From assembly GCA_951406725.2 (NCBI GenBank), contig OX597833.1, forward strand, positions 67,022,001 through 67,086,000: 64,000 nt of DNA, in the 5' to 3' direction. This document shows positions 1-64,000 of this stretch, piece by piece (the first letter of the stretch is position 1; each line of letters starts with the position of its first letter). Below the pieces are notes generated by a model, which saw nothing but the letters and a program-made list of their open reading frames with translations, was not told the DNA's origin and did no database searches. This stretch comes from Octopus vulgaris. Taxonomy: Eukaryota. Both the position numbers and the translations under genes were made by a program.

Positions 1-192
1 TATATATATACATTCGTGTATATATTTACGCACATACAAGCATACATAAATACTTACACACACACACACACACACACACTCGCACAGACACGTATATATA
101 CATTACGTATGTATATATTTATGTATTCTTGTATGTATATATATATATACGTGTATGTGTGTATGGATATATATATATATATATATATATAT

Positions 193-241
<49 letters not shown>

Positions 242-1563
242 TTATGCGTCTATGTGTGTGTATGTGTTTCCTATGTGGTCTTTTATCTGCTTTACGGAAA
301 TTAAGTAGACATTTTTTTTCTATTATTTATTTCAAATTTATATTTCAGTTTCTGTTTTATTCTAATTATCTCAATACTTGCAACCAGGCTGTTTCAACAT
401 TTATTTTCATCTTCGGTGCAATGCGCTTCATTAAATTTACTATCCCCAAGATTTCATAATCAATAGCAAAAAAAAAAAAAAAATTAACTATTTGTTGAAA
501 TCTACTGGATTTTGCTGTTTAATTTCAAAGAAGTTAAAAAGATAGGTAGATAGCAAAGTTTTAGTACATATTGGCAGACCACAACGCCAAGCATCGTCAA
601 GGACATAATTTGTTGTCCGGGAAACATATTCTCGTAACGTAAAATATGAACTGGTTTATTACAATAGACTAAACCTTTGGTATGTTTTCCTAATATGGCA
701 ACCCACTATAACTGAAATCAAATAACGAAAGGGTTATAAATTTCAAACATTACTTATTTGAACATTCAATGAAAATCAATGGTGGTATTAAAAGAAAATA
801 TTCTATATTCTTTCCCTAATCCGCCACACTAGACTAGGAAATGACATTTGTTTGCCATAATACTTCTCAGCAAAATGTTACAATAATATATTTTTTTCAT
901 TCTTCAGTGTCAGGTTATTTATAGTGGAATCGTTAATTCCCTTATCGTAGCTAGAAAGTGTTCGGTTTTGAGATGTCTTAGACTTATTTCAATGGAATAA
1001 AGTTAAGGAAATAGCGTTATTTATTCAACTCCATTTGTGATTAATAGACATGACCTGTCAATCTGGCTACGGTAAGATGGAATATATTTTAGAGAACGGA
1101 AATGAGAAATTGTGTTCAATAAGATTGATCAGTCGTTGATAAATTAATGTTGGTTGTGTGAAAAGAAGAAACACACTGATTTTACAAGTATATCGTGTTT
1201 GATTTAAACCAGAAGGTGAAAATAATCAGATATATTGGGCTCTCCTGTCGCAGACGACAGACGAGAATTCTGTAGAATCTTTGTTTATAGTGATCGACTG
1301 TTTGTGATGTACATTAGACCATTTCCTCCATCAAATCGACGTTGCTTGAACAGGTGCTCGATGTGACACACGTTAGATGCCGAAGTGATCGCAAAGCAAC
1401 GGGAAATGAATTTTTTTTTAATGTTTCTTTCGTCTCTTTGCTCGACAATAGAATGCTCCACCTAGGTCTGGAAGCGAAATCACGATTTCGCAAACCCATG
1501 AGCAATTATGCGTGTGTGTGTGTGGGGGGGAGGGGAGTTTGTAAGTATGTTCTTTTAGCATGC

Positions 1564-1598
<35 letters not shown>

Positions 1599-2175
1599 AT
1601 ACAAAATGGGACAAGATCGCAAAACATCCGGACAGCTAGGTGATACAAAAAGGGACAACAAAACATCCAGATAGACGATACAAAAAAACAAGTACGTGTC
1701 ATTCGAAGTTTTCTATCCTCAGTCAAGAACCGGATCATCCTCGCAATTTCGGCTGACTAATCTTGATTTGATTGCTCCAATCTGGTCACCCGCAAGGAAA
1801 AACTAAGCTAAGAGCACTAGATTCCTCGGAAGAAAGCATGTGTGTGTGTGTATATGTGGATGTATGTGTGTATGTGTGTGCGTGTGCGTGTGTATAAAGA
1901 ACTAAGGACTAAAGCATGGATACAAACTATTTTTCTGTTTGACTTCCCCCAAAATTCTTTTTAATGTTTGATAAGATGGATACATTGAAAACGGTTACAA
2001 CTTTAATCATTCACTGTAACAAAAATATTAAATCTTCTCTAAAATATACTTCTGTTCCTTTTCCAACATTTATTTACCCTTAACTTTTGATTTGTATGGG
2101 ATTTTAAAACCTTTTCGATTTCATATAGATATATGTATATATGTAGGCTAGATATTCTCCAAATGTTGTGTTGGA

Positions 2176-2428
2176 ATGTGTTATGGGCCATTTCTACAAA
2201 TAATCAAATTAAGTTTTTAATATTTGGTCGTTTATACTATCATGTATAGTAAAGGAATTGTATTAGAAATGGAATGGAATGTCAGGAGTAATCATATTAT
2301 GATGGAGATGTTGCGAAATCTTTGGTTCGGCAGGATGTAGAGGAATTTTAAAACTTAAGACGTTAAATAGATTACGGACTAAAAATTTAACTAAAATTAT
2401 ATATACATACATACATGCATACATACCT

Positions 2429-2494
<66 letters not shown>

Positions 2495-2725
2495 CGTATA
2501 TATATATACTCACAAGGCTTTGGTCGGCCCGAGGCTGTAGTAGAAGACACTTGCCCAAGGTACCAGGCAGTGGAACTGATCGTGGAACTATGTGGTTGGT
2601 AAGCAAGCTACTTACCACACAGCCATTCCTGCGCCAGTGTCTATTACTTATATGTATATACATATTTCTTTCTTCCTAGTTATCTATCGATTTGCGTGTT
2701 TGTGAATGTATATATATATATATAT

Positions 2726-2786
<61 letters not shown>

Positions 2787-3038
2787 GGTATGTATGCATG
2801 TATGTATGTATATATAATTTTAGTTAAATTTTTAGTCCGTAATCTATTTAATGTCTTAAGTTTTAAAATTACTCTACATCCTGCCGAACCATAGATTTCA
2901 CAACATCTCCATCATAATATGATTACTCCTGATATTCCATTCCATTTCTAATACAATTCCTTTAATATGCATGCTAATATAAACGACCAAATATTAAAAA
3001 CTTAATTTGATTATGTGTAGAAATGGCCCATAACACAT
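2176..3038. repeat. Inverted repeat, ~290-bp arms
   Basis: 2176-2462 is the reverse complement of ~2729-3038 with scattered mismatches; ORF track gives the same peptide on both strands. Confidence 0.9.
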
Positions 3039-3592
3039 ATGTGTGTGTGTGTGTGTGTGTGTATGTGTGTGTGTGTGTGTGTTTGTGTGTCTGTGTTTGT
3101 CCCCCCAACATCGCTTGATAATCGATGCTGAATATGTCCTGGGGTCAATTTGCTCGACTAAAAGGCTGTGCTCCAGCATGGCCGCAGTCAGATGACTGAA
3201 ACAAGTAAAAGAAAGATATAACAGCTCACACTCGCTGAAACCCACAGACTTTTACTCATATCCATATTAAAAAATTCAAAGCATTTAAAGGCATTTTCGT
3301 GTCTTCATATTTCCTTGGTGAGCGGTATTTGAAAGGAAGCCATGTTAGTTTTTACATATGGTGGAAATATGTCGGTTGAAATCCGTATACCGTATTAGGT
3401 GTATATGTTATATAACCTCTGTGTTTATTCTATCCTGTCAGATCTGACAAGAAACTTATTAAAGAAGCATGAAGACAGAATTACGTATCTGAGTGTTGGT
3501 TAGGATAAACGAATACCGTGGAAGGATGAGTAAAAAATTCTAAAGAAGAATCAAATTCGATCGTATTACATACCTATGTATATAGATGCATA

Positions 3593-3683
<91 letters not shown>

Positions 3684-3828
3684 ATAATATATAAATATAT
3701 ATATATAATATATATACGTAAACATACATGGCAAAATGATGTATACGCACATATGCACACAAACGTTTGGGTATATATATACATGCGTGTGTAAGTCTGT
3801 ATAGGCTGTCAGAACCTTATGATTATCA

Positions 3829-3868
<40 letters not shown>

Positions 3869-4034
3869 GCAGCAACAATAACAACAACAACACAAATAAC
3901 TCAAACGCATACACATATTAGAAACGGTGGTATTCAGAATTTTGGATAATTATTTATTTAGCGCTTTAAGAGATTTATCATGACTGATTTTCTTTACACA
4001 AAATGTATGCCTTTTATATATACACACACACATA

Positions 4035-4090
<56 letters not shown>

Positions 4091-4597
4091 AACCAGTACG
4101 TAATTTTGTCAGTGAACAGGTCGCGGTGTCAAAGCGACGAAAATATTCTTGCAAATCAAATTTGAATGTTGAAGTCCATCTAACGATTTTTGTTTATTTT
4201 AAATGGCTTATACACACCTTCCACGCTGCTGTTGTTTATGCAAGTACATCTCCGTAATATATATATATATTTATATATATATATATATACAAATTGAGAT
4301 AGGGGTTGTAAGTGCAACCCTCCATGGGATAACATATATCCAATATACTGCGAGTGAAGTAGCCAACAAAATAATACATAAATTTTAAGAATTGCGATGC
4401 AGTTAATTCATTTACTGTATTATATGGGCAAAGGTAAAATATTTTACCACAAATTAATAATACAAAATAAGAAAATGGAGAAACACATCTTAATCAATGA
4501 TCAACTACCAGATGTAGTGGTTTAATAAATTATGTGATTGGGTATTATCTAGTAGTTGATCATTGATTAAGATGTGTTTCTCCATTTTCTTATTTTG

Positions 4598-4660
<63 letters not shown>

Positions 4661-4839
4661 TGTGTGTGTGTGTGTGGTGGGATTAGATAGTTGAAAAACG
4701 TCTGGAGTTGAATTGGAAAAAATGCCTTTTGTCATTTTGAATCTGTGTGTGTGTATGTGTGTTTATTACGTGTGTACTTATTTGTGTTTAAATATGTGTG
4801 TGGTGAATTGTTTGATGCTTGGTTAGAGGAAGAAAAAAA

Positions 4840-4876
<37 letters not shown>

Positions 4877-5073
4877 GAGAAATAAAGAAGGGAACTTTTT
4901 TCTGGGGTGGTTGAAACTGCATTGTTCTATTTGTTCATTTGTCATGCTACCCAGCTGCAGAACGGGCTCTTTCTCTAGAATGGTTGAAATCAGCCATATT
5001 ACACGTGGTTAATTTAATTTTAGTCGTTGTATCATTCTGTCTGTTGTTATCCAATTGTAGAAAATACTAGCAC

Positions 5074-5285
5074 TAACCAACCTGACTGAAACCGCCTCTG
5101 ACACAGCAGTACAAATGTCTTGTTTTGTATAAGTTTTGTATAAAAATCTTCCACCAAACCTTAATCACAATTTATGTTCCTAACACCAGCTAAATAAATA
5201 TGTTATTTTACTAAATTCTTTGTTATATTTAAAATTAGTTGAAAGAAACACAGAGCATCTCAAATTAATTACAGTAAGGAAAGGG
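5074..5285. mobile_element. Truncated adjacent copy of the same piggyBac-type MITE
   Basis: Aligns by eye to ~5327-5538; keeps the right end AAAGGG-TTAA and lacks the left TIR. Confidence 0.75.
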
Positions 5286-5316
5286 TTAAAATATATAATA
5301 GAGAAACAATTCTTAA

Positions 5317-5538
5317 CCCTTTTGATACCAACCCGACTGAAACTGCCCCTGGCTCTGTAGTACAGATGCCTTGTTTTTATAAGTTTTGAATTAAAATCTT
5401 CCACCAAACCTTAGTCACAATTTATGTTCCTAACACTAGCTGAATGATAACTAAGTTATTTTACTAAATTCTGTGTTATATTTAGAATTAATTGAAAGAA
5501 ACACAGAGCATCTCAAAATAGATACGGTAACGAAAGGG
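5317..5538. mobile_element. piggyBac-type MITE
   Basis: TTAA on both sides; TIRs CCCTTTTGATACC / GGTAACGAAAGGG (11 of 13 matching). Confidence 0.8.
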
Positions 5539-5618
5539 TTAAATAAGTGGAGAAATTCCCTTCAGCAGCCAACTCAAACTCTCACACACATACACTGAAA
5601 CACACACACGCGTACACC

Positions 5619-5659
<41 letters not shown>

Positions 5660-5758
5660 ACACAATGTACACACGTACGTTTAATAAACTTACAAAACAA
5701 TTTTGATAAAGTCTGTTTGTAATGTTGGTATCCAACTGTATTTTCAGGAATAAAAGTA

Positions 5759-6113
5759 ATACCTGTTTCTTCATTACCCACAAGGGGCTAAACACAGAGG
5801 GGACAAACAAGGACAGACAAACGGATTAAGTCGATTACATCGACCCCAGTGCTTAACTGGTACTTATTTAATCGACCCCGAAAAGATGAAAAGCAAAGTC
5901 GACCTCGGCGGAATTTGAATTCAGAACGTAACGGCAGACAAAATACCGCTAAGCATTTCGTCTGACGTACTAACGTTTCTGCCAGCTCGCCACCTTTAAA
6001 AGGATGAAAGGCAAAGTCGACCTCGGCGGAATTTGAACTCAGAACGTAAAGACAGACGAAGCACCTGTAAGCATTTCGCCCGGTGTGCTAACGTTTCTGC
6101 CGGCTCGCAGCCT
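5759..6113 (-). mobile_element. SINE family D (Nin/Deu-like central domain) with partial tandem duplication of its head
   Basis: Minus: GGCGAGCTGGCAGAAACGTTAG...GAATTCAAATTCCGCCGAGGTCGACTTTGCTTTTCATCTTTTCGGGGTCGATTAAATAAGTACCAG; 6001-6113 repeats ~5883-5993. Degenerate relatives near 8215-8340, 16440-16515, 62650-62770. Confidence 0.75.
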
Positions 6114-6135
6114 CGAATGAAAGTAATACTTTTAA

Positions 6136-6340
6136 CACTTTGCGTGCCTTTATGCCACGAGATGCACAAGACATTATTTCTCTGGCAGCCATGCCTCATA
6201 TAGGGTAGACGTACCCATTTTTCTTTTAACCGGCAAAGAAAAGTTATGAAACGAAAACTTTACACTACTCAGAACGTATGAGACGGAGAAGCGTGGACGT
6301 CTGAGACAATATTATGAACATGGATTTGACTGGCAAAGGG
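6136..6340. mobile_element. Second piggyBac-type MITE
   Basis: TTAA-CACTTTGC ... GCAAAGGG-TTAA; internal sequence unrelated to the 5317 MITE. Confidence 0.6.
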
Positions 6341-7207
6341 TTAATTTTTTGTAACCTTGTAAAAGAATATCCGTAATGTTTGGAACCCAAACTGTCTTCC
6401 GAAAAGAGAAGAAATTCAGGCGTTGTTTCTAAATAACGAAAATAGCAAAGAATTATATAATATATTCAAATATTAAAACAAAATATACTCGACATATCTC
6501 ATTTGCAAAACGGTTCAAAGTTGGTGTCCTGATAAGAATTGCTGGAATTCTAAAACAGCGTAGACTATGAATAAGTAAATGGACATCAGCCATATCTTTA
6601 TGTAATTCATTTTACCGTCTGGCCGTCAATCTGGTGTCATAATTTGAATAAATGAGTAACTCTACGGCTCAATCTACAGTGTGAAGTGAGGTTAATAATT
6701 TCTAATGAATTGTTCGTTAATTAGCAATGACACTTCCAAGTTCGACTCTGACTCTCAGTTGCCTTTTCGTCATACCTAATACAAACTTAAGTATTAAATA
6801 AGTTTTCAGTGCGTATCTTTAAATGTATTTAAGAACCAGGACGGAAATCCATGACAAAAAAAAAAAAAAATTTTAAACGCGGAAAATGTTGATATAAAAA
6901 GTGGAACGAGTAGGAGGAACAGAAAAGTAAGAACACCAAGTTCTGCGTCCCCTTTCTATGGACAAAAAAGAGGGAGGTCTTAGTTTTCTTACATTTCGTT
7001 TCGTTTTTCTCGTTCCCCCTTTTTGCATCAAACTTCTTTGGGTTTCATTTTGTTCTTGGTCTTTTTTCTCCTGTTTTCTCGCAGTTTTTAAATGTTGACA
7101 ATACATCTTATGATTTGCACTGAGCTTCTTACCATAATGGCAAGGCTCTTATCAAGCCTAACAGATTTATCATTCATTTATTAATTTATATATGTATATA
7201 TATATAT

Positions 7208-7606
7208 GAGTGGCTGTGTGGTAAGTAGCTTGCTTACCAACCACATGGTTCCGGGTTCAATCCCACTGCGTGGCACCTTGGACAAGTGTCTTCTACTATA
7301 GCCTCGGGCCAACCAAAGCCTTGTGAGTGGATTTGGTAGACGGAAACTGAAAGAAGCCAGTCGTATATATGCATGTATATATATATATGTGTGTGTGTGT
7401 ATGTTTGTGTGTCTGTGTTTGTCCCCCTAGCATTGCTTGACAACCGATGCTGGTGTGTTTACGTCCCCGTTACTTAGCAGTTCGGCAAAAGAGACCGATA
7501 GAATAAGTACTAGGCTTACAAAGAATAAGTTATGGGGTTGATTTGCTCGACTAAAGGCGGTGCTCCACCATAGCCGCAGTCAAATGACTAAAACAAGTAA
7601 AGAGTA

Positions 7607-7610
<4 letters not shown>
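7208..7610 (+). mobile_element. tRNA-derived SINE family A (internal TA/TG microsatellite)
   Basis: A box TGGCTGTGTGG, B box GGTTCAATCCC, body CCTTGGACAAGTGTCTTC, tail GGCGGTGCTCCA..GCAGTCAAATGACT..(AAGAGT)n; at least 10 copies in window. Confidence 0.9.
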
Positions 7611-7665
<55 letters not shown>

Positions 7666-7814
7666 AAATTAGATAGGGGTTGTAAATTCAACCCTCCATG
7701 GGATAACATATATCCAATATAGTGCTAGAGAAGTACCCAACAAAACTAATACATAAATGTTAAAAATTGCGATGCAATTAATTAATCTACTGTGAGGAAA
7801 GGAAGGAAAGAGGA

Positions 7815-7847
7815 TTTAACATTTCGAGCCAAGCTCTTGTTCAGAAA
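7815..7847 (-). ncRNA. Minimal hammerhead-like motif, family 1 (degenerate)
   Basis: UUU CUGAACA A GAGC-UUG-GCUC GAAA U GU U AAA. Confidence 0.55.
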
Positions 7848-8560
7848 TAGAGATAAGTCCAAAGGAAGGGAGGACGAAGGAAGAAAATCGCCAACGATAC
7901 ATGCGCAGTTACGTGTGCATTTGTGTGTGTGTGTATATGTGTGTGTGTATGCGTGTGCGTGTATGTGTCTAGTTATCGATTTATTCATACTTAAATATCA
8001 GCATCTGATTATCAACATCTTTGTTCTACATAAGGTTTTTTTCCCCTACTCATATCAGAAGGTACAGAGCACATGTGTTGATATAGTGTTACGGAGTGTA
8101 TACAAATATTCAATATTTTTAAAGGTGAAAGAGTATCCAATGAATGGAAAGAGGAAAGAGAGCAGCACAACGAGTACTCTTTTCTCATATTCAGTTATAT
8201 GTTACTTCTGAAGTTGGCGTGATGGCAGCGCCGTGTCTGCGACTGGTACACTGCTGTGCAACAATTCGTTCTTGTTTACGTTGTCAGTTCGAATTTCACC
8301 GAGGTCGTATTTGCTTTTCAGCCTTTCGAGATCAGTAACATACGGTTAGAGATATATCGTTTTAAATTTAGCTAGCATTGAACGTTAAAATGCCAGTAAA
8401 TTTATTCGTAAAAAATATAAGTATTATAGTTATATTTATAAAGAATTATGGTACTGCTTATACATATATATTGAGGAACTTTCAATATATTTGGTTAAAC
8501 ACATTTGGCATCAGAATTGTATTTAACAATCTCTTACGCAGATACTGTATATATATATAC

Positions 8561-8603
<43 letters not shown>

Positions 8604-8605
8604 TA

Positions 8606-8655
<50 letters not shown>

Positions 8656-9059
8656 AATGTACATTTACATATATATATGTGTGTACGATATACGTATGCA
8701 TACATACATGCTTAGAGAGGTACGCACGCCGCTCGCACACACACATACACATGGAGAACACGGATTTGTAATCGCAGGAAGGGAATTCCATGTGTAAAGT
8801 AGATTATGGTAGATTATATTATAATCTGTCATTATTTGAGAGGTTTAGTGCCAAGTCACTTGTCAAACGTAACACACGCACACACACATATATATTTCTG
8901 TGTGTGTGTGTGTGAAATAGATAGATAGAAAGAGAGAGTGTATATCGATATAAGCACATATATGTGTGGGTATGTAGCTTCTTACCACAATAACAATGCA
9001 CTTACCAAGCCTAACAGATTTATTATTCATATATAAGCATATATATGTATCTATATGCG

Positions 9060-9120
<61 letters not shown>

Positions 9121-9121
9121 A

Positions 9122-9155
<34 letters not shown>

Positions 9156-9196
9156 TTACATATATATGTATGTATTCATATATGTATGCACACACA

Positions 9197-9606
9197 TTTG
9201 AGTAGCACATCCGGCTCAAATGGTCCCTGAATAAGGGTTGTTTCATGATGTTGAATGAAATACCTGTGTCCCAAAAGTGAATTTACCAAACCCCATAGAA
9301 TCCCTCTCAACGCATGGCTATGATGCTCTCCCACTACTTCTGCTGGTGATCAGAGATTCACATATCGTCAGCCACTAAGGGATATGCTCACATGCTCAAC
9401 TGGTTAAGATCAAACAACTGGCAAGCAAATCTGTCGTATTAAGCAGAATATTTGCTGTAGCCCATCTTTTATACCAAGACAAAACGATTTATACGATAAC
9501 ACTTCCAATCAGTTAAGATCAGAAGCCACGAGTGCCACAGCCTGGTACTGCATCAGGGCATTTATTATTATTATTATCATTATGGTTGTTGTTGTTGTTG
9601 TTGTTG

Positions 9607-9671
<65 letters not shown>

Positions 9672-10226
9672 GAGTGAGAGAGCAGTTCATGTCATCAAAG
9701 TGACACTGGGGTAAAATATACGAAGCCCAATATACCCATCATGACTACCCGTCTGATAAGGGCACACCAGGCACATGCATCACAACCAAATGTGCGCGAC
9801 ATAGTGATCTCATATCAAGATAAACAGCACATGACCTTGCAGGTGGGGCCCAGTTAGAATTTTCTTCAGGTTGAGTAGCCCATCCCGCTCAAACGGTCCC
9901 TGAATAAGGGTTGTTTAAGGATGTTGAAAAAACCACCCATGTTTCCAGAGGTGAATTATTCAAACCACAACGAATCCCTCTCAACACATGGCTATGATGC
10001 TTCCCCACTACTTCTGCTCGTGATCAGAGATGCACGTATCGTCAGCCACTAAGGGACATGCTCAACTGGTTAAGGTCAAACAACTGACAAGCAAATCTGT
10101 GGTATTGAGCAGAATATTTGCTGTAGCCCATCTTTTATACCAAGACAAAACAATGTACATGATAACACTTCCAATCAGTTAAGATCAGAAGCCACAGAGC
10201 CACTGTCTGGTACTGCATCAGGGCAC
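9197..10226. repeat. Partial + longer tandem copies of an interspersed repeat, each ending in (ATT)n/(GTT)n
   Basis: 9197-9560 aligns with ~9871-10226; both are followed by an ATT-GTT-ATT compound microsatellite. Confidence 0.85.
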
Positions 10227-11064
10227 TTATTATTAGTATTATTATTATTATTATTATTATTATGGTTGTTGTTGTTGTTGTTGTTTTTATTATTATTACT
10301 ATTATTATTATTATTATTATTATTTTTATTTTTATTATTATTATGTAATGATATTATTATGTAATCGGTTTATGTATTTTATTTTTTTATTTCTTTATTT
10401 TATCTTGTTTCAGCTCACGAGCTGTGGCCATGCTGGGGCACGGCCATTATTTGAGGCCTTGTGCCTATAACACAAAGCGTTAATAATATTATTGTCTTGG
10501 TATTGATGACTTCATGCCATTCTGGTACCCTTTCATTTCAAAAGAGGATATCTTGCTCTCGGGTACTGTTAGTGTTTGCTATCCGAGGTCAAAACAAGTC
10601 CATTCTTTCTTCCGATTGGCCCTTTTTTACATGTTGCGTTTAAACATTGTTTCGATATTGGATTGCAATATTCTAGAAAGGCCGAACTCAACTGGTCAAT
10701 GCGTTTGATATGTATTGAGTATGCACTACGCGGTTTCATGCAAAGATAAATCTAACCACATATACACACATACGCACACATGCACGCGCACTTAAAAATA
10801 TACATATTTGCATGTACGCATGCGCTTTCTCTCCCGCCACGGATATAACTGCAGGTCCACGTATCTATCAATCCTTTAGTGTGAATACGCATGTCTGTGT
10901 GTGTATGTTCTCATAAAATGTATGTGTAAGTGTTTATAAGTATCCATAAACGTATACATACTTATATACATATATCATAAATCATATAGACTAATATTGG
11001 TGTACACACACACACACATACATATATCAAATCTATATATTTAAGAGAGACATTTATAAATACG

Positions 11065-11098
<34 letters not shown>

Positions 11099-11353
11099 TT
11101 TGCATGTAGAAATGAATATGTATATATGTATGTACGCCTTTATGTATGTATGTTCATATATGTGTATGTAACTATGTATCTATCTATCCATCTCTAGCTC
11201 TCTATATATACATGTATATGATATTGATGCACGTGCACACACATACGCACGTACGCAAGCCCCACATATAGGGATGTATATATATAAAATATATATAGAT
11301 AGAGAGATAGAAATGCATATATATATGTATACATGTATATGTATATATATATG

Positions 11354-11409
<56 letters not shown>

Positions 11410-12163
11410 CGCGTGTGTATGTATGGACGTATGTGTGATACATATACACACATATATATATATATACATATATATATAAATATAAATATATATACATATA
11501 TATATATATATGTATATATATATACAATACATATATACATATATATACATACATATATATTACACAACAGCACTGTGACAACCCATAACATGTAATGTAG
11601 TTGTGTGTAATAGGGACATGATAGGGTCAATCTGGGGTCAAATAGGGTACCATCCTTAGCCCCTTGAGAGTTGGAAATAGTCAAACATGACGTCTTGATC
11701 AGGGCATAACTGTAACTTTGATATTTAACATTTAAATTGCCTTCCGATCTAACCGCTCTAAAACTCTATCAAACACTGAGCTGGTATGTGTGTATGTGGT
11801 AGCATATGTGTGTGTTTGTGTGTGTGTGGAGGGAGATGTGTGTGTGCGTGTGTGTTTCAGTGTGTTTGTGTGTGTGCTTGGGGGGTTATGTGTGTGTCCA
11901 TGTGTGTTTGTGTGTGTAAGGGGCGTATATGTGTGTGATTGTGTGTGTGTGTGTTTGTGTGTGTTTGTGTGTGTGTGAGGGTGTATGTGTGCGTGCGATT
12001 GTGTGTGTGTGTGTTTGTGTGTATTTGTGTGAATGTGTGTGTGGTTTGTGCGTGTTTGTGTGCGTGTTGGGTGTTATGTGTGTATATGTATGTGCATGTG
12101 TGATTGAGAGCCTTCCATGATTTTCTGTTTTTTGCCATCCACCCCATGTTTACATAATTCAGT

Positions 12164-12204
<41 letters not shown>

Positions 12205-12513
12205 TACACACATACATACATTCATACACACACAAACACACACAGAGAGCACCTGTCTCCCTTTCACACCCACACACGCATACACACACACATGCAACCG
12301 CTGATGTGGACATGCGCACAAACGCACATACAGATATTCACAAATACATCAAAATGCGTGCACAGACACAATCAGAAACACACACAAACACACACAATCA
12401 TACAGACACAAACATTTATTCATAATTTATACGCGTACATAAGGCAAATAGATTACTACATATATACATATAGACATATACAGGTACATTCAAATGGAAG
12501 TCTAATCCGGCTA

Positions 12514-12565
<52 letters not shown>

Positions 12566-12567
<2 letters not shown>

Positions 12568-12790
12568 TTGTTTTTACTTGTTTCAGTCATTTGACTGTGG
12601 CCATGCTGGAGCACCGCCTGTAGTCAAACAAATCGACCCAAGGAACTATTCTTTGTGAGCCTATTACTTATTCTATCGGTCTCTTTTGCCGAAACATTAA
12701 GTTACGGGGACGTAAATACACTAACATCAGTTGTGAATCGATGGTGTGTGGGGAGTCAAACACAGACGCACAAACATACACACACACACA

Positions 12791-12884
<94 letters not shown>

Positions 12885-13011
12885 AATATATACATATATA
12901 TAACGGGCTTCTTTCAGTTTCTGTCTACCAAATCCACTCACAAGGCTTTGGCTGGCCCGAGGCTATATCAGGAGATACTTTCCCAACGTGCCACGCAGTG
13001 GGACTGAACCC
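12566..13011 (-). mobile_element. SINE family A, 5'-truncated
   Basis: Reverse complement of the 7208 element. Confidence 0.88.
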
Positions 13012-13068
13012 AGGTGTGGGTACAACAAGCAGGCGTATTAGTTTAACGCTTGGGAAGTATGGAAAATT

Positions 13069-13102
13069 CTTGACGTTTCGAACCTACGCTCTTCGACAGA
13101 AA
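13069..13102 (-). ncRNA. Minimal hammerhead-like motif, family 1 (degenerate)
   Basis: UUU CUGUCGA A GAGC-GUAG-GUUC GAAA C GU C AAG. Confidence 0.55.
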
Positions 13103-13277
13103 GGATTAAGAGGCGAATGAATAAAAAATAAATCGGAGACAGAACGCAAAAATATTGTATAGGGATTAACAGTTCAGCTTTAATGACCGATGACCGATGT
13201 AGAAAAGCTAGGTTAGGACATTATCTGTCACGCTTTCGGTTTCCAACACTCTTACAGCTTTACTGTCGTTGTGTTTT

Positions 13278-13870
13278 CTCTCTCTCTCCTTCTATCTCTC
13301 TCCCTCTCGCCGTGTCTCTGTTTCTTTGTGCCTCTCTCGTTCTCTTAGTCTCTCCTCTTTTCTTCTCGTCTCCTAATTCTTTGCCTTCTTATCATCTCTC
13401 TCCATCTCTCTCTTTTTTCCCTCAGTCTCTACCTTTCCCCCGGTCTCTCTCTCCCTTTCTCTCACTTTCTTTCTTTCTATCTCTCTCTTTCTCTGTCTCT
13501 CTCTGTCTGTCTCTTTCTCGGTCTCTTTTTATTGCTGTCTTTGTTTGTCTCTATCTCTCTTACTGTCTCTTTCTCTCACTCAGTCTCTCCCATTCACTCA
13601 GTCTCTCCCATTCACTCAGTCTCTCTCTGTTTCTCTGTCTCTCTCTCTGTGACTGTCTCTGTCTGTCTCTCTCTGTCTCTTTCTCTGTCTGTTTGTCTCT
13701 GTCTCTCTTACTTTCTCTTTCTCTCCATCTCTCTCTCTTCTCCCCCAGTCTCTCCCATTCACTCAGTCTCTCTCTCCCTCAGTCTCTCTCTCCTTCTCTG
13801 TCTCTCTCTGTCTGTGTGTGTGTCTGTCTGTCTGTCTCTGTCTCTGTCTCTGTATCTCTCTCTCTCTCTC
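13278..13870. repeat. CT-rich polypyrimidine microsatellite
   Basis: (CT)n/(CTGT)n, visible directly. Confidence 0.95.
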
Positions 13871-14212
13871 ACGTCTGAAATTCGTGATATTTGTTTAGAC
13901 GTTCCACGTCTGAAGTTCAGATTTCGCCTTGGTAAACTTTGATATTTTCCCCTCTGTAATCAAAGACAAACAAATACGAAGACAGTCGGCAAATAGAAAT
14001 GGCAAACGAGGGGCGCTGGATTGTCTGAATCTTTACGTTCCAAGTTAAAATTTTGCTACAACCTACCTGAATAATCCGTCAGTGGCTTTAGTGCAGGATG
14101 GAATACATCGCGGTGTCTGAACTGATGCGCTCTGATGGACCCGTGTCAGCATTTGAACTCTTTATTACTATTATTGTTGTTTTAGATGTTGGTGTTATTG
14201 ATGATGCTTTTC

Positions 14213-14790
14213 CTCATCATCATAATCATCATCATCATCATCATCATACTCATCATTATCATCATCATCATCATTATCACCATCATCATTATCATAATCA
14301 TCATCACCACCACCAACATCATCATCATCACCACCACCAGCAGCTCCAACACCGGCAGTACCACCACCACCACCACCACCACCACCACCACCACCACCAC
14401 CACCACCATCATCATCATCAATATCACCTTATCATCACCATCATCATTCTCATCATCACCTTCAGCAACATCATCATCATCATTATCATCATCATCGTCA
14501 CAACTTCATAATTATACGCCATTTCCTCATCATGATTGTCACCACAACCGCCACCGCCACCACAAACACTGCCATCACCTACATTCCCCTCCTAATCCTC
14601 CTCCTCCTCCCCATCATCATCATCATCATTATCACAATCTTGATTACTATCTGCCTTTGCCTCCTTATAGTCTTCATCATCATAATCATCATCACCACCA
14701 GCACCACCACCACCGTCACCTCAACCACCACCATCACCACCACCACCACCACCACCACCACCGCCACCACACATCACCATCGCCATCAAC
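14213..14790. repeat. (CAT)n/(CAC)n compound trinucleotide repeat
   Basis: Visible directly; the complementary (GAT/GGT)n block lies at ~15730-16260. Confidence 0.95.
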
Positions 14791-15278
14791 GTTGCGAACA
14801 TTACAATACTCAGAAGCCCTTAATCATATTCTTAGCCCCTTAACCTGCGGCGATATCCAAAATGGAGGCGGTTAAGCTGCCACTACGCTCCATGTCTCAG
14901 TATTCGTTCTACACACAGCCATCGAAAGACTTAGCCATCAATTTAGATTATTATCCCTTACCCGCAAGCACTGGTATTACATATCGTCAGAGCTACAGCG
15001 TCTGTCTGTCTGTCAGTCTTTCTCTCTCTCTCTTTCTGTATGTCTCACTCTGTTCCTGTCTCTGTATATGAATACAGACAGACATACATACGCACACACA
15101 CACACACACATGTATATAAGGTAAACAACTAATGTAACATTAGGTACATTCAGATTATATTGCTGTTACATATATTGAACAAATGGTTAAGAAATGTAGC
15201 GTTGAGTTGAATTGCAGCTGAAGATATTCACACACACACATAAACACAAGCACATACAACCACTCACGCATATGTGTA

Positions 15279-15345
<67 letters not shown>

Positions 15346-15541
15346 GTGTGTGTGTGTGTATGTATGTTTGTATGTATATATATATATAAATGTATATATG
15401 TATGAATATATATATAAATATATATGCATACATACAAGCATAGACACATACATTTGTATGCATAGGTACATACACGCAAACACACAAATAGTCACACACA
15501 TACATATGTGTATACGTATATACTTCTATGTATGTATGATG

Positions 15542-15604
<63 letters not shown>

Positions 15605-15985
15605 ATGTATGTATATATATATATATATATATATATTCTTAGCTGAAATTCAAGAGGTATGCGATATAAAATTGCCTTTGGGGTTACCATGCGATAATAG
15701 CAGGATTAAGCGTGATTCTTAAGTTGCTAATGATGATGATGATGATGACGATCACAATGATGATGATGACGATGATGATGATGACGATGATGATGATGGC
15801 GATAATGATGATGGCGATGATGAGCGTTATTCCGGTGGTGTTGGTGCTGGTGATGGGGATTATGTCCGAGAGATAGAAAATGATGATGATACACAATAAT
15901 TTATTAAATATGTTTGGTTGCGGTGGTGGTGGTGATGATGATGATGATGGTAATGATGATCATGGTGATTTTGATGATGCTTATA

Positions 15986-16017
<32 letters not shown>

Positions 16018-16302
16018 GATGATGATGATGACGAATGCGATGTTTAAAATTCACGTGTTGAGTAGAGATAATTTTGGTGGTGTTTTGTGGTTGATGATGG
16101 CGACGATAATAATTACGACACTGATAATGGCGAGGATGGCGGTGTTGATGGTGATTACTAATAATAGAATCAGTCTCGGAATTTGTGATGACGCTGATAA
16201 CGATGACGATTCTGGTGTAAAAGACGACGGCGACGACGATCATGTTGATAATGATGATAACTGTGACGTGTGTGACGTTGCATATCATTTTCAATACTAT
16301 TC

Positions 16303-16853
16303 GTCACCATGACAACGCACAAGAAACGTAACTTACCTCAAGAACCTCTGGAAGCAGAAAGCAAACTCTGAGTAGTATCTTAGAAAAGACTGCTTTCAAA
16401 TTTTGGCGTAAGTCCAACAATTTCTTGATAGGGGTCTTATTGACTACAACGGAGCCAATATTCCACTGGTACTTAATTTATCGACCTCAAAAGCATGAAA
16501 GGCAAATTTCCACTTGTTGAGTGTCGTCCAGAACGTTTGTCAATACCGACATTTTTTCGGCCATCTCGGAAACGTCTGAACCAATCGTACACTTGTGTGG
16601 AGATCATACACTCCTCTCCATACACTTTCTGCAATTTTGCTTAGGCCTGTGAGCAGGTATCACCATGACAACTTCTCTGTAATGTTTAATGCGACAATCA
16701 CATGCTACACACCTTCCTTCCAAGTACTGCTGTGGAAGAAAGTGGTTGTGAGTTAGAACGTAAAAAACGTTGTGCGCATGCACGACAGAGCTCAAGATCA
16801 ACCTTTGCCAAGCGGTTTCACTTTGCGTGCTTTAGTTTCGTTACTATGGCAAC
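16303..16853. promoter_or_regulatory. Cluster of RFX X-box motifs
   Basis: GTCACCATGACAAC (16303-16316), ATCACCATGACAAC (16659-16672, one mismatch), GTTACTATGGCAAC (16840-16853); NRF1-like TGCGCATGCA at 16773. Confidence 0.5.
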
Positions 16854-17042
16854 AATCCGAATACTTATTGATCATACCTCTTATATAGGTTTGTCTATGA
16901 AGATATATGTGTATTCATACATGCATACATGCATACATATACATACATATATACACACATAGGTACATATACATATATACACATACATATATATATATGT
17001 GTACATAATGTATATATTCATACATATATTTACTTATATATG

Positions 17043-17077
<35 letters not shown>

Positions 17078-17223
17078 CACACTTATACATATATATACGA
17101 ATATGTATATATATATATGTATATATATGTATATATGTATATATATATGTATATATAGATAGGTAGATATATAGATATGTATGAATATATGAATATATTT
17201 ATAGGTATGTATGCATACATACT

Positions 17224-17276
<53 letters not shown>

Positions 17277-17993
17277 GTATATATATATACACATATGCAT
17301 CTACATACAGACACACATACACACACACATTTAGACATTTATACATTCTCATATCTCTCTGCATCCCCCATTCCCTTCTCCTCAGCTTCCACTTCATTGA
17401 CCTAGACAATCTGACCTCTTCACAAATTGACCGTCCCATAAATCTCGTTTTTTTTTTGTTTTGCTTTATCTCTCTCTCTCTCTCTCTCTCCGTCTCTCCC
17501 TCTCTGTATCTCTCTCTCTATATCTCTTCCTCTCTGTCTCACCATAGACACATTTCTTCAGTTCCACAATGGAATCTAAAACTTGGCAAACGGCCAAAAT
17601 TCAGATCATTCTTTCAATTTTCTTCGAGCAACTCTATCGGAACCTAGCCCTGTCAAAAAGCTACATAACGTCTTATTCTTGCATACAAGTCAACGTAGCT
17701 ATGTAATGTAGACATGTAATGCATTCATTCAAACATTATCACTATCATTCCGAATACTGCTACACCCCACGTGGAAATTTGGGTCGCCAAATTCATCCTG
17801 CAGAATAAGTTGTGAGACCAAATTTTCGCTGTGATTTCTGGCCCGAAAACGTGTTTGGCGAAAACTACTTACCAAGAAGTATCAAATATTTAGATGCTAA
17901 TTAAGTAATGCGTCAAGAGCAGGTAACAAAATTAATTAAGAAAATTCGATTGAAACAGCATAGGCTAATAAATATGCTGCAATTTATTTCAAG

Positions 17994-18254
17994 GTGGAGG
18001 CACATGGCCTAGTGATTAGAGCAGCGGACTTGCGGGTTCGAAACCCAGACCGGGCGATGTGTGTGTTAATGAGCGAAACACCTAAGTTTCACTCAGCTCC
18101 AGCAGAAAGTATTGGCGAACTTCTGCTGACTCTCTCACCACAACTTTCTCTCACTCTTTCCTTCTGCATCTTGCAGCTCACCTGAGATCAACCCGCGTCC
18201 CGTTCCGCCAAGGAAACTGGGAAACCGGCCCTTACAAACAAACAAACAAACAAA
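17994..18254 (+). mobile_element. SINE family B variant with (CAAA)n tail and 14-bp TSD
   Basis: Head GGAGGCACATGGCCTAGTGATTAGAGCAGCGGACT; TSD CAATTTATTTCAAG at 17980-17993 and 18255-18268. Confidence 0.85.
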
Positions 18255-18576
18255 CAATTTATTTCAAGTGTACAGGGTGCGGCAGAAATACCTCCCACAT
18301 TTTAAACTTTCAACTATGTGTTGCTAATGAACTTATGCAAATGCCTGTGGTGTTTTAGCTAATAAGTAACAAAAAACTGTAACCCTTTGTATAAGTTAAT
18401 TTTTCATAAATGTCGTTTCTTTTTCCTTTCGTCAACCCTTAAAATGTGGAAGGTATTTCTGACGCTATACCACCACACGCACACATACACACACGCACAC
18501 ACACATACAAACACACACACAGACACAAATCTATCAATCTATCTGTCTGTTCGTCTGTCCGTTTATCCGTCCATCC

Positions 18577-18662
<86 letters not shown>

Positions 18663-18791
18663 ATACACATATACATAAATGTCTGTGTGTGTGCATAAAT
18701 GAATATATATTGTATACGTATATGTATATATATAATTATCAAAGTATATATAAATATAACTCTCTCCCTCTTTCCCCCCTCTCTCTCTATA

Positions 18792-18829
<38 letters not shown>

Positions 18830-19016
18830 ACACTCCACTTATAGTATCTCATTTGTTGTCTCACTCTGTGTGTGTGAGTGTCGCTCTCTCTCTTTCTCAA
18901 TATATATATATATATATATATAACGGGAAGCTTTATGAAAATAGACAAAAGACGAAGGCAGGTGGAAAACAAACGAACAATTAGTATGGCGCTCAGGAAA
19001 TAAAAATAAAACAAGT

Positions 19017-19052
19017 CTTTAACGTTTCGAGCCTACGCTCTTCAACAGAAAG
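19017..19052 (-). ncRNA. Minimal hammerhead-like motif, family 1
   Basis: CUUU CUGUUGA A GAGC-GUAG-GCUC GAAA C GU U AAAG; lies in a ~180-bp repeat bounded by TA-rich runs (~18921-19098). Confidence 0.6.
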
Positions 19053-19190
19053 ATACACAGAGAGAAAAAAAACACAGAAAGAAGGAGAGAAAGAATAATG
19101 TACATATATATATAAATATATGTATGTATGTGCATATATATATATACATATATATTTGTATATATGAATACATATATATGTATATATATA

Positions 19191-19222
<32 letters not shown>

Positions 19223-19381
19223 CACACACATATATATATACATATATATGTATTCATATATACAAATATATATGTATATATATATATATGCACATACATA
19301 CATATATTTATATATATATGTACATATGAATATTTATGTATATTTGTATATGTATTTCTAATTATATATACATACGTATAT

Positions 19382-19458
<77 letters not shown>

Positions 19459-19887
19459 AATTCAGGGTGAGTACTTGATAATTGTAAGCACCTGTATATA
19501 ACGTTTGGTGGTGTAGGTGGTGGAGTATGTATATATATATACATACACAAACACACACACACACACACATATGTATATATATTCGATTCGTTTTGTTTCG
19601 TTTCGTTTCTTCTTCTTCTCTAGGCTGGTTTATATATATATATATATAAATATATATATATGTACATACACATACACAGGTCCGCTGGCAGATATGTCGT
19701 ACATAAGTAAAACATGATCGCACATCGGTAGCAATGTTTTCTGACAGTCGTCCATATTGTCCAATGTGCACTTGAGTTGCTTTACAACAAAGTCCTGATA
19801 CGTTGTATTGTTTGCTGGATTTTCACAAAACCGCTATCAGACGCGAAACATAGCGAACATAAATGATATCAACCAACTGTTGTGCAA

Positions 19888-19941
<54 letters not shown>

Positions 19942-19998
19942 CACACACACATTTACGTCTGTGTGGACATTGTGCATGCATATATATCTTCATGTATT

Positions 19999-20045
<47 letters not shown>

Positions 20046-20183
20046 TTATATATATATATACATGTATGCAGTACATATCCTTGTATTTGCATTGTATGTA
20101 TATTGTATTATATTGATATTCACTTATATATACCTGCTATGTATATACGTATATATATGTATATATATATATACGGATAAATA

Positions 20184-20242
<59 letters not shown>

Positions 20243-20321
20243 ATATATATGTGTACCTATATACATTTATACATATATGTTTGTGTGTGTGTATACATAT
20301 CTAGTTATCTATCTACGCATG

Positions 20322-20417
<96 letters not shown>

Positions 20418-21458
20418 TAGATATATGTATGTATAAACGCAAGAATGAAAAGTATCATCATCCGCTCACACTCTGATAAGTTCCTTCCGTTCTGGGTTCA
20501 TTTAACAAATTTCGTCTCGTTTTTGTCTATCTTCTCCGATGCATGCCCACAAATGCACATGCGCACACATACATACTCGCATCTACTCACTCCAACGCAC
20601 ATATACACGAAACACATTCTCAAACGCATAATATTTTTGCCACAAACGCATAATATTTTTATCCCAAACGCATACACACGCACACACATCACATGGGTGC
20701 GCAGACATACGCATATTCGTATATCGACGGTTCGTTAACTCCGCTATGTTATGTATTTACATTCCTGCCGTCACCTGCGCTCTCCAACTGAGAGAAAGTT
20801 AAGCATATGTTATTATATATATACAATCTACTGAAACATTTATATTTCTTCCACAATACCCCCACAGACATACACACATTCATACATGCACACGTTCGCA
20901 CATAAATGCACCGTTTTTATCTTCTTATTTCAGAAATATCAACGTTGAAAGTTGCAGTGTATGAGTTACAATTAGCATAAAACCTAATATCTTCTTATTA
21001 AAGGCAACGAGTATCTCAATGGAATGTTTCACTGCTCTTAACTCTCTCCTGTTTTTCATTTTATGTATTTACATTTTGACAATAAACTCCGTACCAAAAT
21101 TCTACCTACATGCTTTATGTTTGCCGCGCACAGAAGCGTAAATATACGACTGATGCAAAAGGAAGCTCCGTCGGTTTTCGGCGACGACTATTTTACTTAA
21201 TAGATCGACTGAGTTGATCAGCCATTGATTCATAATTGTTTGTTTTGTAGCGAGCGAAAGCGCACGAAAGTGAGTAGAAGCGGCCGAAATGCTGCACCTC
21301 CGAAGTAACCCTAGGGTTACGTAACTCGACAGGCTGCGAAGCTCCCAGATCAGAGCTCTCTCCAAATCTTTCTATTGCTTCACCATTTTAATATAAAGGA
21401 TTTTGTTTAATAAGTCATATACTGCTTACACACACACACACACACACGCACACACACT

Positions 21459-21549
<91 letters not shown>

Positions 21550-21551
21550 GC

Positions 21552-21618
<67 letters not shown>

Positions 21619-21726
21619 GAGAGAGAGAGTTAATCTAAACATGAAAGCTCAAAAAAACGCAACAACGCGAGGACGTGGAACAAATATAGTATTATTGGAC
21701 GCTCAGGAAAGAAGGGAAGAAGGAGG

Positions 21727-21761
21727 GTTTAACGGTTCGAGCGGAGCTCTTCATTGGAAAC
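21727..21761 (-). ncRNA. Minimal hammerhead-like motif, family 1 (degenerate)
   Basis: GUUU CCAAUGA A GAGC-UCC-GCUC GAAC C GU U AAAC; flanks resemble those of the 7815 copy (GAAAAGAATCGCCAACG vs GAAAATCGCCAACG). Confidence 0.5.
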
Positions 21762-22417
21762 AGGAGAAGGAAAGATCCAGTGAACGGAAGACAGAGGAAA
21801 AGAATCGCCAACGGTACACACGCGGTCACACGTTGAAATATATATATATATACTCTTTTAATTGTTTCAGTCATTTGACTGTAGCTATGCTGGAGCACCG
21901 CCTTTAGTCAAACAAGTCGACCCAAGGACCTATTTGTTTCAGTCATCAGACCGGGACCATGCAGGGGGAACTGAATCAAACCTAATACGTATTGTTCTTT
22001 ATCAAACTGCAACTTATGCTATCCGTTTCTTTGGCCGAACTGATAAGTTACGGGGATGTAAACACACCAAATTTCGGTGGGTGGGGGTTTGACAAACGCG
22101 GAAGCAACGACACACACAGACACAGAGGGGCTCACACACATACACGTGCACACACACGCACACATAATTGTATACAACGGATTTAACAGTTCCGTTTCCG
22201 TCTACCAAACCGACAAACTAAATATTAAGAAGTCCACAGGTACAGTAGACAACAGCTCCCCAAGACGTCACACAATGGAACTGAATACGGAGCCGCGATA
22301 ATTAATGCAATCAGGGGATAATCAAATCCAAACAGGTGAGAGGCTAAACGAAAAACCACTCCGTCAGCATCAAAACAACAAGAATATGAACCAAGAAAAA
22401 AAAACATGCTCAAATGT

Positions 22418-22538
<121 letters not shown>

Positions 22539-22539
22539 G

Positions 22540-22692
22540 GTGGCTGTGTGGTAAGTGGCTTGCTAACCAACCACATGGTTCCGGGTTCAGTCCCACTGCG
22601 TGGCACCTTGGGCAAGTTTCTTCTACTATAGCCTCGGGCCGACCAAAGCCTTGTGAGTGGATTTGGTAGACGGAAACTGAAAGAAACCTGTC

Positions 22693-22770
<78 letters not shown>

Positions 22771-23000
22771 ATATGTTTGTGTGTCTGTGTTTGTCCCTCT
22801 AGCATTGCTTGACAACCGATGCTGGTGTGTTTACGTCCCCGTTACTTAGCGGTTCGGCAAAAAGAGACCGATAGAATAAGTACTGAGCTTACAAAAGAAT
22901 AAGTCCCGGGGACGAGTTGCTCGATTAAAGGCGGTGCTCCAGCATGGCCGCAGTCAAATGACTGAAACAAGTAAATAAAAGAGTAAAAGAGTAAAAGAGT
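22540..23000 (+). mobile_element. SINE family A
   Basis: Near-full copy, (AAAAGAGT)n tail; diverged minus-strand fragments at ~21852-22290. Confidence 0.9.
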
Positions 23001-23400
23001 ATATATGTGAAATATTTAGAACTTGTCAGTTCAGGGGAGAAATATAAGACATACACGATCACCTTTTATCCTAAGAAGTCATGTACATCTTAAAATCTTT
23101 ATGTATAATAAGGAGAAGTATCGGCTTACACGAAATGACAATGTCCTTCAGGATGAAAAGCAACCCACATCAGCCTCGAGTGTATTTTTGTCCTTTAAAA
23201 AGACTCTGAAAAGAGAGAAAAAAGAAAGAAATAAACAGAAATAGCTTCAAACATGGTTTCAGTATTCCTCAAGATGCATCGTATTCATGCCTCGCAACAC
23301 TAGCCTTCGCCTCCGGTTACAATCGATATACATCATCCCTTAATGGCGATATGGGTGTATGTGTGTGGGGGGAGCACGCGCATGTGTGTGTATGTACTAC

Positions 23401-23456
<56 letters not shown>

Positions 23457-23559
23457 GTATATGTCTATATATTTATAAATATATATATGCATACATATAT
23501 AAATACATAGATATGTATGTATAAAAACACAGGCAAACAAACATTTGCTTACATATATA

Positions 23560-23599
<40 letters not shown>

Positions 23600-23633
23600 T
23601 AAGTTATAAGTTATATATATATATATATGTGTG

Positions 23634-23673
<40 letters not shown>

Positions 23674-23807
23674 TATGTTCATATACATGCATATATATTT
23701 ACACATGCATATATATTTACACATGTATATATATGCATCCATATATCTGTATGTATATATGTATGTATATAGCTATCTAAATATCAATCTCTGTTCTGAG
23801 TGTATGC

Positions 23808-23840
<33 letters not shown>

Positions 23841-23854
23841 TATATATGTTTATA

Positions 23855-23908
<54 letters not shown>

Positions 23909-23912
23909 AGTG

Positions 23913-23958
<46 letters not shown>

Positions 23959-24439
23959 CCACGTTCTCGCATATATGCCTCCGTTTGTCACCAAAGCCCC
24001 TAGAATATGTGTGTGAATCCTAATTCAATATGGCGATCCATACACACGCGGTCTTTGAACAAAAACGGGGCAGGCTGCATCAATTTCAGTCACCTTTATG
24101 CACTCGGAATGCAACAGAAGAAAGAAAACAAAAAGCAAAAAAAAAAAAGGGAGCTAAAATAAATAAAACACACTCACAGAAACCATCGAAAATATCTTTA
24201 GGTCACAGTGATCTGTTTCCCTCTGTATGTATGTGTGACTCTGTGCCTGTGTGTGTGTGTGTGTGTGTGTGTGCCTCTGTGCTTCTGTGTGTGTGTGTGT
24301 GATTGTGTGACTGTTTGTGAACCTCTCAGTGTCGGTGACTTTCTGTGTGTGTACGCATCTATGTATCTATTAATTTCTCTAACTCTATATTTACATGTAA
24401 ATTTATATATATATACACACACAAATATATGTGTATATA

Positions 24440-24603
24440 GGCGCAGGAGTGGCTGTGTGGTAAGTAGCTTGCTAACCAACCACATGGTTCCGGGTTCAGT
24501 CCCACTGTGTGGCATCTTGGGCAAGTGTCTTCTGCTATAGCCCGGGCCGACCAATGCCCTGTGAGTGGATTTGGTAGACGGAAACTGAAAGAAGCCTGTC
24601 GTA

Positions 24604-24662
<59 letters not shown>

Positions 24663-24885
24663 TTGTTTGTGTGTCTGTGTTTGCCCCCCTAGCGTTGCTT
24701 GACAACCGATGCTGGTGTGTTTATGTCCCCGTTACTTAGCGGTTCGGCAAAAGAGACCGATAGAATAAGTTCTGGGCTTACAAAAAGAATAAGTCCCGGA
24801 GTCGAGTTGCTCGATTAAAGGTGGTGCTCCAGCATGGCCGCAGTCAAACGACTGAAACAAGTAAAAGAGTAAAAGAGTAAAGAGT
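24440..24885 (+). mobile_element. SINE family A, full length
   Basis: Begins GGCGCAGGAGTGGCTGTGTGGTAAG, ends (AAAAGAGT)n. Confidence 0.92.
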
Positions 24886-25225
24886 ATATACATACACACG
24901 CACACACACACGTGCGCGCGCACAAATATATTTGTAATAAAGAAGTATTATTACAGTTATTAATTATAATAGTATGGGGGCTAGCAACTTTTCAACTTTA
25001 CAGGCAAAACATAAGCTAAATTTTGATTCATTTGGGTATATATATATATGTGTGTGTATGTATGTGTGTGGGTGTGAGTGTGAAGTATACATATATACGT
25101 ATGTATATAACGTGTATAAATGCATATATATAAATACACATGTATATATGCAAATATATATATTATATAATGTCCAGCATTAATGGCGGGCATTTGAAGA
25201 GGAAATGTCCCGTAGAAGAGTCTGA

Positions 25226-25560
25226 CGGGGTTCAATCCCACTGTGTGACACCTTGGGGAAGTGTCTGGGGACGACCAAAGCTTTGTAGGTGGATCTGGTA
25301 GACGGAAGCTGAAAGGCGACCGTCGTATATATATATGCACGTGTGCGTGTGTGTGTATGTGTGTGTGTGTGTATGTCTGTATCTGTGTGTGTCTCCCTAA
25401 CATCATTTGACAACCAATTCTGGTGAAGAAGAGACCGATAGAATAAGTACTAGACTTACAAAGAATAAGTATTGGGGTCGATTTACTCGAGCAAAAGCGG
25501 TGGTCCAGCATGGCCGCAGTGAAATGACTGAAACAGGTAAAAGAATAAAAGAAGAAAAGA
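25226..25560 (+). mobile_element. SINE family A, diverged and internally deleted
   Basis: GGGTTCAATCCC..GGTAGACGGAAGCTGAAAG..GACCGATAGAATAAGTAC..CCAGCATGGCCGCAG. Confidence 0.8.
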
Positions 25561-25603
25561 ATATATATATATATAGGTATGTATGCATATACACACACAC
25601 ACA

Positions 25604-25634
<31 letters not shown>

Positions 25635-25655
25635 ATGTATGTATGTATGTGTATA

Positions 25656-25696
<41 letters not shown>

Positions 25697-26013
25697 ATAT
25701 ATATATATACATGTATAGATTCATAGATACACATACAGACATAACAATATATATCTATGTACGTATGTATGTATGTAAGTATCTTTCTATCTATATATGT
25801 AGCTGTATGCATACCTCTCCTTATTATGTATCAGCTCCGTAAAGAATTCGAGTTGTACGCATGTGCGTATCAGTATCAGTATGTGTGTATACACTTACAG
25901 ACATATGCATACATGTATATGTATGTGCGAATGTATATATGTATATATGCATATATATATACATATATATGTATGAGTACATATATACATATACCTGCAT
26001 AAATATATGTATA

Positions 26014-26089
<76 letters not shown>

Positions 26090-26428
26090 GATATATATAT
26101 ATATATATACATATGCACACTTCGCAATCCATCGGTGAAAAACTCTTTAATGATATCAACGACTTTGAAATGGCCGCTGACCGGAAATTGGAAACGGCTT
26201 CCTACTGACTCCACTCTCGGCGCTAGTTCAACATTCTTATGCGCAGTCCTACATCAAGGTGTATATAACAGCAGCAATCTCTTTTTAATTCCTTCGCTTG
26301 TTTCACACACTCGAACTGCGGATATGTTAAATTAGCAGCTTGAATAATTTCAAGGACAATAAGATATTGATATGTATATATATATATATGTATATATATA
26401 TGTGTGTGTGTGTGTGTATATGAAGTCA

Positions 26429-26740
26429 CGTGGCTCAGTGGTTAGAGCGTCGAGCTTACGATCGTGAGGTCGTGAGTTCGAATGCCGGACCGGGCTGTGT
26501 GTTGTGTTCTTTAGCATGACGCTTTATTTTTTTGCTGCTCCAGTTCGCTCAGCTGTAGAAATGAGTGGTGACGTCACTGGTGCCTAGCTGTATCGGCATT
26601 GGTGGCATGGAGAGGAGAGGCCGGTATACGAATGGGCAACTGCTGGTCTTCCATAAAACAACACTGCCCGGACTTGTGCCTGGTAGGGTAAATTCCTAGG
26701 TGAGTGTAATCCCATGTTCAGTCATGACAGAAAAGTGCCT
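26429..26740 (+). mobile_element. tRNA-derived SINE family C
   Basis: TGGCTCAGTGGTTAGAGCGTCGAGCTTACGATCGTGAGG..GAGTTCGAATGCC head; second copy at 44481-44804. Confidence 0.87.
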
Positions 26741-26745
26741 CGGCA

Positions 26746-26808
<63 letters not shown>

Positions 26809-27965
26809 CATACATGTATATACTGCCATTCAAAAACACAGATATATCACATCTAGATAGAAGCTATAGTTCGTCCGCTGGACTACTGAATAGGTTTTGG
26901 AAGCTGAATTAATATTCCAGTCTGTAAGTCGTTACGTTGAGTACGCATTATGGTGGAAGACACCTGATGTATCATTCCTTGACATCAAAACGTGATCTTC
27001 TTGACTGCGGAAGAGAGTTCTCAAAATGGCGGCCAACCTCAAGATGGAATTCGCAGACCAAATAAAACATGATCATCGGGGTATATTCAATGTATGACAT
27101 CGCAAATGTACTTCTATATTACAAGTACATTTCTAATAAGAGTACTTATTTGAATAAGAGACAGCGATATGGCTAATGTTCGATTTGACATTTCTAGCAG
27201 GTTAAAATGCTATGTTGAAGGGGCGTGAGACTCCAGATTTTATTCAGAGACGTTTGAATTGGAGATTATTAAAATCTGCAGTAAGATAGCAACAATTAAC
27301 CATACATACGCTTAACAATACGTTACCGTACAATATTATAAAATACATCAAGCAAACGAAAAGGGAAAAAATGCAAATTCATAACAAAATGGCAGAAACA
27401 GACAAGAACAAAGACAAATTTTCAAACCTACCAATTTGGAGAGAAACAGCAAACATCAAAAAAGAAGCAGAAGGAAGGAAAAAAAAAGAAGAGAATAACG
27501 GAATAACAGAATGGTTAATGCAGCGAAAATATATTACAATTCTTTAAAACTGATACAATGGTTTAGACTATTGAATAGAATATGGTGTATATTATGAGAA
27601 AGGGGATGTTAAATTTTGTATAACTATTCATATTAATATGGTATTTGTTAGCTTTCACATATTTGAGTGTGTGTGTGTGTAGTGGTGTGAGTGTGTGTGA
27701 GTGTATGTGTGTGTGTGTATGCGTGTGTTTGCATGCTTGTGTGTGTGTGTGAGTGCAAGTGTGTGTGCATGCATGTGTTCGTGTGTGTGTATAGAGATGT
27801 TAGAATATATATATGTATATGTGTATATATATATGTGTATATATATATTTGTATATGTGTGAATATATATATGTATATATATATATTTGTATATGTGTAT
27901 ATATATATATATGTGTGTGTATGTATACATATATATATATATATGTATATATATATGTATGTATG

Positions 27966-27998
<33 letters not shown>

Positions 27999-28012
27999 AT
28001 ATACATATATGG

Positions 28013-28046
<34 letters not shown>

Positions 28047-28139
28047 ACGTACACATATACACGCTATATAAACACACATACACATACACATAGAGATCTT
28101 TAAGAGGGCGGGTATATAAAAAGAGACACCTGACTATGC

Positions 28140-28185
<46 letters not shown>

Positions 28186-28623
28186 CGAAAGAGAGAGAGG
28201 GGAAAGAGAGAGAGTGAGTCGAGAGATACATGTATACATATAAGTACACATGCACACGCACACATATTTAGAAATCTGTGAGCGAGTGTGTGTGTGCTTG
28301 TATGTGTGTGTATGTGTATGTATTTATACGTGTGTGTTTGAGTTTGTGTGCTAGTATGTGTGTCTTTGTTTAATTATAATGTCTTATATTGTTCCTAGAC
28401 ACGAACCGATAAACACATTATATATTAATAAAATATATAAAAAAAATATCCTTACAAATTACTATTAAACAAATTTGTATTTATGCACATATATTAAAAT
28501 ATTGATCATATGCACACCCATACAAAACATGTATATATATCCATATGCATATAAGAGAGTATGTGCATGTATGTATGTATGTATGTATGTATGTATGTAT
28601 GTATGTATGTATGTATGTATTTA

Positions 28624-28663
<40 letters not shown>

Positions 28664-28867
28664 TATAGAAGCATACATACATTTTGAAACACACACACAC
28701 GCACGCACACACATATACACGTATATATATACGCATATGCTTACATGTATGTGTCTGTTAAAGACTTCTTTCAATGCTTGCTAAGCTGTTTTCTTGATTC
28801 TTATCAAATTAGTATGTTATATGTGCGTAAGTGCGTTCCGTAACTAATTCAATACATTAGAGGAAAT

Positions 28868-28947
<80 letters not shown>

Positions 28948-29261
28948 CATAGAAATAGTGATTATGATATTATTAGTAGCAGTCGTAATAATAGTAGTAC
29001 TAGTAATGATAATAACAACAGCAAATGTTTGAAAGGAAACAACAGCAATAATAGCAATAATAGTAATAATAAAAATAATATTAATAATAACAACAACAAC
29101 AACAACAACGACGACAACACCAACGACAACAACAACAACAAAAACAACAATAATAATAATAATAATAATAACAATAATAATAATGATGATACCACTACTA
29201 CTTCTACTACTACTACTACTGTGGCTGCTACTACTACTACCTCTACTACTGCTACTACTAA

Positions 29262-29303
<42 letters not shown>

Positions 29304-29345
29304 CATTACTACTACTACTACTAATAATAAGAATAATAATAATGA
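28868..29345. repeat. (AAT)n/(AAC)n/(ACT)n compound microsatellite
   Basis: Visible directly. Confidence 0.95.
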
Positions 29346-29507
29346 TTATATTAAGAGCTATAAGAGTCGACGTTGTTTGTAGGTTACAAGTCGTAAATAC
29401 ATATATAGACATTTATTATATGAACATGGGTATATATAAAACGCCTTTGTATATAGACACAAATATATGAATATACATACACATTACTATACATGTATAT
29501 CTCTAGT

Positions 29508-29566
<59 letters not shown>

Positions 29567-30295
29567 GTGAATATATGTGTATATGTATAAATATATTCGT
29601 ATATATGTGTGGCTATACATACAAAACTTACGCTTGCATGTCCTTGTGCGCATGTGCATACATGCACACACACACACACTCACACACACACACACACACA
29701 CATACACACTCACACACACACAGACACACATACAAACCCATGCCCACACAAGTTGGTGTGACTGAAAATGTGAGTATGGATATGTGTATCAAAAAAAAAA
29801 AATTAAGCCTAACCTACCAAATTTGTATGTTTGACTTTTCTGAGAATAGACTTTCGTTGAAGCGCAATATATGAAGAATTATTTTCCAAGCTCGTGCATT
29901 ATTCATCTCAAGCCACTGATGCAATTCATATATACTTTTGTGTATTTGTACACAAATATGTATACACACACATATACTTACATACACGATGAAATGTATG
30001 TATATACATATATACATATGTATGTATATGCAAGCTATACGCAGATTTTCCATTTCGTTTGATTTAATATAATTTTCATCACTTTTCCAAATAATAGTTA
30101 TCAAATTTTCACTACTCAAATTAACTCATGTGTAAAACATAAATGCACATGTATTTTTATACATAAAAACTCATACACGGACGGTCAGGACCCCACCACA
30201 GATACATACGTACATACACACACACACATACATACGTATATCCATCCATTTCTCATTATATATAACACGCACAGACACATAAGTATATATATATG

Positions 30296-30381
<86 letters not shown>

Positions 30382-30949
30382 ATTGAAGTTAAGTTAAATT
30401 TATCTCGTGTTTTTCTACTTGCTCGTCAGACAGAAAATCTTATCTCAGTTTTTCCATAAGTTGTGATCATCCAATCACTTACCCATGGCAAATTCGTCTA
30501 TTATTAAAGGAGAACCGATTCACTTTATTCCTTGTAGGTTATTAAAGACTTTACATTTCAATTTACCTATAAATATCTCAGAAAATGTTGTCTAAATGTG
30601 GTCGCATTAACCACATATTCGTGAAGTTTATTTTATATACTGTCCCACCGTTAAGGAACAATATACACTTACACCCGTCTCCTTTCTTTCATTGAGGCTG
30701 ATGTCTTTCTTTACCATACTATAACATGACTTTTTTATCTACTTTGATACGTCAGATCCTTGTTGGGGGTCTATGAGCATCTTGGTGCCTCTCAGCATGA
30801 TTTGGGAATCTTTAGTCCTTAAGAGAGGACGCCTTACCACAACCGATTTCTAGCGCCACCCATACCTTTGATTAAATATCTATCAAGTCCAATGTATGGT
30901 AGCGTTAATAGCCACAGTTTTGATATAAAACCACACCCTTCGCCCTAAT

Positions 30950-31343
30950 TTTTTTTTCTTCTAGCACTCCGTCGGTTACGACGATGATGGTTCCGGTTGA
31001 TCCGAATCAACGGAACAGCCTGCTTGTTAAATTAACGTGTTAGTGGCTGAGCACTCCACAGACACGTGCACCCTTAACGTAGTTTTCGGGGATATTCAGC
31101 GTGACACAGAGAGTGACAAGGCCGGCCCCTTGAAATAAAGGTACAACAGAAACAGGAAGTAAGAGTGAGAGAAAGTTGTGGTGAAAGAGTACAGCAGGGA
31201 TTACCACCATCCCCTGCCGGAGCCTCGTGGAGCTTTTAGGTGTTTTCGCTCATAAAACACTCACAACGCCCGGTCTGGGAATCGAAACCGCGATCCTACG
31301 ACCGCGAGTCCGCTGCCCTAACCACTGGGCCATTGCGCCTCCA
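30950..31343 (-). mobile_element. tRNA-derived SINE family B with poly(A) tail and 13-bp TSD
   Basis: Head GGAGGCGCAATGGCCCAGTGGTTAGGGCAGCGGACTCGCGG..GGTTTCGATTCCC; TSD CCTTCGCCCTAAT at 30937-30949 and 31344-31356. Confidence 0.92.
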
Positions 31344-31830
31344 CCTTCGCCCTAATACTGCAATTGAGTAAAACTCACAATCTGCACACGCAAATCCGTT
31401 ATAAACCTTTTCTTTAGAATTGTATTAAACATAGATAATGCCATTAATATCAAAGCTTACGTTAAAGAAAACAACGGGCTGGCCATATTCCTTGCAGAGT
31501 GTGTTCTGGTTTAAAGTCAGAGAAATCAGTGATTTATTTCATTTACGATTCACAGAATTTCAGCAATGCATACAGAGTTTGTTATATTTAAATCGATGAT
31601 ACACAAAAATCTTTTTTTTTTTGTTTATTTAGAATATATCAACTACAAACATAACAAATTATAACTTGAGTAATGTCCAGCCAGTTTTATCTATTACGGC
31701 TAATTTTAAAAGAAATGTTTTTCTATTATGTACCCCACCATTTTTATGCGTTCAAACGCACATAAAGACACATACATATACCTATGAGCACATGCATCTA
31801 TGGATGAATACATAGAACTTTGTATGCATG

Positions 31831-32400
<570 letters not shown>

Positions 32401-34986
32401 TGTGGATGTATGCGTGTACGTATGTAAGTAAACTAAAGTAATTAAACTGAAAATGATGACGGTGAATTTTAAAAGATTTATTTAACGCGATTCCATAATT
32501 CTCAATATTAACATTATTCATAGTAATCACTTCATATAGCAAAACCAAGAACGAAGAATACAAGATGGACGGATGTACTTCAGACCATCGCAATTTCTCT
32601 GGTCGAGAAAGCGACTAAGTGGTGTATTGTTGTTGGTGTATTCATAATTTTAAATTAATGTGTCTAGACACTTGATATTTTACATTCGAACAGTAGTCAG
32701 ATATCTTCAGTGATTGATGAATGAATACAACTCTGTTATGCGTGTTCGTCGCTTGCTGAGATGTGACTTGTACTTTGAGTGAATGTTTTCACCCGTCGAT
32801 CGTGTTTGTCCACAGGATAATGTCAGAATTATATTGTAATCAACAGATTTGTTGTTTTGGGAAATTTTACTTGCGCATAAACCCAAATGCCCACTCACAG
32901 ATATTCGTCTCGTAGTAGGAACTCGTATTTAAGACGATGTGCAGGTATTTGTTTCTCAACGTTTGTCACATTTTCTAAATGCAATACAAATTATATCCAA
33001 TAACAAAATTACTTCCAGTCTTTGGCCCTCACGTAAAGATATTTGCAAAGTAAAAACTCATATAATGCACCGTCAATACTGTAAACGAAAAATTCATATT
33101 TGCATATGGTGGTTCTACTTTTAGCTGATAATTTGGCTGTGGAATATTTTTGAAAGGGGTTTGATCTTCAGGTCTGGATTTTTTGCAGTTTCCAACTACC
33201 ACTTTCATTCTTGGGCATTATTTTTACAAAATTTATTCCGATAAATGAAACTGTATCTTTCTCTGATTAGCATGTAGATTTTGATGTATAAAGTCGGGTA
33301 TCGGGATAGCTGAAAGGTCATTTTGTTCTACGTAATTTGAAAACATATGTTCTATATTAATGATAATTAATATTTTAGGACACTATTCAGCAAGCAAGGT
33401 TAACTAATTTTTGGTGTCCTTTAGCATGAGTGTCAAACAGTAAAATATATCAGCAATTATGCAAATTAATGCTCACCCAATGAAACGGTATAATAATGAA
33501 ATGCCAAATGAAACGTAATGGAATAATTAGCAAGAATTGGTTTGAGTCTATACAGAGGTGTTTTATTGAGTAATATGTTCAGAAAGGGAGTTTCTTTGTT
33601 ATAATTCTTCGCTAAATATATGTTCTTATGTACACTATTAATTATGATTTAGAATTCAGGGGATTTATTCAAATCCCTATCAAAAGAATAAAAACAATCA
33701 TAAACTATGTACCGTTTGCAGTTGTCGAAGAGATATTTCTGGAGCTTCGTACCCAGATCTTAATTCAAATTATATATTTTCATATATAGACTGTTAAATA
33801 TACCATAACTTGATTACCGTAAGCTGGAGCAAATTTCGTTCCCAGTGATGTAAATTTTACTATACAAGACAAAAATAATGTTTGACAAGATAAGACTTTT
33901 CTATTCAGCAAGGAACACTTTATTCTTTGTATTCAGAAATGTCATGAGGAAATGTTTCAACCCAGAATTCTTATCCTTCGAATAACTATTCGTATTTGCT
34001 ACAACAAATAGGCGTACACTTTAATATTCTAATGTAAAATTCCTGTTACATGAATTTTGAAACCTGTTGTAGAATAGATTCCAGTATGGAAGTTCGTAAA
34101 TTACTGTTAAGTCTTTGAGTAACCGATATTGGATGCTCCACATTTGAAGAACATCAAGGAGTGGTCCGTTGTTACACAGTAAAATTCGCATTTGACAGGG
34201 ATCGGTTAATGTTTTTCTGTTATGTAACAGCTGCAGATATTCGAAGTGCATTAAATAATCAAGAAAAAGGACAAGGTTCTTCATAGATTTAGATTACCGG
34301 TAATTCTTTCCTTTTTATAATACATAGCTAGGATTAGGGTTAATATGGCATCTGTCTTATGTAGAGTAAATAAAATCAATAGAGAATATATATATAAAAT
34401 GCACACACACACACAGACATACACATATATAATACATATTGCATATACGTACATACATATATGTATCACTATATGTAAGTATGTGTGTTGGTGTATATAT
34501 ATGTACGGGTGTGTGTGTGTATATATATATGTATGTATATGCAAGCTTATGAGAGGATAATCGCCAGCGGAAGGACACAAATTAACGAACAATAATAAAT
34601 GGTTGAATTAGAGACGAAACAGAAAAGAGAAATGAAGATACGGGAAAGAATCAGAAAAATTTAAAAACATAGGACTAAGAATTAGTGAAGACAGTGTGGT
34701 GAGAAGCGGAGAAATAATCATTTTGTATGTCCCCTGGTATGGGTCCCTGCAAGCGAAAAGCAATTTTGCACTTTGGGACCTGAAACATTTTGATAAAAAC
34801 TTCTTCGACAATAGATGAAAGCTGTGAAGTTTTGTTGTGATTAATTGTTTTGTTTAAGAGGGTTCTGACATCGAAGAAATGCGCTTAAATGTTTGATTGA
34901 TAACCTTATGAAAAGCAATACACGCGTACACACACACGGACATATATATATATATATATGAATACATCTCTCTCTCTCTCTCTCTC

Positions 34987-35063
<77 letters not shown>

Positions 35064-35157
35064 ATATATATATATATACAGGCATATATATATTTATATG
35101 TATATACCTACATATATATGTTTTACTATATCTCTATATTTTCTATACATGTATATG

Positions 35158-35232
<75 letters not shown>

Positions 35233-35649
35233 ATATATCATATATATATAAGTGTGTGTATGTGTGTGGGGGGGAACGTTAAAAGTAAGGAATGCACACG
35301 AGTTAATGCAGTAAATATTTTAGAAATAAATGTTAAAATGTTATTTTCAACTGAAGATCGCAGGGTTTGTTTGTCATGGACAGCGTGATATCAATTCATA
35401 TAGAAATATACGTTACTTACTGATGGATTCAATGCAAAGGTAAGCCCATTTCTCATATGTTGATTACATTGCTCGTGTGTACCTTTGCTATGAGTTTATG
35501 GTGGTTTTGGGAGCATTGGCTCTGATTCTATCAAGTGGCATTATATACTGTACTAAATCTAAATTTACCTTATATCGTGCCTGTAGCAGTGCGAAATTGC
35601 TAGCCACCTTATTACTTCCTTATGAATACTATTAACAACGCCAATAATA

Positions 35650-35726
<77 letters not shown>

Positions 35727-35843
35727 TATATTGAGGGTACTCAATAAATATTTTCAAAGTGGAAAAATTTACGGATTTTTTCTCTTACGAGGTTTTTCAC
35801 GCTAACTACTGATAATTTCTTTTAAAGATTTTATCCTTAATTG

Positions 35844-35910
<67 letters not shown>

Positions 35911-36606
35911 ATAAGGGTAGAAATTGATATAAATCAATTAAAACCAATGACCTAACATATTTTTAAAAAATCCGAAGATTAAAAGTTTTATACATACAAA
36001 ATTTAGAGGAATGGTCTTTTGCTGAATCTTTTCTTGAGAACACATTCTTCGTGGTAGATGGCGAGTTTGACGTCAAATCCTAGCATACAGGCTGTCCACT
36101 ATTAATGGTCATTTCTCTAAATTTTGTATGTATACATATATACACATCTACATGTATTCGATGAAATCCATTTCAGTTGGCCTGAAAATATGCTAAATTA
36201 GAACTGACGTCAACTATAGCAGCTGGAGATAGAACCTATGCTTATACGATTGTATTGTTCAGAGATACCTGTACAACAAATAGAATCCTCGAGCTCACAT
36301 TGACCATAACACTGTATGCAGCGAGGAGGAAAACTGATTTCCGAAACTGACGGGGGACATGACCAGTTTTGCTGGAAGGATCAATGACATTTCGGTGACG
36401 TGCAGACCTGATAAAAAAAGTTACACAGGATACTATGCATTTGTAATCGAACTCAGGATTATGAAATTGTGGAACAAACTTCTTTGACATTTTGATCCAT
36501 TGCGTCAATATTTAAACATATATATATAGGTTCAGATGAAGGTTTACCCGCATACACGTAGAATACGTGAGTACAGTCGCAATTACTAGACACATGCACG
36601 CGTGAC

Positions 36607-36652
<46 letters not shown>

Positions 36653-36711
36653 TAAATATACCTAAACACATACTTACAGATAAGATATACAGTCATATAT
36701 ACGCATAAATA

Positions 36712-36751
<40 letters not shown>

Positions 36752-36938
36752 TTTGTGTGTGTGAGTTTGTGTTGTGTGTGTTTGTGTTGTAATCGGAAAA
36801 AAGTTGGAATTGCAACTCAAAGGCCGAGAAGTATCGAAGTTTGAGAATTGCCATGCACGAAACCCCTCGCTCCTTGATCAACGTAGTCTTTGCTTCATTT
36901 TCTTTTACATAGGCACATGTATATAGGTTTACATACAT

Positions 36939-37043
<105 letters not shown>

Positions 37044-37070
37044 CATACAAATAGTATATATACGTGTGCG

Positions 37071-37130
<60 letters not shown>

Positions 37131-37331
37131 CATACATATATATAGATAGATAGATAGATTGATAGATATATAGATACATAGATAGATAGATAGATGCATA
37201 GCGGGAGTGAGTGAAAGAGAGAGAGAAAAGACATTTTATGAACATATATATATGCATATATATGTATATATATGTTCGTGTATCTCTCTCTCTCTCTCTC
37301 TCTCTCTGTGTCTATCTATCTCTTTATATCA

Positions 37332-37405
<74 letters not shown>

Positions 37406-37863
37406 ATATCTATCTATCTATCTATCTGTGTTCATTTTTCTCTCTATATAACAATGCATACTAGTACACCGAACAGAGAGCTGCTCTCCTCTTACTGACA
37501 TCACTTAAAAAACATAAAGACATCCCGATAAAAGTAACATGAAATCCCAGTAGAACGGACATTTCCAATTCATTTCTCTTCAAACAGTCTTTCGTTTCTA
37601 ATTAGTTTCAACGTTCGCGTGACCTCCCATGGACAGAAATTCTTCTGCGCCTTTCCCAAATGAATGAAGAAAATGTAATTCGATAAAGCATAATTTCCTC
37701 TCGCCCCAAAAATATTTCGTTTGATGAGGCAAAAAGAGAAAAAAAATCTTTTATTCCTTCCTGCTGTAATGAATTCAAATTGCACTCACCAATAAGCTGT
37801 TGCAGTCATCAGAATACTGAACTATGTATCTCAACAGGTACGCAAAAATACAATATTACCAAC

Positions 37864-37909
<46 letters not shown>

Positions 37910-38060
37910 CAGCACTTCCAAATAAATTCGGTTACTAAAATATGCATATATATCTACAAGTAAGATTTCCACGAAACACACAGGTGACAGATTGATAAAC
38001 ACGACCACCACACATATAGACATCATGATATTCGCAGGTACGGACATCCGGCAACAAACG

Positions 38061-38113
<53 letters not shown>

Positions 38114-38301
38114 CATGCATATATGTGCACACACGGGAATCTTCAAAGTAACATATGCATGCACCGAAATTTCCAAAGAGACATATGCACACGAAACCAG
38201 AAAAAACTAATGCTGAAGCATTCGAAAACCAAAAATCAAAAGAAGTTCGAAAATATTTTGTGGAATAGCCATATCCTAATAGAAGTTTGAATAAGAATTT
38301 C

Positions 38302-38336
38302 TTACCTGATGAGCTATGTTATGGCGAAACAAGTTG
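38302..38336 (+). ncRNA. Degenerate minimal hammerhead-like motif
   Basis: CUGAUGA GCUAU-GUU-AUGGC GAAAC AA GUU; helix I not retained; AATAAA follows. Confidence 0.45.
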
Positions 38337-38534
38337 CTCTTGGTTAATAAATGAATTTACAGATCATAATAGAAGAAATATATATCTTATATACCTTGTT
38401 TTATAAATAAGTCTTTTGTTTAATATTGCTTCCATAACCACACGCTCTCACACACACACACACACACACACACACAAATATATGAATTTATATAAATATA
38501 CAAATATGTGTATCTATCTATTTATTTATATATA

Positions 38535-38668
38535 GACGCCGGCGTGGGTGTGTGGCAAGTAGCTTATTTACCAGCCACATGGTTCAGGGTTCAGTCCCAT
38601 TGCGTGGCACCTTGGGCAGGTGTCTTCTACTATAGCCACGGGCCGGCCAAAGTGAAAGAAGACCGTCG

Positions 38669-38713
<45 letters not shown>

Positions 38714-38920
38714 ATACGACGGTCTTCTTTCACATATATATATGTGTGTGTCGCTTGGCAACCGATGTTCGTGTGTTATTGTCCCTGTAACATAGCGGTT
38801 CAGCAAAAGAGACCGATAGGATGAGTACTAGGCTTAGAAAGAATAAGCCCTGGGGTCGATTTGTTCGACGAAAGACCGAAGTCAAATGACTGAAATAAAT
38901 TAAAGGATAAAAGAGAAAAA
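38535..38920 (+). mobile_element. SINE family A, diverged
   Basis: Same head, body and tail blocks with deletions. Confidence 0.8.
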
Positions 38921-38925
38921 ACAAA

Positions 38926-38963
<38 letters not shown>

Positions 38964-39009
38964 AATAAAGTAAAAGACGGAAGATGGGATGTACGATAAT
39001 TTATTATTA

Positions 39010-39113
39010 ATCACGACAATTGTTTCGACACATCTAGCATCGATCCCTCATGTGTGCGACTCAACAACCGGTTCAGGAGCATCCGTCGGTGCTGCTGTAT
39101 CTCATCGAGTGAT
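39010..39113 (-). ncRNA. Hammerhead-like motif with UCGAUGA core and large helix-II insertion
   Basis: AUCAC UCGAUGA GAUACA...(~65 nt)...UGUGUC GAA ACAAUUGU C GUGAU: perfect 5-bp helix I, 6-bp helix II, palindromic helix III. Confidence 0.6.
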
Positions 39114-40037
39114 AAATGGAGTGGCAAATATCAAAACTATTACTATTGTTATACAGACCCACGTTGGTTCCATACGGATTGCTTGCTTATAGGTCGTGCA
39201 ATAGACAACTAAAATCACGGAAACCTATTTCGATGACCTTGTATATATGCAACAGTACATGTGTATGTGTAAAGGCGCGTGTCGTAGTGGTTAAGCTGTT
39301 GCACGCACGATCGTTAGAACGAGGGATCGATTCTCTGAAAAGCCTGCGCGTTACTTCATTTCACATTGATCCAGCATCGTCTTGTAACAGGGTCGTTGGT
39401 GGAGTGGGGATACTGGCCTGGTAGCCCCTCCATCAGGCTGACATCATTTGGAGGCTAAATCGATGCAAAGGTGCATTGTGACCAGCGATGTGTAACACTA
39501 TCTGATAGCTAGGTCGGTCACGTGATCACGTGATCACGTGACGTGTATATACATAAATATACAATTATGTACTCGTATATATGTATACATATATATATAT
39601 TCATATAAGCATTATCTATCTATATATGTGTTCGCGTCTGTGTGTGCGTGTGTGGATGTGTGTATATGTGTGTGTGTGTGTATGTAGGTGTGTGTGTGAT
39701 CATTTCCTCTCACTACCACGAAATCTTATTTATTATTAACATAACACTGACATCTTGATAAATCATGTAATCAAGCCGTGATATATTAGAGACATACCAA
39801 AAGAAAATGAAAACCACAATAAAAGAACGACAATGTTTCTTCATCATTTCACGCGATTGGCAGCCCGCCATCTTCAAATAGAAATGTGGATTTATCGCCG
39901 GACATTACTCTCTAAATATCTTTTCTAACTCTACACGCCATAACTCGTGTTCGCTCTCTCTTTTGTTTGCAAAACACACATACACTCACATACATATATG
40001 TATATGTGTGTGTGTATACACAGACTCACTCACGCCA

Positions 40038-40093
<56 letters not shown>

Positions 40094-40216
40094 CACACGT
40101 ATATATATGAATGCATTTTCATATGCATCGTTGTAACTTTATACATGTTTGTAAGGCTATTCTTTTATATGTTTATACAATAAATATGTATATGTATCTA
40201 TATATCTAGGTGTGTG

Positions 40217-40303
<87 letters not shown>

Positions 40304-40510
40304 TACAAAGTAAGATAGGGGTTATGGGTGTTAGGATTTCAATAATTTATTATATGACTTTTAAAATCTGTATTTGTATTATTATCTTAATAATATATAA
40401 TATTTTATATGCTTTTGATGTTCTCATTTGTTAAATGAATAAATAATCCAACGTTATAATATCCGTATGTTGATAAACAAACTGAATTTGTTTCTGCATT
40501 TTCTTTTTTC

Positions 40511-40593
<83 letters not shown>

Positions 40594-41017
40594 TACATGA
40601 ATAAACACACATGCGAGTATGTATGCATCTCGTGTGTGCAGTAGCAGTTGTGCAGTGTTCTTTTGGATCTGTTCCATGTTCGTCTGGGTCGCTCCTTGGA
40701 ATGGAAAATATGGCGGAAGACTTTAATTAATGAGAACGCATTAGTAATTTGACTTTCGCAATATTTTGATAGCAAACAGCTATAGACACACGACCACAGT
40801 GAGACTCCCCACACGCACTCACACACAAAGGCACACACACAGACATACATACACATTCATATGTGTCACAGACACATAGACATATATACAAAAATATACA
40901 TGTACACTATATATCTGTCTATCTATATATCTATCTCTCCCCCTCTCTCTCTATCTATCTATCAATCTATCTCTCTTTCTCTATCTATCTGTCAATCTCT
41001 CTCTCTCTCTCTCTTTC

Positions 41018-41075
<58 letters not shown>

Positions 41076-41534
41076 AATTTATCTTTAAATCAAACTCTCT
41101 CTATGTCTCTCTCTCTCTCTCTCTCTCTGTGTCTGTCTCTCTCTGTGTCTCTCTCTGTATCTGTCTATTCATCCATGCTTTTCCTAATTATCTCGCTGCT
41201 TGCTTAATCGTATCTACGCATATGTGTATTCATATGAACATATGTATATATATATATACACATATGTTACACATTCATTCTCTGTGCGTAAATATCAACC
41301 TGTGTCTTTCAAAAGCTATAGATCGCGCAACGTGTCATTAATCACAACAGAACACATTGCAAACGGATAATGGAGAGAATTTGTCAAGCACTTTTGCTAA
41401 AATACTTGTTACATATGTCCTGTTTGTTAATTTTACATAGAATCAGTTGACAACGCAATTTATAAAAGGAATATTTCATTCAAACAGAATCCATTCTCTT
41501 CTACTTGGACTTGGCGATAGCTTAATATTAAATA

Positions 41535-41923
41535 CTAGCAGTATCGCCCGGCGTTGCTCGGGTTTGTAAGGGAAATAACTATAAAGCATTTTTAGAGAGT
41601 TATAGCCAAAAATAGCAAAAAAATGCATTAAAAATGGAAAAAAATATGATGGTAAATTTTTTTTTAAATCGTTGACTCATCGTAGATATTTTTAGAGAGT
41701 TACTTCCCTTTAAAAAAATATGCATTAAAATGGAAAAAATGATGGTAAATTATTTTTTAAATCGTAGACTCATCGTAGACGCACGCTAATACCTAGAAGG
41801 GCTTGATATGAATCACGACTATAAGATACCCGGTTTTGGTTAAACTGCACCGTAAAATTTGGGAGTAGTTAGGAATCTAAATCGGAGTAGACAGACACAC
41901 AACCTTTCTTTTATATATAAAGA
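41535..41923 (-). mobile_element. Non-autonomous Helitron
   Basis: On - strand: 5' TC(TTTATATATAAAAG), subterminal hairpin CCCGAGC-AAC-GCCGGG, 3' CTAG, inserted between A and T with no TSD; internal partial tandem duplication. Confidence 0.85.
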
Positions 41924-42030
41924 TTACCAAAGTAGCCTCGTTATGGAAGTATGACTGGCGGGATCTCGGAGCCCGCCTTGGTTTTAAAGGAAGCATGGAC
42001 TATGGTGGAGTACACGGACACAAGCGATGA

Positions 42031-42805
42031 TGAGGTGGAAAATTGACAAGAGCTTGAAAAGCCTCAGTGTTATAATGTTTAAGAGGCTCAGCGCCTCATT
42101 TGTAAATGGACTAGTGTTGATTGTATACTCTTTTACTCTTTTACTTGTTTCAGTCATTTGACTGCGGCCATGCTGGAGTACCGCCTTTAATCGAGCAACT
42201 CGACCCCGGGACTTATACTTTTTGTAAGCCCAGTACTTATTCTATCGGTCTCTTTTGCCGAACCGCTAGGTGACGGAGACATAAACACACCAGCATCATT
42301 TGTGAAACAATGCTAGGGGGACAAACACAGACACACAAACACACACTCACATATATATATACATATATACGACAAAGCTTCTTTCAGTTTCCGTCTACCA
42401 AATCCACTCACAAGGCATTGGTCGGCCCGGGGCTATAGCAGAAGACACTCGCCCAAGGTGCCACGCAGTGGGACTGAACTCGGAACCATGTGGCTGGTTA
42501 GCAAGCTACTTACCACACAGCCACGAATATTTTATTATAAGTTATTGTATGTTATTGACTATTAAGTCCAATAATTCTAAGAACTGTAGTGAGATGTTCA
42601 AAACCTCGTTGAGGTGGAAAAATTGACAAGAGGTTGAAAGACCTCAATGTTATAATGTGTAAGAGGCTCAGCGCCTCATTTGAAAATGGACTAGTGTTGA
42701 TTGTATAGTGAATATTTTATTGTATGTTATTGCATGTTAATATTTGTAATGGACTATTAAGTCCAATAATTGCAAAAACTGTTGTGAGAGGTTCAATACC
42801 TCGTT
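42031..42805 (+). repeat. Two ~190-bp tandem units (first interrupted by a SINE)
   Basis: TGAGGTGGAAAATTGACAAGAG...AAGAGGCTCAGCGCCTCATTTG...ACCTCGT at 42031 and 42610. Confidence 0.85.
42127..42524 (-). mobile_element. SINE family A inserted in a tandem-repeat unit
   Basis: Reverse complement of family A; interrupts the first ~190-bp unit of the 42031-42805 repeat. Confidence 0.9.
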
Positions 42806-43380
42806 TTGTTTATTCTTTTGTAAAAAAAGAAAGAACAGTATTTTAGAGAAGCAGAAAATCGGCGGGCATTTTTTTCCTTCTCTCATCAATATCCTACTTA
42901 TTTCACCATTCACATCATCAATGTATGTGTCCAGCCCGCAAGCTACTCTTTGTAATGCCTTTATGGCAAATCTTAATGAAATAAAGTGTAACCGGCGGGG
43001 AAACAGCAGTGTTTGATTTGGAATGCAAGAAATGGCGTGTTCATGTCTAATGATCAACTGTTTCGTTTTTCTATGTCTCTTATGCTCCCAATTCGAAATT
43101 ATAAAGGCCAGCATGATTTGCTTTTTTTTTAGGTGAAGAAATGAAGCAGTCAGCTTGAATTCCGTGAACAATCTGCGACGAATCTAAAGAGCTAGGGGCC
43201 ATGCACGAACGAGTATGAGGCCGTAATTAGGAAATCTACCACGCTTTTCGAAATTACCATCACACGGAAATGGAATCTCACCCATTTGATGACTCAGCGG
43301 CACATCTTACGACCAAGAGGCACCTTGTGTGCGTGAATGTGTATACATGAATGTGTATACATATGCATGTCTATAAATAC

Positions 43381-43411
<31 letters not shown>

Positions 43412-43898
43412 CATGTATATCTACATATATGTGTATATCTCTATATTTCCCCCACCCCGGAAACTGCAGCCCTAATGCCAAGATTTAACGCCTGTAATTT
43501 GATTTGATACCACGTTAATTTTATGCATGTGTGTATACATATATATATATTTCTTTCAAGTATATAATTAAAATTTATATAATTATAATGAAGGGTGCTG
43601 GAATGCCAGGGCCTATACGCTAGAAGTAGATGTCAAATACCTACAATCCACTCTAAATTTGTTCTCCATTTCTAACTTCAGGTCGAAAGAAGATTTACAA
43701 AATTTCGGATAAAACAAATTTAGAGTGGATTGTTGGTACTTGACGTCTAGTTCTAGCGTATAGGCGCCGGCATCACAGCGGCCTCAATTAGAATTAGATT
43801 TTTATATACATAAAATTTAATTTTACTGATATGGTCATTTTTGTATACGCTAGTCACTGATATAATGATTATATCCTCAATGTACATATATGGTTGTA

Positions 43899-43954
<56 letters not shown>

Positions 43955-44100
43955 ACTTATAAATAGGGGCAAAAGAAAAAGAATTCTAATGCCAAATATG
44001 CTGAAAGTAGACACATTGTCCATAACCATATAATTTATCACAATAAGCACGTTACTCGAAGAAAGCCCACAGAAATTTCTAAAAAATTCCCTTATTACCA

Positions 44101-44154
44101 TATCGGACCCGATTTCAGAGTTAGTTCATAAGAACCTTCCCTTCGTCAGTGATA
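44101..44154 (-). ncRNA. Type I hammerhead-like motif with extended helix II
   Basis: UAUCA CUGACGA AGGG-aag-GUUC-uuau-GAAC-uaa-CUCU GAAA UCGG GUC CGAUA; in a repeat that starts at the (TA)n ending ~43952. Confidence 0.65.
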
Positions 44155-44393
44155 AATGCGGTAAAAAATAAATAAAATACTTACTTACACCCATGGAAGA
44201 AGCAAACACTAAGTCATGAGCACAATTAAGTACCCCACATATATCCAAAATAGAAATTCTCGGGCCCATTCGAGGCACGTGCGATTCGAACTGAAACTCT
44301 CATAGAATGAGAGAGTCCGGAAGTGAACACTATTCAATTTACATCTAATATAGGATAACATTTTTCCCAAATTAATAAGCATATATAGTGTGA

Positions 44394-44433
<40 letters not shown>

Positions 44434-44480
44434 GTGTGTATAGATATATACATATGTTTATATATATATATATATATATA

Positions 44481-44800
44481 TGGCTCAGTGGTTAGAGCGT
44501 CGAGCTTACGATCGTGAGGTTGTGAGCTCGAATCCCGGACCGGGCTGCGTGTTGTGTTCTTGAGCAAGGCACTTTATTTCACGTTGCTCCAGTTCACTCA
44601 GCTGTAGAAATGAGGTGCGACGTCACTGGTGCCAAGCTGTATCGACCTTTGTCTTTCCCTTGGATAATACTGGTGGCGTGGAGAGGGAGGCTGGTATGCA
44701 TGGGCGACTGCTGGTCTTCCATAAACAACCTTGCCCGGACTTGTGTCTAGGAGGGTAACTTTCTAGGTGCAATCCCATGGTCATTCATGACCGAAGGGGG

Positions 44801-44804
<4 letters not shown>
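44481..44804 (+). mobile_element. tRNA-derived SINE family C
   Basis: Same head; CORE/Meta-like central block GTTCTTGAGCAAGGCACTTTATTTCACGTTGCTCCAGTTCACTCAGCTGTAGAAATGAG. Confidence 0.87.
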
Positions 44805-44856
<52 letters not shown>

Positions 44857-45144
44857 ATGTGTGTGTATGTATTTGTATGTCTGTGTTTGTCCCCTCACCA
44901 TCGCTTGACAACCGATGTTAGTGTGTTTACCTTCCCGTAACGGGATCGATTTGTTCGAATAGAGGCGGCGCTCCAGCATGGCCGCACTCAAACGACTGAA
45001 GCAAATAAAAGAATAAAAGAAAAAATATATATATTTATATATAATTACCTATGTATATGAAGGTACATCACCGTCCTTTACTATATACAGAATTCTATAT
45101 TTACATGTACGCGCACGCACACATTTTCATATCATATATAGTGT

Positions 45145-45628
<484 letters not shown>

Positions 45629-47022
45629 GAAAGTGTCGAGGAATGAATGCTAAAAGGCGTTCTATAGAATGAGCGACAATGAATCATATAAGCCCCTGCT
45701 GCTATTTATTATTCGTTAATAGGCGGAGGAAAAGAATGATAACATTTATTTGATTTGATAAGAATATTCAAGTAGATTGATGTAGTTATTTCTGGTTTAG
45801 ATTCCAACATTAACGATTCTTCTCCACATTTTTATTCATTCACTCTCTTATTCAATCCGACAACTGATTGTGATTTAATTGAATATCAAAATTCGCAGAT
45901 TAATAATAGCTAAGCTATTTTTGCAGTTGATATTTTAAATCTAACATTTTTCTTTCTGCCAGAGAGGCGATAAAAATCTTCACTGTTTTCCCCCTTTTCA
46001 GTGAAAACTTATAAAGTATCGGTTAAAAGAAACGACGAATGATACTGAAGAGCTAAGTATTGTGATAGTGCCAACTGTTGAAAGAGTTTTATTAAAACCT
46101 ATGAAAATACTCACTGAATCTTGTTTATCGTTTTTTTTTCTTTTACTTGTTTTAGTCATTGGAATGATTGGCTATCACCTTAAAGAGTTTTGGCTAAACT
46201 AATCAGCCCCAATACTAATGTTATTTTCGACTAAACCCTCAAAGGTAGAGTCCAAACGTGGTAGCATTTCAAAAACCGAACAAAGTTAAAATAAAGCGTA
46301 AAACGAATTATGCAAGTGCTCCAGCTTGGCAGAGAAGAATTCAATTAATATAAGCACATGAAACGGTATTAGATTAGAATACTTTTGGATATGTTGTTTA
46401 TGATGTTTATACCAGCGTGAAATAGAAGTATTTGTAATATTTCGTATCCGAATATTCCTCAAAGACACATGTGTACTAAAGGTGTCGTAAAAATGTTGGG
46501 TTCTCTGGGGGTAAAACGAGATTATACCCCCAAACGATAATCAGTGATGTACTTATGACCTTTATTAGTTATGATTAATAACATAATATTGGTTTCAGCA
46601 TAAACGATTTCTCATGAAAATTCTTGCAAAACAAATTTATAAACGAATAAATCTTTGAGAAAATCCTGAAATAAAATTTGATATTAATGACTCTAATTTC
46701 TTAATAAATAAGAAGTTATTCACAATCTGTTCTATTATAGAATCGTTGGCATCGTGCAATAATTTACAGAAGAGATCTGAATATTTTACAGCATTTATCT
46801 CAATTATACTGCAGTTTTAAGGCAGGATAAGGGTGAAATGCTGCTGAAACAGTAGAAAGCTTGCTGTTGCCGGCTAATTATCTGTCTGTCTATCTGTCCA
46901 TATATCTGTCTATCTATCTGTCTGTCTATCTGTCTGCCAGTCTATCTGTCTGTTTGTCTCTCTCTATCTATCTCTCTATCTCTTTATCTCTTTATCTATC
47001 GCTCTATCTGTCTCTCTATCTG

Positions 47023-47089
<67 letters not shown>

Positions 47090-47908
47090 ATACAGTATGA
47101 AACAGAAAACCTGCTGTTTTTAAACGAGCAGCAGAGAGGCATCACGGAAGTTGTCCTCATATAACTAATGATTTACTGCTGTTTTGCAGATACCGCCATT
47201 ACTTGCGCTCGTGAGCATCCTACGAATGCTGTTGAAATGTTTATTGTGAATATCTTCCTGAACGATTAGAAAGAAAAATCCCACAGTTCTAGATAAGTAA
47301 CGAAGGTTATTATTTAGACACAATTTTCTACTCGAACTTTCATGGCATTTAAAATACTATCATACAGATAGCGGTGTTAAGTCAAAAAAGTAGTTTCCAA
47401 ATATTTTATGCCCGTTGCATATACACATTTCTTTACAACGTGTATTGATTAGCCATGAATGTGACAGTAAAAGGATTTACCTAAGACCGTCGATAAATCA
47501 CATATCACTTTCAAAACACAAAATAACTACGATGGCATGTATCATAATTTTGTATAATCAAAACGAAATGTAATAAAATCCAATGAAATGTCCATGTTAG
47601 TTTGCAGACGATTTAATCTTATTTTTGTCTAAAGTATTATTGGATCTATTTTCATGTTTAACTCTCCGTTTATATTTCGGTGAAGAAAATGTATTTTCCT
47701 GGGTGTAAATGTATGTATACCTCTACAAATAGGATATATACGAAGAGATGTTTCTATGCATATGTATGTGATAGTTTTATGACGATAATTACTTACATTT
47801 TTAACGAAGTACTAATATGTATGAGGCAAAACTGATTAACATTTCAAAACAAAATCTGTAAATTCTGTGAGGCATAAGCTTAGACTTAGATACATACAAA
47901 TCTATATG

Positions 47909-47966
<58 letters not shown>

Positions 47967-48686
47967 GTTTAAATATTTGTTGTGCAAGATTTTTTATGTG
48001 AAGTCGTGTGTTGAAACAGATATTGTTATATTTCGGAATGGTCATATTGCCAGTTTAGCCAATAAAAACACACGCACTATATATTTGGTGTTATTTTGCT
48101 TCAGTGATATTTATTTTTTACATTAATCTTAATCTTATTTCGGCCAAAGTTCTTTCGTCACACTCCTGTGACCGCATCAGTGGTCCTTTGTTTTCTTCTC
48201 ACTTACTTGTGTCTCTCCTTACTAACCGTCAGCCATTTTGTATTTCTATTGTATGTCTTCATTTGCGCATGCTTATATCTCTATGTGCGTCTATGTTTAT
48301 TTAGTGTGTGTGGGGGGGATGTCTGTAATATTTGTATCTTCTGGTTATATACATTCTTGTAATTTGTATTTTGTTTTTGTTGTTGTTGCTTTTGTTCTAA
48401 TTTTGTTCATGTGTTTACATCCACCCATTATTATCATTACATATGCTTGTATGTATGTATAACAACAATATTAGTAATAATAATAATAAATCTAATCGAG
48501 AAAAAAAAAAAAAAAGAATATACATATACATATATATATATATATATACATACACATACATATACATATATATATACACACATATATACACATATACATA
48601 TACATACACATATACATACACATAGATATTCATTTCTATTTCTTTAATTACCTGTGTATTTATTATGTTTGCAGGATCCACTATTG

Positions 48687-50462
48687 TCATATGTTGTGGT
48701 GTGCGCTATTGCTCCATTCTAGTTTTCTATTCAGGCTAGGTTTATTTTCTATTATATGTGTAGCTTCTGTAATTTGTCTAATTGTTGCATCTGTTCTATG
48801 TGTGGACAATATCTTAATCTCTATGTTATTGATTGATCCCCCGTGTTCTTGTTCGGCGTGTTGGTACAGAATCGATGAGCTTTTACCTTCCTTGAGTTGT
48901 CTCCAATGTTCATTCACCCGCTCACCAATGCTTCTTGCAGTTTCCCCTACGTATGTTACTGTCTTGTTACTGCATCGTCCCTCTATACATCTTATACTAT
49001 AGACCACATTTCTGGCTTTACAGTTCGTTTGTGGGCTAAATCTACATACAGTGCAATAGTTATCCGTACAGAGAGTTCTACTAAAAGGATAGGTTCTACC
49101 AATTATAGATCTGATAGGGTTGCCTGGCTTTTCAACAACCTTAATTCTTAGTTTAAGTTTATCTAGGGTCCTTCTAAAGCGGTACGCTAGTTCACCTCCA
49201 GGGGTGGTGTCAACGAACATGACACTCTGGTATTTATGGCTATCATACCAAGAGTTGGCCTTCCTTATTTTCTTTTTTGTCCTTTCTATAGTGTTCCATG
49301 ACTTGTTCCTATAGAGTGGGCAAATCCCATTCCTATCATTACATAATATATTATCAAATTTCTTCATGGCTCCTTTGTATACTCTGATCCTTTCTTTATG
49401 GCTGTAACCTGAGAACTGCATGCGGTGAATGAAATACTGTATGTGTCTCTTTAATTCTGTAGGCTCGCACATGCGTGACACATTTCTCATTATTCTGACG
49501 AGGTCTGCCATCAAAATATTGAATTTGGCATTGCCCGCAATGGCTGAGTTCCGGTGGATCAGGTATTTTGAGGCCATAGGTTTTGCATAGTATGAATGAA
49601 GGATTTGGGTTTTATTTTCACAATTTCTAGCCAGAGTTCAGTGTCTAGTACTGGTAGTCTATGGTTGGGGTGTTTAGTGGGGTAGTCTATTGTGACCTTA
49701 ATACTCTGGTGGATGGAGTTAGCTATTTGCTGGATGCTCTCCATAGTATTAGTTTCTATTACTATATCAACCGTACTCTCTTGTGGGGGTGCCTTTACTA
49801 CTATATTGATATCATCAACATAGCGAGAGTACATGTTTACGAGTACGGATTTCTGCAGTAGGCATTCTTTAAGCCTTCTGTCCCACCATACCATGAAGAG
49901 GTTGGCCACATCACCAGCGATACTAACACCGATGGCTGCCCCCTCGTCCTGGGCATATATTTTATTATTAAATTTAAATGTGTGGCCTTTTAGGGTAACT
50001 CTTATACTAGCTCCTAGTGCATGTGCGATCATTTTCTTTACCTGATGGACATTTGCGGGGCTCCGTATGGCTCTGGTCCATCCGCGCCATCTTTCTATAT
50101 GTGTCTTCCTAGCCATAGAAGTAATTGTAGGCGGTCTACCTCTTAAACATCTACTGGGGCAGAAACTACTAAGATTATGTTTATCTAAGTATTCACTATT
50201 ATATGTCAGTCTAAGTAGGAGGCCCAGTTCTTCTGTGTCGACATTACAGAACTCCACCTGGCTCTCGTTGATCATCTCCACGCACTTCTCCACTGCAAAA
50301 TCTACGTCAATCGATGGGTATAGGGATACCACATCCATGCTACCTACTATACATCCTGTCAAGTCACAAGTTTTGTTACAGTCACTGATCCTGCTTAGGA
50401 GATCTTCTGTGCTGTCACATACATCAGGTGACATCCTGATTATAGGGCGTATGATCATTGAG
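48687..50462 (-). pseudogene. Inverted second copy of the same Penelope-like ORF with a 1-nt frameshift
   Basis: ORFs 49559..50575(-) and 48687..49577(-) reproduce the + strand protein. The A5 run in GTGAAAAATAAAA is A4 in this copy (T run at 49615-49618), splitting the frame. Starts further 3' in the RT than the + copy. Confidence 0.92.
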
Positions 50463-50465
50463 TAG

Positions 50466-52373
50466 GAAGTAGATATCCCGGCACTGTATGGACTTCGCAA
50501 GGACCATAAAGGTTTTACTGACCCTATAGCAGGACCACCAACAAGACCAGTCTGTGGAGCGAATATCGCTAGCAATTACAGAATCTCCTACTTCCTCTCA
50601 ATGATCATACGCCCTATAATCAGGATGTCACCTGATGTATGTGACAGCACAGAAGATCTCCTAAGCAGGATCAGTGACTGTAACAAAACTTGTGACTTGA
50701 CAGGATGTATAGTAGGTAGCATGGATGTGGTATCCCTATACCCATCGATTGACGTAGATTTTGCAGTGGAGAAGTGCGTGGAGATGATCAACGAGAGCCA
50801 GGTGGAGTTCTGTAATGTCGACACAGAAGAACTGGGCCTCCTACTTAGACTGACATATAATAGTGAATACTTAGATAAACATAATCTTAGTAGTTTCTGC
50901 CCCAGTAGATGTTTAAGAGGTAGACCGCCTACAATTACTTCTATGGCTAGGAAGACACATATAGAAAGATGGCGCGGATGGACCAGAGCCATACGGAGCC
51001 CCGCAAATGTCCATCAGGTAAAGAAAATGATCGCACATGCACTAGGAGCTAGTATAAGAGTTACCCTAAAAGGCCACACATTTAAATTTAATAATAAAAT
51101 ATATGCCCAGGACGAGGGGGCAGCCATCGGTGTTAGTATCGCTGGTGATGTGGCCAACCTCTTCATGGTATGGTGGGACAGAAGGCTTAAAGAATGCCTA
51201 CTGCAGAAATCCGTACTCGTAAACATGTACTCTCGCTATGTTGATGATATCAATATAGTAGTAAAGGCACCCCCACAAGAGAGTACGGTTGATATAGTAA
51301 TAGAAACTAATACTATGGAGAGCATCCAGCAAATAGCTAACTCCATCCACCAGAGTATTAAGGTCACAATAGACTACCCCACTAAACACCCCAACCATAG
51401 ACTACCAGTACTAGACACTGAACTCTGGCTAGAAATTGTGAAAAATAAAACCCAAATCCTTCATTCATACTATGCAAAACCTATGGCCTCAAAATACCTG
51501 ATCCACCGGAACTCAGCCATTGCGGGCAATGCCAAATTCAATATTTTGATGGCAGACCTCGTCAGAATAATGAGAAATGTGTCACGCATGTGCGAGCCTA
51601 CAGAATTAAAGAGACACATACAGTATTTCATTCACCGCATGCAGTTCTCAGGTTACAGCCATAAAGAAAGGATCAGAGTATACAAAGGAGCCATGAAGAA
51701 ATTTGATAATATATTATGTAATGATAGGAATGGGATTTGCCCACTCTATAGGAACAAGTCATGGAACACTATAGAAAGGACAAAAAAGAAAATAAGGAAG
51801 GCCAACTCTTGGTATGATAGCCATAAATACCAGAGTGTCATGTTCGTTGACACCACCCCTGGAGGTGAACTAGCGTACCGCTTTAGAAGGACCCTAGATA
51901 AACTTAAACTAAGAATTAAGGTTGTTGAAAAGCCAGGCAACCCTATCAGATCTATAATTGGTAGAACCTATCCTTTTAGTAGAACTCTCTGTACGGATAA
52001 CTATTGCACTGTATGTAGATTTAGCCCACAAACGAACTGTAAAGCCAGAAATGTGGTCTATAGTATAAGATGTATAGAGGGACGATGCAGTAACAAGACA
52101 GTAACATACGTAGGGGAAACTGCAAGAAGCATTGGTGAGCGGGTGAATGAACATTGGAGACAACTCAAGGAAGGTAAAAGCTCATCGATTCTGTACCAAC
52201 ACGCCGAACAAGAACACGGGGGATCAATCAATAACATAGAGATTAAGATATTGTCCACACATAGAACAGATGCAACAATTAGACAAATTACAGAAGCTAC
52301 ACATATAATAGAAAATAAACCTAGCCTGAATAGAAAACTAGAATGGAGCAATAGCGCACACCACAACATATGA
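50466..52373 (+). CDS. Penelope-like retroelement ORF (reverse transcriptase + C-terminal GIY-YIG endonuclease), 5'-truncated, no internal stops
   Basis: Frame is open from 50466 (after TAG at 50463), i.e. 45 codons upstream of the listed ATG at 50601. RT motifs: LYGLRKDHK, PTRPVC, GSMDVVSLYPSI, QDEGAAIGVSIAGDVANLFM, YSRYVDD, LPVLDTEL. Cys linker CTDNYCTVC. GIY-YIG domain NVVYSIRC..C..YVGETARSIGERVNEH..H..H..RQITEA..LNRKLE. Confidence 0.96.
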   Translation, partial: EVDIPALYGLRKDHKGFTDPIAGPPTRPVCGANIASNYRISYFLSMIIRPIIRMSPDVCDSTEDLLSRISDCNKTCDLTGCIVGSMDVVSLYPSIDVDFAVEKCVEMINESQVEFCNVDTEELGLLLRLTYNSEYLDKHNLSSFCPSRCLRGRPPTITSMARKTHIERWRGWTRAIRSPANVHQVKKMIAHALGASIRVTLKGHTFKFNNKIYAQDEGAAIGVSIAGDVANLFMVWWDRRLKECLLQKSVLVNMYSRYVDDINIVVKAPPQESTVDIVIETNTMESIQQIANSIHQSIKVTIDYPTKHPNHRLPVLDTELWLEIVKNKTQILHSYYAKPMASKYLIHRNSAIAGNAKFNILMADLVRIMRNVSRMCEPTELKRHIQYFIHRMQFSGYSHKERIRVYKGAMKKFDNILCNDRNGICPLYRNKSWNTIERTKKKIRKANSWYDSHKYQSVMFVDTTPGGELAYRFRRTLDKLKLRIKVVEKPGNPIRSIIGRTYPFSRTLCTDNYCTVCRFSPQTNCKARNVVYSIRCIEGRCSNKTVTYVGETARSIGERVNEHWRQLKEGKSSSILYQHAEQEHGGSINNIEIKILSTHRTDATIRQITEATHIIENKPSLNRKLEWSNSAHHNI

Positions 52374-52874
52374 CAATAGTGGATCCTGCAAACATAATAA
52401 ATACACAGGTAATTAAAGAAATAGAAATGAATATCTATGTGTATGTATATGTGTATGTATATGTATATGTGTATATATGTGTGTGTATATATATATGTAT
52501 ATGTATGTGTATGTATATATATATATATATATGTATATGTATATTCTTTTTTTTTTTTTTTTCTCGATTAGATTTATTATTATTATTACTAATATTGTTG
52601 TTATACATACATACAAGCATATGTAATGATAATAATGGGTGGATGTAAACACATGAACAAAATTAGAACAAAAGCAACAACAACAAAAACAAAATACAAA
52701 TTACAAGAATGTATATAACCAGAAGATACAAATATTACAGACATCCCCCCCACACACTAAATAAACATAGACGCACATAGAGATATAAGCATACGCAAAT
52801 GAAGACATACAATAGAAATACAAAATGGCTGACGGTTAGTAAGGAGAGACACAAGTAAGTGAGAAGAAAACAAA

Positions 52875-53037
52875 GGACCACTGATGCGGTCACAGGAGTG
52901 TGACGAAAGAACTTTGGCCGAAATAAGATTAAGATTAATGTAAAAAATAAATATCACTGAAGCAAAATAACACCAAATATATAGTGCGTGTGTTTTTATT
53001 GGCTAAACTGGCAATATGACCATTCCGAAATATAACA

Positions 53038-53041
<4 letters not shown>
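52875..53041 (+). ncRNA. Hammerhead-like motif(s) with variant core in the PLE 3' UTR (mirrored at ~48020-48185 on -)
   Basis: CUGAUGC (52881) followed by hairpin GUCACA-GGAG-UGUGAC then GAAA, or alternatively GGUCA/UGGCC then GAAA at 52920. A second CUGAAGC (~52957) and GAA-AUAU-AACA-AUAU-(C) at the terminus. Core has C where canonical CUGANGA has A; helices I/III uncertain. Confidence 0.4.
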
Positions 53042-53087
<46 letters not shown>

Positions 53088-53233
53088 GCACATAGGCGCA
53101 CACACGCGTATATATGTGATCGGTGTGAATACTTATATTAATTCACAACCGCGCAACCTACGTTGAATTTTTAGAACCACAAATATGGTCCTAAAAAGCT
53201 ATGACTATCGATTTAAGAGGAATATATATGTAT

Positions 53234-53628
53234 ACTCTCTTACTCTTTTACTTGTTTCAGTCATTTGACGGCGGCCATGCTGCAGCACCGCCTTTAATCG
53301 AGCAAGTCGACCCCGGGACTTATTCTTTTGTAAGGCCAGTACTATTCTGCCGAACCGCTAAGTGACGGGGACATAAACACACCAGCATCGGTTGTCAAGC
53401 AATACTAGGGGGACAAACACAGACACACAAACACACACACACACATATATATGTATACATATATACAACAGGCTTCTTTCAGTTTCCGTCTACCAAATCT
53501 ACTCATAAGGCTTTGGTCGGCCCGAGGCTATAGTAGAAGACACTTGCCCAAGGTGCCACGCAGTGGGACTGAACCCGGAACCATGTAGTTGGTAGACAAG
53601 CTACTTACCACACAGCCACTCCTGTGCC
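53234..53628 (-). mobile_element. SINE family A, full length
   Basis: Reverse complement of family A. Further partial copies at 2508-2636(-), 3040-3215(+), 44860-45021(+). Confidence 0.9.
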
Positions 53629-54517
53629 TATATATATGAATTATTTAAGAAGTGGAATATTAAGTCATACTTTATGGCATTATTATTTTCTAGTTATCCA
53701 GCTTCCTATCTATTGATAAATCGTATTGATGCATTTTGGTCTTAGGGCCTTTTTCTTCTTCGATGCATTTGATTCATGTTTCTTGTGTTCTACGTACCTT
53801 TATTTTAATGTTATAAATAGTAACTCCCTGCAACCCTTACTTACGTTTATTAAACTGCAAAGCTAAGTCTGCTACCGCGCGCTATAAGCTCCTCATAAAC
53901 CACCACAGGAAAGCAACCACTAGAATACATTAACAAATATTTTCATACAAAGACCCCACAATAGCTATCCCCATTTCCCCCTTTCCACTTAGATTTCAAA
54001 ATAAATGTCAATTATGTTTCATTTATGAGCATTATATTCATATGCAGAGTTCGGCCACAGGATCCTGTTTTATTAACTGTAAATTAACTACTATTTATAG
54101 AATCCTTTATTCTTTTTCTGCAGCATATAAAACACGTTTTCATCTCCTGCAACGAAAATAGTATTAAGTGCATTTCAACTGTCGGCCAAAGTGTCTCATA
54201 GATTTTTAAGTGTAACCACCGATGGGCGCAAAGTTTGCATGCACCTCGGGATATATCCCGTTACTATATGTATGATATTTGTCTCTCTTCATAGTGTTGT
54301 GTTGGTTTCTCTGGAAAAAAAAAACATACAGTTATTATCACAGAACAATCGTGTCATTAATACGCACAAATACATACATACACACACACACACACGTATG
54401 TATATGTGCAGATGTGTGAATATAAATGTATCTGTCTACTGATACTTCAATACTTCTATCTAACTATGCACATATGCATTTATATATAAACATGATACAC
54501 ACATACATGCACACACA

Positions 54518-54561
<44 letters not shown>

Positions 54562-54572
54562 TATATAGATAC

Positions 54573-54882
54573 GGAGGCGCATTGCACCAGTGGTTAGGGC
54601 AGCGGACTCGCGGTCGTAGGATCGCGGTTTCGATTCCCAAACCGGGCGTTGTGAGTGTTTATTGAGCAAAAGCGCCTAAAGCTCCACGAGTGTCGGCAGG
54701 GGGTGGTAGTGATCCCCGCTGCACTCTTTCGACGCAACTTTCTCTCACTCTTTCTTCTGTTGGCCTGCTTGCTTAGCCCAGCGGGGTGGCGTCATTCGAA
54801 GGGTAAAAAATTGCGAAGCGCATTGTGACCAGCGATGTGTAGCAACATCTGGTAGCCTGGTCGGTCACGGTGATCACGGTGG
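54573..54882 (+). mobile_element. SINE family B variant with GTGACC..GGTCAC hairpin tail
   Basis: Head nearly identical to the 30950 element, different 3' tail; diverged relative with the same tail at 39273-39545. Confidence 0.88.
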
Positions 54883-55073
54883 TATATACATACATACGTA
54901 CACACACACACACACAGCACGGATTTTTGTCAGTGAACAGGTCGTGGTCTTAAAGCGACGATTATATTTTGACAAACGAAACTTAAATGTTGAAGTGAAT
55001 CAAACGGCTTTTGTGTGTTTCTTAAATGGCTTATAAACACCTTCCACGCTCCAATTGTTTATATATATATATA

Positions 55074-55123
<50 letters not shown>

Positions 55124-55130
55124 CATAAAT

Positions 55131-55213
<83 letters not shown>

Positions 55214-55583
55214 TATATGCACATATGCATATATGTATATTAGAAGTGCCAATGCTAGATCATTCTTCTAGAAATTAAAATAATTTTTCTGAAGAAAAAT
55301 TCATTGAATGCAGACGAGAACTCATGTCCTCAAGATATCCCCCATTAATTTTCTCAGGCATCATACTAAATCCCCGCTAGCGATTTAATAATCGGATGAT
55401 CATCAGCTTTATTTACTCATAAATATTTAACTATATAAATCAATTACTCATTGATATATATATATATGCATATATACATATATGTATATGGGGGGAGTTC
55501 GTATAGATGTATGTATGATTGTATTTCACCATTTAGATGGATTCATTAACTTTTGTATACTTATATAACTGTGTGCGAATGTG

Positions 55584-55645
<62 letters not shown>

Positions 55646-55987
55646 GGCAGAAACAAAAGCAAAGACAAGTATCTAATATGCAAATATCATAATAAATAAT
55701 ATACAAGTTAAATAAGCAAAACACACGATAATTACAAAATATATATTCTCAAAATTTATCAATAATTACATATTTGTATAAAAATATTAATTAGATTACA
55801 TAATTTCTTTTGTGTGTTTTCGTTTTCCGTTAATTTACAGGAAATTCTCTGCGGTTTTTCATAAATGCGTTCAGTGGTTCAGTTTTCGCTGAAGTAATAT
55901 GTCTTATATAATTAAGAAACGCCATTGGTTGTTAAAGAATTTTTGCATTGTCACAACCCCCCGCAGAAACATATATACTGTTGTATG

Positions 55988-56030
<43 letters not shown>

Positions 56031-56080
56031 CGTTTAATACACAACTAACACATGCACGACACATAATAGTACATACATAA

Positions 56081-56117
<37 letters not shown>

Positions 56118-56166
56118 TAAAGTCAATATATATATATATGTATATATATATGTATGTAAATATATG

Positions 56167-56216
<50 letters not shown>

Positions 56217-56316
56217 CATACATATATACATAAATTTCTTTTGTTCATCTCGCAGAAAAGAATGGCCATTTTGTGGAAGGTTGTACAGCGATGCATGCAT
56301 ATATCCATATACATAG

Positions 56317-56391
<75 letters not shown>

Positions 56392-56396
56392 TAACA

Positions 56397-56439
<43 letters not shown>

Positions 56440-57083
56440 ATATATATGTGCATATATATGTGATGTATATATATATATATATGTACACACAGACATACAC
56501 ATATATGCACACACCTATGTAGTGAGAGACAGAGAGACAGACATAGAGAGAGAAGTACGCAGACACACAGAACCACATAGGCGGAGACAGGATGAAACAG
56601 AGCATGGTAGGAAGAGAGTAACTAATGGAAATTTACAAAGAAAGAAATGTTGATAAGAATAATATGAAAAACAATAATGGTATTTCTACTCCAAAATATA
56701 TATGATATACAACAATGTAAGCATAAGAGTCGGAACTACAATGTTGCATTTTCAATTTGGTAGAAAAAATAAAATAGAAATAAATGTCTTTTTGTTTGAA
56801 TAGAGCAAAATAGAATTACCATATTCTAAGAAGCCTTGGAAGTTCTGTGATTCTTCTTAAAATGAGATTTCAAGTAGCGAAAGAAAGGAAAGAGAGTGAG
56901 AGAAAAAAAAAGAAGTAATGGAACGAAAGATAAGAAGCGAATATAAAGAAGACAGTGGCAAACACAAGCATGACCAACAATATAATTCAACGTATTACAC
57001 AAAAAAGCATACATTATATATATATACATACATACATATATATCCACACACACACACACATATATATATATATCTTTGTATAA

Positions 57084-57164
<81 letters not shown>

Positions 57165-59084
57165 GTGTGTGTATATATAAGTGTGTGTTTGTGTGTTTTT
57201 GTGTGTGTACACAATGGAAATTATATTACCAACATCGTAAGTAGTATATAAGTAAATAATGAACTCACACGCACACCAATGCAATGTATGTATATATATG
57301 TGTATGCATGTATGTATATATATGTATATATATGTATATATGTATATATGTATATATGTATGTATATATATATATATATATTTTTATGTATGTATATATA
57401 TATGTATATGTTTGTATATATATGTATATATGTATATGTATGTATATATGTATATATGTACATATATATGTATATATACATATATGCATTTGTGTATGTA
57501 TGTATGTATGTATATATATATACATATACGCATGCATGTGTATATACGTGTATGTGGGTATATATATTTCTGATATATACCCGAGTACATGAGTGCACGT
57601 ATGTATATGTGCTTACATATGTGCTTCAGTGCATGTATGTATATATGTATGTATATTATATATAACACAGTTCTGGATGCTTTCCTCGTGTTGTGAAGTT
57701 TTACAAATACTGGTCGTATTTCGCCGCAGGAAATGAAATTCCTAAGTGGCGACAGAAATCTGAGTTCGATTTAACTGAGTGTCTGAAGTAAAGAGTTAAA
57801 CATTTTCTTCCTGTACAGAGTTAATTTGTTCAGTAAGGCCTATTTTGAAATTCATACACACCGAGGTTGCGAACGGCTTTTTACGAAATATTTATAGTAT
57901 TTCTAACGTTATTTTCACTGTAAAATATTTTTTAAATATGCCAAAAAAAATGTTTGTAATTGTATTAACTTGAAAACATATTTAAAATATTGTATCTTTC
58001 AAGAAAATATAAATACTTACTGTACAAAAAAATTATATTTTTGAAATCAAATTTATTTTTAAAAAATTCTAAATTAAAAGCAAAAATAGAAACATTTACT
58101 GTAAAAGACAATTATTTTTTCCTTGTCAAGTAATTGTGTCTCATCGAATGGTTAGAGTTTCTTCCCTTTCAGGATTAAGTTATTTTCCCCATTATGCGAC
58201 AGTTTGGCTGGGTAACATTGCAAGCAAGCAGATTGAAGCTTACTTTTAAAGTATATATATATATACACACATAATACTTCAAATTTGTTTACAGGAAATG
58301 TTTTAAATATGTATATAAATGATCCTATTTCATTTATGGCGGCCACACCACAGCCTAATGATGCCAACTGGCAATATCAGTTGTACACCGAATTGTACCG
58401 ATGTAATGAAGGTTAAATATAGTAATAGTAACAATAATCCTTGGATGGAATTTATAAATACTTTAATGCATCCATACGCGCGTTTCCACAAATCACCTGT
58501 TTCTTAAGATCATAGGCTGTATTCATAGCATGACTCCAGTACAGCTTGTTGTATCCATGGACATCGGGTAGATTATGCTCATGCATTCGTTTCTCCAGGG
58601 TGCATGGCATTCACGCATTTTAAACTGAGAGTTGTTTCTCAATTTTGATGAGTGAACAGGTTGATTGGGGTACGTGGGCATTTCTGGGTGTATTTGGTGG
58701 GGAAGGAGTAGAAGTTGATGGAAACGGAGGAAGGAGTGGTAGTTATAAGCATATGGAGGTGCGTGTGGTGATGTTGGACTGATTTTGATATTTGAGGACG
58801 CAGATGTCAGGATGGGTAGTACAGTTATTTTTGCCTGACCTCAGTCACAGCAAGCGCCTCCTCAGTGAGTTCAAAAGTGGTCTGATCAGTAAGTACAGCT
58901 CTTCAGTTGTTCGAGTTCATTATCTCCATTACCAAATGATATTTTCATAGATATGGCATAATGGTATGTCATATAGCATTTGAAAATAGAGGTTATTTAG
59001 TTTAGTTGTTTACAGGTTCGTCTCTTATTCTATTATATGCTAAAGGCGGTTAGTGTCTTTCTCTCTTTCAAAATATTTTTGCTT

Positions 59085-59480
59085 TTAGAATTCTAAGAAT
59101 GATGCTTTGCTTTTATGCTGACTCAATATAGTAACTTCGTAGTGTCTATCAATTATGTTTTCTCTGGATATAATGATCTGCAGAGTTTCCTCTGCACATA
59201 AGTTGCACATCCGTAATGTTCTATTGTATGGTGCAGCATTTATAATAATAAACTAGTGGAACGTATGCTCCAATTCGTTCTGTTTGAGCTTCCAGATGAG
59301 TTTAGATAGTGATGTGGAGTGCCTTTTCGTTACTTTGAAAAATGTCTTAAGATGGCTGTGCAGACGACTTTTCAGGATGTCTCTCGTACCGCCAACGTAC
59401 ATCTATTTCTATGTACCTACCTTCACCTCATATATTTAAAATACATTCTTTATCACGCAGTTGTTTTTAAAACTACATTC
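59085..59480 (-). pseudogene. Decayed GIY-YIG endonuclease C-terminus of a different Penelope-like element
   Basis: Manual minus-strand translation: ECSFKNNCVIKNVF*IYEVKVGT*K*MYVGGTRDILKSRLHSHLKTFFKVTKRHSTSLSKLIWKLKQNELEHTFH*FIIINAAPYNRTLRMCNLCAEETLQIIISRENIIDRHYEV... It matches the YIG-T..R...H..ST.LSK.IW.LK..W.I..A.PY..C.LC..E pattern. Several in-frame stops. Confidence 0.8.
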
Positions 59481-60060
59481 CAACTTCAGTCGAGAAGAGG
59501 AATAAACAACCCACAATTAAACATGCGTTAATGCCATATCGCGTACAGAAATGAAAGCATTAGACGTGATCTCTTCGATGACTATGGATACAACGGATTG
59601 TACTGTAATCATCCTAGGAATACGGAGTATGATCTTAAGCACATGTGATATGTGGAAACGCGCGTAGAGATGCATTAAAATATTTATAAACTCCATTCAA
59701 GAATTTTTCATGATCATTCAGTATTTTAAATCCGGGTTTTGTCCTCATTAACAGGGGTGGCCGGATCTACCTCAATTCCGTTGCAACCGAGGTAGGCAGG
59801 TGCAGCCCACCCCATTCTCGTTTGCTATCGTGATGCTTTTTAGAGCTGGATTTTTCTACGGGGGGGGGATGTCCTTGCTTACCCACAACCTTAGTTTCTA
59901 GACATGAACGGTCCCGAGTCCAAGGTCTCTTAGCTCAAGTATACAGGGACGCTATTCCCTGAGATCCCTTTCAGAGCCCCCTATCTCTTGTTATTATTAA
60001 TTTAACTGCACACATGCAGTTGGTCATTTCTTTTCCTTCTTTAGATTTTTCATTTTTTCT

Positions 60061-60093
60061 TTTCCGACGAAGGGCGATGCTCTAAACGTCAAA
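60061..60093 (+). ncRNA. Minimal hammerhead-like motif, family 1 (degenerate)
   Basis: UUU CCGACGA A GGGC-GAU-GCUC UAAA C GU C AAA. Confidence 0.5.
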
Positions 60094-60153
60094 CTTTCTC
60101 TCTCTTTCCAATCACGGAGCTTAGTGTCCCCACTTAGCCCAAAACAATATTTG

Positions 60154-60191
60154 TGTACCAATGGTTTCTGGGTTATATCCCTTCATCAGCA
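60154..60191 (-). ncRNA. Type I hammerhead-like motif with intact core
   Basis: UG CUGAUGA A GGG-AUAUAA-CCC A GAA ACC-AUU-GGU A CA: canonical CUGANGA/GAAA, 3-bp helix III, GUA triplet, short helix I. Confidence 0.65.
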
Positions 60192-60521
60192 GAAAATATC
60201 TGCTCGGCTAGAGATGGCGACACTAGACTCTTGTTCAAAATGTATACTTTTTAAAAGCGACACACAGCACGTATCTCATAAATAGAAAAAAAAATACTAT
60301 TTCTAAGTCTCTGAACGAGAAATATTCAGTAACAGTACACTAGAGTAAAGATTACTTGCCAACATAATGTAGTACTCCTGATTAGGACCAATGTTACTAT
60401 TGTTCAACCCCAGGAAACATCGTCTCCAGCTGGCTATCGATGTATTATCTGCGCCCTCATATTTTCGAACAAGAGACTGTAACCACTCAGCCCAACGTGA
60501 GGACACTAAGCACTATTACAG

Positions 60522-60599
<78 letters not shown>

Positions 60600-60624
60600 G
60601 TCTCTCTCTCTCTGTCTCTCTCTC

Positions 60625-60788
<164 letters not shown>

Positions 60789-61115
60789 CCTATTTATCTA
60801 TTTATATATGTATCTATTTATCTATATATCTACATTACATTATATACATAAAGACACACACCCACACACGAATATATTTCCTATAACATTCACAAAATCA
60901 TGAGACAAACATCCATAGATGTCCCCACTCAGCCCCATTGTGATGATATTGAGTGTGGTGGACACTAAGCTCCCTTGTTCGAAAATATCTATCTATATTA
61001 TAATGACACACACATACACAAACGAATATATTTCCTACAATATTCATCAGAAAAGCATAAGTTTATCATCCAAAGATGTCGATGATAATTCACATAGAAT
61101 AAATTCCTATGAATG

Positions 61116-61177
<62 letters not shown>

Positions 61178-61789
61178 TACATAAATATATATATACGATA
61201 TGTAAAACTCACAGACATACTCACACGAGCAGACACACATAATGAAAATTTTTTTTTATCAGACTTAAGTACGTATCTGGGTTTCTATCGAATTAACAAT
61301 AGAAACCTCGAGTTTGAGACCTCCTAAAAAATATTGGATTAAGAATGTCGTCAGCGAGACAAAATAAGATTTTATCGGTGTATTTACCACTTAAATCTTA
61401 TTTCCTCTCACGATCACGTTGTTAATTCTAAGTCATAAGACATGACCATATCACACACCCACACACACACACACACACACAGACGCACATACACATACAC
61501 ATACACAGGTAAACATTCACACACATACACACAGGTGTATTCATATTCACATGTATATACATAAATACATATAACTTTATTTATGCAATTATATATATAT
61601 ATATATATATATATACAATTAAAGGCTCCTAAATAAAGATGCCAAGTGCTGGGATTTAGGAGCCTTTAATTGTATAACCACATGATTAATATTTTTCTAT
61701 ATGAATAATATTTTCGTCTTATGACTAATTCGTCTTTTGTGCTGGGCACCTGGTAGTAAATAATATTACTACCCTTCTTGTTTATATTC

Positions 61790-61829
<40 letters not shown>

Positions 61830-61844
61830 CACACGGATACACAG

Positions 61845-61918
<74 letters not shown>

Positions 61919-61921
<3 letters not shown>

Positions 61922-62390
61922 TATTGTATTTACATACATACACGTTTTAATACATATGTGCAAATATATGCATATATACATATATATATTTTATATTGTA
62001 CCTACACGTTTGTATATGTATATATGCAAATATATGCATATGTATTTATATATACATGTATACACCTATATGTGCATATATACAAAATATATACATATAT
62101 ATATATATATCCACATAAGTTCACATAAGTTCATATATATATATATATATGCATATATATATATATATGAATATATATATATATATATTTAATATTGTAT
62201 TTACATACATACACGTTTTAATACATATGTGCAAATATATGCATATATACATATATATATATTTTATATTGTACCTACACGTTTGTATATGTATATATGC
62301 AAATATATGCATATGTATTTATATATACATGTATACACATATATGTGCATATATACAAACTATATACATATATATATCCACATAAGTTCA
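61919..62390 (+). repeat. Tandem duplication of a low-complexity unit (~270-bp period)
   Basis: TAATATTGTATTTACATACATACACGTTTTAATAC...CCACATAAGTTCA at ~61919 and ~62190. Confidence 0.85.
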
Positions 62391-62817
62391 TGTATTTGTA
62401 GGCTTATATATACACGCATACATACACATACGGACACACGCTCGCACACACACACCTACTAATACATGTCACAATGTTATGTTAAAAGTTAAAGATCATG
62501 TCAAATCTTAGTTTAAAAAAATAAATATTAATATAATAGAATATTTAGATTTACACAATTACATTTCAATACTAAGCAACAGATATAAGAAACATGAACC
62601 AGTGATGGAGATGCGTTAATTCAATGAACATTCGAAATATACCTCTTCGGTGAGCTGGCAGAGCTTGAAGAGCATCGAATAATTAACTTGTGCACATCGT
62701 ATTTGAGCTGTTTCGCACTGATTTCATATACTGCTAAGATTAAATTTGATCTTCAATTATTTATCAGTAAAGCATTAGTTTTGTAATGGAACCTCTTCGA
62801 TATGTATATTTATATAC

Positions 62818-62861
<44 letters not shown>

Positions 62862-63216
62862 GAGAGAGAGAGAGAGGAGATAAATACAGTGTACATTTAA
62901 ACACATAAGAGGCATCCATCATTAGGACTCCTTGCACGCTAGAGAGAACAGTTAGATGCTAAACCACTATTAGGGATAAATTTTCTAAGGGAATGAAAAA
63001 TATAAACATTTGCCATCTAAACCCTGGACCAACGGTTTCAGACTTGCCTTAGGGAATCGGGAAAAATTAGATAGATACATACACACACAGACAATTAGAT
63101 AGATAGACAAACAGACATATAGACAGATATAACTATATAGATAGATAAATAGATAGAGTGGGAGAGGTTTATTTTCAATGAGATGTGCTCAATACACTGA
63201 AATTTCATTACAAAGC

Positions 63217-63961
63217 ATTTTTCTCTTCCCCGTCCTCCTTTCTTTTTCTCTTTTCATTGTGTACCTATTGATATATCTGCAAATAAACACAATTAAACAC
63301 AATTTCTCACAAGGCCAAGTGACCTTTAAAAGATTTCAGTTTTAGGAAATAGTAAAAAAAATACCAAAAGAGGGTGGTTGCGGTCATCCTTGAAAACAAA
63401 GTTCAAAGTTCAAAGTACTATGTTAATGTTTATTCCTTTACACTTGTATAGTCAAGTCCCATATTTTGCGTAATTCAATGGTTTGCATGAACAAACATTA
63501 AATATTAGTATAATATTCCTAAATTAGGAAAATAAAGTCAGACTATAAAAAATTAATTTGGTACTGTTGATAATTCAATCAAATCTTTATGTACATTCAA
63601 TCAATAGATTGAATTATAAACAGTACCAAATTAATTTTTTATAGTCTGACTTTATTTTGCTAATTTAAGAATATTATACTAACAGTTCATGTTTGTTCAT
63701 GCTAAACATGGAATTACAGAGAATACGGGACTCGACAATACAAGTGTAAAGGAATATACGTTTTCATAGGACTTTGAACTCTTTTTTTTTTATTTTTCAG
63801 AGGTGAACGCATCCTCCCCACTTTTGCTGTTTTTTTACTAGTTCCTAACATTGACATCTTTGAAAGGTCAACTGCGCTTATGAGAAAATGTGTTTATTTA
63901 CGAATATATTGATAGGTATACAATGAAAAGAAAAAAAAGAAAAAAGGAGAAAGAAAAAATG
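63217..63961. repeat. Long fold-back inverted repeat, ~360-bp arms, 26-nt spacer
   Basis: AAAATAAAGTCAGACTATAAAAAATTAATTTGGTACTGTT vs AACAGTACCAAATTAATTTTTTATAGTCTGACTTTATTTT; similarity continues outward with more mismatches. Confidence 0.9.
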
Positions 63962-64000
63962 AAAAATTCTTTGTAATGAAATTTCAATGGATTGACCAAA

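What the first reader, a model, noticed from the sequence alone, without database searches (positions are those of the whole stretch)
47966..53041. Very young Penelope-like element as a 5-kb near-perfect palindrome of two coding copies in (TA)n
Seen: two ~2.45-kb arms in head-to-head orientation. By eye they differ only by one homopolymer indel, one substitution (48268 vs 52793) and microsatellite lengths; (TA)n lies on both sides and the + ORF has no stops. Known: PLEs encode RT + GIY-YIG and often carry an inverted, 5'-truncated partial copy. Inference: here the inverted part spans most of the ORF rather than only the terminal repeat, the family is probably still active, and any read-through transcript would fold into ~2.4 kb of dsRNA (siRNA source or ADAR substrate).
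Basis: partly seen in the sequence, partly recalled or inferred. Interest (0 to 1): 0.8.

Follow-up and report, generated by a model that had tools for sequence, protein, structure and literature searches.

The report
Head-to-head Penelope retroelement insertion in octopus
A young Penelope-type jumping gene, likely in an octopus genome, sits as two truncated copies joined head to head in a 5-kb mirror repeat; this arrangement is already described for such elements, but here the arms are long and their two different ends suggest it was likely copied from both DNA strands of the target in one event.

Summary
The palindrome is in the sequence: arms 48020-50472 and 50588-53041 differ by 1 substitution and 5 small indels around a 115-nt spacer. 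It is a Penelope-like element (PLE): telomerase-like RT, C-terminal GIY-YIG nuclease, hammerhead-like motif, (TA)n target, 98% identical to an Octopus vulgaris protein. Both copies are 5'-truncated (about 40% of the ORF missing) and the left one is frameshifted as assembled, so neither is autonomous. New here: only the left arm carries a 54-nt PLE 'tail', and an 11-15-nt candidate target duplication frames the unit, pointing to one real insertion. A 5'-truncated inverted copy plus a one-sided tail is the published typical PLE layout; 6 of 63 related loci show such inverted junctions, 2 inside the ORF. siRNAs from long Penelope inverted repeats are published too. Best mechanism (inferred): priming from both target strands at the two RT start sites, then head-to-head joining. 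No read spans the junction; activity and dsRNA are untested. Side finding: the RT lineage has a conserved ~70-aa fingers insertion that fits none of the named C-terminal-nuclease clades I could compare. Ordinary architecture, modest interest.

The parts
47912..47965 (.). Left (TA)n target; its last 11 nt (47955-47965, ATATATATGTA) are the left copy of the candidate target-site duplication
   Evidence: Sequence; direct repeat of 11-15 nt with the right flank
47966..48019 (-). 54-nt PLE 'tail', present on the left arm only; A+C rich (36 of 54); continues the frame opened by the ATG at 48045 (codons 10-27)
   Evidence: a contig of run X10 runs from the arm into it while another X10 contig ends at 48020 in (TA)n; relic at 46578-46645 ends at the same base
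48020..50472 (-). Left arm: more strongly 5'-truncated copy, sense on minus strand
48141..48188 (-). Hammerhead-like motif in the 3' region of the left copy (core CUGAUGC...GAAA, A9 replaced by C)
   Evidence: Own descriptor; fold (made on the right-arm copy); no Rfam hit
48687..50472 (-). ORF remnant of the left copy, frameshifted at an A7 run near 49612-49619
   Evidence: most contigs in the four runs carry one more base here
50463..50473 (.). Head-to-head junction: 1-nt microhomology at 50472 and a 1-nt insertion at 50463
   Evidence: true upstream sequence of the family seen as loose end at 50472 in X18 and in P0001
50473..50587 (+). 115-nt spacer, coding sequence present only in the right copy
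50472..52373 (+). Open 633-codon C-terminal part of the PLE ORF: RT motif A D85, ~70-aa fingers insertion (about residues 112-178), motif B' Q213, YVDD 256-259, thumb, C-x4-CxxC-x7-C linker (507-523), GIY-YIG nuclease (526-623) with CCHH-type residues
50588..53041 (+). Right arm, ends at the tail-less 3' end
52873..52920 (+). Hammerhead-like motif of the right copy
53016..53041 (+). ATG and first ~9 codons of the likely ORF start, repeated at the 3' end as in a pseudo-LTR
   Evidence: frame weakly matches N-termini of relatives (15 of 1000 shuffles as good); inference
53042..53084 (.). Right (TA)n target; first 11 nt (53042-53052) are the right copy of the candidate target-site duplication
46578..46645 (+). 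Old relic of the same 3' end plus tail (78% identical, 68 nt), stops at the same base as the tail

Best explanation
This is a young Penelope-like retroelement arranged as two 5'-truncated copies head to head inside a (TA)n tract, likely made in a single insertion in which both cut DNA strands primed reverse transcription and the two products were then likely joined at their growing ends. Shown: the arms, the 115-nt spacer, the RT and GIY-YIG domains, two different 3' ends 54 nt apart that both recur in the family. Inferred: the enzyme (supplied by a full-length copy elsewhere) nicked both strands of (TA)n 11-15 nt apart; one strand primed at the inner RT start site (right arm, no tail), the other at the outer start site (left arm, with tail); after about 2.5 kb the leading cDNA (2570 nt) switched template onto the lagging cDNA (2507 nt) with 1 nt of microhomology and a small slip, and repair filled in both strands. 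The locus itself is a dead, non-autonomous product. I put the identity as one real PLE insertion at about 0.88 and this particular route at about 0.5.
For: Arms and junction. PLE identity: 229 homologues, best 98% to an O. vulgaris protein; model matches telomerase and group II RTs (Z 13.5) and the I-TevI catalytic domain (Z 10.3, rmsd 2.0, 88 of 92 aligned). Both end types are family features: X10 has one contig running into the tail and one ending at 48020 in (TA)n with another flank; the relic at 46578-46645 ends at the tail's last base. Candidate duplication ATATATATGTA on both sides, sharing the G interruption; published PLE duplications are 8-10 bp (PMC3846280). Frangieh et al. 2024: a purified PLE protein cuts and extends both strands, is predicted to be a dimer, and starts RT at two sites whose interval is the tail. 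The tail sits on the arm that lacks the spacer, which a plain fold-back of the target-primed right cDNA cannot produce (inference). 6 of 63 related loci have an inverted piece at the 5' truncation point; 2 lie inside the ORF with spacers of about 225 and 157 nt.
Against: No listed contig spans the junction or links arm to flank (only the longest pieces are shown and (TA)n breaks contigs), so the locus is not independently verified. The duplication lies in a microsatellite: 19 of 159 tract starts in the window have such a GTA interruption by chance. Short spacers are equally what fold-back self-priming gives, which Arkhipova et al. 2013 favour, and Craig et al. 2021 ascribe the tail to nuclease resolution. 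The in vitro data come from a different clade (Poseidon) and did not show head-to-head joining. The tail here (54 nt) is longer than the usual 30-40 nt. In L050 the arms match for only 36 nt.
Confidence: 0.5

Rival explanations
1. Real single PLE insertion, but made by fold-back self-priming: one strand (cDNA, or an antisense RNA as Arkhipova et al. propose) folded on itself over a 115-nt loop and was copied back, and the tail was later trimmed from one end by the nuclease.
For: Short spacers here (115 nt) and in L050, L062; arms almost identical; published model for head-to-head junctions and for the tail.
Against: Only 1 nt of microhomology and no favourable hairpin at the cDNA end (z 0.53); the tail is on the copied-back arm, so an extra trimming step is needed; in vitro the tail equals the interval between two RT start sites.
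Confidence: 0.3
2. Assembly artefact: a fold-back chimeric long read or a mis-join of two loci of a high-copy family.
For: No spanning read seen; 4 of 5 indels are in homopolymers or microsatellites, as consensus errors are; PLE inverted structures are known to trouble assemblies.
Against: A fold-back read mirrors the flank and cannot add a family-specific tail; the left flank is real low-depth DNA in X4 and X18; the junction is not inside shared sequence and has its own 1-nt insertion; a candidate target duplication frames the unit; other opposite-strand joints occur in the family (2 of the 15 listed joints in X4 besides the colinear one).
Confidence: 0.1
3. Two separate events: a second copy inserted at, or a later repair duplicated sequence onto, the 5' end of an existing truncated copy.
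For: The arms differ in 3' end and at 1 substitution; the family is numerous.
Against: The junction is not in (TA)n and carries no 3' end; one duplication frames the whole unit; truncation points lie 115 nt apart although most family depth is at the 3' end.
Confidence: 0.1

Closest known systems
Canonical EN+ PLE insertion layout (Craig et al. 2021 Fig. 2; Pen2a_Av of Adineta vaga, Arkhipova et al. 2013)
   Same: Inverted 5'-truncated copy joined at the 5' end, head-to-head; tail on one end only; 3' repeat containing the first codons of the ORF, extended by the tail; short target duplication; hammerhead in the 3' repeat.
   Different: No direct 5' pLTR and no full copy; the inverted arm is 2.45 kb (966 nt in Penelope-13_HM, supplement row; 181 bp in Pen2a) and nearly as long as its partner; tail 54 nt rather than 30-40; no palindrome at the junction.
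Nematis clade PLEs
   Same: C-terminal GIY-YIG with short C-x(3-4)-CxxC-x(7-8)-C linker and internal cysteines; similar thumb-linker stretch (compared by eye with Figs S2, S7 text).
   Different: DKS(G) instead of DKG; motif A to B' distance 128 aa against about 60 in the C. remanei Nematis row of Fig. S1; ORF about 1020-1110 aa.
Neptune, Naiad and Hydra PLEs
   Same: (TA)n or microsatellite targeting and a cysteine linker; Naiad and Hydra families are listed for Octopus.
   Different: Neptune has a long linker; Naiad has the nuclease N-terminal and lacks canonical hammerheads; Hydra has DKT, a CxCx5C linker, no CCHH and is under 3 kb.
Penelope of Drosophila virilis in transgenic D. melanogaster
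   Same: Rearranged copies with long inverted repeats; siRNAs match the inverted regions.
   Different: No small-RNA or transcript evidence here; different clade.
L1 twin priming (recalled, from no call; search found no paper tying it to Penelope)
   Same: Second target strand primes a second cDNA, giving an inversion at the 5' end.
   Different: L1 pieces do not overlap; here both arms begin at the 3' end and duplicate the same 2.45 kb.

Membership tests
Penelope-like elements, EN+ | Telomerase-related RT | tested here: met
   Motifs A, B', YVDD invariant in A1; top Foldseek hit Candida telomerase E 4e-7; VIA Z 13.5 tied between telomerase and group II RT. Pfam RVT_1 hit is below its cut-off.
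Penelope-like elements, EN+ | GIY-YIG nuclease in the same ORF | tested here: met
   Residues 526-623 match I-TevI, Z 10.3, rmsd 2.0; Pfam GIY-YIG E 0.002, below cut-off.
Penelope-like elements, EN+ | CCHH motif with two cysteines inside GIY-YIG | tested here: met
   C534 invariant; C539, H561, H577, H582 nearly invariant in A1.
Penelope-like elements, EN+ | Inverted 5'-truncated copy and one-sided tail | tested here: met
Penelope-like elements, EN+ | Hammerhead ribozyme in the pLTR | tested here: inconclusive
   Relaxed descriptor hits both arms, 0 of 2000 resamples of the 3' region; 5 of 25 relatives have a strict sense-strand hit 132-230 nt past the match, 0 antisense. But A9 is C, Rfam finds nothing, fold z -1.33; cleavage untested.
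Penelope-like elements, EN+ | Direct pLTR at the 5' end / partial tandem | not testable with these tools
   Both copies are truncated and no genome is held; only the ATG in the 3' repeat hints at it.
Penelope-like elements, EN+ | Target-site duplication | tested here: inconclusive
   11-15-nt direct repeat; background 19 of 159; no empty allele seen.
Nematis clade | Short CX2-5CxxC linker before a C-terminal nuclease | tested here: met
   C507-x4-C512xxC515-x7-C523 invariant in A1; Fig. S2 rows.
Nematis clade | DKG motif | tested here: not met
   Region is missing in the window; P0001 has TDKSG; among 100 homologues with both RT motifs the pattern gave TDKSx 51 times and DKG never, 33 had no match.
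Nematis clade | No insertion in fingers (canonical A-B' distance about 60 aa) | tested here: not met
   128 aa here; 126-132 in 100 of 120 homologues, 117-159 in 163 of 265; about 58-60 counted by eye in Fig. S1 rows.
Nematis clade | Placement in the clade by RT phylogeny | not tested
   No named reference proteins were available as tool-held sequences.
Neptune clade | Long linker (about 30 aa between CxxC and the next C) | tested here: not met
   7 residues here against Fig. S2 rows.
Hydra clade | DKT, CxCx5C linker, no CCHH | tested here: not met
Naiad/Chlamys | N-terminal nuclease | tested here: not met
   Nuclease is C-terminal.

The most novel reading that the evidence does not exclude
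The element belongs to a large, unnamed lineage of aquatic-invertebrate PLEs that joins a Nematis-type C-terminal nuclease to an RT with a conserved, folded ~70-aa fingers insertion longer than telomerase's IFD, and its young octopus copies record a polarity rule (tail always on the lagging, spacer-less arm) that would show in vivo that PLEs prime from both target strands at their two RT start sites and join the cDNAs head to head.
Probability: 0.3. Interest if true: 0.6.

Novelty: new member of a known kind. Interest (0 to 1): 0.35.

Why it matters
As a locus it is ordinary PLE anatomy with long arms. Its value is as a clean specimen: how PLE inverted repeats and tails form is stated as open in the papers read, and a fresh insertion with both ends, junction and candidate duplication intact gives a countable prediction (which arm bears the tail) that a survey of young octopus copies can test; Bonar et al. 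2026 list 329 recently active insertions in 30 Penelope families in O. vulgaris. If transcribed through, it would give ~2.45 kb of near-perfect duplex in an animal group noted for heavy A-to-I editing (recalled), but that is untested. The fingers insertion, if its lineage is unnamed, would qualify the statement that canonical C-terminal-nuclease PLEs lack an IFD.

Tried and rejected
Whole-genome search for a full-length master, copy counts or empty sites: no genome held. Expression: no RNA holder listed on record; X1 is only guessed to be RNA. Junction verification: none of the listed pieces bridges 50463-50473; the 50438/50620 'opposite strands' joint in X10 and X18 is just the normal colinear element; 15,928 pieces and 11 joints were not shown, so this says nothing either way. 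A>G/T>C differences as RNA editing: rejected, DNA runs show them too. Contig depth as copy number: not used beyond noting the steep 3' bias (X4: 39 in the flank, about 2.0 million at 48040-48139, about 2,000 at 50540-50620). Host gene around the element: 140 of 154 complexity-filtered frames (of 757 of 45 aa or more) scanned with Pfam gave 3 hits, none a convincing host exon; short exons would be missed. Rfam: only microsatellite-driven miRNA-type matches below gathering score. Stem-loop at the RT start region: -1.9 kcal/mol, z 0.57, not significant. Stable hairpin at the cDNA end: none. PDB sequence search gave only weak bacterial RT hits; NCBIfam only weak RT hits. Atlas searches gave unnamed RT clusters, no clade name. 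A nuclease-region search returned 19 unnamed close relatives, no named Nematis reference. Literature searches for a named clade with this insertion and for twin priming in Penelope found none; Arkhipova 2006 and Repbase were not seen, and protein files of the Craig supplement were not found by motif search, so they may already hold this lineage. Earlier-finding look-ups by sequence, place and full keyword set were empty.
Full report
Observation. The window is microsatellite-rich animal DNA. Aligning the two halves gives arms 48020-50472 and 50588-53041, with 1 substitution and 5 indels in about 2450 nt, and a 115-nt spacer. The + frame 50466-52373 is open. The left arm carries 54 more bases (47966-48019) before its (TA)n tract.

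What it encodes. The 635-aa frame has 229 homologues among 5101 candidates; the best is an Octopus vulgaris protein, 98% identical over 87% of the query, so the host is likely O. vulgaris or a close relative. Pfam RVT_1 and GIY-YIG hits are below cut-off, but the AlphaFold model (mean pLDDT 81) matches telomerase and group II intron RTs and the I-TevI nuclease domain (Z 10.3). P0001 and a loose end in run X18 show that the family continues upstream of 50472, so the right copy is truncated there; relatives of 1020-1110 aa have 373-440 residues before this point. The left copy begins 115 nt further downstream and is frameshifted at an A7 run; contigs with one more base make up 97% of the depth in X4, 93% in X18, all in X10 and 10.5 of 19 in X1, so A7 is a private mutation or a consensus error. 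Neither copy can be autonomous.

Ends and target. Run X10, which does not cover the unique flank, has one contig passing from the arm into the 54-nt extension (45 letters on the tail side, 26 on the arm side) and another ending at 48020 in (TA)n with a different flank: both end types exist in the family. A 78% relic at 46578-46645 ends at the last base of the extension. An ATG at 53016/48045 opens a frame that the right arm stops after about 9 codons and the tail extends to 27; it weakly resembles N-termini of 53 long relatives (15 of 1000 shuffles as good; a stop-free frame alone arises in 824 of 5000 shuffles). This parallels Pen2a_Av, where the pLTR holds 12 codons and the tail extends it to 22 (PMC3846280 passages). 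With the element at 47966-53041, ATATATATGTA stands directly on both sides (11-15 nt; background 19 of 159 tract starts). A hammerhead-like motif lies in both 3' regions: relaxed descriptor, 0 of 2000 resamples, one unrelated hit elsewhere in the window, strict hits in 5 of 25 relatives, all sense. Most family depth has C at the cleavage position where this copy has U (48147 row). Against: A9 is C and Rfam gives no hit.

Youth. One substitution in 2450 nt gives about 57 kyr (95% 1.4-316 kyr) at the rate of 0.0036 per site per Myr quoted in Bonar et al. 2026 (passages); this fails if the arms were homogenised, cross-polished or came from different RNAs. Independently, 7 of 8 listed X1 pieces and a 1040-nt X10 piece have no substitution against the arm. 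A young subfamily is therefore shown; present activity is not.

Is it real? No listed contig spans the junction, so this is not proven. A fold-back read would mirror the flank and could not add a family-specific tail; the left flank is low-depth DNA in X4 and X18; the junction has 1 nt of microhomology and a non-homopolymer insertion 9 nt away; a candidate duplication frames the unit. I put artefact at 0.1.

How common? Craig et al. 2021 (abstract, sections 3, 6, 11, 12, 15, 20, passages, supplement rows and parts 54, 57, 58) describe an inverted 5'-truncated copy at the 5' end and a one-sided 30-40-bp tail as typical. Arkhipova et al. 2013 (passages and Discussion) call head-to-head the most frequent form and propose self-priming. 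PMC3681739 (passages) reports Penelope copies with long inverted repeats whose siRNAs match the inverted parts. Of 80 related metagenome loci I tested the 63 closest (L001-L062, L080): 12 had an inverted match of 30 nt or more; 5 are local hairpins, 1 (L058) is an insert with inverted ends, and 6 have an inverted piece next to the 5' truncation point. In L050 and L062 the junction is inside the ORF with spacers of about 225 and 157 nt; the matching arm is only 36 nt in L050 and 59 nt, up to the contig start, in L062. The layout is thus habitual; the length of the arms is what stands out.

Mechanism. Frangieh et al. 2024 (first two of four parts of the text) show a PLE protein cutting and extending both strands of AT-rich DNA, predicted as a dimer, with two RT start sites bounding the tail. 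Here each arm's 3' end abuts (TA)n, one at each start site, total lengths 2570 and 2507 nt. I infer two primings and a switch of the leading cDNA onto the lagging one. A plain fold-back of the target-primed right cDNA cannot give the copied arm a tail its template lacks; it needs a trimming step, which Craig et al. do suggest, so this rival keeps 0.3. All of this paragraph beyond the lengths and ends is inference.

dsRNA. No host exon was found and no transcript is shown; the idea is reasonable, has precedent, and is untested.

Lineage. The nuclease and linker look Nematis-like, but the RT has DKS(G) and 128 aa between motifs A and B', 126-132 in 100 of 120 homologues, against 56-58 in distant RTs from the same scan and about 58-60 for canonical PLEs and about 115 for human TERT counted by eye in Fig. 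S1. The insertion has invariant residues (E120, L123, G150, P153, R166) and is mostly confidently folded. The profile finds 2110 representatives at E 1e-30 or better (only the best 150 were inspected); named members come from octopus, a sea cucumber and a jellyfish. Craig et al. note sporadic IFD-like regions in Coprina and Arkhipova et al. a short cysteine insert in two rotifer families, so such insertions are not unheard of. Searches found no named clade for it, but I built no tree with references and could not see Repbase or Arkhipova 2006. Cervera and de la Pena 2014 (passages) and the 2026 retrozyme preprint (passages) were read for hammerhead context only.

Verdict. Real with probability about 0.88, a PLE beyond doubt, architecture known; new member of a known kind; interest 0.35, with the tail-polarity test and the RT lineage as the leads worth keeping.

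Noticed in passing
window 50805-51005 (+), and homologues in A1: Conserved ~70-aa insertion between RT motifs A and B' (distance 126-132 aa in 100 of 120 homologues) with DKS(G) and a Nematis-type linker; fits no named C-terminal-nuclease clade in Craig et al. 2021 figures.
   Followed up: partly
window 46578-46645 (+): Old relic of the same element's 3' end and tail, 78% identical, 1.3 kb left of the palindrome.
   Followed up: yes
window 2176-2492 and 2722-3038: Older 317-nt inverted repeat (92%) whose centre holds (CA)n/(TA)n and a piece of a common dispersed repeat (SINE-like, recalled); looks like a decayed fold-back or MITE-like element.
   Followed up: no
window 16476-16640 (-): Mos1/mariner transposase HTH remnant (Pfam HTH_48, E 3e-5).
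   Followed up: no
window 48045 and 48244: Many contigs of X4 and X1 leave the arm exactly at 48045, the A of the putative start codon, suggesting subfamilies or structures with other sequence upstream of the ATG; an X1 contig flips strand at 48244, another inverted junction inside the 3' repeat.
   Followed up: no
L002 1-936 and 5118-6053: Relative with a 1632-aa frame and 936-nt direct terminal repeats containing 105-nt tandem units.
   Followed up: no
L063-L065, L067, L069, L073-L079: Freshwater-metagenome RT frames up to 1754 aa with short A-B' distance (56-58) and no cysteine linker match; possibly nuclease-less PLEs.
   Followed up: no
window 5076-5543 and 5881-6108: Two-copy tandem repeats of 253 and 118 nt (87% and 85%), likely duplicated dispersed repeats.
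   Followed up: no
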